The notes below the pieces were generated by a model that saw nothing but the letters and a program-made list of their open reading frames with translations, was not told where the DNA came from and did not search any database. The position numbers and the translations under genes are program-made. Source: Acidobacteriota bacterium (lineage in GTDB: Bacteria > Acidobacteriota > CAIWXX01). Taken from it: DNA of 64,000 nucleotides. The stretch is taken from assembly GCA_040755995.1 (NCBI GenBank), contig JBFMAF010000037.1, positions 1 to 64,000 of the forward strand. Reading direction: 5' to 3'. Positions 1 through 64,000 of the stretch are shown piece after piece. Positions within the stretch are counted from its first letter, which is position 1. The number at the start of each line of letters is the position of its first letter.

Positions 1-281
1 CAACCACCGGGCCTGGACATCAAGAAGAGGCCGGGTCCACCATCACTCGGCACGCAGCGCCGGCGAGCGCAGCGAGCCGCTTTTTCCGCGCCAAGGCGCG
101 GAAAAAGCATAGCGGGCTTCAGGGGAAAAAGATGTTGCGATTGAGTCAAGTTTGCCACGTCGCGTCATTCGCTCTGAATTCCCACGGTAGTCACTCCCAA
201 CTCTCGACTCTCGACTCTCGACGCGAGGCTGCGCCGCTCCAGCCGTGACATGCCTCGTGGGTCTGAGGCGCACCCTCGCTA

Positions 282-542
282 GTGGTCAAGACAGTATCTA
301 TTGCCCATGCAAAGAACCACTTGACCGGATTGGTCCGGGAAGTCGAGGCCGGCGCACAGGTCGTCATCACGAAAGACCGTGAACCGGCAGTACGCATCAT
401 CGCCGAAGAAGAGTACCAGCGGATGATGAGACAGCTCGCTGTCGATGACCTGCTTCGGATGCGGGAGGAACATATGGCAGCCGGGATCAAAGGCGAGGAA
501 CTCATCGGCGGTGTATACGATGCCAGGAACAGCCGGCCATGA
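282..542 (+). CDS. Phd/YefM family type II antitoxin
   Basis: 86 aa; VSIAHAKNHLTGLVREVEAGAQVVITKDREPAVRI fits the Phd/YefM N-terminal pattern; stop overlaps the next ATG (ATGA). Confidence 0.85.
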   Translation: MVKTVSIAHAKNHLTGLVREVEAGAQVVITKDREPAVRIIAEEEYQRMMRQLAVDDLLRMREEHMAAGIKGEELIGGVYDARNSRP

Positions 543-668
543 GTCCGGCGGTTGCAAATGCGTGTGCGATACTGGCAGCGTGGTTGCCGGGAGAGCAGCA
601 CCGGAAAGCGGCGGATACACTCTTGCTCGAGATCCGGCAGGGGAAGATCGAGCCGCATGGTCCGCTGC
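539..668 (+). pseudogene. Truncated PIN (VapC-like) toxin remnant
   Basis: Coupled to the antitoxin; AVANACAILAAWLPGE...A..LL...G.I..GP resembles a PIN N-terminus with the first Asp lost; similarity ends after about 43 aa. Confidence 0.55.
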
Positions 669-826
669 AACAAACAACGCAGGGTTTCCCGAGGCAGTCT
701 CCCGTAGTCAAGGATGTCGCCTGCGTACAGGATCAGATCGCAGCCGAGGCGATCGATCTGAGGCATGGCTTCGCGTAGCGCGTCCGCGTCGGTGTGGACG
801 TCGGAAATCAGGGCGATGCGTGTCAT
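661..826 (-). pseudogene. N-terminal remnant of a YfcE-like metallophosphoesterase
   Basis: RIALISDVH...ILYAGDILDYG shows motifs I-II of calcineurin-like phosphoesterases; the GNHD and later motifs are absent. Confidence 0.7.
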
Positions 827-1072
827 TCACCTTGGCCCTCGCGCTCGCACATCATGCCCTTCTATCGCGGAGGATTGGTTTTGAGACGGTCCATTCTCAC
901 AGGCTGTCCCGGCTGCCCTCCTGACACCCGAGAAGCTGCGAATGCTGTGGCCATCAGCCCTTCCGTGCGTCAAGCCTCGACCGGGGAGTGGCGGTCACCG
1001 TGGCAATCCATCGAGCATTCACCGCAACGTACGCGCACGAACCACTCGGCAACAATCCAGTCTGGCGCGGCC

Positions 1073-1101
1073 TTGACAAACTTACGCATTGTAAGTAGAC
1101 C
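1073..1101 (+). promoter_or_regulatory. Sigma70-like promoter with overlapping palindromic operator
   Basis: TTGACA-N17-TAGACC with the inverted repeat ACTTAC-N5-GTAAGT; followed only by a short ORF (MIMELLLGHEDYLRILLAVR...). Confidence 0.5.
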
Positions 1102-1575
1102 CCTGGCATGATCATGGAACTTCTACTAGGCCACGAGGATTACCTTCGCATCCTGCTCGCAGTGCGCAATCAGTTTCGATGCGTCAGGATTGCCTTCGAT
1201 ACGCGAATTTTCTGACCTAATAGGGTCATTGCATTCACCTAGGTCGACTCCATGTTGCCGTACTGACGCGGCCCCTCGGGCAGCACCATCCACGTCGCGC
1301 AGGGCGCGCTGCGACACCCGGTCTACTGAATGGCGAAGAGTGGAATGCGGCGAAGAGAAAGTGCGAGGCGGGAGGCGGAGCTAGACGGCGTGCGGTCGGG
1401 CTGACCGCGGAGTACACCGGACCCGCAGAGAATCCGCTATCCCCTTGTGCGGCACACTCTGCATGCCCTGTGTCCTCCGCGATCAGTTCCGATTCCTGCC
1501 CGTCTCTTCAGGAGCGGCGCGCGGCGGCCGGTTGTAACTCACCGAGCCGGCCGCGCGGTCCATGGGAGTCTCGGG

Positions 1576-1941
1576 CTAGATACCTGGGTAGGCGTCCCAC
1601 TTTACGAAGAAGATGATCAGGTTGATCAGCAACACGTAAATGGCAAGTGATTCGATCAGCACCAGACCGAAGATCAGCGAGAATCGGATCTGCGGCGACG
1701 CGCCCGGATTGCGAGCGATCCCGTTGCACGCGGCGCTCACGGAGATCCCCTGAGACAGCGCGCAGATCGCGGCGGCAAAACCGAGGCTGAATGCGCCGGC
1801 GATGATCGACCACTTGAAGAGCTGGACCTTGCCCAGGTTGCCTCCCGCTGCCGCCACACCTTCCTCTTGAGCGAAGGCCGGGCCGGCAAGGGTCAGCGCC
1901 AGGATACCCAGGATCGCGACGAGCATGATCCTCTTTTTCAA
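1576..1941 (-). CDS. atpE: F0F1 ATP synthase subunit c
   Basis: IARNP loop and GLVLIESLAIY ion-binding helix; TTG start after an AGGAGG RBS; downstream of atpB. Confidence 0.95.
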   Translation of the reverse strand: MKKRIMLVAILGILALTLAGPAFAQEEGVAAAGGNLGKVQLFKWSIIAGAFSLGFAAAICALSQGISVSAACNGIARNPGASPQIRFSLIFGLVLIESLAIYVLLINLIIFFVKWDAYPGI

Positions 1942-1968
1942 GCGTGTCCTCCTTATGTGAACGATGGA

Positions 1969-2736
1969 TCAGTGACTGTGAGCCTCTTGGTGTCCATCTT
2001 CTTCTTCGGCTGCGATCGCACCGCCGATGTATATGCAGGAGAGCATGACGAAGACGAAGGTCTGCACGACTCCCGTGAAGAGCGCCATGAACTGCATCGG
2101 CAGCGGAACGAACAGCGGGACCAGGCTGAACAGAATCAGGATGACGAGGTCCTCGCCGAAGATGTTGCCGAAAAGACGGACCGACAAAGACACGATGCGC
2201 GAGAAATGGCTGATGATCTCGATCGGGACGACGATAGGAGCCAATGCCGGGATCGGGCCCGCGAAGTGCTTCAGATAGTGCAGGATTCCCTGCTCCCGAA
2301 TGCCGGATGCGTGATAGTAAATGAAGATGGTAACGGCGCACGCGACGGTGACGTTCAGATTGGCGGTCGGCGATGCGCACGTGGGAATAAGCCCGATGAG
2401 ATTGGATGCCAGGATGAAAAGGCCCAGCGTCCCCACGACCGGGAGGTACTTCGCGCCTTTCTCCCCCACGACATCCAGCAGCAGGCCCCGGAAGAAATCG
2501 ACGATGAGCTCGATCACCTGTTGGCCGGGCCCTGGAATCAGCCTGTAACGATTTCGCATCGCCCAGGAGAACCCGACGAGCAACACAGCCACGATTAGCG
2601 CCATGGCGACGTGATCAGGAATCGGCCTGTGGTGGTTCAACTCTACGCCGAAGAGTCCGGCAAGCCAGAGGGCAACGTTGCCGAACACCCAGTTGAAGGC
2701 CCCGGGCAGCCAGGGTTCGTGAGCTATTCCTTCCAT
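1969..2736 (-). CDS. atpB: F0F1 ATP synthase subunit a
   Basis: SNLIGLIP, PTANLN, SLSVRLFGNIFGE and QTFVF..LS..YI motifs; start set at MEGIAHEP. Confidence 0.95.
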   Translation of the reverse strand: MEGIAHEPWLPGAFNWVFGNVALWLAGLFGVELNHHRPIPDHVAMALIVAVLLVGFSWAMRNRYRLIPGPGQQVIELIVDFFRGLLLDVVGEKGAKYLPVVGTLGLFILASNLIGLIPTCASPTANLNVTVACAVTIFIYYHASGIREQGILHYLKHFAGPIPALAPIVVPIEIISHFSRIVSLSVRLFGNIFGEDLVILILFSLVPLFVPLPMQFMALFTGVVQTFVFVMLSCIYIGGAIAAEEEDGHQEAHSH

Positions 2737-3092
2737 TCGAGTACCAGCCCCATAGTAACGCCCGGGATGATCATCGTGACTCCCACGACGACGCCCACCG
2801 GGCTCAGTTTCAGAAGCGGGATGATAGCAAAAAAGCACAAACCCAGCAACATGAATCTGCCCAGAAACGCGCCATAGCCCTTCCTCCCGGGTCGATCCGT
2901 CAGCTTCCCCACACCGCGCACTATCAGCACCGTGTTCATCATCACTATCGCGCTGCCAGCTATCGTCGCCGCAAAGGCCCAGAATCCGGAGATCCACCAC
3001 ATGACGAGCCCAGCCACGCCGGTCAGAACCGCGGTGATGAGCAGGGAGCGGCGAGCGAACCGCCGCAGCGCGTCACTCTCCACTGTCGTCAA
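2724..3092 (-). CDS. atpI: ATP synthase protein I (4-TM)
   Basis: Hydrophobic 122-aa protein directly upstream of atpB. Confidence 0.7.
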   Translation of the reverse strand: MTTVESDALRRFARRSLLITAVLTGVAGLVMWWISGFWAFAATIAGSAIVMMNTVLIVRGVGKLTDRPGRKGYGAFLGRFMLLGLCFFAIIPLLKLSPVGVVVGVTMIIPGVTMGLVLEWKE

Positions 3093-3312
3093 ACTTCGAC
3101 ACGACTTTGAACAGATTCACGAATCCGGCCGCTATCCCGAACAGCGCGAAGAGCATCAGCAACCAGGGATCCGTACCGAGGAGTCGATCCAGCAGGTAGC
3201 CGAAAAACAACCCGATGCCGATTGATGCGGGGAACATGATCCCCACCGTCGACAGCAACGACAGCTTCCGGTAGAAAGCCGCCTTCCGCTCTCGCTCCTC
3301 AGGCTCCACCAT
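3073..3312 (-). CDS. AtpZ/AtpI family small membrane protein
   Basis: GLFFGYLLDRLLGTDPWLLMLFALFGIAAGF signature; first gene of the atp operon. Confidence 0.9.
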   Translation of the reverse strand: MVEPEERERKAAFYRKLSLLSTVGIMFPASIGIGLFFGYLLDRLLGTDPWLLMLFALFGIAAGFVNLFKVVSKFDDSGE

Positions 3313-3351
3313 GATGAAATCAGGGCGGCGAGAGCCGGGAAATCTGCATTG

Positions 3352-3582
3352 CTAGCGATCGCATGCGTCGCGCTCGTTCCTCAGGAATGAGTCAGCCTCG
3401 CTCGCCGTGGAATAGCATCCCCTGCCCCTACCAAGCAGGCTGGCCAGGGGAGGAGGCTCGGGCTCGGCCGCTTCAACGACGACCACAACATCCGCCCCCA
3501 CACCGGCTGGGAGCTCCGGCCGGCGGATTTCCACTACGCTCCTGGTCCCCACGATGACACGCTCGCGAACCTCCCAACTCAT
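3352..3582 (-). CDS. Small hypothetical protein, antitoxin-like, no partner toxin
   Basis: Beta-rich N-terminus and C-terminal SLLGRGRGCYSTASEADSFLRNERD, like VapB-type antitoxin tails; RBS present. Confidence 0.55.
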   Translation of the reverse strand: MSWEVRERVIVGTRSVVEIRRPELPAGVGADVVVVVEAAEPEPPPLASLLGRGRGCYSTASEADSFLRNERDACDR

Positions 3583-3666
3583 GACCTTCTTCTCCTCATT
3601 CAACCTCAATTGTACCACCGAATCACGGTGCGAACATTCTCTCCTCGGTGCCGCCGCCGACTGAGC

Positions 3667-4098
3667 TCAGCGTGCGATGACGCGAGCCAAGCCCAGCAAC
3701 AGGAGACTCAACAGTCCACCGAGGGCGCTCCCAATCAGCGTGACCCTCTCCAACTGTGTCAGCAGGGAGAGTCGACCCGCCAGAATGAGGAGGAGGACAG
3801 GCAGTCCCGCAAGCAGGAATGGGATGGAGGTGAACGAGAGCTGCCGCGCGAGCTGTTCGGCCGGAGATGGGCGGATGCTGATGAGCAGGAGTCCGGTGCT
3901 GCCAGAAGCATCCACGACGAGCGGAGGATTCGACTCGCGCACTCGGTCGCGTGCGAGCAGGAAGAACAGAGCCATATTCACAAGCGCGATCCACGCTAGA
4001 ACCACAAGAGCGAGACGGCATGGAGCCCGCCAGTTCGGCTGCAGATGGCCTTCAGCGTGCGTGTCCGGCGGCTCTTCGCGCATGTCGGCTCGGCTCAT
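3667..4098 (-). CDS. Hypothetical membrane protein
   Basis: Three hydrophobic segments; no recognised family. Confidence 0.5.
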   Translation of the reverse strand: MSRADMREEPPDTHAEGHLQPNWRAPCRLALVVLAWIALVNMALFFLLARDRVRESNPPLVVDASGSTGLLLISIRPSPAEQLARQLSFTSIPFLLAGLPVLLLILAGRLSLLTQLERVTLIGSALGGLLSLLLLGLARVIAR

Positions 4099-4164
4099 TC
4101 CCCCCGATGCACATCCCGTTGCGCCCGCGGCTCGCTCAGCGAATCGCGACCGATCCTGCGCTCT

Positions 4165-5028
4165 TCACGCGTCCCGCTCCTCGGTCCCCTCCGGTGTCGT
4201 CACCTTGCTGAAGTAGATGTAGAGTCGAGCCGTAGCGGTCCGGGCGAGCTCGCGGAGCGTCTCGAGCTCGAGAAGGCGCAGCAGCGCGGGGTGCTTGCTG
4301 TATGCGTCCGCAGCCTGCTCTCGCTGGCGGAGCGCCTGCACGTCGGCTTCAGTCTTCAGCCTCAGCACCTCGGCATCCCTTTCGGCGACTAGGCGTTGTG
4401 CCTCCGAGCGTGCCTCGACTTCGAGTCTGCTCGATTCGGCCTTCGACTGAGCCTCTATACGTTGCGCCTCCGCCTTCGTGCGTGCCTCCACCAGCTGCAC
4501 CTGGCTCATGCGCTCGGCCGCGAGCACGCGGTTCATGATCTCCTGGAGGTTCCCCGGGAAGACCAGGTCCTTGACGTCCGCTCGCAGTATCGTGACTCCG
4601 TAGCCTGTGGCGGCCTCCTTCACATCACGCCGGATGTCCTCGCTGAGACGGTTGCGGTTCGTCAGAATCTCCTCCAGGGTCGTGGATGCGAGCGACCGGC
4701 GTGCCGCCAGCTGCACGTCGCCATAGAGGCGGTCCTGGAAGCTCTCGACCTGGTGGATGGCGGCGCGAGGGTCATTGACCCGGAATTGCACAATGATGCT
4801 CACACGGATCGCAACCTTGTCCGCCGTCAGGATCTCCTGACCCTTAATGGTCAGGTCGCGCTCGCGCACGTCGACCAGCACGATCTCGACCTTCGGGCGA
4901 CGATAGAACCCGATGTTCAGCCGCCACGGGATCAAGTGGCGACCGGCCTCCAGAACCCTCACCAGCACCCCATCCTCGTACCGCAGCCCGCGGTGCGTGT
5001 CTTTGATGATGACTTCCCGTCGCGCCAT
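4165..5028 (-). CDS. Slipin family SPFH/band-7 protein
   Basis: RGLRYEDG, GQEILTADKV, DVKDLVFPG and LLRLLELETL motifs with a coiled-coil region. Confidence 0.9.
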   Translation of the reverse strand: MARREVIIKDTHRGLRYEDGVLVRVLEAGRHLIPWRLNIGFYRRPKVEIVLVDVRERDLTIKGQEILTADKVAIRVSIIVQFRVNDPRAAIHQVESFQDRLYGDVQLAARRSLASTTLEEILTNRNRLSEDIRRDVKEAATGYGVTILRADVKDLVFPGNLQEIMNRVLAAERMSQVQLVEARTKAEAQRIEAQSKAESSRLEVEARSEAQRLVAERDAEVLRLKTEADVQALRQREQAADAYSKHPALLRLLELETLRELARTATARLYIYFSKVTTPEGTEERDA

Positions 5029-5046
5029 GTCTGAGCTCCGTTGTTG

Positions 5047-5163
5047 GGCCCCGCAGCAGGGCCGATGTGGTGTACGAGCTTTCAGATTAGTATCCGCTGA
5101 GTCACGATCGCATTGAGTGACAGCGGTAGCTGATGTCCGCTCGCGCCTGACCCTGCCGGGGCC
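5047..5163 (-). ncRNA. Candidate structured leader or ncRNA upstream of slipin
   Basis: Nested helices GGCCCCG/CGGGGCC, GCAGGGUC/GGCCCUGC, GCGAGC/GCUCGU, CCGCUG/CAGCGG and UCAC/GUGA; 5' end lies 7 nt downstream of TGnTACAAT. Confidence 0.5.
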
Positions 5164-5319
5164 GGGTCGATTGTATCACAGACATACATCTATCCATCGC
5201 GACGGGCCACTGATCGTGGCGACTGATGCAGGAAGCGGAGAGGAAGACGCGCATTGACGCCGCCCCCGGGACCCCGCCGGCTGCTGGAGCGATGGCGAGT
5301 ACTGCGGTAGGATTGCGGG

Positions 5320-6480
5320 ATGACCTGGACCTTTCTGAACATCCTGATCGTGATCGTTGCGTTTCAGCTGCTCTTCTTCTCGGTCTTTCTGGCAACGCGG
5401 CGGAGCGAGTTCCGGGTCCGGTACAGGCTCCTGGCTCTGTTCTTGTTCTCGATGGCGCTCCCGCTTTTGAGTTTCATCCTGTACCGGGCCGATCTCTCGA
5501 TCTATCTCTCGTATCCATACCTGTTCTGGTTCGGCAATTCGTTCGGGCTCTTGTGGGGACCCTCGCTGTACCTGTATGTCCGATCGCTCGTCGACCGCGA
5601 CTTCGGATTCAAGAAACTCGACGCGTTGCATCTCATCCCGCTCGCCCTCTACTGGTTGTACAAACTACTCTACTTCCACGTCCACGGCGCGCACGTGAAG
5701 CTCGAGCTGCTGCTCGTAGGCAAAGTGCTCGACTCCACCGACCTCCTCGTCGCCGGTATCGCGCTGCATGTCATCGTTCTGGCCTATACGGCGGCCTCCT
5801 GGCGGGCCTTGGCTGTCTACCGGCGGGGACTCAGAGACGCCTATTCCTCGATCGAGAAGATCGATCTCTCGTGGCTGCGGTTCGTGCTGGTGGGGTTCGG
5901 GCTCGTGTGGATCGCGGCGCTCGGCAATTCGCTCGTCTCGTTCGTCCGAGGATATCCGGCCTTGCTCTTCTGCACGGCGAACGTTCTGTATGTCTTCTGT
6001 GCCTCGAACGTGATCCTCTTCAAGGGGCTCAGGCAGAACGAGGCCTTCTCGGGCCTCGAACAGAGGACCAAGTACGCGCAGTCGACGCTGAGCAGGGCTG
6101 ACTCGGAGAAGCATCTGGAGAGGTTGAGGACGCTGATGGAGGAGGAGGAGCTGTACTTGACACCGTCCTTGAGCGTCGACCAGCTCGCACAGAAGTTGCA
6201 CATCCAGCCTCGCCACCTCTCGCAGACGATCAACGACTGCGCCGGGCAGAGCTTCATCGACTTCGTCAACAGATACAGGATCGAGGAGGCCAAGAGGTTG
6301 TTGAAGGATCCAGAGCATAAGAGGACGATCCTGGAGGTCGCCTACCAGTCGGGCTTCAACTCCAAAGCCACCTTCAACAGCGCCTTTCGGAAGTCCGCCG
6401 GCATGACGCCGAGCAGGTTCCGGAAGGCCCGAGAGGGGATTTTGGGCTCCGACTCCGCGAGAGGACGTACGGAATCCTGA
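5320..6480 (+). CDS. AraC family regulator with N-terminal multi-TM sensor domain
   Basis: About 7 TM segments, then SFIDFVNRYRIEEAK...ILEVAYQSGFNSKATFNSAFRK..GMTPS. Confidence 0.93.
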   Translation: MTWTFLNILIVIVAFQLLFFSVFLATRRSEFRVRYRLLALFLFSMALPLLSFILYRADLSIYLSYPYLFWFGNSFGLLWGPSLYLYVRSLVDRDFGFKKLDALHLIPLALYWLYKLLYFHVHGAHVKLELLLVGKVLDSTDLLVAGIALHVIVLAYTAASWRALAVYRRGLRDAYSSIEKIDLSWLRFVLVGFGLVWIAALGNSLVSFVRGYPALLFCTANVLYVFCASNVILFKGLRQNEAFSGLEQRTKYAQSTLSRADSEKHLERLRTLMEEEELYLTPSLSVDQLAQKLHIQPRHLSQTINDCAGQSFIDFVNRYRIEEAKRLLKDPEHKRTILEVAYQSGFNSKATFNSAFRKSAGMTPSRFRKAREGILGSDSARGRTES

Positions 6481-6551
6481 TTCCGGGCGCGCACCTGCCC
6501 TCCGGCGTTCCATACTTGTCCCGTGAGAAGCACGGATGCTGCGGAGGATCA

Positions 6552-7325
6552 ATGAGAACGCCTTTGCTCGTGTGCGGTTCTCTGCTCGTGGCGGCTGCGC
6601 TTGCCGCGGACACCCACATAAGGGTTGGATGCCATTCTGACGGCTATTACAACTACGGCAACGTCGTCCCGCCCGCGGACAGCGAAGTCGAGTATTGGAT
6701 TGGGGGAGGGAGGCTTGCCTACATCACGCCGAGGCTCAGACTCGTCCTCGACGGTCCGTCGGGAACGTTCTTGGTCGTGGATCGGAACGACTCCAGCTGT
6801 GTGGAGTTGCCGCTGCCGCTCGACGCATCGAAGAGCGTCTCGCCTGATGTGCAGTCCTACTTCATGCAAGACCGGGCAGGCGGGACGGTGGTGGAGACCG
6901 TGGAGCTCCGGATCGACGGGAGGCCATGTCAGGGATACGAGGTCCGCTTCTGGATTGAAGAACAGGATAGCCGGTACGAGGACAGAATCGAAACGATCTG
7001 GACGACGCAGGACGTCCCGTTCGACCTGGAGACGTACCACCTCTTCACCCGCGTCCTCCACGGCCTGTATCGCGACGTGACCCATTGGGATGCTGCATTG
7101 GTCGATCAACTGAACTCGGTCAGGGGATTCCCCGTCTTGCGGGAAGGCAAGTACTTCATGAAAGGAGTGCCTAGGAACGCCACCCGCAGGTTGGTGGAGA
7201 TGACGGACGAGGACCCGCCGCCCCGTGTCTATTCCGTGCCAATGGAGATCGAGCGGGAGGCGCTACTCACGCTCAAGCACGTCAACCCGTTCCCGTATCA
7301 CGGGGAATGGGGGATCCTGGAGTAG
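6552..7325 (+). CDS. Secreted hypothetical protein (DUF4412-like)
   Basis: Signal peptide; IDGRPCQGYEV...IWTTQDVP...GFPV pattern; GGAGG RBS. Confidence 0.6.
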   Translation: MRTPLLVCGSLLVAAALAADTHIRVGCHSDGYYNYGNVVPPADSEVEYWIGGGRLAYITPRLRLVLDGPSGTFLVVDRNDSSCVELPLPLDASKSVSPDVQSYFMQDRAGGTVVETVELRIDGRPCQGYEVRFWIEEQDSRYEDRIETIWTTQDVPFDLETYHLFTRVLHGLYRDVTHWDAALVDQLNSVRGFPVLREGKYFMKGVPRNATRRLVEMTDEDPPPRVYSVPMEIEREALLTLKHVNPFPYHGEWGILE

Positions 7326-7340
7326 CGGAGGGAAGACCAG

Positions 7341-8564
7341 ATGAGCACGCAAGACAAGAGATCCAAGCTCAGTCGCAGGCAGTTCCTGGCAGCAGGCATG
7401 TCAGGCATCTCCGGGACCGTGATCGCTGGTTCATTGGGGCGCTCGCCGGTCGGAACCAGCTCAGGTGTCACCACCAGGCGACCGGCGGCAGTATGCAGAA
7501 CCCTAGGAAAAACGGGGATTAGATTGCCGATCATCAGTATGGGCGCGGTGAACACGAACAACCCGGCGCTCATTCGCGCGGCCCTGGACGCCGGTATTGT
7601 CTACTTCGACACGGGATACTACTACCAGAGCGGCAGAAACGAGGAAATGCTCGGCGAAGTGCTGTCGGGACGTTCCCGCGGGTCATTCTGCATCTCCTCC
7701 AAGGTGATGGGAGAGCACGAGGACCACGTCCGTGGGACGTTCACGGATGCGGCCAGCCCGGAGAGTTTCGGCCGGAAATTCGCGACGAGCTTGCGGCGGC
7801 TGCGGCTGGACTACGTGGACATCTTCTTTCTGCATAACGCCGGCAGCAGGAGTTCCGCGCTGTACGAACCGCTGCTCTCGACCATGCTGCGGTTCAAGAG
7901 GGATGGGAAAGCCCGGTTCATCGGGGTGTCGACGCACATCAACGAGCCCGAAGTGATACGTGCGGCAGTCGAGAGCAAGGTCTACGACGTTGTCATGACC
8001 GCGTACAACTTCCGCCAGCCGCACTGCGAGGAGGTCGGGAAGGCGATCGGTGAGGCCGCCCGGGCGGGTCTGGGTGTAGTCGCGATGAAGACGCAGGCGG
8101 GAGTCTACTGGGACCAGGACACGAAGCACCCCATCAACATGAAGGCGGCGTTGAAATGGGCGTTGAAGAACCCGGACGTCCACACGGCGATCCCGGGAAT
8201 CACAACGTTCGACCAGTTGGCGCTCGACCTGTCGGTCATGGCAGAGCCGGACCTCACGCCTGAAGAGCTGGCCGATCTCGAACGGCCGGGACTGTCGGGA
8301 TTGTACTGCGCCCAATGCCGTCGTTGCGTCCCGCAGTGTCCGTACGGCACGGACATCCCAACCCTGATGAGGGCCTACATGTATGCGCGCGGCTACCAGG
8401 ACCCGGCCGCCGCGAAGCTCGCACTCGATCGCGCCGGAATCAATCGGACCGCCTGCGACCGATGCGAGTCCTGCGCGGTCCGCTGCACCATGGGCTTCGA
8501 CGTCGCCGCGAAGGTCAAGGACATCATCCGCGTGGTCGATGTGCCGGACGAGTTCTTGACGTGA
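7341..8564 (+). CDS. Aldo/keto reductase with Tat-like leader and C-terminal Fe-S domain
   Basis: SRRQFL; RTLGKTG, FDTG..Y, SLRRLRLDYVD..FLH; CxxCxxCxxxCP and CxxCxxCxxxC. Confidence 0.9.
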   Translation: MSTQDKRSKLSRRQFLAAGMSGISGTVIAGSLGRSPVGTSSGVTTRRPAAVCRTLGKTGIRLPIISMGAVNTNNPALIRAALDAGIVYFDTGYYYQSGRNEEMLGEVLSGRSRGSFCISSKVMGEHEDHVRGTFTDAASPESFGRKFATSLRRLRLDYVDIFFLHNAGSRSSALYEPLLSTMLRFKRDGKARFIGVSTHINEPEVIRAAVESKVYDVVMTAYNFRQPHCEEVGKAIGEAARAGLGVVAMKTQAGVYWDQDTKHPINMKAALKWALKNPDVHTAIPGITTFDQLALDLSVMAEPDLTPEELADLERPGLSGLYCAQCRRCVPQCPYGTDIPTLMRAYMYARGYQDPAAAKLALDRAGINRTACDRCESCAVRCTMGFDVAAKVKDIIRVVDVPDEFLT

Positions 8565-8601
8565 CGGCGACCAGTCTCCGGTCTCGATGTGTGCCCGGCC
8601 C

Positions 8602-9279
8602 TCAGAGCCGCCCGTCGACCTCCCTGTTGAGCCGTTTGAAGAACCCCACCATGCAGCGATGCCGCTCGGCGGCGATCCTCTTCCCTTCGCGAGTGAACAT
8701 GCGGTCTTTGATCTTGCTCAGCTTCACGTGATACTCCCGGTAGGCCGTGTCTTCCTTCGAATAGGATTTCGCTTTTCGGATGTCGATGTCCTTGTTGTGG
8801 AGCCGGGCGCCGACCTCACCGGCGAACAAGAACGCCCTTCCGATTCCGACGGCGCCGATCGAGTCGAGCTTGTCGGCGTCGAAGAGGATCATGGCCTCTT
8901 TCGTCGCCGGCGTCCCGCCCTTTCGGAATCGATGCGTGCGGATGCATCGGACGACATGCTCGGCGGTCTTCTCCGGAATGCCGTGCTTCGCAAGTATTCG
9001 GCGGGCCATCGCGGCACCGGCCTCGGCATGGCAGGTCACACCGTCTGACCGATCCTCGCGCGCCCGCCCGATATCGTGCAGAACGGCGGCGAGCCGCAGC
9101 ACATCGAGGTTCGCTCCCTCCCGCCTCCCGATACGCAGACATAGCTGCAGCACACGCTCGGCATGGCCCCGGTCATGGCTCCCGCGCGCGTCCTCGAAGA
9201 ACCCTCTGGCCCGTTTCTCGATGCGATGGAACTGCGCCGTCGACAGAGGTCGCTTCGGGACTCGCGAGCGGTTTCTCAC
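8602..9279 (-). CDS. HD domain phosphohydrolase
   Basis: SHDRGHAERV, AAVLHDIGR and DADKLDSIGAVG motifs. Confidence 0.9.
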   Translation of the reverse strand: MRNRSRVPKRPLSTAQFHRIEKRARGFFEDARGSHDRGHAERVLQLCLRIGRREGANLDVLRLAAVLHDIGRAREDRSDGVTCHAEAGAAMARRILAKHGIPEKTAEHVVRCIRTHRFRKGGTPATKEAMILFDADKLDSIGAVGIGRAFLFAGEVGARLHNKDIDIRKAKSYSKEDTAYREYHVKLSKIKDRMFTREGKRIAAERHRCMVGFFKRLNREVDGRL

Positions 9280-9459
9280 CTGCAGCCCTCGATCGGCGCG
9301 AGTGGGCTCTCCGGTCGATGGGCGCCCCGCTCGAACGTCGCCCGGTCGCCTCCATCTGCCATGCGCGTGCGATTATAACGAACTGACCGGCTCGCCGTCA
9401 GCCCGGCGCTCGATGCTTACACTTGCAACCGATTCGGTGGAGAGGGTAAAAGGTGAGAG

Positions 9460-10914
9460 ATGAGAAGGCCAAGGAACGTGCTGGATCTGGAGAAGGCGAG
9501 TCGCGACGCGTTGTGGCGCTCTCTCGCCGGGATCGTCGAGTCATACATGGCCAAGGTGCACGAATCGCCTGTGGCTCCAAGCGTCACTCCTGTGGAGATC
9601 GAGTCGCTGCTTGCGCCGATGCAGTTTGACCGGCAGATCGATCCGCGAGTGGCACTGGGCTTCGTTGCGGAGAATCTGACGAAGCATCAAGTGCACACGC
9701 CGCATGCACGGTACTTCGGGCTGTTCAATCCGGCGCCGGCGACGATGGGAATAGTCGCCGACGCTCTCGTGGCCGCATTCAATCCGCAGCTGGCGACATG
9801 GAACCACAGTCCGTTTGCGGTCCAGCTCGAGCGGCATCTCATCCGGATGTTCGGCGCGCGATTCGGCTATACTGCGGAGGATGTCGACGGCACATTCGCG
9901 AGCGGCGGTGCAGAAGCCAACCACACCGCGGTGCTCACGGCGCTCGAGTATTCGTTTCCGGATTTCGCGCGGCTGGGGACGCGTGGATTGGAGAAGCAGC
10001 CCCGTCTCTACGTCTCCGCACAGGCACATCATTCGATTGTAAAGGCGGTGCGTGCCTGCGGTCTCGGCTCCGACGCCATTCGCACAATCGTCGTCGACGA
10101 TGCCATGAGGATCGATGTCGATGCACTGGTGGAGCAGCTCCGGCGTGATCGCGCCGCGGGAGACGCCCCGTTCATGATCGTGGCCAATGCCGGAACCACC
10201 AATGCCGGCGTCGTGGATCCGATCGCGTCGCTGGCTGAAGTGGCCGCAGCCGAACGCGTCTGGTTCCATGTCGACGCCGCGTGGGGAGGTGCCGCCATCT
10301 TCCTGCCTGAGCTTGCTAGACTTCTCCAGGGCATCGAGCTGTCGGATTCGATCACATTCGACGCGCACAAGTTCTTGTCGGTCCCCATGGCTGCCGGGAT
10401 GTACCTTACCCGCCACCGCGACATCCTCAGCCGTACCTTCCGGATCACTACCGACTACATGCCCGACGCAGCGGCCGCCGACCTGCCCGATCCGTACACG
10501 CACTCGCTCCAGTGGTCACGGCGCTTCATCGGTCTGAAGGTCTTCCTTTCGCTGGCTGTGGCGGGCTGGGACGGGTACGAGCAGGCCATCCGGCATCAGA
10601 CGGCCATGGGAAACCTGCTTCGCCGCGAGCTCGAGGCCGCCGATTGGGAGATAGTCAACTCCACTCCGCTGCCGATCGCGTGCTTCGCCGATCGAAGCCA
10701 CCCGCGCGGAAGAACCGAATCGTTCATCCACGCGGTGGCAAGAGAGGTCGTGTCGTCGGGCGAGGCGTGGATCTCCACGACCAGGCTCGAGAGGGAGATT
10801 CCTGTGCTGAGGGCTTGCGTCACGAACTACCGCACCGAGCCGGAAGACATACGCGCCCTCGTAGGTGCCGTCGGCAAGGCCAGATCCAAACTGCTCGCGG
10901 GCCAGGGCGCCTGA
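9460..10914 (+). CDS. Group II PLP-dependent amino acid decarboxylase
   Basis: GTFASGGAEAN, AGTTNAGVVDPI, HVDAAWGG and DAHK (PLP lysine). Confidence 0.92.
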   Translation: MRRPRNVLDLEKASRDALWRSLAGIVESYMAKVHESPVAPSVTPVEIESLLAPMQFDRQIDPRVALGFVAENLTKHQVHTPHARYFGLFNPAPATMGIVADALVAAFNPQLATWNHSPFAVQLERHLIRMFGARFGYTAEDVDGTFASGGAEANHTAVLTALEYSFPDFARLGTRGLEKQPRLYVSAQAHHSIVKAVRACGLGSDAIRTIVVDDAMRIDVDALVEQLRRDRAAGDAPFMIVANAGTTNAGVVDPIASLAEVAAAERVWFHVDAAWGGAAIFLPELARLLQGIELSDSITFDAHKFLSVPMAAGMYLTRHRDILSRTFRITTDYMPDAAAADLPDPYTHSLQWSRRFIGLKVFLSLAVAGWDGYEQAIRHQTAMGNLLRRELEAADWEIVNSTPLPIACFADRSHPRGRTESFIHAVAREVVSSGEAWISTTRLEREIPVLRACVTNYRTEPEDIRALVGAVGKARSKLLAGQGA

Positions 10915-11024
10915 CCGGCGCCGATTCCGCTCGACGTCGTTCATCTGGGCCAGGCATGGAATGCCGCTTCTCAACCACCGAGCCCCCGAAAGGCACCAAT
11001 TCCGCATTCCGCACTCCGCATTCT

Positions 11025-11050
11025 TGAAACCCGGTGCCTCGTCGCTCGTA
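11025..11050 (+). promoter_or_regulatory. Putative ECF-sigma promoter
   Basis: TGAAAC-N16-CGTA, identical to the SigW-type consensus, 37 nt before the next start codon. Confidence 0.5.
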
Positions 11051-11087
11051 CTGAATGGTGCGCATGCCACTAAGACGAGGAGGAATC

Positions 11088-11687
11088 ATGAAGAAGGTGC
11101 TGTGCGGATGGATCGCTGCGACTTTGCTGGTTGCGGTCGGTTGGGCTGGAGCTGCCGAGGCTGAGAAGGCAGCCCAGAAGAGAATGAAGCCCGCGTTGCT
11201 CGTAATCGACGTCCAAAACGCATACCTGCCCTACATGGACGACGAGGACAAGAGGTTCTCCACGGAGATCATCAATGGGGCCATCGCGCACTTTCGCGAA
11301 AATGGCTTCCCCGTGATCCGCGTCTACAACACCGATCCGAAATGGGGTCCGAAGCCCGACTCGACGGAATTCCAGTTCCCCGAGAGTATCTTGGTGAAGG
11401 CGGACGATCCGAAGGTGGTCAAGAACTACGCGAGCGCATTCAAGCAGACAGACCTCGACAAGATCCTGAAGGAGAAGGGGTGCAATACCGTGTTCCTCTG
11501 CGGGCTGAGCGCCGTGGGTTGCGTCCTGGCTACGTACCATGGAGCGATGGATCTGGATTACGACGTCTTCATGATCAAGCACGGCCTTCTGAGCCACAAC
11601 GCCGACTACACGAATGTCATCGAGGACATCTGTGACGCCGTGCCCTATTCGGCCATGAAGGTCATGCTGGAGAACGCGCGGAAGTAG
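11088..11687 (+). CDS. Isochorismatase/cysteine hydrolase family protein with signal peptide
   Basis: ALLVIDVQN, KNYASAF and GLSAVGCV..T (Asp-Lys-Cys triad). Confidence 0.9.
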   Translation: MKKVLCGWIAATLLVAVGWAGAAEAEKAAQKRMKPALLVIDVQNAYLPYMDDEDKRFSTEIINGAIAHFRENGFPVIRVYNTDPKWGPKPDSTEFQFPESILVKADDPKVVKNYASAFKQTDLDKILKEKGCNTVFLCGLSAVGCVLATYHGAMDLDYDVFMIKHGLLSHNADYTNVIEDICDAVPYSAMKVMLENARK

Positions 11688-12013
11688 CAGGGACGGCAGA
11701 GCGACGACGGCAGCGAAATCGCCGAGCCGGCGCTGGACCCACTGCGCGCGATCAAGGCGACACCTGTCCCCAAGCGCAAGCATCTGGTGTTCGGCGCATT
11801 TGACCTGGAGGCGTTCAAGAGGCACCTGAAGTGATGTTGCTGACCCGGGAGGATATCCGGAGGTTCCTATCTGGCGTGGGCCGCGCGGCCATGCTCTGGC
11901 TTGCCATCAAGTAGCCCACCTGCGTTCGCTTGCTTCCTCAAACTCATTACGCCAGCAGAAAAGATCGCAAACGCACGCCGGTGCCCGCATGCCTGGTGTC
12001 TTGGGGATTCGTG

Positions 12014-12089
12014 TGGTGCCGGGGGAGGGAATCGAACCCCCCACGCAGGGATTTTCAGTCCCTCGCTCTACCTACTGAGCTACCCCGGC
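12014..12089 (-). tRNA. tRNA-Phe(GAA)
   Basis: 76-nt cloverleaf GCCGGGG...CCCCGGCACCA, anticodon loop CTGAAAA, GGTTCGATTCC T-arm, encoded CCA. Confidence 0.97.
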
Positions 12090-12192
12090 TGGGCGTATTA
12101 ATTGTTGATCTAATCCGCGACGCTGTCAAGTTGTGTCGCAGAGCATGACGCGTTGTGTACACGAACAGACGTTGCGGAGTACTCTATCGGGT

Positions 12193-12705
12193 GTGAGCGA
12201 TGAGCTCGTTGGTCTGGTCGCCTCGGCCCAAGAGGGCAGCCCGGAGGCGTTTCGCCTGCTCGTCGATGGATGCTGGGAGCGACTGGTGCGACTGTCTCGC
12301 TCGATCGTCGGCGAGGCCGAAGCGGAAGACCTGGTCCAAGAGGGGCTCATTGCGGCATGGAGAGCCATGAAGAGCCTGAGGAATCCGGAAGGCTTCGACG
12401 CCTGGGTGGCGCGGATCGTCTTCCGTCGCTGCCTCAGACGGGCACGAGGATTTCGTCGTTTCCTGCCGATGGATTCGATCCCGGAGCGATCCAGTCTCGG
12501 CAACGCGGAGGAGCAGCTGGGTATCTGGCAGCTGCTGTCCCGGCTCGCTCCTCGGCAACGCGCCGTCTTGCATCTCACGATTGTGGAGGGTATGACCGAT
12601 TCCGAGATTGCGGGCTCTCTGGGTATCAAAGCCGCCTCGGTCCGGGCCCATCGCCGGAGGGCCAAAGATAGACTCGCACAGTTGCTCGATGGGAGAGGCT
12701 TATGA
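12193..12705 (+). CDS. ECF RNA polymerase sigma factor
   Basis: EAEDLVQE, FDAWVARI, LAPRQRAV and SEIAGSLG motifs; start uncertain (ORF is open from 12133). Confidence 0.9.
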   Translation: MSDELVGLVASAQEGSPEAFRLLVDGCWERLVRLSRSIVGEAEAEDLVQEGLIAAWRAMKSLRNPEGFDAWVARIVFRRCLRRARGFRRFLPMDSIPERSSLGNAEEQLGIWQLLSRLAPRQRAVLHLTIVEGMTDSEIAGSLGIKAASVRAHRRRAKDRLAQLLDGRGL

Positions 12706-13037
12706 GCGTCGAGGAACAACATCGGAGCGAACAGGGCTTCGAAGAGGCGTTTCGCGAATGGGGCCGCAGGCCGGCTCGCATGCCCGCGCACATTGCCTCC
12801 CAGCGAATCGCTTCGAAGCTGGACCAAAGGCGGCGGAAGCCCCGCTGGCGCTGGCTCGCGGCTGCCGCGGCCATCGTCTTTGCTGTTGCAGGGGCGTGGC
12901 TCCTGTGGCAGCAGGCGCTGCCAGATTCGAGGCCGCCCAGCATGGAAATCACTCAACCGGCTCTGGATGAGAACGTCGTCTTGTGGTGGTTGGATTCGAA
13001 CACGCCGGTCTACTTCGTGATAACAACATCGAGCTGA
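12702..13037 (+). CDS. Single-TM putative anti-sigma factor
   Basis: ATGA overlap with the sigma gene; basic patch followed by a TM helix. Confidence 0.65.
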   Translation: MSVEEQHRSEQGFEEAFREWGRRPARMPAHIASQRIASKLDQRRRKPRWRWLAAAAAIVFAVAGAWLLWQQALPDSRPPSMEITQPALDENVVLWWLDSNTPVYFVITTSS

Positions 13038-13054
13038 AGCGCAGGAGGTGCGTC

Positions 13055-13879
13055 ATGAGAGGTAGCTTCGTGCAAATATCTGTTTCACTAGTGTTCATAG
13101 CGTGCGTGGTCGTCGTCCCGGCGAAGGCGACCGCAGCCGGCGAGACGCTTCGCACGCATTTCCAGTTCCTGGCAGGCAGCCCTGCCGAGGGCGGGCAGGC
13201 CAAGGGCGCCGTGCTCATTCTGCCTGGAACGGTCGTTGTTCCGGGCACGTCCAGAACCACTGACTCGCATCCGCCGCTCAAGCTGATGAACCAACTGCGA
13301 GAGGCGTATCGCCTGAGCCAGCTGACGATCATGAGCTCGTACGACTCGGTGCTCAAAGTGGGGGCCGAGGACCGCGTGGGCACGGGCCGCAGCGGCCCAG
13401 ACATCCACGTCACGCTCCTGGGATTCGATGACAGGAACGCTCTGTACAAGGTGCGCATGACCGATGCAGGGAAGCCGCTCGCCGAGCCGAAGGTCGCCAT
13501 CCAGCGTGGCGAACGCGGGATCGTGGGAGGGCGAAACGGCGTGGCGGCACCGTACTTCTTCGTCGTGATCGAGCCCTACGGCACAAATGAACGTGGCGCC
13601 GACGGGGCGTGGAATCCACCCAAGCTGGTGCACAGAGTTGAGCCGGAGTATCCCGCCGAGGCCGCCGATGCGAAGGTGCAAGGGGTCGTCATCCTGAGCG
13701 CCACGCTGGGTACCGACGGATCTGTGCGCGAGATCAAGGTCGTGCAGGGGCAGCCTAGCGGCCTCACGGAGGCGGCCAAAGCCGCCGTCAGCCAGTGGAA
13801 ATACGAGCCCGCAAGAGACGCGCAGGGGAAACCGGTCGAGGTTGAATTCGACGTGACTGTCTCGTTCATCCTCGAATGA
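13055..13879 (+). CDS. TonB C-terminal domain protein
   Basis: Signal peptide; VEPEYP..A....VQGVVIL...LTEAAKAAVSQWKYEPA. Confidence 0.88.
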   Translation: MRGSFVQISVSLVFIACVVVVPAKATAAGETLRTHFQFLAGSPAEGGQAKGAVLILPGTVVVPGTSRTTDSHPPLKLMNQLREAYRLSQLTIMSSYDSVLKVGAEDRVGTGRSGPDIHVTLLGFDDRNALYKVRMTDAGKPLAEPKVAIQRGERGIVGGRNGVAAPYFFVVIEPYGTNERGADGAWNPPKLVHRVEPEYPAEAADAKVQGVVILSATLGTDGSVREIKVVQGQPSGLTEAAKAAVSQWKYEPARDAQGKPVEVEFDVTVSFILE

Positions 13880-13961
13880 CGACATCGTAGACTACCGGTC
13901 CCAGCCGCACACTGGCGTGGGGCTGACGCCCCAGCGGCATTGCGAGCCCCGCTGAGTCAGA

Positions 13962-14858
13962 TCAGCGGGTCTCGCGCCCGCGAAGCCGCCGGACGACCGC
14001 TGCCAGGTCCTCGGGGAGTCCGGCGTCGAATTCGAGTTTCGTGCCGGAGACGGGATGAGCGAACCCGATGTGGGCGGCGTGAAGAGCAAGGCGGGGCACC
14101 TCGACGGGATCGAGTCGAGGATCACCATAGAGGGTGTCGCCGAGGACGGGATGCCCCAGATATGAGAGGTGAACTCGCACCTGGTGCGTGCGACCCGTGT
14201 ACAAAGTCGCCTCGACCAGCGTCGCCTTGCCGTAGCGCTCCACCGGCCTCAGGTTCGTTCGCGCCTCCTTCCCGTGCCTCCTCACCACCGCCCGCCGCGC
14301 TCCCGCCCGCGGCCGGCCGATATCGCGATCGACAGTAGTCGCCTTCTCGAAGTCGCCGCGCACCAGCGCCAGGTAGCGCCGGCTCACGTCGTGCCCGCGG
14401 AACATGCGCACCAGGCGCTCGGCGGCTGCATGAGTCCGAGCGAATAGGAGCAGGCCCGAGGTATCACGGTCGAGGCGGTGGACGACGAAGACGCCGTGCC
14501 TCTCGCCCGTGCGCCGCTCGATCTCGGTTGCGACGCGCCACAACAACGTGTCCTTCTCGCCTTCGGGGCCGGGGTGAACGAGAAGCCCTGACGGCTTATT
14601 CACCACCACGACACTCTCGTCCAGATGCACCAGCTCCACTCTGGGAGCTGCATCGGTTCGCCGGAGCCGGCGGAGCTCCGGGCGGTGCGACAGCTTATCA
14701 TCGGGCGTCACGAAGAAGCCCGGATCCGTCACGATCCGATCGTTCACCAGCACGTGACCGATCTCGACCTCGCGCTTGGCGCGAGAGTACGATGTCGCCA
14801 GCAGTTGCTGAACCGCGCGCGCGAGCCTCAGCCTCGCGGCATGATCACTCGATTGCAC
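13962..14858 (-). CDS. RluA/RluD family pseudouridine synthase
   Basis: S4-like N-terminus, NKPSGLLVHP, VHRLDRDTSGL and TGRTHQVRVH. Confidence 0.95.
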   Translation of the reverse strand: MQSSDHAARLRLARAVQQLLATSYSRAKREVEIGHVLVNDRIVTDPGFFVTPDDKLSHRPELRRLRRTDAAPRVELVHLDESVVVVNKPSGLLVHPGPEGEKDTLLWRVATEIERRTGERHGVFVVHRLDRDTSGLLLFARTHAAAERLVRMFRGHDVSRRYLALVRGDFEKATTVDRDIGRPRAGARRAVVRRHGKEARTNLRPVERYGKATLVEATLYTGRTHQVRVHLSYLGHPVLGDTLYGDPRLDPVEVPRLALHAAHIGFAHPVSGTKLEFDAGLPEDLAAVVRRLRGRETR

Positions 14859-14969
14859 GTCGCGAGTCTATCATCGTGCGGCGGGGCGCGCCAGGACGCC
14901 TCGCACGCGTCCTTGTTGGCCACCCAGCCCTATGCTACAATCTGCGCACCGAATTCGGGGGAAAACAGG

Positions 14970-16742
14970 ATGAAAGAGGGTTTGATTCAGAAAGGTTCGC
15001 TGCCTCAGATCGTTTCCGATGTCGTTGCCAATCGAAAGACAGGCGACATCCAGTGCACGAGGCAGCATGAAGATAAGCGTCTGTTCTTCAAGGACGGGGA
15101 GCTGGTCTTCGCATCGACGAACGTGGACGGCGAGCGCATCGGGCAGGTGCTGGTGGAGGCGGGTCTGGTCGATCCGACGATGCTCGAGGCCGCGCTGAGC
15201 ACCGTCTCACCAGGCAAGCGCACCGGCAGGATACTAGTCGTGGAAGGGGTCTTGACCCCGGAACAGCTCATACGCACGGTAGAGGACTTCATCCGACGCG
15301 TGACATGCTCGGTATTCGCATGGAAGGACGGGCGGGCCCGGTTCACCGAAGGTGACCATCCTGACATCGAAGACGTAGTGATCAAGTTGGATGCGGCCGA
15401 CATTCTGCTCGATGCATGCCGCAAGATTCCGGTTGGGTCGATCGCGGCGCAGGCGATCGTCAACCTTCAGGAGCCGCTCAGGTTTGCCATGGACCCGGCC
15501 CTGCGATTCCAGAAGCTGTCGTTCAGCTCGGACGAGGCGACGGTGATGGGCTGCCTCAACAATTTCACGACCGCCGAGGAGGTTTGCGAGGCCAGCCCGC
15601 TCGACAGGGATTCCACGCTGAAGCTCATTTGCGGACTCATCGCCGGCGGTATCGTCGAGCCCCCCGGACCCGCGCGACCGGTGCAGGAAGCGGTTCCCCC
15701 GGTCGCCGCTGCGGCGACGCGGGAGGAATTCGAGCTGCCGGATGACATCTTCGGCGAGCCACTGGTGCCCGAAGAAGTCGCACCGCCGCCCAAGCGACCG
15801 GCCGCGCCTGCACGCGGGCCTCTCGTGACGTCGCGGCCCGCTGCCACGCCGCAGCGACCCGCCGCGCTCCCATCGCGGCCGGCCGCCCCGGCAATCCCGC
15901 CTCGTCCTCAGGCCCTGATGCCGGTGGAGGAGGCGCTCGAACCTGAGGCCGAGCCCATTGAGCAGCTGGCAGCCCCCGTGCAGGAGCCGCCGAGGCAGAT
16001 AACGAGCGAACAGGAGGCGGCGGAGAGGGGGCAGATCCTGGAGGTCCATCGCAGGCTGGCGCTCATGGATTACTACACGCTGCTCGAGGTCGATCGCCGA
16101 TCCAGCGATGCCGAGATTCGAACGTCATACTTCGCCTTGGCCAAGAAGTACCACCCGGATCGCTGCGTCGCGCCTCACCTGAGCGAGTGCAAGACGGCGA
16201 TGGAGGAGATCTACGGCCAGATCAACAAGGCATACGAGACTCTACGGGACGCTGAGCGGCGGCGCCAGTATGATGCGCGCGGTGCGAAGCCGGAGGGTGA
16301 CGAGCGTGAAGGCGTTTCGAAGGAGTCGGACGAGCAGATTGCGGACAAGCACTTCCGCATGGCCAAGACGCTCTACGACCAGAGAAACTACGCCGATGCC
16401 ATCCAGCTGCTGAAGGTCGCCACACGGCTCAATCCCGGCAAAGGCAACTACCTGTTCTTGCTCGCCAACGCCCTCGTCAAGGCCAACAACCGCAGAGAGG
16501 CCGAGGAGACCTACTTGAAGGCGATCGAGAAGGATCGCTTCAACTCGGACATCTACGTCTCTCTCGGCATGCTTTACAAGGCGTCGAACATGGGCAAGCG
16601 GGCCGAGGGGATGTTCCAGAAGGCCCTCGAGCTCAACGATAACCACCCGATCGCTCTCCGCGAGCTCGCTGCGCTGAGACCGCCCGATCAGGGCTTGCTG
16701 AAGTCGTTCCTGAAAAAAGCATCAGACAAGGTGAAGCGCTAG
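14970..16742 (+). CDS. DUF4388 + Pro-rich linker + DnaJ + TPR protein
   Basis: DYYTLLEV...LAKKYHPDR J-domain, C-terminal TPRs, N-terminal LFFKDGELVFA; TGCTACAAT promoter-like element upstream. Confidence 0.88.
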   Translation: MKEGLIQKGSLPQIVSDVVANRKTGDIQCTRQHEDKRLFFKDGELVFASTNVDGERIGQVLVEAGLVDPTMLEAALSTVSPGKRTGRILVVEGVLTPEQLIRTVEDFIRRVTCSVFAWKDGRARFTEGDHPDIEDVVIKLDAADILLDACRKIPVGSIAAQAIVNLQEPLRFAMDPALRFQKLSFSSDEATVMGCLNNFTTAEEVCEASPLDRDSTLKLICGLIAGGIVEPPGPARPVQEAVPPVAAAATREEFELPDDIFGEPLVPEEVAPPPKRPAAPARGPLVTSRPAATPQRPAALPSRPAAPAIPPRPQALMPVEEALEPEAEPIEQLAAPVQEPPRQITSEQEAAERGQILEVHRRLALMDYYTLLEVDRRSSDAEIRTSYFALAKKYHPDRCVAPHLSECKTAMEEIYGQINKAYETLRDAERRRQYDARGAKPEGDEREGVSKESDEQIADKHFRMAKTLYDQRNYADAIQLLKVATRLNPGKGNYLFLLANALVKANNRREAEETYLKAIEKDRFNSDIYVSLGMLYKASNMGKRAEGMFQKALELNDNHPIALRELAALRPPDQGLLKSFLKKASDKVKR

Positions 16743-16746
16743 AGAA

Positions 16747-16781
16747 CTTCAAACCCGGCGCCGTGGAGCGGCGCCTGCGAC
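16747..16781. repeat. Single CRISPR-repeat-like hairpin unit in the cas6 5' UTR
   Basis: CTTCAAACCC-GGCGCCG-TGGAG-CGGCGCC-TGCGAC; the reverse strand reads GTCGCA...GGGTTTGAAG; single copy. Confidence 0.4.
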
Positions 16782-16791
16782 GAGGAGCCCA

Positions 16792-17505
16792 ATGCCGGCC
16801 GCGATAGTGCTCGCTTGTGGCGAGCCCCTCAGCCAGGATCCGATCGAACTGCTTCGCGCGCTGGTGGGACGGGTCGTGGATGCGGAGCTGGTCGAGCAGG
16901 AGTTGCAGTCCTTTACGATCGCCTCTGTGGCGCCGGAGACCGGGGGGCCGGCTTTTCGCTTGAGCACGACTGACGAGAAGCTGGAATTGGCGATAGCGAA
17001 GCTCGGGGAAACAGAGATCGTCGTCACCGGCAAACCGCGTGCCTTGCGCCAGGTCGACGGACACCCCTTGGCCGGAAGACGATCGTACGAGGAGCTTTTC
17101 CGGAAAGCCCCGCCGGCCTCGAAGGATTTCTCGTTCGAGTTCCTGTCGCCGACCTGCTTTCGCCACGGCGACGTCGACGTGCCGCTCCCCCTGTCGCGTC
17201 CACTGTTCAACGGGCTCTATCGCCGTTGGAAGCACTCTCACACACGCTTCGCCCTCCACGAGGACGTCGTGGAAGCCGCCGAACACCACCTCGCCATCGC
17301 CACACTGCGCATCGAGTCGCAGACGTTCAAGGAAGACAAGACGACGCGGACGGGCTTCGTCGGCAAGGTGACCTTCCGAGTATCGGGCAGCGTCAACCGC
17401 GACATCCTGCACGAGCTCAACGCGCTGGCTGACTTCGCCTTCTATGCCTCCGTCGGCCAACGGACGCAAGTCGGGATGGGGTTGATCAGGAGGCTCGGCC
17501 AGTAG
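16792..17505 (+). CDS. cas6: Orphan CRISPR-associated endoribonuclease Cas6 homologue (divergent)
   Basis: HPLAG..SYEEL, FEFLSPTCFR, PLP....F..L..RW, GFVGKV and LNALADFAFYASVGQRTQVGMG (C-terminal G-rich loop); GAGGAG RBS. Confidence 0.88.
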   Translation: MPAAIVLACGEPLSQDPIELLRALVGRVVDAELVEQELQSFTIASVAPETGGPAFRLSTTDEKLELAIAKLGETEIVVTGKPRALRQVDGHPLAGRRSYEELFRKAPPASKDFSFEFLSPTCFRHGDVDVPLPLSRPLFNGLYRRWKHSHTRFALHEDVVEAAEHHLAIATLRIESQTFKEDKTTRTGFVGKVTFRVSGSVNRDILHELNALADFAFYASVGQRTQVGMGLIRRLGQ

Positions 17506-17654
17506 CGAAGCGCGGCCTCGAACCGCCGGGCCCGTCGCGTGCCCAGACGGAATGCCGGTGCCCCTCCTGAGCGCCTGGCCGGTCGGGAACGCATGCGGAT
17601 GCACAGCAACACGCTGCTGCGATGCAGACGGCCCGGCGGCATCCGACCCGATGC

Positions 17655-19244
17655 CTACACGCTGCGGTAGACCTCGTAATCGATTTCGGGGAAGATGGTG
17701 TCCTTCGACTCCACGTCCGAGAGCCAGTCCAGATCGAGATCGTTCTGGATGATGCCCTCGTAGATCCTGGTGAAGCGGTGGATGTGATCACGGAATCGCT
17801 TGGTGGCGTACGGAACCGTTGTGCCCGTGGTCATGATGAAAGCCCAATCGGAGCTCTCTGCCAGCAGCAGCTCGCGCGCAGCCTGGTTGAGAGCGCGCCC
17901 GAGCGCGCCCGAGGCGGCCGGGAACGAGTTCGCCAGCTCCACCATCCTCTCCTCCGCCACGTGCTGGTGGCGGTAGATCCATTCGTTGCTGCCGTTCACC
18001 CAGACGCGATTGTAGCCGCCCGCCCCCCATGTCGACATCGACGGCGTCTGCCGCTGGAAGTCGCCGTTCTCGGCGAGATAGGACGTGGGATTCGACAGCG
18101 AGATCCGGCTCTGTTCCTTCGCAATCTTGCGAATGAGGAAATTCAAAAACTGCGGACCCTCGAACCACCAGTGCCCGAACAGTTCCGCGTCAAACGCGGA
18201 GACCACCATCGGCTTGCGCCGGAGGAGATCTGCCAGGTGTTCGATCTGCATCTCCCGGTTGTGCATGAAGTTGCCGGCGTGCACGACCGCGCGTTCGGTC
18301 GCCCACTGCGGGTGGTACGGCTCCTTCAGATGCAGATCCACGCGGCCCGTGACCCGGTGATACTTGATCCCGAGATTCCGGCGCACACCGTCCGGATGCA
18401 GATACGACTTCACGTAGTCGTACTCGGCGTCGTAGCCCAGATCGCGGTAGAACTCGCGGTAGCAGGGATCGCCCGGGTAGCCCTCCGTGGCGCTCCAGAT
18501 CTGCCGGCTGCTCTCTACGTCGCGCGCGAAGGCCTTCAGCCCCTGCGGGGTCTCGACCGGAGCGAATATGCCGTGACGCGGCCGCGGATTGCCATACACG
18601 ACTCCGTGCGAGTCGACGAAGAAGTACTTCAGCCCGGCATCGCTCAGAAGCGCGTCGTCGGCGGGGTTGTACCCGCATTCGGGAAGCCAGAAGCCCGAGG
18701 GCGGCCGGCCGAAATGCTTGATGTAGTTGGCGCGCGCCACCTGTGTCTGCGCGCTGCGCGCCTCCTCCCGCACGATCAGCGGCAGAAATGCGTGGGTGGC
18801 CGCGCTGGTCAGGATGTCAATGTGCCCGGCATCCTGCAGCGCCTTGTAGCCGGCCAGAAGATTCCCTTTGTGCCTCTCGAAGAGAATATCGCGGGAGGTC
18901 GAGAAATGCCGCAGGTACATCTGCGAGACCTCGTCCAGCGGCGGGTTGTTCCGATTTCGCAGAACCTCCTTCGCGGTGAGCTCGACGAGTCTGTCCAGAT
19001 GCCGCGCGTACCGCTCCATCAAGAGCCCGTCGCTGAGCATCTCGCAGAGCGGCGGAGTCAGAGAGATGGTCATCTTGAACGGCACGCCGTCCTCGGCGAG
19101 CTGTTCGAGTACGTAGAGGATCGGGACGTAGGTCTCGGAGATCGCCTCGAACAGCCAGTCCTCTTCCAGGAAGCTGGGATGTTCCGGATGCCTCACGAAC
19201 GGTAGATGCGCGTGAAGAACGATGGCGAGATATCCCTTGTGCAT
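17655..19244 (-). CDS. GH57 1,4-alpha-glucan branching enzyme (DUF1957)
   Basis: LHAHLPFVRHPE, GFWLPECGY, FDAELFGHWWFEG and ARELLLAESSDWAF. Confidence 0.95.
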   Translation of the reverse strand: MHKGYLAIVLHAHLPFVRHPEHPSFLEEDWLFEAISETYVPILYVLEQLAEDGVPFKMTISLTPPLCEMLSDGLLMERYARHLDRLVELTAKEVLRNRNNPPLDEVSQMYLRHFSTSRDILFERHKGNLLAGYKALQDAGHIDILTSAATHAFLPLIVREEARSAQTQVARANYIKHFGRPPSGFWLPECGYNPADDALLSDAGLKYFFVDSHGVVYGNPRPRHGIFAPVETPQGLKAFARDVESSRQIWSATEGYPGDPCYREFYRDLGYDAEYDYVKSYLHPDGVRRNLGIKYHRVTGRVDLHLKEPYHPQWATERAVVHAGNFMHNREMQIEHLADLLRRKPMVVSAFDAELFGHWWFEGPQFLNFLIRKIAKEQSRISLSNPTSYLAENGDFQRQTPSMSTWGAGGYNRVWVNGSNEWIYRHQHVAEERMVELANSFPAASGALGRALNQAARELLLAESSDWAFIMTTGTTVPYATKRFRDHIHRFTRIYEGIIQNDLDLDWLSDVESKDTIFPEIDYEVYRSV

Positions 19245-19321
19245 CGTCGCGGTCGAAAGTATCACAAAGGGCGGATAGCAGGCAACTTGGATGAGCCAGA
19301 GGCCAGAGGCCGGAGGCCGGG

Positions 19322-19852
19322 TCACCGGCCGAAGAAGTACAGTGCGTTTGACCCCTGGGCTTTGACGCGTTCGAGTGTGGACTGGCTCTTCGGCCAGCTC
19401 CAATCGGCCGGCGCCTTCACGACCAATGATGTGCCCGCCACCACACACACGCCCGCCAGGGTCTTCTCCACGGCCTCGGCCACCGGCTCGAACTCGTATG
19501 GCGGGTCCATGAACACGACGTCGTAGGCGCTGGAGGTGTCGCGGAGGAACTGGAAGTAGTTCACCTCGTGGATGCGGGCCTTGGCCTGCGCCTTCAGGCC
19601 GCGCAGGTTCTTGCGGATGACGTCTCCTGTGTCCCTGTCCGCCTCGACGAAATCCACCCACGCCGCACCGCGCGACAGCGCCTCCAAACCTACGACACCG
19701 CTCCCCGCAAACGCATCCAGAAAGCGGCAGTCGAGGATGCGCGCGCCCAGGATGTCGAACATGCTCTTTCGGAGGAGCACCGGAATGGGGCGCACACCGG
19801 GGCGCGGCGAAATCAACTTCCGGCCGCGGTAGATGCCGGCTATGATCTCCAT
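19322..19852 (-). CDS. rsmD: 16S rRNA m2G966 methyltransferase
   Basis: IIAGIYRGRKL, FLDAFAGSGVVGLEALSRGA and VFMDPPY. Confidence 0.93.
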   Translation of the reverse strand: MEIIAGIYRGRKLISPRPGVRPIPVLLRKSMFDILGARILDCRFLDAFAGSGVVGLEALSRGAAWVDFVEADRDTGDVIRKNLRGLKAQAKARIHEVNYFQFLRDTSSAYDVVFMDPPYEFEPVAEAVEKTLAGVCVVAGTSLVVKAPADWSWPKSQSTLERVKAQGSNALYFFGR

Positions 19853-19853
19853 C

Positions 19854-20438
19854 TCACGGGACGAGGATCAGCCTTTCCTTGTTGATCCTGACTTCCTTGA
19901 TGCCATACGGCAGGGCAAACCAGTCCTTGAGAGAATGAGCCTTGCCCGATTGCCTCTCGGTCAGGTACTGGACAATCGCATCGAGAGCGCTCACGGGAAT
20001 TGGAAGGAAGCCGACCCTGATGCTCTCCGGTTGGAAATAGCCCCACCCCTTTTGAGTGGTCAGCCTGCCCGTAAGGTATATCGGTATAGGACGCTTGAGG
20101 AAATCGGGGATCTCGCTGTTCTGAGACTTCACGTCGCTGAGGTCCACATCCGCTTGAGCGACCACCGAGTTCTCCTGCAGCCCGATGTCGATGTTCTTCA
20201 GATTGGGAGGCAGCTGCGAGCCGGCCTTGTAATACAGGTAGGAGTTCAACTCCCTCTCGGTGAATACCACCGTCTTCGGCAGTTCCTTCCCCTGTTGTCG
20301 TCTCTTGAGCACGTCATTGAGCACGCGTTCCATCTTGTCGGCCGCCGCCTGGGAAATTCGGCTGTCCTCGTAGGCTCCTGCCCATGGGACAAACGCCAGT
20401 ATCAGCCAGCCAAGTATGAGACCCCTTCTTCCATACAT
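19854..20438 (-). CDS. Secreted hypothetical protein
   Basis: Signal peptide; FTERELNSYL pattern; abuts rsmD. Confidence 0.7.
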   Translation of the reverse strand: MYGRRGLILGWLILAFVPWAGAYEDSRISQAAADKMERVLNDVLKRRQQGKELPKTVVFTERELNSYLYYKAGSQLPPNLKNIDIGLQENSVVAQADVDLSDVKSQNSEIPDFLKRPIPIYLTGRLTTQKGWGYFQPESIRVGFLPIPVSALDAIVQYLTERQSGKAHSLKDWFALPYGIKEVRINKERLILVP

Positions 20439-20500
20439 AGTGCACCTCTCGACAGTTCGTACCCAGCCAGTATAAACGTTGTCGCTCCCCGTAGGAAGAG

Positions 20501-20585
20501 GGAGACACGGAGACCGGGAGAAACGGAGAAACGGAGAAACGGGGAAACAGGGAAACGGAGAAACGGGGAAACGGCGACATGGAGA
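20501..20585. repeat. Degenerate 8-bp tandem repeat (GGAGAAAC)n
   Basis: About 10 units (ggagacac/ggagaaac/ggggaaac) in the divergent intergenic region before selA. Confidence 0.85.
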
Positions 20586-20690
20586 TGAGGGAGAGCAGAA
20601 GAACCGGCGACACTCCAAGAAGATTCCGGCGGGCTCTTCGATCGGCGCTGATTCGAAACCACGTGCCACCTGGTCTATAATCGCGGTGCA

Positions 20691-22097
20691 ATGGGATCGA
20701 GGCGAGGTCACTCCACGGGGCCGGGCAAGACGGCTTCACTCCGCGTCATCCCGTCGATCGAGGAGCTGATGAACGCAACGAAGGTAGCCTCCGCGGTGGA
20801 GCGGCGCGGGCGGGCGGCGATGGTCCGAGCTTGCCGGCTGGCCACCGGCGCGCTTCGACGCGCGATTCTCGCCGGAGCCGCTGCCCCGGCTAATCCTGTC
20901 GAATCGCTGGCGGATGAGGCCATCCGGCGGGCAGACGAGGCCGCCCGCCCGTCGCTCGTGCGCGTTATCAACGCGACCGGCGTCCTGCTGCACACCAATC
21001 TCGGCCGGGCTCCTCTGGATGCCCCGCTGATCGAACGTGCAGCCGCGAGGGCAGGGGGATACTCGAACCTCGAGATGGACCTCGACACGGGCACGCGCGG
21101 CAGCCGGCTGGTGCATCTGCAGCGACACTTCGAAGCCTTCTTCCCTGGATCGAGCAGCCTTGTCGTCAACAACAACGCCGCAGCGGTGCTGCTGATCTTG
21201 AACACGCTGGCCCAAGACCGAGAAGTTGTCGTGTCGCGTGGAGAGCTGGTCGAGATCGGCGGGTCATTCCGCATCCCGGATGTCTGCGAGCGGAGCGGTG
21301 CGAAGCTGGTAGAGATCGGCACCACCAATCGCACCCGAATCGCCGATTATGCGCGTGCGATCAACAGCGACACGGCACTTCTCATGCACGTTCACCCAAG
21401 CAACTATCGAGTGATCGGGTTCACCGAGTCGGTGGATCACGTCGAGCTCGCCCAGTTGGGCCGAAAGAAGAAGATTGTTGTGGTGGCGGACCTTGGTAGT
21501 GGTGCTGTCGGGGAGTTCCCTGAGGCGCTGGCGCGGGAACCGTCGCCGGCTCAGTACCTGCGAATGGGATTCGGCCTCGTCTGTTTCTCCGGCGACAAGC
21601 TGCTGGGTGCGTGCCAGGCGGGGATCATCGCCGGGCGGCGGCACTTGATCGACAGGCTCAAGCGCAACCCGCTTTACCGCGCGCTGCGCGTCGACAAGCT
21701 GACGATAGCGATTCTCGAAGAGGCGCTCATGAGTGCGAAGTCGGGCCGCCGGGATGTCTTGCTGCACAAGATGGTGGCAACACCCGCGACTGAGATCCGT
21801 GCGCGAGCGGACGCTCTCCTGGCAAGGCTCGCGGGACTGGCCGAGGCCAGAGTCGAGCCGGGGGAGTCGCTGGTCGGAGGCGGCTCAGCCACAGACTTGA
21901 GGCTGCCCAGCGCGGTCCTGGCGGTCAGGCCGAGAGGGATGCCGGAATCCGAGCTGCTGGCCGCGCTCCGCCGCAACCGGCCACCGGTCATCGCGCGTGT
22001 CGAGGGGCGGCGAGTCCTGATCGACCTGCGCACCGTGATGCCCGAGGACGATCAACTGCTCGCCGAGGCCCTGGAGAACGCGCTGAGAGGAGCTTGA
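20691..22097 (+). CDS. selA: L-seryl-tRNA(Sec) selenium transferase
   Basis: VINATGVLLHTNLGRAPL, YSNLE, VVNNNAAAV, SRGELVEIGGSFRIP, FSGDKLLG and RALRVDK. Confidence 0.96.
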   Translation: MGSRRGHSTGPGKTASLRVIPSIEELMNATKVASAVERRGRAAMVRACRLATGALRRAILAGAAAPANPVESLADEAIRRADEAARPSLVRVINATGVLLHTNLGRAPLDAPLIERAAARAGGYSNLEMDLDTGTRGSRLVHLQRHFEAFFPGSSSLVVNNNAAAVLLILNTLAQDREVVVSRGELVEIGGSFRIPDVCERSGAKLVEIGTTNRTRIADYARAINSDTALLMHVHPSNYRVIGFTESVDHVELAQLGRKKKIVVVADLGSGAVGEFPEALAREPSPAQYLRMGFGLVCFSGDKLLGACQAGIIAGRRHLIDRLKRNPLYRALRVDKLTIAILEEALMSAKSGRRDVLLHKMVATPATEIRARADALLARLAGLAEARVEPGESLVGGGSATDLRLPSAVLAVRPRGMPESELLAALRRNRPPVIARVEGRRVLIDLRTVMPEDDQLLAEALENALRGA

Positions 22098-22229
22098 GCC
22101 CACTGGCGGGCTCGGCAAAATATCCGGCTGGCAATTCGAGTCACCGCGCGCCCCGGCACGTGCAACCGCCGGAGGATGCGCTTCGGCCCGGGTACATGCC
22201 CGCGCCTGTCTGCGAAGGCGGGGTCGAGG

Positions 22230-22757
22230 TCACTTGAACAGCTTCTCGATCGTCCCCATGGGTAGGAAGAGGCGTCGGGGTATCTTGGGTAGCGACAGGA
22301 ATCCGTACTTGATGTAGAAGCCGGACGCGGCCTCGTCCTTCGCGTCGACCACAACGCCCGCAGAGGCCAATTGCCTACTTGCCATCAGCGAGCGATGGAG
22401 TGCGTCCATCATTAGCAGTTCCCCGACTCGCCGACCCCGGAATTCGGTACTCACCGCCAGCCGGCCGAGCAGTGTTGCCGGCACGAGCGGATATCTCGGC
22501 AGCTTCCGGGCGATCTCTTCCGGAATGGCATCCAGTGCGACCGCGTATTGCGAGATCGTGTAGTAGCCGGCGATCGCCCTGCCATCATTCGTCGCAACGA
22601 ACGCGACTGCCACCTTTCTCCTGATATCCTGCCCCGCCTGATGGTGCAGATAGTTGTCGAGCGCGCCAACGCCGCATGTGAACGCTTTGCGGTCATGGTG
22701 AGCCGCGAGCTGCTCGATGTGGAACTGATGCCCGTCCTGATATCGTCTAGCCTCCAA
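22230..22757 (-). CDS. GNAT family type II toxin (AtaT/TacT/KacT-like)
   Basis: HDRKAFTCG..LDNYL, PATLLGRLAV and VVDAKDE.A..FY..YGF. Confidence 0.92.
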   Translation of the reverse strand: MEARRYQDGHQFHIEQLAAHHDRKAFTCGVGALDNYLHHQAGQDIRRKVAVAFVATNDGRAIAGYYTISQYAVALDAIPEEIARKLPRYPLVPATLLGRLAVSTEFRGRRVGELLMMDALHRSLMASRQLASAGVVVDAKDEAASGFYIKYGFLSLPKIPRRLFLPMGTIEKLFK

Positions 22758-23051
22758 TCAGAGCCCCTCTCGCTTCCCGTAGCGTGCAGCCGCGGCTCGG
22801 AGGGCCTTGTTCGGTGGCGGTGGATTCAGGATTGCATTCACAAAGACGTCCCGCGCTCCGTCCCGCAGGTGCAGGATTTCGAACTCTTGGATCGTCTTTG
22901 CCGCCGCCTCCTGTGCGCTCTGCACAAGAAAGTCGGTCAGTGAGCTCCCGCGCAAATGTGCCGCACGCTCGATGAGCTGCTTCTGGCTCCTCGTGACCCT
23001 CGCCTCCAGCCGCTCCCGCCTTCTGGGACTGTGATCAGTTTCTAGTCTCAT
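22758..23051 (-). CDS. DUF1778 RHH antitoxin
   Basis: ERLEARVT..QK.LIERAA...G.SLTDF...F...I.NPPPPN..LR.A; degenerate palindrome GTACGGCAATTCGCCG at 23071-23086. Confidence 0.93.
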   Translation of the reverse strand: MRLETDHSPRRRERLEARVTRSQKQLIERAAHLRGSSLTDFLVQSAQEAAAKTIQEFEILHLRDGARDVFVNAILNPPPPNKALRAAAARYGKREGL

Positions 23052-23278
23052 GGTCTACTCCACCTCGAGTGTACGGCAATTCGCCGGAGAGATCAAGTTC
23101 CGAGAGCTGGCTGGCAAGCTTGCAGCCGGCGGGCTGGGTAGTTCCCTTGCCGCATGGGCGTGACGATGTCACGGCGTACTGGAGGCTTCACCCATGTTCT
23201 GCGAATTCTTCAGGATGCCCTCTGAGGAGAAGGCGATCAATCAACGGGCTCAAGTGGCTATCCTGACTGCTTGACGAG

Positions 23279-24115
23279 TCACTCGGCGAGACCGACGCGC
23301 TCATCGCCTCGCACCGCCTTCACGATGATGATGTAGCCTTTGGAGAAGAAGAGGAGCCTGTCGAGCTGCGAGATGAGCCAGAGCAGCGGAAACAGCACTG
23401 AGAAGAGCCTGAACGCGAGGCCGTGCTTCCGGAGGGCGGACTGGGTTGCCGGCGCGATGCCGCCTTCGGCCTTCTTGTGCAGGACGAACATGTAGGCCGC
23501 GTTCACAACAAGCTCGATCATCTCCGTGACGAACCTCACGCACGAACTCGTCTTGACGACCCTCAGCCCGGCCGCTTCGAGCAATGCACGCAGCTGCGCC
23601 GGCGTGTATCCTTCGCGCACGTGCCCATAGTGGGACGGCTTGAGACCGACCGCGGCGGCTAGCCGGTGCAACACGAAGAAGGGCCCAGTCTGAGGCGTGC
23701 TGATGTAGGCAGTCCCGCCTGGCGCGAGTATGCGCGCGATCTCTCCTGCCAGCTCGTCGTCCGCCTGGACGTGTTCGAGCGAATCGATGGCGACCACACA
23801 GTCGATGGAGGCGCTCTTGAGCGCCAGGCGCGTCGGATCGACCTGGACGACCGCGTGTCCTACAAGTAGCCGCGTCGCAACTGTGTTGACCTCGTCAGGA
23901 TCCGCGCTGACCCAATCGCCTCCGCACTTGCGCAAGTAGTAGCTCGTCACTCCGCGATCGCAGCCGATCTCCGCGCACCGCTTCCCCGTAGTGTCATCGA
24001 GCATCCTCAGGAGCGTCGAAAGCTTAGAGCGTTTCTTGAGCGACTTGGATGACATCGCGAGCTGCCAGTGCCGGCGGCAATCCGACCGGCTGAAAAGACG
24101 GCGTGAGGCAGACAT
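23279..24115 (-). CDS. Class I SAM-dependent methyltransferase
   Basis: EIGCDRG, D.VVAIDSLEHV, EIARILAPGG and GHVREGY. Confidence 0.85.
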   Translation of the reverse strand: MSASRRLFSRSDCRRHWQLAMSSKSLKKRSKLSTLLRMLDDTTGKRCAEIGCDRGVTSYYLRKCGGDWVSADPDEVNTVATRLLVGHAVVQVDPTRLALKSASIDCVVAIDSLEHVQADDELAGEIARILAPGGTAYISTPQTGPFFVLHRLAAAVGLKPSHYGHVREGYTPAQLRALLEAAGLRVVKTSSCVRFVTEMIELVVNAAYMFVLHKKAEGGIAPATQSALRKHGLAFRLFSVLFPLLWLISQLDRLLFFSKGYIIIVKAVRGDERVGLAE

Positions 24116-24211
24116 GATGCGCGCTCAGACCCCGAGGCGCGGAGCAAGAAGGGAAGAGGGGAAAGGGAAAACGGGAAAGGGTGGAACATGCGCTGCTGCG
24201 AACATGGATGC

Positions 24212-25240
24212 TTACCCTTTCGCCTTGTCCCTATCGCCTTGTCCCTTTGTCCGGTAGCCGAGGAGATTCTCTTTCAAGAAGGTCTTGAGATTCAGCGTGG
24301 GGACGCCCAGGAAGCTCTCGCGTTCAAGCATGTCGCAGGTCTCGCACGGCACGATGCCGTCAACGTTCTTTGCGACCATGCGCCGGCGAAGCCTCAACAT
24401 GGGCTCGCCATTCCAGACCTCGGCGATCGTCTGTTTCGTCAGATCGCCGAGGAAGATGTCGCCGAAGAAATCCTGCGGGCACGGATCTACACGCCCATCC
24501 CAGAAGACCACGAGCGCGTACCAGGGGAAGGTGCAGCAGGTGAAGACCTGTTTCACGACGCCGGATTCCCCACCAACCTCGTACGTGCCTGCCCAGTTGT
24601 GCGCCTCCTTGACGACGAAGCGGTCGAGTGGCAGTCCTTTGAAGCGCCCTTCGAATTCCGCCCGCCCGTTCCTGGCCCCCTGGAAAATGTTCATTACCTC
24701 GAAGATCGTGTATGGCAGGCGGCTCTGCCTCTGCTTCTTGATCTCCAGAAACCGCCGGATGTTGCCTAGCGTCTTGTCGAAGTTCCCGCGCACTCGCATG
24801 GACTCATAGGTCTCCTTGTCGTAACCGTCGAAGGAGAACGACAGGAGATCGAGTCCCGAGTCGATGATTTGTTCGGAGAACGGTGTGGTGAGCAGGGCGC
24901 CGTTCGTGTGAAGCCTGGTCGTGAGCCCCTTCTGCTTCGCGTACCGGATCATCTTGAAGATGTCCCGGTGCAACAGCGACTCCCCAGTGTGGAACAGGTT
25001 CAAATCGTGAAGGTAGAGAGATGCCTCGTCGATGATCTTCTTGTATAGGTCGAAGTCCATCATGCCCTGCGCAGAAGCAGCCTGCCGCGGCGTGCTCTGC
25101 GGGCACACCCTGCACCTCAGATTACAACGGTTGGTGGGCTCGATCCACATCCGGATGGGCATGTGGTCGAGCACTATGCGCCCGCGCCAGTAGCTGAGAA
25201 GCGCTCTGGCGAGCCTGGAGTACCGGCGGATTGGGCTCAC
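24212..25240 (-). CDS. Radical SAM protein with SPASM/Twitch domain
   Basis: IEPTNRCNLRCRVC; C-terminal CTFPW...PCPQD...CETC; GTG start overlaps the upstream stop. Confidence 0.9.
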   Translation of the reverse strand: MSPIRRYSRLARALLSYWRGRIVLDHMPIRMWIEPTNRCNLRCRVCPQSTPRQAASAQGMMDFDLYKKIIDEASLYLHDLNLFHTGESLLHRDIFKMIRYAKQKGLTTRLHTNGALLTTPFSEQIIDSGLDLLSFSFDGYDKETYESMRVRGNFDKTLGNIRRFLEIKKQRQSRLPYTIFEVMNIFQGARNGRAEFEGRFKGLPLDRFVVKEAHNWAGTYEVGGESGVVKQVFTCCTFPWYALVVFWDGRVDPCPQDFFGDIFLGDLTKQTIAEVWNGEPMLRLRRRMVAKNVDGIVPCETCDMLERESFLGVPTLNLKTFLKENLLGYRTKGQGDRDKAKG

Positions 25241-25554
25241 GTCGCCGATTCCCGAGGGATGACGGGCTTGGGCAGGGACGGCGGCTTCAGCCCGAGCCAC
25301 TTCCTGATTCTGTGCTTCAGGAACACGAAGAAGAGAATCGCATATCGCTCGAGGTCTTTGTAGGAGTAGATGGACTCGAGAACCTTCGGCACTTTCTTCG
25401 CCCAGCCGATGCGGCGCTGCGCCGTCGCGAAACGCATGATCAGCTCGCTGATCTGCCACCAGCTCAGCCTGTCAACGTACAACGGCGCGTGCCCCTGCGC
25501 CGGCGGCAGCAGGATCAGGCGCGAGTCGTGCGGCGTTGTCCAGGAGAAATCCAC
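25237..25554 (-). CDS. Short ORF, possibly the C-terminal remnant of a larger gene
   Basis: 105 aa filling the gap in an operon; no clear RBS; no recognised domain. Confidence 0.4.
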   Translation of the reverse strand: MDFSWTTPHDSRLILLPPAQGHAPLYVDRLSWWQISELIMRFATAQRRIGWAKKVPKVLESIYSYKDLERYAILFFVFLKHRIRKWLGLKPPSLPKPVIPRESAT

Positions 25555-25558
25555 CGGG

Positions 25559-27001
25559 CTACTTGGGCCGTTGCGTGTGCGTGGCCTTCCTCTGCTTTTC
25601 GCGCTTCTTCGCCGGCTGGCTCTGCGCGTCCTTTGCTGCGTTCGAGTCCGGGCTTTTCGAGTCCTCGATGTAGCCGAGAGTCTGAAGGTCTTCCAGGATC
25701 TCCTTGTTCATCTGCTGCTCCTGCCCAGACCCCTGGCCCGTCTTCCTTTCGCCGGACTCATACGTTGCAATTGTGCGCACCGGGTACCGGCTTTGGTAGG
25801 AATCCTCGAAGATCTCCTTCAAGACTCGCCCGTCCATATCCTGCGCGACCGGCTGCCCGATGAGGTGGAGGATCGTCGGAGCGATGTCGTAGAGGTCAGC
25901 GTCCGCAATGCGATGTCCCTTCCTGGCGCCGGGCCCGATGTAGAAGACGACGCCATCCGGAGCCTCCTTGGCCTGATTGCCGTGGGCGTAGACGCCGTTG
26001 GAGAACATGAAACCGTGGTCCGAGCAGATGATCAGGGCTGTTCGCCCGTCGAGGCGATCGAGATACTTCTGGACGATCCGGTCCATGTACTGGTAGACAG
26101 GGGCCATCACGCGCGCGAACTCGAGATCGATGCGGGCGACGTCGGCCTCGGTGAGCTTGCCCTCCTTCTCGAGCCCGTAGACCTCTTCGTAGAGATTCTT
26201 GTCGATGAAGTGCCATGCGAAGTGACATGTCACGTCGATGAGACGGAGGTAGATCGAGAACACCTGCACCGGGTGCTTCTCCCACAGGTAGTCCCCGACC
26301 TGCTCCACGGTCATGTCCTGCGCGATGTAGTAAGGGTAGGCATCCAGAGTGCGCTTGGATCCGCCGAATGGCAGCTGCGCTTCATCGGCCTTCCATTCGG
26401 GAATGCCGCGGCGCGCGGCTTCCGCGAGAACATCCTTCTTGCCCTTGACCACCATGCCCTTGATCTCGTCGAATATCTCCCGTGGGTAGACGGTGTCGGG
26501 CGACGGAGGGAGCTTGGTGACGAGCCGGAAGCGATCGGTCACGAGATAGCCGTTCTTGATCGGCGGAGCCGGGTAGGACCACCACCAGTTCAGCGTCCCG
26601 GTCTTGATGCCGCGCTCGGCGAGAATCTCCCAGTAAGTCCTGACTTTGCGGTCAGAATCGCCGTGAGGCACCTGCTGGCCGGTTGTCTTCTCGACGTGCG
26701 TCCAGTCGATTATCCCATGCTTCATCATGGACATGCCCGTCGCGACCGACGTCCACAGGATTCCCGACTCGGTCGGGCGAAAAGTCCCGAAGCGCCCGTA
26801 GCAACCTTCGTCCATAATACGCTTGAATGCCGGCAGCTTTCCCTGCGCGACCAGGGGCTCCAGGAGATTCGGAGCCACGCCGTCCATCCCGAGCAGTATG
26901 ACTCGGTCCGCCGGAGGCCGTGAGCCGACAAGAGAATACACAGCCCACCCTGCGCCTCCCAACAACAGCGCCACGGCCACCAAGACAATCTTCAGCTTCA
27001 C
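25559..27001 (-). CDS. Alkaline phosphatase superfamily / type I phosphodiesterase
   Basis: VILLGMDG, WTSVATG, ICSDHGF, DIAPTIL and the C-terminal LQTLGYI. Confidence 0.88.
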   Translation of the reverse strand: MKLKIVLVAVALLLGGAGWAVYSLVGSRPPADRVILLGMDGVAPNLLEPLVAQGKLPAFKRIMDEGCYGRFGTFRPTESGILWTSVATGMSMMKHGIIDWTHVEKTTGQQVPHGDSDRKVRTYWEILAERGIKTGTLNWWWSYPAPPIKNGYLVTDRFRLVTKLPPSPDTVYPREIFDEIKGMVVKGKKDVLAEAARRGIPEWKADEAQLPFGGSKRTLDAYPYYIAQDMTVEQVGDYLWEKHPVQVFSIYLRLIDVTCHFAWHFIDKNLYEEVYGLEKEGKLTEADVARIDLEFARVMAPVYQYMDRIVQKYLDRLDGRTALIICSDHGFMFSNGVYAHGNQAKEAPDGVVFYIGPGARKGHRIADADLYDIAPTILHLIGQPVAQDMDGRVLKEIFEDSYQSRYPVRTIATYESGERKTGQGSGQEQQMNKEILEDLQTLGYIEDSKSPDSNAAKDAQSQPAKKREKQRKATHTQRPK

Positions 27002-27143
27002 CGTCGTTCTCCAATCTCCCCAACACGAAACCCCAAATCGTAAGCGCTGACCGGGCGCATGTCAAATGCCCGCAAAGCGTTGAAGCGTTGTTGCCTACGC
27101 CATGATGCGCACCGGCAATGACCCGGCGCCGTGAGCGCGCTCT

Positions 27144-27542
27144 CTACTCCGCCTCCCGGCTCCCGAATCTCTCGATAGGCTTGGGCCGGCCCTCGCGATC
27201 CACCGCGACAAACACAGCGCTCGTCTTCACGACGAGCGCGCTCTCGTCGGTCCAGCCTTCGAGATCGAAGCTCACGCTTGTCCTCCCGGCCCTGGGATTG
27301 TCCACATAGAAGTCGACAATGTGGCCTTCCTTGACCGGGTGCAAGAAGAGGATCTCGCCGAACTTGAGCGTGACGAGCAGCTCCTCACCGGTATAATGAT
27401 GGGCGAATATGGATGCGGCTTCGTCCATCCACGCCATCATGTTGCCGCCGAAGAGGGTGCGGCGGAGGCCCACATCGCGGGTCATGCACAGTTTCGATGT
27501 CACACGGATTCGCGTCGGGCTCGGGCTCGCTCCTGTGTTCAC
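27144..27542 (-). CDS. Acyl-CoA thioesterase (hotdog fold)
   Basis: TLFGGNMMAWMDEAA, GRTSV and FVAVD..GRP. Confidence 0.88.
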   Translation of the reverse strand: MNTGASPSPTRIRVTSKLCMTRDVGLRRTLFGGNMMAWMDEAASIFAHHYTGEELLVTLKFGEILFLHPVKEGHIVDFYVDNPRAGRTSVSFDLEGWTDESALVVKTSAVFVAVDREGRPKPIERFGSREAE

Positions 27543-27633
27543 GTCCCTGACTCTAGTGAGCTGGTGCGCCGCTGTCAACTCGCGCGCGAGGCTTGCCGCC
27601 CGCGCCACGGCCCCGGACGGTTGCCTGTCCCCG

Positions 27634-29139
27634 CTATCTGCCGATGCGGCGCATCTCGCGCCCCAGCAGCACCCGGTCCAGATGCGGCTCCCATTCGATA
27701 TCCTCCCTGATGCCATAAAGGTCGTAGGCGACGAACAGAGGCACCAGGTACAGGTCCTGCATGATGAGCTTCATGCCTTTCTGCAACAGGCCGCGCCGGG
27801 TCAGCATGTCGCGGGTGATGGCGCAGTCCTCGGCGATGCGATCCAGCTCCGGGCTGGCATATCCGTTGAAGTTGGTCATGCCGTACCCGCGGGCGGGGTC
27901 GCGCGAGTGAACGAAGGAATCCAGGATGTCGCTGGCGTCCGCAGTCGGCGCGGCAACGCCGCCGTAGTAGAAATCGATGCTCTGAGACTTCAAGCGCTCG
28001 AACACATCCGACCACGGCATGCTCTCCAGCGTGACCTTGAGCCCGATCTCGCTCAGCTGTTTCGCGATCTCCTCGCCGCTCCGCCCTGTCCGGAACACCA
28101 GCGTCACGGCGAAGCCGTCAGGAAAGCCGGCTTCGGCCAGCAGGCGGCGGGCCGTCTGGACGTCGCGCCGGGGGACGGTCAGCGTCGGGTCGTATCCGAA
28201 GACGCCTGACGCGATGAGCTGCGTGGCCGGGAGCCCGTAGCCGTGGAGCATTCGCTCGACGAGCAATTGCCGGTCCAGTCCCAGGTGGATCGCCTCTCTC
28301 ACCCTTCGATCTGCGAAGCGTGGATCGCCGACGCGCATGTGAAAGTATTCGACAACCGTGGACGGCCGTGTGGTCACGCGGCAGCCGGGGGCCGCCTGGA
28401 CGTGCCGGACCTGCGAAGGGAGGATGTCCTGCACAATATCGACCTTCCCGTCGACAAGGTTGCGTGCGCGTTCCTGCGGATCGCGGATCGGCAGGAACTC
28501 CAGCGGCAATTCGGCGCGGTGCTGGTGCCAGTCGTTCAGAGCCGGCTCGAGTTTCAGCGACTCTCCGCGGGTGAACGAGACGAAGCGATAGGAGCCGCTG
28601 CCGATGGGGACGGTGATCTGGTCCGGCGAGTTGCGCGGCACGATATAGAGGTATGCCAGTTTGTTGAGCATTCCGCCAAAAGGGCGGCGGGTGCGTATGT
28701 CCACGGTGTGGGTGTCCAGCGCGCGCACTGAGTCGACCTCCACCAGAAACCCGGCGGTGTTGCTCCGAGCACCGCGCCTCACGCGCTCCAACGTGAACAC
28801 CACGTCCTCGGCCTCGACCGGCCGGCCGTTGTGGAACCGTGCGTCAGTGCGCAGGTACAGGCGCCAGGTGAGCTCATCTGGGTTCTCCCATCTAAGCGCG
28901 AGTCCGGGCACGACTCGCAGGTCCGAGTCGAAGGTGGTGAGTCCGTCGTAGAGGTTGGCCAGGATGGAGAAGGTGAGGATCTCGTTCTGATAGTGTGGAT
29001 CCAGGCTGATCGGATCGCTGTGGACGGCCACGCGGACCGGATGTACCGGCGACGCATCACGATTGCAGCCGGCACAGCCAAGGCAGAGCGCGACGCCGGT
29101 CGAGACAAGGAGCCGGTCCACACGCCCCAATTGGTTCAC
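27634..29139 (-). CDS. Family 5 ABC substrate-binding lipoprotein (no permease adjacent)
   Basis: Lipobox-like CAGC; SLDPH, LYDGL, PGLA..W, PIGSG.Y and D.RVREAI. Confidence 0.88.
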   Translation of the reverse strand: MNQLGRVDRLLVSTGVALCLGCAGCNRDASPVHPVRVAVHSDPISLDPHYQNEILTFSILANLYDGLTTFDSDLRVVPGLALRWENPDELTWRLYLRTDARFHNGRPVEAEDVVFTLERVRRGARSNTAGFLVEVDSVRALDTHTVDIRTRRPFGGMLNKLAYLYIVPRNSPDQITVPIGSGSYRFVSFTRGESLKLEPALNDWHQHRAELPLEFLPIRDPQERARNLVDGKVDIVQDILPSQVRHVQAAPGCRVTTRPSTVVEYFHMRVGDPRFADRRVREAIHLGLDRQLLVERMLHGYGLPATQLIASGVFGYDPTLTVPRRDVQTARRLLAEAGFPDGFAVTLVFRTGRSGEEIAKQLSEIGLKVTLESMPWSDVFERLKSQSIDFYYGGVAAPTADASDILDSFVHSRDPARGYGMTNFNGYASPELDRIAEDCAITRDMLTRRGLLQKGMKLIMQDLYLVPLFVAYDLYGIREDIEWEPHLDRVLLGREMRRIGR

Positions 29140-29572
29140 CTCAGCACGTGAGCCGTTGCTGCCGGACTCGACGCCCCGCCGGCCCGGCGGTGTTGCCGCG
29201 AAACGATCGGCACGCCCTCCGAATGATGTTCTCTACTGGAATTGATTACCCGGCACCCACAATTCTACCACCGGCGGCAGCCGGAAATCCATCGAAGCAT
29301 CCTCTCCTCCTCCATGGACCAGCGGCATCGTCTTTGCAGCCAACTGGGTTAGGAGTCTGTCAATCGCAGTAACGCTGTCCCTGATAGCCGCGGGATCCGG
29401 GATCCTCTCCCTGTCTTACAACGTCCCGTACGGACCATTTCGCATTTTGCACTTTGGCTTTTGCATTCCTCATTGGGCTCCGGCCCTTTGTTTGTCGCAG
29501 ACACTCTGGTACCATCATGTCCGTGCGGTCAGCAGCTGATCTCGCGAGAGGCCGGACACCGGCGAAGTCGCC

Positions 29573-30409
29573 ATGAATGAAATCGTCTGGAAGGCGGCGA
29601 GGGTGGTCATGGAGGCCGAGGCGTTGGTCGTGTCCGCGGGCGCCGGCATGGGGGTGGATTCGGGGTTGCCCGATTTTCGAGGCGACCAGGGATTCTGGAA
29701 GGCCTACCCGCCCTTTGCGAGGCTGGGACTGAGCTTCGTCGACATGGCCAATCCATACTGGTTCGCGAACGACCCGACGCTGGCATGGGGTTTTTACGGT
29801 CACCGTCTCAACCTCTATCGCGAGACCCATCCACACGATGGGTTCGGCATACTGCTCCGCTGGGCACGCAGCAAGCCCGGTGGATGCTTCGTCTTCACTT
29901 CGAACGTGGACGGCCAGTTCCAGACGGCCGGTTTCGATGAGGACGCCGTCGTGGAGTGCCACGGGTCGATTCACTACCTGCAATGCGCCGGGCCGTGCGG
30001 GCGGCACATATGGGCGGCCGGCGGCGTGAGGGTTGAGGTCGACGAAAGCACCATGCGCGCGGCCGCACCGCTGCCGGGGTGCAACCGGTGCGGCGGCCTT
30101 GCGCGCCCCAACGTGCTGATGTTCGGCGACTGGAGCTGGCTGCCTGCACGGACCTCTGAGCAGGAGAGACGTTTTCAGGAATGGTTGATCGAGAACCGCA
30201 GCCGGCCCACGGCCGTTATTGAATGCGGGGCCGGCCGCGCCGTGCCGACTGTGCGCGCGACATCCGAGCGAATCGCAGCCGGTCAGGACGCGGTGCTGGT
30301 CCGTATCAACGTCCGTGAACCGGAGGTCCCGCGAGGCCACATAGGCATCGCGCACGGCGCGCTCGACACGTTGCGCCGGATCGACGAGTGCATGCGAGCG
30401 GGAGGTTGA
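29573..30409 (+). CDS. Sir2 family NAD-dependent deacylase
   Basis: AGAGMGVDSGLPDFRG, TSNVDG, ECHGS, Zn cysteines and RPNVLMFGD. Confidence 0.92.
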   Translation: MNEIVWKAARVVMEAEALVVSAGAGMGVDSGLPDFRGDQGFWKAYPPFARLGLSFVDMANPYWFANDPTLAWGFYGHRLNLYRETHPHDGFGILLRWARSKPGGCFVFTSNVDGQFQTAGFDEDAVVECHGSIHYLQCAGPCGRHIWAAGGVRVEVDESTMRAAAPLPGCNRCGGLARPNVLMFGDWSWLPARTSEQERRFQEWLIENRSRPTAVIECGAGRAVPTVRATSERIAAGQDAVLVRINVREPEVPRGHIGIAHGALDTLRRIDECMRAGG

Positions 30410-30432
30410 AGAAAACTCGGCCAGGAGGTCAT

Positions 30433-31617
30433 ATGCTCATTCGGGAGAAGGTCAGACAGGCCGCGGAGCTGCTCCGCGAATTCAACGTCGACTGCTGGCT
30501 CACGTTCACACGTGAAAGCGAGATCAACGGCGATCCCGTCCTGCCGTTCCTTGCGCCGGGTGATGTGACCTGGCACTCGGCATTCATCATCAGCAAGGAT
30601 GGCAAGGCGCATGCAATAGTGGGGAAGTATGACCGGCAGGCGATCGCCGAGACCGGTGCCTACGACGACGTCGTCGCATTCGTTACCGGATTCAAGGAGC
30701 CGCTGCAGGAATACATGAAAAAGCTCGCCCCTGCACAGATCGCCGTCAACTACTCCACGGGCAGCGAGATCTGCGACGGGCTCACCCACGGCATGTATCT
30801 CACGCTCCACGAGCTCCTCGGCGAGATCGGGCTGGCGAACAGGCTGGTGTCGGCCGAGCGGATCATCTCGGCGCTGCGCGAACGCAAGACGCCGGCTGAG
30901 ATCGCGAGCATCAAGGAGGCCATCCGGCAGACCGAGGAGATCTTCGATCTGGTCCACGCGTTCATTGCGCCGGGGAAGACCGAGAGGGAGATCGCCGAGT
31001 TCATGCTGGCCGAGGTCGAGCGCCGGAAGCTGGGGCTCGCCTGGGGGCGGTCCACCTGCCCCGCCGTCTTCACGGGACCCGAGACGGCGGAAGCGCACTA
31101 CGGGCCGACGGGACGGCCGGTCGAACGCGGGCACGTGATGAACATGGACTTCGGCGTGAAGGTGGACGGGTACTGCTCGGACCTGCAGCGCACCTTCTAC
31201 GTGCTGGCGGAGGGCGAGGTGACTGCGCCGGCCGAGGTGCAGAGAGGGTTCGAAACGATTGTCCGCAGCATTCTCGAGTCCAAGCGGGCGATGCGACCCG
31301 GTGTCCAGGCCATCGAGATTGACACGATCGCTCGCAAGATCATCACGGGCGCCGGATACGACGAGTTCCCGCACGCCCTCGGTCACCAGGTCGGCCGGTT
31401 CCCGCACGACGGGACGGCGCTGCTGGGGCCAGCATGGGAGAAGTACGCCCACAAGCCGTTCCAGCGCCTCGAAGCCGGCATGGTCTTCACGATCGAGCCG
31501 CGCTTGACCATCGAAGGCAGGGGCATTGCGACGATCGAGGAGATGGTCGTCGTTACTGAGTACGGCGCGGACTGGCTGTCGACGCCGCAAGAGCAGCTGC
31601 GGCTGATCCGCAGCTGA
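30433..31617 (+). CDS. M24 (Xaa-Pro) aminopeptidase family
   Basis: DFGVKVDGYCSDLQRT, HALGHQVG..HD, FTIEP and IEEMVVV. Confidence 0.93.
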   Translation: MLIREKVRQAAELLREFNVDCWLTFTRESEINGDPVLPFLAPGDVTWHSAFIISKDGKAHAIVGKYDRQAIAETGAYDDVVAFVTGFKEPLQEYMKKLAPAQIAVNYSTGSEICDGLTHGMYLTLHELLGEIGLANRLVSAERIISALRERKTPAEIASIKEAIRQTEEIFDLVHAFIAPGKTEREIAEFMLAEVERRKLGLAWGRSTCPAVFTGPETAEAHYGPTGRPVERGHVMNMDFGVKVDGYCSDLQRTFYVLAEGEVTAPAEVQRGFETIVRSILESKRAMRPGVQAIEIDTIARKIITGAGYDEFPHALGHQVGRFPHDGTALLGPAWEKYAHKPFQRLEAGMVFTIEPRLTIEGRGIATIEEMVVVTEYGADWLSTPQEQLRLIRS

Positions 31618-31647
31618 GCCGCCGCCGAGGATTCGACCGCAACCGGG

Positions 31648-32607
31648 CTACTTCGCCCCGGGAACGATCGTGATCTCTACGCGCCGGTTCTTCTCGCGGC
31701 CTTCGCGAGTTTCGTTCGAAGCGACGGGACGCGTCTCGCCGTATCCGCGGCACTCGAACACGAACCCGCTCAGCGCCTCCATCTGTTCCATGTAAGCGCG
31801 GACGGCCTCGGCTCGCGCACGCGAGAGCTGCAGGTTGTATGCGCTGTCCCCGATATTGTCGGTATGCCCCTCGATGATCACGCGCGCCCCCGGGAAGCCG
31901 GTCATCGTCGCGGCGGCGCCTTCGATCTCCTTCCTGGCCTCGGGTTTCAGCACCGATTCATTCGAGGCGAAGAGAACCGAGCTCTTCATCGAGATCTGGA
32001 TGGCAGATCCCGGCGTTCCGACTGCATCGATATCGGCGCCCGGCCGTGGTCCGGTGCAATCGTTGCGCGTGTCCTCGAGTTTGACGAAGCGGTAGACCTC
32101 GCCCGGCGCGATCTTGGATGCCAGGTCGATTCCAAAGGTTCCGCCGGAGGCCACCCCGACTGGAATCCAGGTCTTGCCGTCGATCGAGACAGAGACGGAA
32201 GTCGGGTCCAGAGACGGTCCTACCTCGAACACATAGAGATCAGGTCCGTCCACATCCACGACAGCGTTGTCCGTGAATTTCAGCACGAGCCGCCCTCCGC
32301 ACCCGAGCGCAACCGAGGCGAAGCTGTTGTCGGGCGTGCAATCCGGTGCATGCAACGCTTGCTCGGGCTGGGCGCCATCCGCCGCGGGCACGGGGCTGCC
32401 CGGTTCGTACAGGACGACCTGGTCGGCGAACGACAGGTCACCCGATGGGAAGTAGACCCCCTTCTGGTGATAGTCCACGTACGTCTTCCCCTCTGCGACA
32501 CACATCTCATCTTGTCGCAGCAGCAGTATGAGCAGCGCGACGATCCAGCAGATCGGGCCCCGAGGCCCGCGGCGTAAGAGCCAACCAGGATGTTTCGAGT
32601 GCAGCAT
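31648..32607 (-). CDS. OmpA-family peptidoglycan-binding protein with N-terminal surface domain
   Basis: IEGHTDNIG...NLQLSRARAEAV...GYGETRPV...NRRVEI; start uncertain. Confidence 0.85.
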   Translation of the reverse strand: MLHSKHPGWLLRRGPRGPICWIVALLILLLRQDEMCVAEGKTYVDYHQKGVYFPSGDLSFADQVVLYEPGSPVPAADGAQPEQALHAPDCTPDNSFASVALGCGGRLVLKFTDNAVVDVDGPDLYVFEVGPSLDPTSVSVSIDGKTWIPVGVASGGTFGIDLASKIAPGEVYRFVKLEDTRNDCTGPRPGADIDAVGTPGSAIQISMKSSVLFASNESVLKPEARKEIEGAAATMTGFPGARVIIEGHTDNIGDSAYNLQLSRARAEAVRAYMEQMEALSGFVFECRGYGETRPVASNETREGREKNRRVEITIVPGAK

Positions 32608-32770
32608 GGCCACAATGTTAGGACGCATGTTGGCGAAGTGCAAGCAGATTCCAAGTCCGTAAGGACGACCGATTGACATCCAGAAGCCCGCTCGATATAA
32701 TCCTACTCTGGGAGCAGGAATTTCTGAAGGCAGTCGAATGAGTTGCCGTTCGACAAGGTTGAGGAGGTAG

Positions 32771-34638
<1,868 letters not shown>

Positions 34639-34694
34639 TCACCCCACGAGGTCTTGCATTAAATAAGAGCCGCTGAAATCAGCGGATTGAATTT

Positions 34695-34769
<75 letters not shown>

Positions 34770-34792
34770 GCAGCGCCGACAAAGGCGCACGG

Positions 34793-34821
34793 AATATAGC
34801 AAATACCCCGAACGCTGTCAA
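34793..34821 (-). promoter_or_regulatory. Sigma70 promoter of tRNA-Asn
   Basis: TTGACA-N17-TATATT. Confidence 0.75.
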
Positions 34822-34831
34822 AATCGCACGA

Positions 34832-35044
34832 TCATCTGGTGGATGTCCGTACCCTGTTCTTGGCCTCACCCAGTGCGATGAACTCGCCCTTCCCCTCGAT
34901 GACCCTCTTCGTCCTCTCCGCCAGGACTACCTCGTGCCATTGGGGGGAAGGCACATTGCTCGGGTCGCGGCACAAATCATCCCAGAGGCGCTCCATCGCG
35001 GAAAGTTCTTCAGAGATCGTCATCTTCTCCAGTACTAGTTCCAT
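34832..35044 (-). CDS. Addiction-module antitoxin-like protein (orphan)
   Basis: MTISEELSAMERLWDDL....PSPQWH..VLAER pattern; no RelE/ParE gene follows. Confidence 0.8.
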   Translation of the reverse strand: MELVLEKMTISEELSAMERLWDDLCRDPSNVPSPQWHEVVLAERTKRVIEGKGEFIALGEAKNRVRTSTR

Positions 35045-35210
35045 TGTGCAATCCCTCTGTGGTACACGGCCACACCTTTCATGTATTTTACAGACGATCG
35101 TGTTACAAATCCACGGCGCCTGCGGGCGGGCCTCGCGCGGGCTGGACGCCGCGCGGACGGTGAGGCCTCCGCGTGCTCAATGACGCGAGGCGCCACGACC
35201 TCCACAAGCA

Positions 35211-35247
35211 ACAAGGGACCCCGGGCGTCGCCCGAGGTCCCTTGTTT
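35211..35247. terminator. Intrinsic terminator-like hairpin downstream of the lipase gene
   Basis: ACAAGGGACC-CCGGGCGTCGCCCGA-GGTCCCTTGT. Confidence 0.7.
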
Positions 35248-35276
35248 CCTACTGCCTGTGTGGTCCCTCGACTCGC

Positions 35277-36572
35277 CTAGCGAGTGCGATCCAGGTACTG
35301 CCGTGCTTCCGGTTTCAGGAAGACCTGCTTCAGGTTGTGAACCATGTCGTCGACCCAGGTCCACTCGCCCCAACCGGTCTGGGTCGGGCGCATGCCGAGG
35401 TACGGAGCCAGATTGACGTAGGGAATCGTCTCCCCGAAGTGCTCGTTGATCTTCTCGATCCACTTGTTCGCGACGACTGCGTACCCGATGTCGCTTGGGT
35501 GCACGCCGTCCAGGCTGAACACACCACCGGTTACGAACGCCGTCGTGAGCGTGACGCCACCGACGATGTAGCCCTTGGCCGCGATCTCCTTCAGGTAGGC
35601 ATTCACGTCCACCAAGGGGACCTTGTAGGTAGCAGCCAGCGAGGCGATCGTCGCATTGAAGGCATTCACGTGTGCCCGGATCACGACAACCTCGTCGGGC
35701 GTCAACACAGTCTCATCCGGCAACGGCTGGCCGTTCCCGCCGAGCTGCACCGGGATGCCGTATCCCTGTGCGAGGTAGGAGGAGGCGCTTATTAGCACGT
35801 AGCTGCCCTCGACCATGGGCCCCTGCGGCCCGATCAACGGGACCTTCTGGCCGTTGATGAGCACCGGCTGGCCTGTGACCGGGTTCGTCACGTAGATCGA
35901 GATTGCAGTCGCATACGGAATAGTCGACACGTCCGGGATGTTCGCCACGATCATCCTGGACTTCCACGGACTCAGCACCGCGAACAGCTGGGTCATGACC
36001 TGGTTGAAGACCGGGATCGGCGTCATCGTCACTCCGTCGATCGCGCGGCCGCTGATCACGGCGCCGAGAATGTCATTGTTCCCGACCCACACCGTCATGA
36101 ACGTGGGGTTGAGCACCGACGTCTGCTGGACGACTGTGCCCTGGCCGCGCAGGATGATGTCGAAGAAGGGATTATCCGGATCGGTCACCGTCTGCAGAAT
36201 GTCCAGGCTGATGGCACCGGGAATGCCGAGGTTGTTGTATGGGCGAGGCAGATTGAGATTGATCGGCACACCCATCCCTGGCTTGCGCTCGATAACGAGC
36301 GGAACCAGAGACTTCAGATAGAGGAGCGCCGGGATCCCAGGCTCGGAGATCAGCGGCTGCTGAAAGCCGCTCCCGAGACCGCCGCGCGACGCGATCAGCG
36401 CGGGATAGTCCCGCACCTGTGTCGTCTGAACGAGGCCGCCGCTCAGGTAGCCGGCCGTCAGGCTGTCGCCTATCGAGACGTACCTCGAGAAGTCCACCTT
36501 GCCGCTAGGCTGAGCGGCGACAAGGCTCGCGGAGACGGCCAACAGCGCGAGCGCAAAAAGAGTTCTCTTCAT
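35277..36572 (-). CDS. Secreted SGNH/GDSL hydrolase
   Basis: IGDSLTAG, WVGNNDIL and SLDGVHP. Confidence 0.9.
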   Translation of the reverse strand: MKRTLFALALLAVSASLVAAQPSGKVDFSRYVSIGDSLTAGYLSGGLVQTTQVRDYPALIASRGGLGSGFQQPLISEPGIPALLYLKSLVPLVIERKPGMGVPINLNLPRPYNNLGIPGAISLDILQTVTDPDNPFFDIILRGQGTVVQQTSVLNPTFMTVWVGNNDILGAVISGRAIDGVTMTPIPVFNQVMTQLFAVLSPWKSRMIVANIPDVSTIPYATAISIYVTNPVTGQPVLINGQKVPLIGPQGPMVEGSYVLISASSYLAQGYGIPVQLGGNGQPLPDETVLTPDEVVVIRAHVNAFNATIASLAATYKVPLVDVNAYLKEIAAKGYIVGGVTLTTAFVTGGVFSLDGVHPSDIGYAVVANKWIEKINEHFGETIPYVNLAPYLGMRPTQTGWGEWTWVDDMVHNLKQVFLKPEARQYLDRTR

Positions 36573-36588
36573 GATTCTCACCCTCCTG

Positions 36589-37884
36589 CTAGAACTGGTA
36601 GCTCAAGGAGAAAGCCAGCAAGTTCGCGAACGTCTTGTAGGTTCCGTCGTACCCGTCCTTGTTGATGTGCTTGCCGTCCACGTCGTACGTGGAACGATCC
36701 TCGAAGAACAGGAACAGGTTGGCCACATCCAGCGTCCACTTGCCGAGGGTGTAGCCGAAACCCACGTTGAAGCCGTGGCGGTCGGAGTCAGGCAGGAGAG
36801 GTCCGGCGCCGTTGCGCGGCTGTGGAGTCTGATCGTAAATGTACCCGCCGCGCAGCGCCAGCTTCTCGCTCATCTGGCGCTGTAAACCCAGTCTGCAGTT
36901 CACAGCATCCTTGTAATCCTGCGGGATCGTCTGCTTGCTGTTCAGATCGGTGAACTCAATCACGAGGGTGTCGAATTCAGACCAGCTCGTCCAGTTCACA
37001 TCCACTTCGACAGTCCACTTCTCGATCGCAGTGGTCGCGATCCCGAAGCTGGCCTCCTTCGGGAAATTGATCGATGTCTTGACCGCGTGATCCCCCAGCG
37101 GCAGCTTGGTCTTCAACAAGGCGTCCAGGGCGGCGTTGCCGGTCGGGATGAACGTGAATTTCGCCGTGCCTTCGTAGTCGGCCTTCATCGAGTGCCTGTA
37201 CGAAAACCCGACGCTCCAATTCTCGAACGGCTTCGCCAGCACGCCCAGCGCGAACCCGAGGCTGATGGCCATGTCGGATTCCAGGTCGACCTTCGCCACG
37301 TCGAGCACCTTGAGAGTGTACGGGTTCAAGAACGGTTGGTGCTTGTGAAGGGCAACCTTGGAATTGCGCACCTCGAGCCCGACCCCGACACCGAGCTTAT
37401 CGCTCAAGCGGTACGCGACGGTCGGCTGGATAGAGAGTGACTGGATGTCGGCCTTGGTCGAGATAAACCGGCCCGTATACTGGTCCGGATTCTCCCATTC
37501 TGTCCCCAGACCGAACGCCGTGAACGCGCCGATCCCGAAGGTGAGCTTCTCGCCGAACTGGCGAGCGTAGTAAATCCCAGGTGGGTAGAACAGGTTCTTC
37601 TTCCCATCTTCGGTCACACCCTCGCCCGGATACGGGTTGCCGCCTTCGAAGGAGTTGAACGGCATGATGAGCGTCGCGCCCATCATCATCTTGCTGCCCT
37701 TCTGGAACGCCAACCCCGCCGGGTTGTAGAACATGGTGGATGGATCATCTGCCGTGGCGGTGAACGCACCGCTCATGCCTACGGCCTTCGCCCCGGCTTC
37801 AAAGATGCCGAAGCCGGCGCCAAAGGAGATCGCCGGGAGCGCCAACGAAAAGACTGCAACCCACAGTAACTTGCTTGATCGCAT
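36589..37884 (-). CDS. fadL: OmpP1/FadL long-chain fatty acid outer-membrane transporter
   Basis: AGF..E.GA..GMSGA.TA.ADDPS..YNPAG, LPDSDR, C-terminal YQF. Confidence 0.9.
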   Translation of the reverse strand: MRSSKLLWVAVFSLALPAISFGAGFGIFEAGAKAVGMSGAFTATADDPSTMFYNPAGLAFQKGSKMMMGATLIMPFNSFEGGNPYPGEGVTEDGKKNLFYPPGIYYARQFGEKLTFGIGAFTAFGLGTEWENPDQYTGRFISTKADIQSLSIQPTVAYRLSDKLGVGVGLEVRNSKVALHKHQPFLNPYTLKVLDVAKVDLESDMAISLGFALGVLAKPFENWSVGFSYRHSMKADYEGTAKFTFIPTGNAALDALLKTKLPLGDHAVKTSINFPKEASFGIATTAIEKWTVEVDVNWTSWSEFDTLVIEFTDLNSKQTIPQDYKDAVNCRLGLQRQMSEKLALRGGYIYDQTPQPRNGAGPLLPDSDRHGFNVGFGYTLGKWTLDVANLFLFFEDRSTYDVDGKHINKDGYDGTYKTFANLLAFSLSYQF

Positions 37885-37962
37885 CAAGTCCCCTCCTGTC
37901 CGCCGAAAATATTGATGCCCCTTTCTACCGCATCTCGGAATCGCAAGTCAAACACTTTCTCT

Positions 37963-38112
37963 CAGTTGGCGGTTGACAGACGGCAGTTGTCAGCCCACAA
38001 GACCGACGACACCGTCGCCGACAACTGCCAGCGGCGCTGGTGTCTCCGAGCCGCAGATTCGCGGCGCGGGATCAACTGTTACTGACTACCGACAACTGAC
38101 AACTGTCAACTA
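37963..38112. repeat. Heptamer (CAACTGA-type) tracts in inverted arrangement
   Basis: cagttggcggttgacag..cagttgtcag (37963-37993) versus caactgttactgactaccgacaactgacaactgtcaacta (38073-38112). Confidence 0.75.
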
Positions 38113-38613
38113 TACGGCGGGCGGCTCGGCTCCGTAGTTGACCCATTCCTCCTTCGACGGTCCGTACACGCCCGGGACTCGAAGCCCCGCCTGGCGCATC
38201 AACACCGTCATCTGGGCCCGATGGTGGATCTGGTGATTGATGAGTACCAACAGTGTGAAGCCCCGCTTCCACCTCTCGCCGTACATGTCGTCTTCCACCT
38301 GGAGCGTGGAATCCTCCCACTTGGCCTTCACCTGATCAAGCAGTGAGCCCGACGCTTCGGCATATGCCGATCTGATCGCAGCCGCCGTGGACGGGACCGG
38401 CGCATTCGCCGCGGGGCCCGCCAGCGCCAACCCCGCGCGCTCCATCATCTCCGGAATCGAAGTCGTGATGTGCCACGCCATGCGGCCGATCGTCCGGTCG
38501 CCGGGCGAGACCGCCTGCGAAAGCGAGGCGTCGGTCAGCGCATCCAGGATCTTGAGCGTCCCCTCCCGCTCGTGTCCCCAGTACTTCTCGAACTCTACGA
38601 TGCTTCGAATCAT
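38110..38613 (-). CDS. DinB/YfiT family protein
   Basis: RTIGRMAWHI and HQIHHRAQMTVLMRQAGL.VPG.YGP. Confidence 0.9.
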   Translation of the reverse strand: MIRSIVEFEKYWGHEREGTLKILDALTDASLSQAVSPGDRTIGRMAWHITTSIPEMMERAGLALAGPAANAPVPSTAAAIRSAYAEASGSLLDQVKAKWEDSTLQVEDDMYGERWKRGFTLLVLINHQIHHRAQMTVLMRQAGLRVPGVYGPSKEEWVNYGAEPPAV

Positions 38614-38770
38614 CGGAAACCTCCTTGCTCGTTTCGGTTCGTGACGCGATTCTACCACACCGTCATGGGACGATTTCAGATTCTCCGGAGCGGAGACGAT
38701 ACACGAGGTCCCCCCGATTCCGCGGCAATCGCGGAGGCGCTGAATTCGCAGTCCGGATCGGGGATGCGAA

Positions 38771-39610
38771 TCAGGCCGGGCCGGAAGAGCCCGGCGGCAA
38801 CGGCCTGCCCAGCAGCTTCATTACCTGCTGCAGGTCCTGCCAGACTTCTCTCTTCTTCGCCGGCGAGCGGATGAGGTACGCGGGATGGTAAGTAGGCATG
38901 AGAGGAATTCCGCGGAAATCACGGAACTTACCTCGAAGCGCGCTGATCGGGACCTGCAAACCGGTCAGGGCCTGGGCCGCAAAGCCCCCCAGGGCCACGA
39001 TCGCCCGCGGCCGGATGCGGTCGAGCTGCCCCTCGAGAAACGGACGGCAGGCCGCGATCTCGTCCGGTTCCGGGTTTCGATTGTCAGGAGGCCTGCACTT
39101 CACCACGTTCGCTATGTAGACCTCCTCGCGCGAGTAACCCATCGCCGCGATCATTCTCGTGAGAAGCTCGCCCGCCCGCCCCACGAACGGCACCCCCTCG
39201 AGGTCCTCCGTCTCGCCCGGCGCCTCCCCCACGAACACCAGCTCGGCATTCTCCGGTCCCGCGCCGAAGACGATGTTGTGCCTGCCCGCGTGCAACTTGC
39301 AGCGGCGGCAGTCGCCGAGATCAGCGCGGATCTGCGCGAGGCTCTCCGGCGCGCATGGCGCACCGGCCGGCGGCTCTGCCGGAGCAGGTTGCGCGGATGA
39401 GCCGCTCGCCGTCACGCCGGCATCGAAGGAACGCACCGCCGTCCCGCAGGCCGCCGGCACCGCGGGCCGCGGTCGAGCGACAACCGCCCGTCGCGCCGTC
39501 GGCGGCTCCGGACGCGCAGCAGGTGCAGTCAACCGCACAGAGAGATCGGTCACACCGATGTCGCGGAAGAAGAGCAGCCAGTCCCGAACGGCCTCAATGT
39601 GATCGGGCAT
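38771..39610 (-). CDS. Uracil-DNA glycosylase family 4
   Basis: CRRCKL, VGEAPG, NVVKCRPPDNR and TYHPAYL. Confidence 0.95.
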   Translation of the reverse strand: MPDHIEAVRDWLLFFRDIGVTDLSVRLTAPAARPEPPTARRAVVARPRPAVPAACGTAVRSFDAGVTASGSSAQPAPAEPPAGAPCAPESLAQIRADLGDCRRCKLHAGRHNIVFGAGPENAELVFVGEAPGETEDLEGVPFVGRAGELLTRMIAAMGYSREEVYIANVVKCRPPDNRNPEPDEIAACRPFLEGQLDRIRPRAIVALGGFAAQALTGLQVPISALRGKFRDFRGIPLMPTYHPAYLIRSPAKKREVWQDLQQVMKLLGRPLPPGSSGPA

Positions 39611-39694
39611 GGCCCGCCATCCTGATCGCGACCTTCACCGCGTCTCCGCGTCCCCGCGTCTGCTCCATGGAGGTGCACGCGTGACTACCGGCCC

Positions 39695-40942
39695 TCATCG
39701 TCGCCCAATCTGCTTCTCGCAGATATCCAGCAGGCGAGCCGCCACATCCGCCTTGGCCTGCAGAGGCAGGTGTGATGTCTGGCCGTCGCGTTCGAGGATC
39801 CAGACCTCGTTCTGATGCGAGCCGAATCCGGCACCCGGCCGGGTCACGTCGTTCAGCACCATGATGTCGCACCTCTTCTGCTCGAGCTTCCGTCGCGCCT
39901 CGGAAAGGTCCGGCGACGTCTCGGCGCTGAACCCGACCAGCAATCTATCTCCCTTCTTGCGCCCGACCTCCTCCAGTATGTCGGCAGTGGGCTCCAGATG
40001 TATGTCAAGCCCGTGCCTAGCCGCGGACTTCTTGATCTTCGCGTCCGAAGCAGCGGCCGGCCTGAAGTCGGCGACCGCCGCGGCCTTGATGATGATCGTC
40101 GCTTCCGCGAGCCGGTCCACCACGGCGCGGTGCATCTGCTCGGCCGTTTCGACGCTGACCAGCTCGGCACCGCAAGGCGGCTCGATCTCGACCGGCCCCG
40201 AAATCAGAATCACGCGGGCTCCGCGCCGCAGCGCCTCGGCGGCGATCGCGTAGCCCATCAGCCCGCTGCTTCGATTGCTGACGTACCTCACTGGGTCGAT
40301 CGGCTCCCGCGTAGGCCCCGCCGTCACGAGCACGCACTGCGAGTCGAGCGATCTGCGCGTCTCCGGGGCGGGTGCCGCGCCCGATCTACCGAGCAGCTCA
40401 TCGCACCTGGCCGCGATCGCCTGCGGGTCAGCCAGCCGGCCCGCCCCTTCCCAACCGCACGCCAGGTAGCCCTCCTCCGGATCGATGAACTCCACACCCC
40501 GGCTCCTCAATTTCTCGATGTTGGCCTGCGTGGCAGCGTGGAGGTACATGTTCGAATTCATCGCCGGCGCGATCAGAACGGGGCAGCGCGCAGCCAGGTA
40601 GACGCACGTCAGGAAATCGTCGGCGATCCCCGCTGCGAACTTCGCTATGATGTTGGCCGTGGCAGGGGCCACGAGCAGCATCGCCATGCTGTCGGCAACG
40701 TGGATGTGCGAGATCGAGCTCTCCTCGTGCAAATCGAACGGGTCCAGCATCACCTTGCGGCGCGAGAGCGCCTGCAGGGTGAGTGGTCCTATGAACAGCG
40801 CGGCCTCCCTTGTCATGATCGGCTGCACCTCGTATCCGCGCTTCTGCAACGCCCGCAGCAGCTCGGCGCTCTTGTAGGCGCTGATCGACCCGGTCACACC
40901 CAACCCTATCAGTCTGCCCGCGTCCATGATGTCATCGCTCAT
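39695..40942 (-). CDS. coaBC: Phosphopantothenoylcysteine decarboxylase/synthetase
   Basis: GVTGSISAYK, APATAN, PAMN, VTAGPTREPIDPVRYVSNRSSG and AAVADF. Confidence 0.96.
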   Translation of the reverse strand: MSDDIMDAGRLIGLGVTGSISAYKSAELLRALQKRGYEVQPIMTREAALFIGPLTLQALSRRKVMLDPFDLHEESSISHIHVADSMAMLLVAPATANIIAKFAAGIADDFLTCVYLAARCPVLIAPAMNSNMYLHAATQANIEKLRSRGVEFIDPEEGYLACGWEGAGRLADPQAIAARCDELLGRSGAAPAPETRRSLDSQCVLVTAGPTREPIDPVRYVSNRSSGLMGYAIAAEALRRGARVILISGPVEIEPPCGAELVSVETAEQMHRAVVDRLAEATIIIKAAAVADFRPAAASDAKIKKSAARHGLDIHLEPTADILEEVGRKKGDRLLVGFSAETSPDLSEARRKLEQKRCDIMVLNDVTRPGAGFGSHQNEVWILERDGQTSHLPLQAKADVAARLLDICEKQIGRR

Positions 40943-40946
40943 CTGG

Positions 40947-40978
40947 TCTGACAACTGTCAACTGACAACTGCCAACTA
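40947..40978. repeat. Heptamer (CAACTGW) tract starting at the rpoZ stop codon
   Basis: ctgacaactgtcaactgacaactgccaacta fills the rpoZ-coaBC spacer. Confidence 0.8.
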
Positions 40979-41212
40979 GCTCTCGCTCTTCCGGCGGCTT
41001 CTGCTCTTGGGCTTCGGCGCGCTCTCCGTAGTCGGCTCGCTGTACTTTATGAGCCCCTTCTCGACCTCGCGGATGGCGACTCTGGTCCACTTGGTCGTAG
41101 GGGCCTGGATCTTTGGGCGCGCGCCGCGCTGGAGCTGAACGGCCCGGCGGGCCGCAATCACGACAAACTTGAACCGGCTGTTGATGTGCCTTGGTATACC
41201 GATCAATGGCAT
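40976..41212 (-). CDS. rpoZ: RNA polymerase omega subunit
   Basis: SRFKFVVIAARRAVQL..G...VAIREV; lies between gmk and coaBC. Confidence 0.92.
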   Translation of the reverse strand: MPLIGIPRHINSRFKFVVIAARRAVQLQRGARPKIQAPTTKWTRVAIREVEKGLIKYSEPTTESAPKPKSRSRRKSES

Positions 41213-41217
41213 CCTCC

Positions 41218-41853
41218 TTAGGATCCTGATTTTTCTACAAATGTAGCAATTATCCTGTCCATCACGTCCTTGCGGCGGCGGGTCGTCGCGCGCTCGGCGA
41301 GGACGATGGCAGAGAGCTCGTCGGCGGTCTGATCGACGCTGTCGTTCACCACCACGTAGCGGAAGTCCCCGCCATGCTGAACCTCGCGACGGGCCCGCTG
41401 CAGACGCCGGCGGATCGACTCCTCGCTCTCCGTGGCGCGGGTCACCAGCCGGCGCTTGAGCTCGTCGAAGGACGGTGGCAGCAGGAAGATAGTGACTGCG
41501 CCGGGCCGTCTCTTCATCACCTGGCTCGCGCCCTGCACGTCTATGTCAAGGAGCACGTCGCGCCCGGCCGCGACCAGCTCGTCCACGAAGACGGCGGACG
41601 TTCCGTAGTGATGTCCGTGGACGTGGGCCCATTCCAGGAACCTGCCTTCCTGGACCATCTGCTGGAACTGTCCGTCATCTACAAAGAAGTAGTCAACCCC
41701 GTCCCGCTCGTTAGGTCTGGGGGCGCGTGTCGTGTGCGAGACCGAGAAAACCAGGCCGCCGACGCGATCGAGCAGTCTCGTGACCACCGTCGACTTGCCC
41801 GTACCGGACGGCGCGGTCAGGACGACCAGGTTCCCCGAGCTCGCCACGCTCAC
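41218..41853 (-). CDS. gmk: Guanylate kinase
   Basis: APSGTGKST, SVSHTTRAPR, DGVDYFF and LDIDVQG. Confidence 0.96.
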   Translation of the reverse strand: MSVASSGNLVVLTAPSGTGKSTVVTRLLDRVGGLVFSVSHTTRAPRPNERDGVDYFFVDDGQFQQMVQEGRFLEWAHVHGHHYGTSAVFVDELVAAGRDVLLDIDVQGASQVMKRRPGAVTIFLLPPSFDELKRRLVTRATESEESIRRRLQRARREVQHGGDFRYVVVNDSVDQTADELSAIVLAERATTRRRKDVMDRIIATFVEKSGS

Positions 41854-42116
41854 AGCGGTTTCTCATCCTCGGGCATCATCCGGCTGATGAGCGTCTGGGA
41901 GAGGATCGACGATAGCACGAGGTGATCCGAGTCCGTGATGATCACGGATCTGGTCTGGCGGCCGGCGGTCGCATCGATCAGCTTGCCCCGGTTCTTGGCC
42001 TCGTCCTTCAGCCGTCGCACGGGTGCCGAATTCGGGGCCACGATTGCGACGATTCGCGAAGACATGACCGCGTTCCCGTAGCCCACGTTGATCAGTCGGT
42101 CAACCTGCTTCTTCAT
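41850..42116 (-). CDS. DUF370/RemA family protein
   Basis: LINVGYGN...SAPVRRL...LIDATAGRQTRSVIITDSDH. Confidence 0.92.
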   Translation of the reverse strand: MKKQVDRLINVGYGNAVMSSRIVAIVAPNSAPVRRLKDEAKNRGKLIDATAGRQTRSVIITDSDHLVLSSILSQTLISRMMPEDEKPL

Positions 42117-42244
42117 GCCGACAACCTCCCGCGAAAACTTCCTATTCTACTGCAATACTCTTGAGATGACGAGACCTCATGATCCCTGCAATCCGGCGGC
42201 ATCGTTTGTGCAGTCGTGAACGTGGGCAACCGCGTCTCCGCGTC

Positions 42245-43111
42245 TCATTCCAGGTTCGCCGACTGCTGCTTGAGTTTCTCGACCAGAACCTTGACATCCA
42301 CGACCCGGGCGCTGATACGTACGTCCTGCGCCTTGCTTCCGACCGTGTTCACCTCGCGCTGGATCTCCTGCAGCAGGAACTCGATGCGCCTCCCGATGGC
42401 CTGCTCGGGGGTCGCCGACATCACGTCTTTCAAAGCCGCCAGGTGGCACTTCAGACGATCGAGCTCCTCTGTGATGTCCGATCGTTGCGCGACGTAGGCC
42501 ACCTCCTCCAGCAGCCGCTCCTCGCCCACGGGCTCGCCTTCGAGCAGCGCCGCGATGCGGCGCCTGAGCTTCTCGCTGAGCTCGCCCGTCCGCCCCTGGT
42601 CGAGCGTCGCGATCTCGGCCAGCGCGGCCTCGATCGTGTCGAGAATCGAGGTCATGTCGCGGACGAGCGACCCGGCCTCGGTCTTGCGGCTGCTTTCCCA
42701 GGCGGACACCGCCTGCTGCACGCACGCCATGACGGCGGCCCTGTCCTCGGGCGCGAGGGGCTCATCCTGCCCCTCCGGCTCGATGATGCCGGCGCGGACG
42801 AGCCCTTCCAGCGTGACACCGGCGGCGGTCTCCGAGAGCACGGGCTGTAGAGCCTGGTACGCGTCGCGGTGGAACCGCAGATTCGTAGCGGGGGCCGGGC
42901 TGCGTCGCACCTTGACGTTGACGTCGACGGCTCCGCGCACGGCCCGCTCCTGCAGCAGCCGCCTGATCTGGATCTCGAGCTCGTCGTCCAGCGGGTCCAG
43001 GCGGACTGAGATCTGAAGGTAACGGCCGTTGATGCTCTTCACGCGCGAGACACAGGCGATCGTCCCCGTGGCGGCCTCCGCCTGTCCGAATCCGGTCATG
43101 CTGCAAGGCAC
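42245..43111 (-). CDS. yicC: YicC/YloC family endoribonuclease
   Basis: SMTGFG, KSINGRYL, DITEELDRL and GRRIEFLLQEIQREVNTVGSK. Confidence 0.93.
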   Translation of the reverse strand: MPCSMTGFGQAEAATGTIACVSRVKSINGRYLQISVRLDPLDDELEIQIRRLLQERAVRGAVDVNVKVRRSPAPATNLRFHRDAYQALQPVLSETAAGVTLEGLVRAGIIEPEGQDEPLAPEDRAAVMACVQQAVSAWESSRKTEAGSLVRDMTSILDTIEAALAEIATLDQGRTGELSEKLRRRIAALLEGEPVGEERLLEEVAYVAQRSDITEELDRLKCHLAALKDVMSATPEQAIGRRIEFLLQEIQREVNTVGSKAQDVRISARVVDVKVLVEKLKQQSANLE

Positions 43112-43125
43112 AGTGCTGCCCTCTC

Positions 43126-45108
43126 TCAGGATCCGACGGGAGCATGCCGGTGCGGATTGCCCCCCTGGCTCGCTCGAATGCCCGCGGTCGGATGCCGGGT
43201 CCACAGATATGTATCTCTCGCGCTGTCGGCGTCCAGGGTGGTATCGTCGAACTGGAGGTCGTAGAGCTTGGAGTAGATGCCGTTGCGGTCCAGCAGCTCG
43301 TCGTGCGTACCGCGCTCCTTGATCTCGCCGTCCTCGAGCACGATGATGGTGGCGGCCCTCCGCACGGTGGCAAGGCGGTGAGCGATGACGAGTGTGGTTC
43401 GATTGGCCATCAGGTTGGCGAGAGCGCGCTGCACCATCAGCTCGCTCTCGGAGTCGAGCGCGGAGGTGGCCTCGTCCAGGATCAGGATCGGCGGGTTTTT
43501 CAGGAGAACGCGAGCGATGGCGATGCGCTGTCTCTGCCCGGCGCTGATCGTCTGCCCTTTCTCCCCGATCATCGTGTCGTAGCCGTTGGCCATGGCCTGG
43601 ATGAAATCGTGCGCGTGCGCCGCCTGCGCCGCCTCCTCGATCGCGGCCCGGCTGATGTTCTTCAGACCGTAGGCGATGTTGTTGGCCACCGTGTCGTGAA
43701 AAAGTATCGTCTCTTGGGTCACGACGCCGATCTGGGAGCGCAGCGAGCGGAGCTTGACGCGCCGCACGTCGACGTCGTCGATAGTGACGCTGCCCGAGGT
43801 CACGTCGTAGAAGCGCGGCAGCAGGCTCACGAGTGTCGTCTTGCCGGCGCCGCTCATGCCCACAATCGCCAGCACCTCGCCGCGCTTCACCTCGAAGTCC
43901 ACCTCGCGCAGCACCGGCTGGTGGTCGTATGCGAAGCTCACGCGGCTGAATCGGACGGTGCCGCTGATCCTCCCGAGCTCGATCGAGTCGCTGGCCTCGG
44001 GGATTTCCATGTGCGTATCGAGGACCTCGAAGACGCGCGCCGCGGCGGCGAGCGCCGCCTGGATCGTGGCGTTGAGACGGCTCAGGCGCTTGAGGGGGGC
44101 GTACAGCAGCAGGAGCGCGGTGAGGAAAGATGAGAACTGCCCGACGCTCATCGCCCCGCTCTGAATCTGGTGGTTACCGTAGAAGATGATGAGGCACCCG
44201 GCGAGTGCGCCGAGGAACTCCATCATGGGCGACGACATGGCGACCAGCCGCGTGATGCGCAGGTTGGTGTGGAAAAGCCTGTCGGTGGCGCGCGTGAACT
44301 TCTCGCGCTCGAAGTCCTCCATCGCGAACGCCTTCACGACGCGATGCCCGGTGATCGCCTCAGTGAGCAAGTGCCCGATATCGGCCAGCCGCTGCTGCGA
44401 CCGCATCGAGCCTCCTCGCAGCTTCTTTCCGAAATTGACCAGCGGGTAGAGCGCAAACGGCACCAGTGTCGTGGCGATCAGAGCCAGCTTCCAGTCCCAG
44501 AAGAACAGGACCGATACCAGCGCGACGAGCGTCAGCCCCTCTCGGATCAGGTCGCCGACAACCTCCGAGGCTACCAGCTGGATCTTTTCCACATCGTTGG
44601 TGACGCGGCTGATCAGCCGGCCGCTCTGTTGCCGCACGAAGAAGTCGGTCGACTGGTTGAGGATGTGGGAGAAAAGGTCGTTCCTGAGGGCGAAGATCAC
44701 GCGCTGCCCCAGCGAGATCATGAAGAAGGTGGCCAGGTAGGTGAACACGCACTTGAAGAAGAAAATCGTGGCCAGCAGCAGGAGGACGGGTGCGGAAGCG
44801 CTTCCCTGCCCGACTCCCGACTTCGAGAAAAGCGCCAGCGCCCTCGATATGAACGCCGGCACGGCGTAGGACGCCGAATCCTTGGACTGGATCAGGACGT
44901 CGTCCATCAGCGGCTTCACCATCAGCGTGAAGGCGGACGTGAAAATCGCCACCATCGTCATCGAGAAGAGAGCGAGCAGCAGGATCGCCGCGTGCGGCTT
45001 GAGCATCCGCGCCAGGCGCATCGCGTCTCTCCAGGCTCGAGCCGGCACATCCCTGCCGCCGGCCTCGGGGCGGTCCGGGGAAATGACTGCGCCTTGCATC
45101 GGTCCCAT
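43126..45108 (-). CDS. msbA: MsbA-like ABC transporter (TMD + NBD)
   Basis: GMSGAGKTT, ISAGQRQR and ILDEATSALD after 6 TM segments; start uncertain. Confidence 0.85.
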   Translation of the reverse strand: MGPMQGAVISPDRPEAGGRDVPARAWRDAMRLARMLKPHAAILLLALFSMTMVAIFTSAFTLMVKPLMDDVLIQSKDSASYAVPAFISRALALFSKSGVGQGSASAPVLLLLATIFFFKCVFTYLATFFMISLGQRVIFALRNDLFSHILNQSTDFFVRQQSGRLISRVTNDVEKIQLVASEVVGDLIREGLTLVALVSVLFFWDWKLALIATTLVPFALYPLVNFGKKLRGGSMRSQQRLADIGHLLTEAITGHRVVKAFAMEDFEREKFTRATDRLFHTNLRITRLVAMSSPMMEFLGALAGCLIIFYGNHQIQSGAMSVGQFSSFLTALLLLYAPLKRLSRLNATIQAALAAAARVFEVLDTHMEIPEASDSIELGRISGTVRFSRVSFAYDHQPVLREVDFEVKRGEVLAIVGMSGAGKTTLVSLLPRFYDVTSGSVTIDDVDVRRVKLRSLRSQIGVVTQETILFHDTVANNIAYGLKNISRAAIEEAAQAAHAHDFIQAMANGYDTMIGEKGQTISAGQRQRIAIARVLLKNPPILILDEATSALDSESELMVQRALANLMANRTTLVIAHRLATVRRAATIIVLEDGEIKERGTHDELLDRNGIYSKLYDLQFDDTTLDADSARDTYLWTRHPTAGIRASQGGNPHRHAPVGS

Positions 45109-45124
45109 CAGTGCGGATCCCGAG

Positions 45125-45919
45125 TCAGTGACCCGCCTCCGCTTCATCACGGAGCTGCCGCTCTCGCAGCTCTGCCGGGTGCGTCTTCCGCGTCAGGGCG
45201 TGATAGAGGCGGCTGGCGGGGCCGGACATGGCGTAGGAGGCCGCAGAGAGCAACAGTGTATAGCGGGGCTGAAGGATCATCGCCGCGAAGAAGAGCGCGA
45301 AGAAGAAGACCATAAGCACGGATTTTCGGCTTCGCAAGTCGACGTCCTTGAAGCTGCGGTACCGCAGCTTGCTGATCATGAGCAGGCCCAGCAGGAGCAC
45401 CGTCAGGCTCAACAGGACGCACATTCTGAGGTCCGTGACGCGCTGCGGGCTGACGAGCACGATGGAGGCCGCGGCACCGGCGGCCGCCGGTATAGGGAGA
45501 CCGACGAAGTACCGCTTGTCGGTGTGGGCGATCTGCACATTGAATCGGGCCAGACGGATCGCCCCGCAAATGACGAAGAGAAAGCCTGCGGCCGCGCCGA
45601 GACGCTGGAGCTGCAGGGGTTTCTGGAACGAGAATGCCCAGGTGTAGACCAGGATGGCCGGTGCTACCCCGAAAGAGATGATATCGGCCAGCGAGTCGAG
45701 CTCCTTGCCGAATTCCGAGCTCATCCCGGTCATACGTGCTATGCGTCCGTCGAGGATATCGGCGAGGCCTGCCACGAAGATGCAGACGACCGCGAGGGTG
45801 AAGTTCCGCCTCATTGCCAAGATCACTGCGAAGTAGCCGCAGAAGATGTTGGCGGTCGTGAAGAGGCTGGGCAAGATCGGTATGCCGCGCCGCAAGCCTA
45901 GCTTCCGTTGTTCCACCAT
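45125..45919 (-). CDS. pssA: CDP-diacylglycerol-serine O-phosphatidyltransferase
   Basis: DILDGRIAR....SEFGKELDSLADIISFGVAP, RLARFN and FVGLPIP. Confidence 0.95.
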   Translation of the reverse strand: MVEQRKLGLRRGIPILPSLFTTANIFCGYFAVILAMRRNFTLAVVCIFVAGLADILDGRIARMTGMSSEFGKELDSLADIISFGVAPAILVYTWAFSFQKPLQLQRLGAAAGFLFVICGAIRLARFNVQIAHTDKRYFVGLPIPAAAGAAASIVLVSPQRVTDLRMCVLLSLTVLLLGLLMISKLRYRSFKDVDLRSRKSVLMVFFFALFFAAMILQPRYTLLLSAASYAMSGPASRLYHALTRKTHPAELRERQLRDEAEAGH

Positions 45920-46533
45920 TACACCTTCGCGATCACGGTCTCTCCGGCTCGCACGCGATCTTGGAGCTTCACCTGCGGAACCATACCCGACGGCAAGTAC
46001 AGATCGACCCGCGAGCCGAACATTATCATGCCCACTTTCTCTCCGCGTGCGACCTCGTCCAGGGGCTTCTTCCAGCAGACGATCCGCCGGGCAAGCCACC
46101 CGGCGACCTGCGTAAACGCGATCTTCCCGTGGTGCGTAGCCAGGACGAACGTGTTCCGCTCGTTCTGGTGCGGGGCGGTCTCGTCGAACGCCGCCTTGAA
46201 ACGCCCCCGGGCGTATTCGATCCGCTCGATTGTGCCCGCGGCCGGAGCGCGGTTGACGTGCACGTCCAGCGGACTCATGAACACGCTGATCCTCGTGGCC
46301 GATACCCCAAGCGGCGATGGGCCGACCGTCTCTATCGAAATGACCTTGCCGTCAGCCGGCGAGACCAGCAACTCCTCGCCTGGAGGCGGCGTGCGATCCG
46401 GGTCCCTGAAGAAGTAGATGATGAACAGGAGGGGCACGATGAACAGCGCCGACACTATCCCATACCCCGCGGCAAAGAAAAACACCGCCATGCTGATGCA
46501 TACCGTGAGGTATGCAATACCCTCGCGGGCCAT
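45919..46533 (-). CDS. psd: Phosphatidylserine decarboxylase (short form)
   Basis: FFRDPDR, SPADGK, VHVNRAP and the FGSRVD cleavage motif. Confidence 0.95.
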   Translation of the reverse strand: MAREGIAYLTVCISMAVFFFAAGYGIVSALFIVPLLFIIYFFRDPDRTPPPGEELLVSPADGKVISIETVGPSPLGVSATRISVFMSPLDVHVNRAPAAGTIERIEYARGRFKAAFDETAPHQNERNTFVLATHHGKIAFTQVAGWLARRIVCWKKPLDEVARGEKVGMIMFGSRVDLYLPSGMVPQVKLQDRVRAGETVIAKV

Positions 46534-46568
46534 CACCTCTGCGTCCGATCTCCCGTGAAATGAACCGA

Positions 46569-46805
46569 TTACGCCTTATGCTCGGCAAGCTCTCCCTTAT
46601 ACCTGTTCAAGATCCCTTGCATCTTATCTTTCAACTGCAGCTTCTGCTTCTTGAGCAGCGCCTTCTCCATCTTCTCGGCCTCCGTAAGGTAGAAGCGGTG
46701 CTCCAGTTTCTCCAGTTTCTCTTCACATCCCCTGTGCCTCGTTGCCAGGTGCCGATACTCCTCGTCGACCTTGACGACGTGGTCACGGAGCTGCTGATTC
46801 TCCAT
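46569..46805 (-). CDS. DUF465/YdcH-like coiled-coil protein
   Basis: H...E..L.....LKKQKLQLKDKM pattern; GGAGG RBS. Confidence 0.8.
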   Translation of the reverse strand: MENQQLRDHVVKVDEEYRHLATRHRGCEEKLEKLEHRFYLTEAEKMEKALLKKQKLQLKDKMQGILNRYKGELAEHKA

Positions 46806-46994
46806 CCTTCGGCCTCCTTGTGTTTGGAATGAAGAAAACACATGATCCTTTTACCATAATACTACCCGGCATTCAACGGTTTTCAACCCGCCCGGCGGCA
46901 AGGTGCAGGGTCTACGGTGCACAAGGGGCCGAAGCGGAGAGGCAACGGACTCCTCATACGGAGCACCCGGGGCTGTCTGCCGCCCGATGGGCGG

Positions 46995-49229
46995 CTACTG
47001 GATGTAGCCGAGCCCCCGGAGGACGGATTCGGTCTCGCGGTCGAGTGTCGCAGGAGCTGGCTTCTCCAACGCCGCCTTCCGGAGCGACTGTCTGTCGGTC
47101 CACTCTCGCAGGGCGCTCTCCATGAAGTGGAAGGTGATCGGGTGCTGCACGGAGAGGTCGCGGGTCTCGCCAGGATCACGCACGAGGTCAAACAGCTTGT
47201 ACTCGGCGCGATCCTCCTGATACTCCGCCAGAAGCTTGAACCCGTTAAATACCATTGCGGCAAGGGGGCGTGGGCCGAGCACGAGCTCGCTGAAGGCCGG
47301 TTGCGGATCCGGCGGCGTGCCGTCGAGCTCCTCGAGCAGGCTCCGCCCCTGGACGCCCGGAGGCAGGTCGTAGCCGAGCACGTCCGCAATCGTCGGGAGG
47401 ATGTCGATGTGGCGCACCGCCGCGCCGACCCTCTGCCCGCCGTGAACGGCTCCAGGCAGTCTCACTATCAACGGAACGCGAAGCTCCGGCTGGTAGAGCG
47501 TCTTGCCATGACCCCACTTGTCGTGCTCTCCGAACGACTCCCCGTGGTCGGCGGTGAAAAAGATCAGGGCGTGATCATAGAGACCTCTCTGCTTGAGCAT
47601 GTCGAGGAAGCGCCCGAAGTAGCAGTCGCTGTGGCGGACCTCGCGGTCATAGAGCGCATGGAAGCAACTGAGCAGCTCTCCCGCGGTCCCCGGCGCTTCG
47701 TCCCCGCGCCACTGGCGAGCCGAAACCTTCGCCTCGGCTTCCGGAGTACACCCGGGAAGCCCCGAGTAGTCGCCGGGGCCGGGCAGGTGGGGCGCGTGCG
47801 GGTCCGTGGCGTGCACGTAGATGAAGAGCGGCTTGCCGCGGCGAATCGCCGGGTGCGAGCTGATCACGCCGAATAGCCCGCTCGATGGAACGTGTACGGC
47901 GGGCGAGCTGGCGTCCTCGCGGAGCTGAACGTACTCGTCGAAGGGTTGCGCGAATCCAAAGCTCTTGGAGATGTTCCCGTTGGTCACGAAGGCGTACGCG
48001 GCAAAGCCGTGTTCCTTGAGCAAGGCCGGAAGCATGGGGACGGAAGCGGGCAGGGCGTCGAGACGGCCCTCCACCAGGTGCGACGACGCGTAGAGACCGG
48101 TCATGATACTGGCCACCGACGCACGCGTCCATGCCGACTGAGCGTAGGCGTGCGTGAAGACGACCGCATCGCGCGCGAACTCGGCCAGGCGCGGAGACGT
48201 GGGCCGGCCGTAGCCGTAGGGCTCGAGCCGGTCCGCTCTGAGCGCATCGACCAGGTAGATTACAACCGGCCCGGTGGCAATTCCCGGCTGCTTCGGCTCC
48301 GCCGTCCGGCGGCCCGTCTCCGGGACGACAATGCGAGCGCTCCAGTAGACGGACGCGGGAAGCTGCCTGCCATGGAGCTGCTCCGATCGCATCGAGACGC
48401 GAATGGTTCTGCCTGCATACTCGTCGAGGCGCGCGGCTCCGGCGTACCGAGATGACTTCAGGAACCCCAGACCGAGGTCCCGCGTTGACAGCTCTCGCGC
48501 ATGCCCCGAGTCGTCCTCGACAGTGACCGTGCAGCGTACCGCGGCCCCCCTCGCCGAGCCCTCCTTCTGGATTCCGGCTTCGAAGGCCAGACCTGCATCT
48601 CTCGGCACGTAGGTATACGCAGAGAGCCGGCTGCGAGGAGGCGCCAGGTGCAATGGCTGGTTCGACGAGGAGCTCGCAGGGGCACTCGCGAGCCCGCCGG
48701 GCCGCCCCGACGCGCCTCTGAAGTTCCATCCCTGTGGACCGACTGCTATGTAATCCACCATGATTCCGGCTGTCCGCGTGCCGTTCTTGAGGAACAGCAG
48801 GTTCTCTCCCTCGCTCAGAAACGACTTCTTCACCCTGAACGTGGCGTTGGTCCATTCGGTGCCGACCTGCACCTCGGCAAGTCTGTGGCCGTTGAGCACC
48901 GGGACAAGCGTCTGGACCTCGTCCGACCGGCATCTGAGCTTGACCTCGGATTCCGCCGGTTCGAGCATCAGGAAGGAGATCAGTCCACCTCGGGACGAGG
49001 TTGAGGCTGCGCTGGCGCCTCCTTCGATTCTCTCGTCCGGAGACCACTCGCCCCGCAGGGCACCTCGGGCCCCCGTTTCGCCGACGTCTATGCGTACGCG
49101 ATCGGCTGCGACCTCGACGAAATACGGGTCGGCCAGGATGTCCCGGCTCGTAGTGGGCCCGGTCCCGCCGCATGCGGAGCAGGCGGCCATTGCCGCGACA
49201 GACAGCAACAAGAGCCTTCGTGCCAGCAC
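46995..49229 (-). CDS. Sulfatase-like lipoprotein
   Basis: VDALRADRL, TADHGE, DILPTI and the C-terminal LRGLGYI; the site reads SAWTRAS. Confidence 0.85.
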   Translation of the reverse strand: MLARRLLLLSVAAMAACSACGGTGPTTSRDILADPYFVEVAADRVRIDVGETGARGALRGEWSPDERIEGGASAASTSSRGGLISFLMLEPAESEVKLRCRSDEVQTLVPVLNGHRLAEVQVGTEWTNATFRVKKSFLSEGENLLFLKNGTRTAGIMVDYIAVGPQGWNFRGASGRPGGLASAPASSSSNQPLHLAPPRSRLSAYTYVPRDAGLAFEAGIQKEGSARGAAVRCTVTVEDDSGHARELSTRDLGLGFLKSSRYAGAARLDEYAGRTIRVSMRSEQLHGRQLPASVYWSARIVVPETGRRTAEPKQPGIATGPVVIYLVDALRADRLEPYGYGRPTSPRLAEFARDAVVFTHAYAQSAWTRASVASIMTGLYASSHLVEGRLDALPASVPMLPALLKEHGFAAYAFVTNGNISKSFGFAQPFDEYVQLREDASSPAVHVPSSGLFGVISSHPAIRRGKPLFIYVHATDPHAPHLPGPGDYSGLPGCTPEAEAKVSARQWRGDEAPGTAGELLSCFHALYDREVRHSDCYFGRFLDMLKQRGLYDHALIFFTADHGESFGEHDKWGHGKTLYQPELRVPLIVRLPGAVHGGQRVGAAVRHIDILPTIADVLGYDLPPGVQGRSLLEELDGTPPDPQPAFSELVLGPRPLAAMVFNGFKLLAEYQEDRAEYKLFDLVRDPGETRDLSVQHPITFHFMESALREWTDRQSLRKAALEKPAPATLDRETESVLRGLGYIQ

Positions 49230-49282
49230 GCGCCTGAGTATAGTTCAGCGCGCCGGGAATCGGAAGCCAGACCGGGCACGCA

Positions 49283-49738
49283 CTACTCGATGGTGCCTGA
49301 CGGCCCGATCTCCCGGGACATGATGATCGCGTCGTCGCGCGGGCTGTCGTAGAAGCCCGCCCGAAGCCCCGTTTCCACGAAGCCGTGCTTCCGGTAGAGC
49401 GATCGTGCGGCGTCGTTCGCGCCTCTGACTTCGAGAGTGGCCATCCCGGCTCCCGACGCGATGCCGAACTGGAGGGCGAAGCGGAGCAGGGCGGAGCCGA
49501 GCCCGCGCCGGCGGTGTCCGGGAATGACCGCCAGGTTGTTGATGTGCAGCTCCGGCGGGATCAGCCACGTGGCGAGGTAGGCAATGATCGTGCCATCCGA
49601 CTCCTCGACAACCCACAGTCGGCTCGCCGGACTGCTCGTTACCTCATACTCGAATGACCTCGCCGGCCACGGATTGGGGTACGACCGGACCTCGATCGCG
49701 TGAACTGCGGCAACGTCGGCCAGCATCATCGGTCGCAA
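49283..49738 (-). CDS. rimI: Ribosomal-protein-alanine N-acetyltransferase
   Basis: ELHINNLAV...RRRGLG, LEVR..N..A..LY and DAIIM; next to tsaB. Confidence 0.9.
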   Translation of the reverse strand: MRPMMLADVAAVHAIEVRSYPNPWPARSFEYEVTSSPASRLWVVEESDGTIIAYLATWLIPPELHINNLAVIPGHRRRGLGSALLRFALQFGIASGAGMATLEVRGANDAARSLYRKHGFVETGLRAGFYDSPRDDAIIMSREIGPSGTIE

Positions 49739-49801
49739 GTAGACACCGAAGCCGGGGAGTCGGCTAGGGGATGAATCGGATGAGTTCTCGGTGCTCAGCT
49801 C

Positions 49802-50476
49802 TCAGTGCTCCGTGCGGGCCTGGATTTCAGCCTCGGACTTGCGCAGGTACAGAGGCTCGAGTTGCTCGGGCGTGACTCCACAGCCGGACACGAGGATCTC
49901 GTGCGCAATCCGGACGACTTCCGGCGCGATCGGCGGGATCGAGATGAACTCGACCTCGTCGGCGGGGCCGCGCGTGCGCGCGCAGAGATCCGAGCCCGTG
50001 CCGGCGATGACTCCGCCCGATGCCAGCCGCAGCAGCTCGACGGGGCTTGCTGCTGCGGGCTCGTGCGTACGGCGAATCGCTCCGCCGGAGCTCGCGTAGA
50101 GCGCGAAATACACCTCGCCCTTCTTCGCGTCGACGGCGGGGGCGAGGAGTTTGCCGGGCCTGAGCGCCGCCATGCCGCGCGCCATCGCGTCCAGGCTGAC
50201 GACCGGCGCACACGGCTTCCTGCCGGCTGCGGCAAGCCCTTTGACCGTAGCAATGCCGATGCGCAGGCCGGTGAACGATCCTGGGCCGATCACGATGCCG
50301 TATCCCTCGACACTCGACGCCGCCACACCCGCCTCCTTCAGCAATCGGTCGACGCTGCGCAGCAGCCATAGCGAGTGCGACTCGCCAGGATTGCCGGCCA
50401 GCGCAAGGATCTCGCCGTCGCGGGCGAGTGCGACCGAGCCCGATTGTGTGGATGTGTCAACCGCGAGGATCAGCAT
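49802..50476 (-). CDS. tsaB: tRNA t6A biosynthesis protein TsaB
   Basis: ILAVDTS, GPGSFTGLRIG, DAKKGEVY and PLYLR. Confidence 0.95.
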   Translation of the reverse strand: MLILAVDTSTQSGSVALARDGEILALAGNPGESHSLWLLRSVDRLLKEAGVAASSVEGYGIVIGPGSFTGLRIGIATVKGLAAAGRKPCAPVVSLDAMARGMAALRPGKLLAPAVDAKKGEVYFALYASSGGAIRRTHEPAAASPVELLRLASGGVIAGTGSDLCARTRGPADEVEFISIPPIAPEVVRIAHEILVSGCGVTPEQLEPLYLRKSEAEIQARTEH

Positions 50477-50726
50477 ACTCCGCGAAGTTACCACGCGCGG
50501 CATCGAGCGTCAAAGGCCGGCTTTTTCCTCGCGGCATGAAGGCTGCTCGGCACATGTTGCGCGCAAGAGGCAAAGAGGGCGCGGACACGGGGACGCGGAG
50601 ACGCGTAAACGCGGAAACCAGGCCCCGATGTCCATCACGGATCGCTCAGATCTTGGCTGAACTGCAAATCGGGCGAAGTCCTATTGTGGAGCCGTGATGC
50701 GCTGCTGTAGAATAGGGACCGTCCTT

Positions 50727-52295
50727 ATGAAACGCTGCATACTTCTTCTGGTGCCGTTCCTGGCCCTGTCTTCCGCCGAGGCGATGAGCCTGCTTGACTG
50801 GTTCGATTCGATCGGTGGCTCGCTGGCCGAGGGCCGGGCACCATGGGTGCTTCTCCAACCGCCGCTGCAGAAGCCGCCGCTCGTGTACTGCCTGGAGCCG
50901 ATGACGAGCGCCGATCTGCCACCGGCCGGAACCTACGTCTTCCGTTTCGGGGAGATCGAGGAGGCCCGCGTGGTCGAAGGGCAGGACACAAAGACTGGCG
51001 TCCCGTACTTGCTGCTCGTGAGTACCACCCTCCCACGCAGGGTCTTCGCCGCACAACCGCTGATGCTCAAGGCCGAGGCGCGTGTTCTGGTTGTGGCGGA
51101 GAATCTCGCCGTCACACCCGATCCCCGAGTCCTGGCGGTGAGCGATATCAGCCCCGGAGAGCTGTCCAACCGCAACTTTACGATTCTCGACGGCGCGGGG
51201 GTCCGGACTGCCCGCGATATCGGGCGGGAAGAGCTGTTCCAGCGACCCGCAAGCCAGACCGACGAGTACCTGGCTCTACCCGGCACGCTCGGGTTTCCGT
51301 TGCAGATGGCGTACTACCACCTCACGGAGACGCGGCGGAGGCTCGCGGCCTGGGGAATCCGAGTCCCGGCCGCCCAGGCCGATGTGTACGTGAACCTCGC
51401 CGGGATGCAGCGCGGGCTGTACCAGCGGCGCGCGCCGCTCGTTCTCGCTTTCGGCGAGAACCAGGCGAGCGACGCCGACATCCTCGTGCACGAGTACGGC
51501 CATGCCGTTGCTGACAACGTAAACGCTCACCTCATGATCGAGGGCGAGAGCCAGTTCGCCGCGGCCATCCATGAGGCCTACGGCGATTTCCTGGCATCCG
51601 CCATGGCCGGCAACCCACGTATAGGCGAGTGGGGCGGCCGTCCCATGCGCATGATCCAGAATCGCGCGCGCTACCCCAACGGATGTATCGATCCGAAGCT
51701 CGGGAGATTCGATCCGTACACGGCGAGCCGCGTGGTGTCGGGGCTCTTCTACGATATCGCGAAGAAGGCCGGCGCGCGGCCGGCGGCCGGGCTTTTCACG
51801 GACGCAGTCCGCAGACTGCCTCCGTCACCGACCTTCGCCGACCTTCGAATCGCGACCATAGAGGCGGCGCGCCCCCTCGGGCTCGACGGTGTGGCCGATC
51901 TCTTCACCGCGCGTGGGATCGGCCCGGGCTGGCAGGGCAACGAGCTTTCGTATCTTGTGGGCGAGAAGCTCACCGTACGCGATGACAAAGGACGCGAGGC
52001 GGAGCGGTTCGATCGGCGCAGCCAGATCGAGGTGGTCGTCGAAGGCGAGGCGCGGTCGGTGCGCCCGGGGTACAACCTCGTTTCGGACCTGGAGCTGGCC
52101 GGCCCGCCAGGTCTCGAAAACTCGGCGGTGCTCTTCAACGGCCGGTGGCCGGCTGCCGACGGACAGGTCGTAGCACCGCTCGGCCACATCGTGCTGCGCG
52201 ACGCACCTCCCGGCAGCTACCAGGTGCGCGTGCGCGTGAAGATCGGTGGAAATCCGCGCGTGTACTACCTGTTTCGGAATTTCACGGTCGCCTGA
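50727..52295 (+). CDS. Secreted gluzincin metallopeptidase (M4/M36-like)
   Basis: Signal peptide; DILVHEYGH followed by AIHEAYGD. Confidence 0.75.
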   Translation: MKRCILLLVPFLALSSAEAMSLLDWFDSIGGSLAEGRAPWVLLQPPLQKPPLVYCLEPMTSADLPPAGTYVFRFGEIEEARVVEGQDTKTGVPYLLLVSTTLPRRVFAAQPLMLKAEARVLVVAENLAVTPDPRVLAVSDISPGELSNRNFTILDGAGVRTARDIGREELFQRPASQTDEYLALPGTLGFPLQMAYYHLTETRRRLAAWGIRVPAAQADVYVNLAGMQRGLYQRRAPLVLAFGENQASDADILVHEYGHAVADNVNAHLMIEGESQFAAAIHEAYGDFLASAMAGNPRIGEWGGRPMRMIQNRARYPNGCIDPKLGRFDPYTASRVVSGLFYDIAKKAGARPAAGLFTDAVRRLPPSPTFADLRIATIEAARPLGLDGVADLFTARGIGPGWQGNELSYLVGEKLTVRDDKGREAERFDRRSQIEVVVEGEARSVRPGYNLVSDLELAGPPGLENSAVLFNGRWPAADGQVVAPLGHIVLRDAPPGSYQVRVRVKIGGNPRVYYLFRNFTVA

Positions 52296-52336
52296 TGTAC
52301 AGCGCGACATGAGTCGCGCTGTATAGCGATCCCGGC

Positions 52337-52672
52337 CTATCCGATTATCTCGTTGAGGCCGTCGACGATGTGATCGAGGATCTCGGGTGAGACACGGCCG
52401 AGCTTCTTGCCCAGCCGCCGTGTGCTCAGCGTGCGCACCTGGCTGATCTTGACCCACGATCTCTTCGGCAGCCAACTGACGTGCAGTTCGCAGGTAAGAG
52501 GGAACTCCGCTTTCTGTGTCTGGCTGCTCAGCGCCATGGCGACGACGGTGCCAGACCGCTCATTGAAGACATCGTGGCTGAGGACAAGCACGGGACGCTT
52601 TCCAGACTGCTCCTGCCCCGTTGTCGAATCCAGGTCTGCCCACACCACATCTCCTCTCAATACTGCGGCCAT
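52337..52672 (-). CDS. mazF: PemK/MazF family toxin
   Basis: RGDVVWADL...[14 protein letters not shown]...FN and QVRTLS..RL. Confidence 0.92.
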
Positions 52673-52899
52673 TCCGAAATCTCCGCTGAGAGGCCGATCT
52701 CCGCCAGCTCTCGCTCTTCGCTCGGATCCAGCTTCGCGCACTCCCGAGCAAGGCGGCTCCGATCAAGCCTCGCCAGCTTCTCTTCGACAGCCTCCTGGAT
52801 CAGCCGGCTGCGGCTCGGATAGAGCGATTTCTGAACAAGTCGGTCCACGCGTTTGAGGACACTCTCCTGAATGGTCACCGCCACTTTCGCGACGCTCAT
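52657..52899 (-). CDS. CopG/RHH antitoxin
   Basis: KVAVTI...VDRLV....[11 protein letters not shown]...[11 protein letters not shown]; overlaps the toxin start. Confidence 0.9.
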
Positions 52900-52917
52900 C
52901 GAACACCCCCTCTATTA

Positions 52918-52953
52918 GTATGACAACCTATCATACCCGTGCTACAGCGTCAA
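52918..52953 (-). promoter_or_regulatory. TA promoter/operator
   Basis: TTGACG-N17-TAGGTT overlapped by the palindrome GTATGA-N7-TCATAC. Confidence 0.65.
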
Positions 52954-53127
52954 GAGATCTCATCCACCTCCACCCCCAAGTAGAGAGCGGGCGGCATCCT
53001 CCCGTTGTCGGCTTTTCTGGCAGTGCTCTATGCTGCCGAGCAGCACCGACTCCGCGCCGGACAGGTTACAATGCGTCCAGGAGCAGGAATGCCCGGATAG
53101 GCGACCCCGCGCTTCGATGGAGCCAGC

Positions 53128-54501
53128 TCACTCCACCGGCGCCTCCTCGATCAGGCCCGCGGCCGCCTCCTTCTTCCCTAGCCGCGCGCGGCGTTTTTCG
53201 AAATCGGTGAGATAACGAGCGAGCCTGGAATCGTCGCGGCCCAGGTCGCGCAGCCGCTCGATGCGGATGAGCGCGTCCTCGACCACCGCTAGCGCGTCGG
53301 CGAAGCGCTTTTCGTGATGCTCGAGCTGGATGGCCATCTGCTGCAGGAACTCGATTGCCGCTTCGCCGTCCTCCTGCGCTCCCTCGCGCCAGAGCGCCAT
53401 GGCCCGGTCCCGTTTCCCGGCCCGCCGATGCATCAGCGACGCGCGCCTGATCGCACGCACCTTCCGCTCAGCGTCGACGCCGCCCTCGATGGCCTCCGTG
53501 AAGAGTGTTGCCGACTCCTCGTACTTTTCTCTACGTTCGTAGAAGAATGCGAGGCCCAGCGCGTCGCGCGTATCCTTCAAGTATGCCTGGGTTCTTCCTG
53601 CCACCAGATCGTGGCAGACAACCGTCAGGCACATCAGCGAGACGATGTCGAGGCGGTTGTGATGGAAGACCCTGGAGATCCAGTACGGGTTGCGGGTCCT
53701 GAGGTAGCGGAAGTAGACGTTCGGGATCTCGGCCCCCGGAATGTCCCCGTGGCGCTCGACGCCGAGCAGGTCGTACTCGAGGCTCTTCAGCGAACAGCTC
53801 TCCAGGCGTTCGCGCCAGATCTGGCGCGCGGGATAGAGGAGGTCGAGGTGGGGGAGGAGGCTGAGGCGGGTGCGGCGCCGCGCAAGCACGTTGCGCCCCT
53901 CGAACAGCGGCAGGTCGAACGCCCGGCCGTTGAATGTGACCACCGCATCGAAGCGGGCTGCGAACGCCTCGACGTTGTCGAGAATGTCGATCTCGTCGCT
54001 GAACTCGCGCATGAAGTGCTGCCGGACGCGGAACTCCTCGCCCTCGAAGTAGCCCAGCCCGACCATGAATGCGTAGTTGGAGCTGCCAGGCGATAGGCCG
54101 GTGGTCTCGAGATCAAAGTAGGCGACCCGAGAGGGATCGATGCCTCTGAAGGAATCGTCGCGGCTGATTAGCGCGAGTGTGTCGCCGGAAAGATCGAGCC
54201 CTGCGCCGACTCGGATCCGGCCGTGGTACGAATCGATCGGGAAGGGACATTCGGCCGCCGCTCCGCCGGCGAAAATGTCCGGCAGGAACGCCGTGTCGGC
54301 GGGAGTGTCCGGCTGATCGGCCTCGCCTGCCCAGGCGGCATCCTCATCCGATGGCCGAAGCGTGCGACGGCGCGGCCTGGATGCAGCCGCCGCGGCGGTA
54401 CGCTGGAGGAGCCTCTCCAGCTTCTCCCTGACGCTCCCGGACTCCTCCTCCCGTATCCGCCTCCACTGGTCCTCGATCGGCGGCTTCTTCTGCTCAGGCA
54501 C
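53128..54501 (-). CDS. YprB/MrfB-like RNase H-fold exonuclease with TPRs
   Basis: FDLETTGL, VTFNGRAFDLP, HLDLLYPAR and HNRLDIVSL; C-terminal TPR-like helices. Confidence 0.88.
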   Translation of the reverse strand: MPEQKKPPIEDQWRRIREEESGSVREKLERLLQRTAAAAASRPRRRTLRPSDEDAAWAGEADQPDTPADTAFLPDIFAGGAAAECPFPIDSYHGRIRVGAGLDLSGDTLALISRDDSFRGIDPSRVAYFDLETTGLSPGSSNYAFMVGLGYFEGEEFRVRQHFMREFSDEIDILDNVEAFAARFDAVVTFNGRAFDLPLFEGRNVLARRRTRLSLLPHLDLLYPARQIWRERLESCSLKSLEYDLLGVERHGDIPGAEIPNVYFRYLRTRNPYWISRVFHHNRLDIVSLMCLTVVCHDLVAGRTQAYLKDTRDALGLAFFYERREKYEESATLFTEAIEGGVDAERKVRAIRRASLMHRRAGKRDRAMALWREGAQEDGEAAIEFLQQMAIQLEHHEKRFADALAVVEDALIRIERLRDLGRDDSRLARYLTDFEKRRARLGKKEAAAGLIEEAPVE

Positions 54502-54518
54502 GGCTGCGCATCCTGGTA

Positions 54519-54992
54519 TCAGACCTCGTTGTTCTCCCCTTCCAGGAGTCGCAGCGACGGAAAGTAGTTCCTGTAGAGTCCGCGCATGTCACGCGTCACC
54601 AGGGCATCTGCCCGCACCAGCGCATGCGCCCCGATCAAGAAATCCGCGATCAGCGGCTTGCGCACATCGACACGCCTGCCGCATTCGCAGCGCGCAGAGA
54701 TCCAGAGCCGGCGCTTGCGCTTGTCGCCTGCATACTGGAGCCAGGCCGATCCGGCCGCATGGCCCGTTTCCTCGTCAATCGGCTCGACGGTGAAGCCCGT
54801 CTCCTGGCAGAACCGGACCAGGCCACGCTCGTCGCCGCCGAAGGCCGCGTACAGCTCGGCATAGACAACCGGACACATCACCAATGCGCCGGCACCCTTG
54901 GCATGGTCCAAGAGTCCCTTCGAGGCCTCGGTGAAAGCAGCGTCCGGCAAAAGGATATCGAGCAGCACGTTGGTATCGACAGCGAATCTCAC
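54519..54992 (-). CDS. PIN domain (VapC) toxin
   Basis: VDTNVLLD, VVYAEL, IADFLIGAHA and LVTRD. Confidence 0.92.
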   Translation of the reverse strand: MRFAVDTNVLLDILLPDAAFTEASKGLLDHAKGAGALVMCPVVYAELYAAFGGDERGLVRFCQETGFTVEPIDEETGHAAGSAWLQYAGDKRKRRLWISARCECGRRVDVRKPLIADFLIGAHALVRADALVTRDMRGLYRNYFPSLRLLEGENNEV

Positions 54993-55225
54993 CGGTCCTC
55001 TCCGCGCATCGCGTCCACGAGATCGTCCGACCTGCGGCCCTTCAGGTGCGAGAGAGCCCCGACCCAACGATCGAACACCGACTTCTGCGCCGCCTTCCGC
55101 AGCGTGTACCCGCCGCGCTTGTCACGCCTGAGCTCCACACGGTCGCCTGCACGCAGCCCCAGCTCGTCGCGAATCTGCTTCGGCAGAGTCATCTGCCCCT
55201 TTACCGTCAAGGTCGCATGTGCCAT
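54989..55225 (-). CDS. AbrB/MazE family antitoxin
   Basis: ATLTVKGQMTLPKQIRDELGL.AGDRV. Confidence 0.92.
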   Translation of the reverse strand: MAHATLTVKGQMTLPKQIRDELGLRAGDRVELRRDKRGGYTLRKAAQKSVFDRWVGALSHLKGRRSDDLVDAMRGEDR

Positions 55226-55227
55226 GC

Positions 55228-55271
55228 CTTACCTCCTCGGTAAGTCTAACGTCTCCTTACTCACACGTCAA
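55228..55271 (-). promoter_or_regulatory. TA promoter/operator
   Basis: TTGACG-N17-TAGACT with CTTAC/GTAAG half-sites at 55228, 55240 and 55256. Confidence 0.6.
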
Positions 55272-55417
55272 TGACGATTTCCTCGATGGGTGCTTAGCGG
55301 ATCTGGAGGGTTTGGCCGCCGCTCCCTAGTCGTACCCGCACCCGTTCCCGACCCACACTTCTCCGCTACGCGAGCGGCTACGGGCATGATCGTTAGATTC
55401 GTTTTGCCCCCGGCGCC

Positions 55418-57802
55418 TCACCCGTCGGGTGCCTGGCCCAGGCGCGTGAGAATCTCCGCGACCATTCGCTTGAGATCGTGGGACGGGTTGACTTGCGGGC
55501 CGATGCACGATGGGCAGCCCCCGGCGCACTCGCACGTGCGAACGACTGCGAGCGCCTCCTGCTGCAGCTTCGGCGCGAACCGGTGCAGCGGTTCGCTGAG
55601 GCCTATGCCGCCGGGGTAGTTGTCGAAGATGAAGACGACCGGCTCGAAGCTCCCGGGCGTGGCCTCCGCCTGCCGCCAGCCGGGCTGCCGGAGCGGCGCC
55701 TGGGTGCGGTTGTCGCAGACGGCTTCGTCCAGGTCGCGCACGTCGCACATGAGGAAGAGAGGCGCCAGGCGATGGAGCAGGTAGGCGAGGCCCCACACCG
55801 CCAGCAGCCGCTCATCGGGGCTCCCGCCGAGCGACCTCATGACGTGCTCGCTCACGCGCACCCAGTAAGAGGTCGTGTGCATCTCGATCTGAGGCAGCTG
55901 CAGGTTGCCGAATCCGACGTTCTCCATCGTGTGGAACTTGATCTTCTTGAACCCCACCACCTGCCGCGCCACATGCACCTCGCCGTGCGAGGACCGCCCG
56001 CCCGTCAGATCATTTCCGCGAAATTCCTCCAAGATTCGCACGTCCCGGTACGACACGGCATCGGTAAAATACTCGACGTCGGTCTTCTTCACGTACGCCT
56101 TCCGCTCGTCGTAGTCCATCTTTTCCACGATGTACTGCTTGCCTTCGAGCAGGTATATGGCCTTCTCGTGCAGTGTCGTCAGTGCCGACCTGAAGTCCAC
56201 CTCGGCGATCACCTGCGGCTCGTGCGTCTGGTCCACGACGACGAAGTTGTCCGAGCTGATCGAGCGCAGGCTCACGGCGTCTGCGGGGTATGCCTCTTGC
56301 ACCCAGTAGTACTTCCCCTGGTTCAGGTGAAGGAAACCGCGCTCGCTGAGCATCGCGAGGATCTCGCGCAGATCGCGTCTGCCGAAGCGCTCATCGACCT
56401 CGATCGGCAGCTCGAAGGCTGCGCACTTGAGATGGTCGAGGAAGATGTTCAGGTTGTCGGGGTTTATCAGCCCCATCTCGGGGTTCTGAGAAAAGAAGTA
56501 GGCCGGGTGGTTGATGATGAACTGATCGAGCGGGCTGGAGCTTGCCACGAGCAGCGCGAGCGACGGCGATCCGCGCCGCCCGCAGCGGCCCGCCTGCTGC
56601 CAGGTCGACGTGATCGTTCCCGGATAGCCGGCCATGATCGAGACGTCGAGCTGTCCGACGTCTATGCCGAGCTCCAGCGCGTTGGTAGACACGACACCGC
56701 GGATCTCGCCGTTGCGCAGCCCGGTCTCGATCTCGCGCCTGCGCTTCGGCAGGTAGCCGCCGCGGTAGCCGCGCACGCTGTCTGTGTCGAGCAGCCCCTT
56801 TTCGACGTCCTCCTTGAGGTACCTCAGCAGGACCTCGGTGTTCAGCCGGCTGCCGGTGAAGATGATCGTCTGGAAGCCGTTCTTGATCAGGCGCGACGCC
56901 AGCGACCGGGATTCCTGGACGTATGACCGCCGTATCCCGAGCTCGCGATCGACCACCGGCGGGTTGTAGAAGACGAAGTACTTCTCGGCGGCCGGCGCTC
57001 CGTTCTGCTCGACAAGCTCGACCTCGTCCTCGAGCATCGCCGCTGCCAGCTCGCGCGGATTGGCGATAGTGGCCGACGAACAGATGAACAGCGGGTTACT
57101 GCCGTAAAAGCGGCAGAGCCGCTTCAGGCGCCGGAAGATGTTGCAGAGATGGCTTCCGAAGATCCCCCGGTAGTAGTGCAGCTCGTCGACTACCACGAAC
57201 TGCAGGTTCTCGAAGAACCTCGCCCACTTCGTGTGGCACGGGAGGATGCCCGTGTGGAGCATGTCGGGGTTGGTGAGGGCAATCTGCGCATCCGAACGGA
57301 TGGCCTTGCGCGCATCACTCGGAGTGTCGCCGTCGTAAGTGTGAGTCTTGACGCGCGAAGGCAGCAGGTCGCTCAGCCGCTTCAGCTCCGCCAGCTGATC
57401 CTGCGCCAGCGCCTTCGTCGGAAACAGATAGAAGGCGCGACTCGACGGGTCCTTGAGTATCCTGTCGATCACGGGCAGGTTGTAGCAGAGTGTCTTGCCG
57501 GATGCGGTCGGCGTCACGACCACAAGGTGCTTGCCTGCATTCGCGGCTTCGAGCGCGAGGCGCTGGTGGATGTACAGCTTCTCGATGCCCCGCCGCCTCA
57601 GCGCCTCTACCAGGTCGCCATGCAGAAACTCCGGGAATTCAGCGAACTCCCCGTCTCTGGCCGGGATCTTGCGGATTGCCGTGATCCGCCCGGACCTCGC
57701 GTATCGATCCTCCAGATCGCGCACGGCGTCGGCGAGCGAGTCCATTTGCGAGTAGAGGCTCAGCTGCGATTCCGACCCCTTGTCAGGTTGGTCAGCCATC
57801 AC
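55418..57802 (-). CDS. YprA/MrfA-like DEAH helicase with DUF1998 Zn domain
   Basis: TPTASGKT, DELH, SATIAN, QQAGRCGR and the C-terminal CEC.GGCPSC. Confidence 0.93.
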   Translation of the reverse strand: MMADQPDKGSESQLSLYSQMDSLADAVRDLEDRYARSGRITAIRKIPARDGEFAEFPEFLHGDLVEALRRRGIEKLYIHQRLALEAANAGKHLVVVTPTASGKTLCYNLPVIDRILKDPSSRAFYLFPTKALAQDQLAELKRLSDLLPSRVKTHTYDGDTPSDARKAIRSDAQIALTNPDMLHTGILPCHTKWARFFENLQFVVVDELHYYRGIFGSHLCNIFRRLKRLCRFYGSNPLFICSSATIANPRELAAAMLEDEVELVEQNGAPAAEKYFVFYNPPVVDRELGIRRSYVQESRSLASRLIKNGFQTIIFTGSRLNTEVLLRYLKEDVEKGLLDTDSVRGYRGGYLPKRRREIETGLRNGEIRGVVSTNALELGIDVGQLDVSIMAGYPGTITSTWQQAGRCGRRGSPSLALLVASSSPLDQFIINHPAYFFSQNPEMGLINPDNLNIFLDHLKCAAFELPIEVDERFGRRDLREILAMLSERGFLHLNQGKYYWVQEAYPADAVSLRSISSDNFVVVDQTHEPQVIAEVDFRSALTTLHEKAIYLLEGKQYIVEKMDYDERKAYVKKTDVEYFTDAVSYRDVRILEEFRGNDLTGGRSSHGEVHVARQVVGFKKIKFHTMENVGFGNLQLPQIEMHTTSYWVRVSEHVMRSLGGSPDERLLAVWGLAYLLHRLAPLFLMCDVRDLDEAVCDNRTQAPLRQPGWRQAEATPGSFEPVVFIFDNYPGGIGLSEPLHRFAPKLQQEALAVVRTCECAGGCPSCIGPQVNPSHDLKRMVAEILTRLGQAPDG

Positions 57803-57819
57803 AAGCTATTATAAGTCAC

Positions 57820-57900
57820 AATGCAAAGTGTAGAATGCAAAATGAAGTATCTAGGCGCTAACGCGCCTAAAGTACGAAGTGCGAAGTACAAAATGCAAAA
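57820..57900. repeat. Heptamer tracts (AATGCAA/AGTACGA) flanking a hairpin
   Basis: aatgcaa-agtgtag-aatgcaa-aatgaag, then TAGGCGC-TAAC-GCGCCTA, then agtacga-agtgcga-agtacaa-aatgcaa. Confidence 0.75.
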
Positions 57901-58019
57901 GGGTGAGATGAGAGAGGTGTGATCTGCGTCACTCATGATTTGTGGCGGATTGTCGATAATATCCATGAATAGATATGCTAAGATCAGATAAGGAGTCTGA
58001 GCATTCGGAGGAGGGAATC

Positions 58020-59015
58020 ATGCGAGTCCTGGCGGCGGTTCTCACATTGGCTCTGGCCGGTCCGGTGCTGGCGACGGATGGCGTCGCGCAATTCTACGTT
58101 GTCTACTCGAAGGATAGCGGCGGCAATGGAAACTATAAGATGTACTACGCGCAGATGACGGGCGAGTGGAGACCGATCGTCGCGCCGAAGCTGCTCATCG
58201 ATTCCGCGACTGCGGCACACGGTTCGATCAGCAACAAGGGCAACCGGCTGACGTATGTCGAGCAGGACGCGGCCACGGGCACCTACCAGCTCTACCTCGC
58301 TTACGTCGACGCTGCCGGGAGCATCAGCGCCGGTCCATGGCGCCAGACCAGCGACATGCGTTATTCGATCCAGTACCCGACGATCACTTTCGACAAGCGC
58401 TTCGGGTTTACACGGACGCTGGCGGCAGGAGGGCCGGCCACCGAAGAGGTCATGGTCGGGACGCTGCATCGCAAGAAGAAAACCATACTGAAATGGATGA
58501 AGCCCGCCACCAGCAACGCCGTCCAGGACACGCAGTCTTTCCTGCACGGCGCCTTCAAGGGGATCTTCTATGTGCGGGATGGCAGCATCTACTTCCGCCC
58601 CGTGAATACTAACGGACCCAAGGGGGCGGAGAAGGTGGTGCTCGCAGCGAATCCTCCGTACGCCACATACGGCAATCCAGCCGTGTCCAAGATCCTGCGC
58701 TACGTGACCTACATCAAGACTGACCAGTGGGGCAACTCGAACCTGTACCGAATCATGATTGACGCATATGCGACCCCAATCGGCGCCGAAGAGCAGATGA
58801 CGTTCACCACGCTGCCGCAAAAGGTGGTCCTCGGGATGTGCTCCTCGGGGCTCGCCCAGCTCATGTGGGTCCTTGACAAGGGCAATGGCTACCAGGAGAT
58901 CTGGCGGCAGTGGTTCTACGGGAACAACCCGCCGGTCCCGGTCGCAGCGCCGGCCCTCTGGGTTTCCGGCGGATATGGCGACCGGTTCGGAAGGATCTAC
59001 ATCACGGAGCCCTGA
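58020..59015 (+). CDS. Secreted TolB-like beta-propeller protein
   Basis: Signal peptide; repeated YP.I/NPAVS...Y....G..NLY units. Confidence 0.65.
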   Translation: MRVLAAVLTLALAGPVLATDGVAQFYVVYSKDSGGNGNYKMYYAQMTGEWRPIVAPKLLIDSATAAHGSISNKGNRLTYVEQDAATGTYQLYLAYVDAAGSISAGPWRQTSDMRYSIQYPTITFDKRFGFTRTLAAGGPATEEVMVGTLHRKKKTILKWMKPATSNAVQDTQSFLHGAFKGIFYVRDGSIYFRPVNTNGPKGAEKVVLAANPPYATYGNPAVSKILRYVTYIKTDQWGNSNLYRIMIDAYATPIGAEEQMTFTTLPQKVVLGMCSSGLAQLMWVLDKGNGYQEIWRQWFYGNNPPVPVAAPALWVSGGYGDRFGRIYITEP

Positions 59016-59157
59016 AGACCCACGAGAGTCCGGTCCGGCGCGTTGTGCAAGCATATGGCGGGTGTTCCCAGGTCTGCTCTCCATGAACCCGTGGATTGTT
59101 TGCGGAATCGCGCAAGCTATTTCGCAAACGATCGGTTGAACGGGACCGCCGGGCGTA

Positions 59158-60624
59158 TCATTGGATCTGGATTTGAAGCAGGTAGGCGAGGTTCGTCAGC
59201 ACCAGCAGAACGACGATAGCCCAGAAACACGCGCCCACGAGGAGCCTGACGGCCTTGCTCCTGCCAGATACTAGCCGGCTAGTGCCCGTCGCCACCAGCA
59301 TCCACATGCAAAGAATGCTGGGGAGCGAAAAGAGAATGCACTGCTGTGTTGCAAACAGGAACATGAAGGCGTGACGCAACACCAGCGTCACCGCAAGCAG
59401 GGCGACAAGCAATCTTCGCTGTTGGTCTCCGCCCCCTGCCACGAGCCAAAGACCCCGCCCCGCCATGACTACCAACGTCAGGAATGATCCGTAGTAGATA
59501 AGATCCTCGGCCGTCGGCCGCAGTTGGCCTCTTGGCTTGCGTGTGTAGTTCTGGGGGCGTGTATTCAGCTGAGCCCTAACCGACATCACAAACACCCTGT
59601 ACATGAGGCCCGCATGGAGGCCAACCGAGGTCAACGGCGTCCTGGGACGGTAGTCGCTCGTGAAACGGTGGAGGTGATCGATGATATCCTCCGCCGAGCC
59701 GCCCACCTGCTGTCCGCTGCCGCCGGCGTAGCACCCAGGACCCATCCCTCTCTCAGCTATCCAGAGCATTGAGAGGATGCCCGCAGCAAGCATTCCTGCA
59801 CATATGATGAGATGGCTCCAGGCGGGTGCTCGTCGATACAAGGCGGCCCGCCAGGCGATGGTTAGTACGAACAAGGCGACTAGGTAGATGTTCTCGATGC
59901 TGACACACAGCGCGACAAGCGCCAGTCCGGGAATGGGAGCGAAGGAGGAGAGAGTCCCACTCTCGGAATAGGCTCGTAGATGGTGCAATGTAGCCAGGAA
60001 CAGGAGCGCCGAGAGCATGAAGGTTTCGATGACACTGGAGAAGGCCCAAGTGGCCAGGGAACAAGCGAATCCACATGCAGTCAGGATACGCAGTCTCTTC
60101 GACGGGATGTCCGCCGCGAGTACCTTGCAGAGCAGTTTGACCGCCAGACACCCCACCAGTGCACACTGCAGGTAGAGATATTCGCGTCCTAGCCGTGGGA
60201 TGCCGAGATATCGACTGCCGAGCTCGTCGAGCAGTGCCAACGGGAAGGTGATGACTGGGAACCCCAGGTGGCGAGGTGTCGTGAGGAAAGCCATGGCCTC
60301 CTGCAGGTACCTGGCCGTGTCGGAATTGAACACATAGTCCCATCTCTCGATCACTGGCCTCGAAAAGCGGAATGTGAGGAAGTATGTCGCCCATAAGGGA
60401 CAGAAGCAAAGCAGCCCTGCCAGCGCACGATCGCTGCAGGTGAGGAACCCGAGCAGTGCTGCCCAGAAGAGAAGGTTGGTTGCCAGTCCCCAAGGAGCTG
60501 ATCGGAAATGCAGCGTCAACGCCATCGCGGCCATCATCAGGAGGACGGATATCGACGCTCCATGCCGCGCCATGCGCTGCCACGGGACAGCAGGGTTTCG
60601 AGTCGAGAGTCGGTGATCGAACAT
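59158..60624 (-). CDS. Polytopic membrane protein (possible GT-C fold)
   Basis: About 12 hydrophobic segments; FNSD and IETF loop motifs. Confidence 0.6.
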   Translation of the reverse strand: MFDHRLSTRNPAVPWQRMARHGASISVLLMMAAMALTLHFRSAPWGLATNLLFWAALLGFLTCSDRALAGLLCFCPLWATYFLTFRFSRPVIERWDYVFNSDTARYLQEAMAFLTTPRHLGFPVITFPLALLDELGSRYLGIPRLGREYLYLQCALVGCLAVKLLCKVLAADIPSKRLRILTACGFACSLATWAFSSVIETFMLSALLFLATLHHLRAYSESGTLSSFAPIPGLALVALCVSIENIYLVALFVLTIAWRAALYRRAPAWSHLIICAGMLAAGILSMLWIAERGMGPGCYAGGSGQQVGGSAEDIIDHLHRFTSDYRPRTPLTSVGLHAGLMYRVFVMSVRAQLNTRPQNYTRKPRGQLRPTAEDLIYYGSFLTLVVMAGRGLWLVAGGGDQQRRLLVALLAVTLVLRHAFMFLFATQQCILFSLPSILCMWMLVATGTSRLVSGRSKAVRLLVGACFWAIVVLLVLTNLAYLLQIQIQ

Positions 60625-63272
60625 TTACGGGGAGGGAATCTCGTGGAAGTCGGATACGATGAACTGTGCTGCAGCGGATCGAACGACAGCCTGCTGAACA
60701 CCCCTCTGAGTGCTAGTCAGTGGTGAGCCCCGGGTGTTGGAGGGCCGCAAAGCTCGGACAAACGCGAAGGCCCCAGTCCCAGCATCGACTCCCAGATGGC
60801 GTTGGATTGCCTCCCGGATGCCAGATTGGCTTCTCGACAGGGCATTGCCAGAGACGGCGAGGAAGAGATATTGCCTATGGCCCAGTCGTCTGATAATTGC
60901 CTTCAAGCTTGCCTCGGCCTGTCGGTCAAGCGTGGCGGCGAGATTGCGCTGCATCGCCGTGCTGCCGTTTGCGTCGGAGGCGACGACAAGGATGCCGTCG
61001 GGGAACTTCGGTTTGAACCGTCTGCCACCCACCCAGATCTGCGTGGATTCACCAATTGCGTCTGACACCACTTCATAGTGACCCTGGCCCGTCCCCTGCT
61101 CCCCTCGGGAAGCCGGGATCAACTTGACCCCCGCCCCACTGCCCGGTAGATCCCCGGCGCTGATCTCCACCAGTCGCTCACTCTGCAAGTCGATGGTACG
61201 AACCTTCTTGTCACCGACCATCAGATCAAGTGTGACGTGAGCGGACTCACCCTCGGGTTGTGCGACTGCGAAGCGCAGAGCGCGTCCTGCCAGGTAGGCG
61301 GGATCCGCAAACACGCAAAACGTGTCACGCGGGCGTTTGTCTGCGAAAGCATGGAAGACCCGAAGCACGGTCGTGTGTCCGAACTGAGCTTCCTTGCACA
61401 GAAACGGCAACCGGTCCAAGCCGACATATGGATTGCCTCGCAGGCAAGCCGCATCCTCACGGCGCCAGAGTATGAATTCGAGAGGCAGTATGCCCTCGAG
61501 GAGATCGCTAGCGCGCCCATCAGGATACGACTCCAGTTGGAGAACTCGTTGGTAGTAGGCGGGTGGGACAAACCCGCTAATCCCGTTCATCAGCGGTTTC
61601 CGGTGCCTCAGCCAATCATACTGCGTGCGATATGCCCCCAGCTCCGTCCTGAGCGGCAGCTCCAACAGAACCCCGTTACCAGGTTGTCGGGCAAGCCAAT
61701 CGTATGCATCGGAGTCCCTGGGCTCATAGTGAACCCAGGGGATAGGGGAGTTCAGGCGCTCCAGACTCGCCGCGAAAACGATAATCACATAAAGTGCCCT
61801 CGTCATCCTTCCCGTCTTCACAAGCCGCTCTAGTCCCCAGGCCGACAGAGTGAAAAAGCACAGGAAGAACAGAACTGAGATCCGATGTACCACCCTAATT
61901 CCCCAGAAGCCGGGGAACCAGTCATGCACCAAGCGATAGAACCCGGGTCCAATCTGCCACCCCGCGCACTTGATCTCAGTGCCCATCGACAGCACAAGCG
62001 TGAAAAGCGAGATCCAGGCGAACATGGCCGGCAAGGCTTTGCATCGGTTGATGGCCGCTCCCACAAGGATCTCGATGAGCCAGAGGCTGGTCGCCGCTGC
62101 TAAGGAGAGTGTGAAAACACTGGGAATCGGCGCGAGTCGTATGGTGAGGGCGCAGAGCATAGCTCCGGCCACCACGACAAAAGCTATCCGACGCAAAGCA
62201 CGCAGGGCCGCCACCACCCTCTGTGCCGCGTTGTTCTCCACCCGCGGCCTCACCTTGGCTTCAGGACCCCTGATTGCCGGATCTCGAAGGAAGAGAAGAA
62301 TGAGGGCTAGTACCAACGCGACAAGCCCGGGGCAGAGAGCTTCGCGCACCCCTGGGTAGAGCCATCGCCCGATCTCCGGCAGGCAGAGGTTGTAGTGGCA
62401 GGTGTTCGCATATGCGAGAAGGTCGGCGCTGTGGGCACGCAGCGCGCCGAATCCGCGCTCAAAGCCATACTGTAACTTCGCCTGCCTATGTGGCAGGTAG
62501 ACAGGAGGATCGCGGCGTACACCGGCGTGGGGGCGCCCGCGATCGTGAGTAGTGTGCGCAGCGAAAGCCCGCGCAACTGACTGCAAAGGTAAAAAAGATG
62601 CAATATCGCCATGAGAAGGACGGCGTACACACCGTAGTAGGAACAGGACAGGATTGTGGCCAACACGGCTCCCCAGGAGAGCAAGAGATCCCGTGTCATT
62701 CGCAGCCTGAAGAACCGATTCAAGAAAAGGACCTGTAGCGGGAAGTACTGCACCTGCGAGAGTTGGAGGTGCGAGAAGTCCATTCTGAAGGTTGAGAATG
62801 CGAATAGGACCGCCCCGACTATCGAGGCCCCGTGGCCAAGGCAGAGCTCGCGGCACATCCAGTAGAAGAACACCCCGGTCAGCACGAAGGACAAGAGGAG
62901 CAGGATATTGTGGGCGAGTATGCCGGAACCCCCGAGCGCCAGTACTGGCATCACGAGAGTAGCAGGCAGGAGCAAGGTGTCGGAGTATGTGAGCGCCCAT
63001 TTCTCTGGATAGAAGATGGGAGGACTGAACAGCTGGGAGGGGCTGTTAAGGAGAGCCCAGTGAACCCATTCGATCACCCAGGAATACAAGAGAGGGTCGC
63101 CCTCGTCCACCAACTGGTGGCTCATGTCACGTCCGAGTGGCCACGTGACTATCAGCGCTCCGATGGCGAAGAGTCCGATCAGGAGGGCCATCCGGCGTGC
63201 CCTGAACCAGCCTGATCGACAATGTCCCGATTCGGCTATCGGCGCGTCTAGAGGTCGCATCAAGGTATCCAA
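60625..63272 (-). pseudogene. Frameshifted large membrane protein (YfhO/GT-C-like)
   Basis: GDPLLYSW...IFYPE..ALTYSD in one frame; AYDWLARQPG...LELP...MNGISGF.P in another; frame switch near 62505. Confidence 0.7.
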
Positions 63273-63359
63273 ATCGCGGTGGCTTCCCCGTGGGAATGCT
63301 ACCTGATCGCGCCACGAAGGTACAACTCCATCACGATTTCGGGTACCGTCCGCCCTACC

Positions 63360-64000
63360 TCATCCGCCAGGTGGCCCCGGTTCCGGCTGGACTAGCAGGA
63401 ATCTCAGAGTCGGGATCGTCTCGCGCAGCTCCTTCTCCAGAATCTCATCGAGCTCGTGGATGCGGGAGACAGGCGTGTCGCCGGACATCGTACAATGACA
63501 GGTCAGGTCCGTGGCCATGTCGCCGGCGCCGGCAGATCCATCAGCCGCCGAACCGTGGGACCGCAGCGGCGCCTGGTGAAGGATGAGGTCGTGCACGTCC
63601 TTGATCTCGGGGTGCGAGAGAAGCGTCTCCCGAGCCTTCTGCATCATCACCTGGGTTGTGGCATCGGACAGGTGGGTGAAGCGTACGGCCACTCCCCGCG
63701 GGTCGAAGTGTACATTCACGATATCGACCATCGGCAGCTCCTGCCGGACCTGGGCTTCCAGCTTCTGCGACATCCCCCACGCCTCGCGCAACAGCGATTC
63801 GTCGGGGACCTCCAGGTGGTAGTTCACGTGCTGGCGCCCGCCAGACTCGATCACCACCACGTTGTGCACCTTGTAGCCGAGGCGCGTAGCGCAGACCTGC
63901 ACCTTTTGCACCGCCGATTCGGCGCCGTCCGCCACCGGCTCCGGGTGCACAACCACGTCCGCCCCCGGAAGCAGCGCCTGGACCGATTTCTCTATGTTCG
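63360..64000 (-). CDS. Cation diffusion facilitator, C-terminal domains (5' partial)
   Basis: Repeated ZT-dimer-like units (DVVVHPEP, VNVHFDP, LVQPEP); frame open to the window edge. Confidence 0.75.
   Translation of the reverse strand, partial: NIEKSVQALLPGADVVVHPEPVADGAESAVQKVQVCATRLGYKVHNVVVIESGGRQHVNYHLEVPDESLLREAWGMSQKLEAQVRQELPMVDIVNVHFDPRGVAVRFTHLSDATTQVMMQKARETLLSHPEIKDVHDLILHQAPLRSHGSAADGSAGAGDMATDLTCHCTMSGDTPVSRIHELDEILEKELRETIPTLRFLLVQPEPGPPGG

Follow-up and report, generated by a model that had tools for sequence, protein, structure and literature searches.

Re-use of CRISPR parts has been described for several Cas proteins, and a non-catalytic Cas6 homologue of Pyrococcus horikoshii (presumably the protein of PDB entry 3QJJ) is known together with CRISPR repeat RNA, not as a lineage-fixed gene linked to housekeeping functions. 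According to the portion of PMC3902920 drawn on here, Thermus thermophilus Cas6A (TtCas6A) uses His37 as general acid (the H37A mutant being ~17,000-fold slower) with Arg22 as a minor contact, and reads its RNA through Arg129, Arg130, His134, Lys226 and Ser228, H37A and R129A also weakening RNA binding by 70- to 290-fold, while the active site of TtCas6B is made of His23, His42 and Tyr256. The same text names the P. horikoshii homologue as non-catalytic, and has the Sulfolobus solfataricus Cas6 using conserved helix-1 lysines; the Sulfolobus proteins SsCas6 and SsoCas6 carry no His at the His37 position and are active. As far as these partial sources go, each half of the case described below has a precedent, in an unlinked but active enzyme (TtCas6A), in a non-catalytic homologue (P. 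horikoshii) and in His-free active enzymes (Sulfolobus). In the sections used of three reviews on derived or re-used CRISPR parts (PMC8730458, PMC6452270 and PMC8616872), no stand-alone exapted Cas6 is mentioned, and no description of a lineage-fixed CRISPR-independent Cas6, or of the present clade, was found in a mostly open-access literature, supplements excluded.

The gene considered here is an orphan cas6 of an Acidobacteriota bacterium, located in a window of 64,000 nucleotides (the whole stretch of DNA that was analysed). Its surroundings comprise the following features:

16792..17505, + strand: orphan cas6-derived gene, 237 aa, tandem ferredoxin/RRM fold, ATG start
16782..16787, + strand: Shine-Dalgarno-like GAGGAG, 4 nt 5' of the ATG
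16757..16775, + strand: intergenic GC hairpin 5' of the ribosome-binding site, a single genome copy, partly kept in the closest relative only
14970..16742, + strand: DUF4388-DnaJ-TPR gene, co-oriented upstream neighbour in the 4/4 loci with DNA
14913..14941, + strand: sigma-70-like promoter candidate (TTGTTG, 17 nt, TGn-TACAAT) ahead of the DnaJ-TPR gene
17655..19244, - strand: GH57 1,4-alpha-glucan branching enzyme gene, convergent neighbour in 3/3 genomes
19322..19852, - strand: RsmD-type methyltransferase gene (PF03602), belonging to the conserved block
20691..22097, + strand: selA (PF03841), closing the conserved block, start codon uncertain

The reading frame is intact and preceded by a ribosome-binding site, as the original prediction had it, and its start (M-P-x-A) stands at the same position in all nine orthologues. 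The predicted position, 49 nt behind the stop of the DnaJ-TPR gene (16742) and convergent on GH57, was likewise confirmed, and both GC content and codon use of the gene are host-like. The claim that no other cas gene, array or mobility gene lies nearby also held: Pfam searches of 56 window ORFs and six neighbours returned no other Cas, integrase or transposase family, and neither the window nor the 360-kb contig to which it belongs contains a CRISPR array. As the window starts with the first base of that contig, the '16 kb upstream' represent the full assembled sequence in that direction. The extended -10 box of the promoter candidate, which a strict consensus scan missed, is kept in three genera.

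Profiles and fold agree that this 237-aa ORF is a true member of the Cas6 family. Residues 116-230 match PF10040 (E 2.5e-16, 60.6 bits for a cut-off of 25), as do 8/8 orthologues, and the TIGR01877 score of 52.3 bits lies below the cut-off of 58.65, as does that of the CRISPR-linked cas6 of the same host (49.3). The N-terminal domain PF19308, found in the latter at E 1.7e-18, is recognized in none of the eight orthologues at E 0.1. An AlphaFold2 model built from 123 sequences (mean pLDDT 92.9) contains both RRM domains, finds its best solved matches in T. thermophilus Cas6A and Cas6B (Foldseek E 2.4e-19, TM 0.81), and superimposes on TtCas6A (TTHA0078; PDB 4C8Y, 4C8Z and 4C97), the best structural match, with Z 26.1 and an rmsd of 2.4 over 228 of 237 residues at 29% identity; ESM Atlas matches are PF10040 clusters only. 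TtCas6B (TTHB231) and the CRISPR-linked PF10040/PF19308 Cas6 proteins of type I/III loci share the same fold (Z 25.7), about 30% identity and the same C-terminal motifs, but their neighbouring cas genes are missing around the orphan, whose N-domain is shorter and in which TtCas6B His42 and Tyr256 are not kept. More distant are the P. horikoshii homologue (3QJJ, Z 14.2), a natural Cas6 of another subfamily that binds RNA without cutting, as is proposed for the orphan, and the Cas6b structure 4Z7K (only Z 12.1). Two features of the functional class, the catalytic His and the CRISPR linkage, are nevertheless missing in the orphan.

The residues concerned, together with those expected to contact RNA, are located as follows:

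16855..16857, + strand: Arg22, invariant in 9/9 orthologues, possibly equivalent to TtCas6A Arg22 / TtCas6B His23
16888..16917, + strand: remodelled active-site loop, residues 33-42 (LVEQELQSFT), replacing the family's LH...KPFT
17161..17178, + strand: major-groove beta-hairpin, residues 124-129 (R/H-H-G/A-D-x-D), aligned with TtCas6A Arg129-Arg130...His134
17218..17262, + strand: clade-specific basic His-rich stretch, residues 143-157, within region 136-168
17449..17481, + strand: G-loop, residues 220-230, with Ser in place of the first Gly in 9/9, Lys/Arg224 (TtCas6A Lys226) kept

The column of the general-acid His holds Val or Leu in 9/9 orthologues and His in 105/114 relatives (MAFFT alignment of 123 rows), and three sister sequences keep the LH motif. 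The predicted absence of His from the first 90 residues was borne out: the first His of the orphan is residue 91, and the orthologues have no conserved His in residues 1-90 in any register. MAFFT, hhalign and HMMER agree that the catalytic position falls on Val34 or the adjacent residue and not on Glu37, whereas an ungapped reading against TtCas6A makes Glu37 fall on His37. In the orthologues, the KPFT motif reads Q/A/L-S/T/A-F-T/S, and the position of TtCas6B Tyr256 is aliphatic or Thr. The G-loop reads ASVGQRTQVGMG and keeps three of the four Gly of the family pattern GhGxxxxxGhG, along with its basic residue; the departure from consensus noticed in the original prediction concerns the first Gly, which is Ser in 9/9 orthologues and in 2/114 relatives, and Gly in 111/114 relatives. 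That same prediction had equated LRAL with the LHA motif of helix 1, and this stands as one of two possible alignments; if it is right, the invariant Arg22 falls on the Arg22 with which TtCas6A contacts the phosphate, and the position may be kept and not lost. At this residue MAFFT opens a deletion, hhalign (with a 30-sequence profile) leaves the segment unaligned, and the hydrophobic pattern fits an equivalence with TtCas6A. Arg22 is the only Arg conserved in helix 1, beside acidic residues, unlike the lysines of S. solfataricus.

Comparison with TtCas6A gives a mixed picture of the RNA readers: the Lys226 position is Lys or Arg in 9/9 orthologues, and Thr225 and Arg233-Arg234 are kept, but the Arg129 position is His in 7/9 (Arg in 2/9), that of His134 is Asp, and that of Ser228 is Gln/Leu. 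Conservation is highest in regions 111-168 and 198-235 (74-80% identity, with 136-168 the best conserved at 80% on average), and region 32-45 reaches 60%, versus 25-43% on either side. Of the 70 invariant residues, 25 are found in 20% of relatives or fewer, and the invariant His125, His150 and His156 are rare outside the clade. The net charge of the protein ranges from -1 to -5, compared to a median of +4 in 114 relatives, and this acidic shift resides entirely in the N-domain (-5 to -8 versus a median of 0), which is also ~30 residues shorter (87-93 versus a median of 121), while the C-domain stays net positive and holds 8-14 His (median 3 in relatives). Because Arg22, Glu35, Gln36 and Glu37 are invariant and many of the invariant residues are rare in relatives, the active site is seen to be remodelled and not just eroded. 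The combination of Arg22 and the acidic Glu35-Gln36-Glu37 loop at the old active site could even point to new chemistry rather than none, and an acidic N-domain joined to a His-rich C-domain speaks against the simple picture of a 'dead Cas6' bound to a CRISPR-like hairpin.

How widespread is this protein? A protein search retrieved seven further clusters with 56-86% identity over the full length, beyond which identity drops to ~33%; a profile search recovered the same eight clusters, with a gap in score from 408 to 110 bits, and among 1.84 billion representatives a single one, itself a clade member, fell below 1e-30. The nine sequences of these eight clusters form one branch with 100/100 support and a stem of 1.07 changes per column, with tip branches of 0.03-0.34 (IQ-TREE, 41 rows, with bootstrap values not yet fully stable; FastTree on 127 rows is similar), and this branch nests among CRISPR-linked PF10040/PF19308 Cas6 proteins. 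The gene is present in 3/3 genomes of the host class (the host, G000, and two relatives, G001 and G002), belonging to three genera, and no clade member occurs in the 398 other genomes of a 401-genome sample of the phylum, in which five genomes hold a distant Cas6 at E 2.7e-22 or weaker. Fused or longer forms were absent among 8000 scored candidates, which is weak evidence, and none of 38 pattern matches could be confirmed as a viral copy.

All three copies sit inside the same housekeeping block. In 3/3 genomes DnaJ-TPR is followed by cas6, next by GH57, rsmD and an unnamed gene on the opposite strand, and last by selA, so that the dnaJ-cas6-GH57 synteny proposed as a check extends over three genera, and in a fourth locus (a 1.2-kb contig) a DnaJ-TPR gene likewise precedes cas6. 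The gap between the two genes measures 49, 54, 25 and 357 nt, and because it is only 25-54 nt in three of the four loci, DnaJ-TPR and cas6 are probably co-transcribed. Outside the class, no cas6 was seen within 1.5 kb on each side of DnaJ-TPR homologues (0/12 loci) or GH57 homologues (0/15 loci). The unnamed gene between rsmD and selA (window 19854-20390, - strand) encodes a conserved Acidobacteriota protein without Pfam family, for which ESM Atlas hints weakly at LmeA-like lipid-binding domains (score 0.83). G001 carries an insertion of ~3.5 kb (L021:12348-15864) between GH57 and rsmD, which leaves the dnaJ-cas6-GH57 core intact; by eye, its genes encode a transglutaminase-like protein and an ECF sigma factor with its partner. 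Another Acidobacteriota genome harbors a second cas6 (L057:1129-1926; G131:C1) between panC and an M20 peptidase gene (3.4 kb covered), which has neither an LH/KP motif nor a PF19308 match, and is sister to the Cmr2-linked cas6 of the same genome (L052); this gene may represent a younger, independent domestication.

The orphan evolves under purifying selection, which is strongest on the RNA-contacting C-domain. Three of six pairs give dN/dS values of 0.125-0.169 (the other three being saturated at synonymous sites), and the closest pair gives 0.17 (interval 0.11-0.27), with 0.32 (interval 0.16-0.65) for the N-domain and 0.11 for the C-domain. Between genera, the identity of the orphan Cas6 (58-60%) is comparable to that of rsmD, selA and dnaJ (53-65%), GH57 reaching 73-75%. 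The gene is thus neither absent from relatives nor decaying neutrally, and the terms 'orphan', 'degenerate' and 'domesticated' used for it in the original prediction are supported by the loss of the His in 9/9 sequences, the synteny in three genera and the purifying selection (dN/dS about 0.13-0.17).

Does the orphan serve the CRISPR systems of its host in trans, as TtCas6A does? TtCas6A, likewise encoded off CRISPR loci, has retained His37 and acts in trans on the repeats of its host, which it cuts, whereas the orphan combines Val/Leu with an acidic loop, and no unserved repeat family was found. The host genome has three arrays beside three cas1 loci: the first is a type I locus with its own two-domain Cas6 keeping both His, the second a type III-B locus with a Cas6-RT-Cas1 similar in its Cas6 part to the Marinomonas enzyme, and the third belongs to type I-G and has Csb2. 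A type I/III locus deprived of cas6 would have offered the orphan a normal substrate, and each of the three host arrays has its own processing enzyme (Cas6, Cas6-RT-Cas1 or Csb2, the Cas6 activity of the fusion being assumed). G001 has a III-B system, equipped with Cas6-RT-Cas1, as well as a III-D locus that shows no cas6 over the 16.9 kb covered, the arrays of the latter sharing their repeat family with the Cas6-RT-Cas1 locus. G002 yielded only I-C and I-E loci, with the caveat that arrays may escape notice in this 98%-complete assembly of ~180 contigs; apart from isolated pattern matches at chance level, nothing turned up there when RAMPs, Cas10, DevR-type Cas7, a further Cas6 and the other two repeat families were looked for. 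PF01881 and PF01905 are each absent from the three class genomes, no repeat family is common to all three, and no solo copy of the host's three repeats lies away from their own contigs at up to six mismatches. The resident CRISPR systems thus turn over, and the orphan Cas6 persists. In-trans processing of crRNA is unlikely, because each host array has its own enzyme and only I-C and I-E were found in G002, and we hold with good confidence that the orphan has no role in crRNA maturation.

Several observations on these CRISPR loci are worth recording in themselves. The host type I locus (L011:9664-17273; G000:C28) has a 65-repeat array, separate ORFs for a Cas3 helicase and a probable HD nuclease, and three effector genes (829, 289 and 278 aa) without Pfam or NCBIfam match, and possibly represents an unusual subtype. 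Cas6-RT-Cas1 fusions accompany type III-B in two genera of the class (L012:4237-7113, G000:C11; L044:1174-4041, G001:C318), and single repeat-like matches, off the arrays, occur in or at the far end of the III-B loci (G001:C318:5594 and G000:C11:111338), with 1 and 3 mismatches to a 21-nt pattern, which could be regulatory solo repeats. The III-D locus (L043; G001:C235:22000-38906) lies between two arrays, has neither cas1 nor cas6 in the part covered, and ends at the contig end.

The search for a target RNA was equally negative over the sequences covered. No hairpin next to the orphan is shared across genera (four intergenic regions of differing length), the only Rfam matches in the window are two tRNAs, the related loci L021 and L022 giving none, and no window of cas6, dnaJ or GH57 shows an excess of identical codons (P 0.50-0.87). 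A selenocysteine link suggested by the proximity of selA was dropped, as selA belongs to another transcript and these loci hold no tRNA-Sec or SECIS-type match. The original prediction of a hairpin-binding regulator or of an in-trans processor consequently fared less well than its other claims: no conserved hairpin or repeat-like target appeared, the N-domain is acidic, and His-free Cas6 proteins can still cut.

What, then, does this protein do? It is a class-specific, domesticated Cas6, probably re-used for a job outside immunity, and a CRISPR-independent RNA binder that does not cut is the reading that we tentatively prefer, at slightly less than an even chance. An intact fold whose RNA-contacting elements are the best conserved and whose G-loop Lys/Arg is kept, the loss of the catalytic His in a clade whose relatives and three sisters mostly retain it (TtCas6B Tyr256 being gone as well), and the combination of full branch support, long stem, presence in every class genome, constant neighbours and low dN/dS all argue for it; against it stand the missing target (no hairpin, no Rfam family beyond tRNAs, no synonymous excess and no solo repeat), the acidic shift, the His found in 7/9 sequences where TtCas6A has Arg129, a residue whose mutation, like that of His37, weakens RNA binding in the part of PMC3902920 used, and a synteny established on three genomes and four DNA loci that are all kin. 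A broader formulation, in which a Cas6A-type enzyme took on an invariant acidic loop in place of its His and turned into a sequence-specific factor of the core genome that binds or processes RNA, with a defined host target and without tie to immunity, is plausible, though appreciably below an even chance. The protein might also be a rebuilt, His-free ribonuclease (Arg22, Glu35/Glu37 and Lys/Arg224) cutting cellular RNA outside CRISPR, as suggested by the invariance of Arg22 and Glu35-37 in an otherwise variable domain, by the ungapped register, by the active His-free Sulfolobus enzymes (in the portions used of PMC3902920 and PMC5965381) and by Arg37, the active-site residue of a Cas6-RT-Cas1 (PMC8102632, likewise used in part). 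We regard such a nuclease as unlikely, if worth keeping in mind: known His-free Cas6 proteins use clusters of basic residues, according to the same part of PMC5965381, while the loop of the orphan is acidic, three alignment methods put Val34 or its neighbour on the His, and no substrate was found.

The acidic shift, the abundance of His in the C-domain with three of them invariant, and the co-orientation with DnaJ-TPR at 25-54 nt in 3/4 loci would equally suit a protein adaptor or metal-binding protein acting off nucleic acids, for example together with the co-transcribed DnaJ-TPR protein. The retention of the G-loop Lys/Arg, Thr225 and Arg233-Arg234 in a net positive C-domain, the 357-nt gap in the fourth locus, and the absence of cas6 from the 12 DnaJ-TPR loci outside the class make this function rather unlikely. 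A part in CRISPR immunity in trans, by processing, chaperoning or damping the crRNA of systems that come and go, would fit the presence of CRISPR-Cas in all three class genomes, the III-D locus of G001 without cas6 in the 16.9 kb covered, and the precedent of TtCas6A, off CRISPR loci yet active in the passages of PMC3902920 drawn on; it is quite unlikely given the lack of a common repeat family, the III-D repeat being shared with a Cas6-RT-Cas1 locus, the lost catalytic His, and the finding in G002 of only I-C and I-E, systems that rely on Cas5d and Cas6e. The loss of the catalytic residue, the faster N-domain (dN/dS 0.32) and the PF19308 domain missed in 8/8 could finally be taken as signs of a decaying relic of a lost CRISPR locus, a notion that deserves hardly any credit, because purifying selection is recorded across three genera: the frame is open in 9/9 sequences, dN/dS is far below 1 at a saturated synonymous distance, and identity between genera, codon use and GC resemble those of the neighbours and the host.

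As to its history, a gene for a Cas6A/B-type endoribonuclease settled behind the DUF4388-DnaJ-TPR gene in the ancestor of the class, changed fast for a period and lost its general-acid His (the order of these events being the unproven part), and has been inherited vertically since then like a housekeeping gene. The protein has probably ceased to serve crRNA maturation. If it is indeed a non-cutting RNA binder, it would be made from the DnaJ-TPR transcript and would hold a specific host RNA stem-loop, leaving it uncut, through Lys/Arg224 of the G-loop, the His-rich beta-hairpin and perhaps also Arg22. It would then act as a sequence-specific clamp by which the bound RNA is protected, sequestered or kept from being translated.

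Such a protein would be a natural 'dead Cas6' regulator without tie to immunity. The breadth of the finding is limited to eight protein clusters of one small class, known here from assemblies alone, and this clade represents a small, well-folded and testable case, with a 237-aa protein, an active homologue whose RNA complexes are solved, and few invariant replacement residues. Its ligand, once found, would reveal by what route an immune nuclease turns into a housekeeping factor, and the protein could yield a natural orthogonal RNA-binding module. In annotation practice, a lone 'cas6' is not evidence of CRISPR immunity.

Two further observations concern the rest of the window. Five toxin-antitoxin-type genes or pairs are scattered in this housekeeping region, at 282-539 (Phd/YefM), 22230-23051 (GNAT-TacA), 34835-35044 (addiction-module antitoxin), 52340-52899 (RHH-PemK) and 54522-55225 (AbrB-PIN). 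The last of them is inserted in a segment of the - strand (53131-57802) that encodes an MrfA/Hrq1-type DEAD helicase and an RNase H-like (MrfB-type) protein, and splits these genes.
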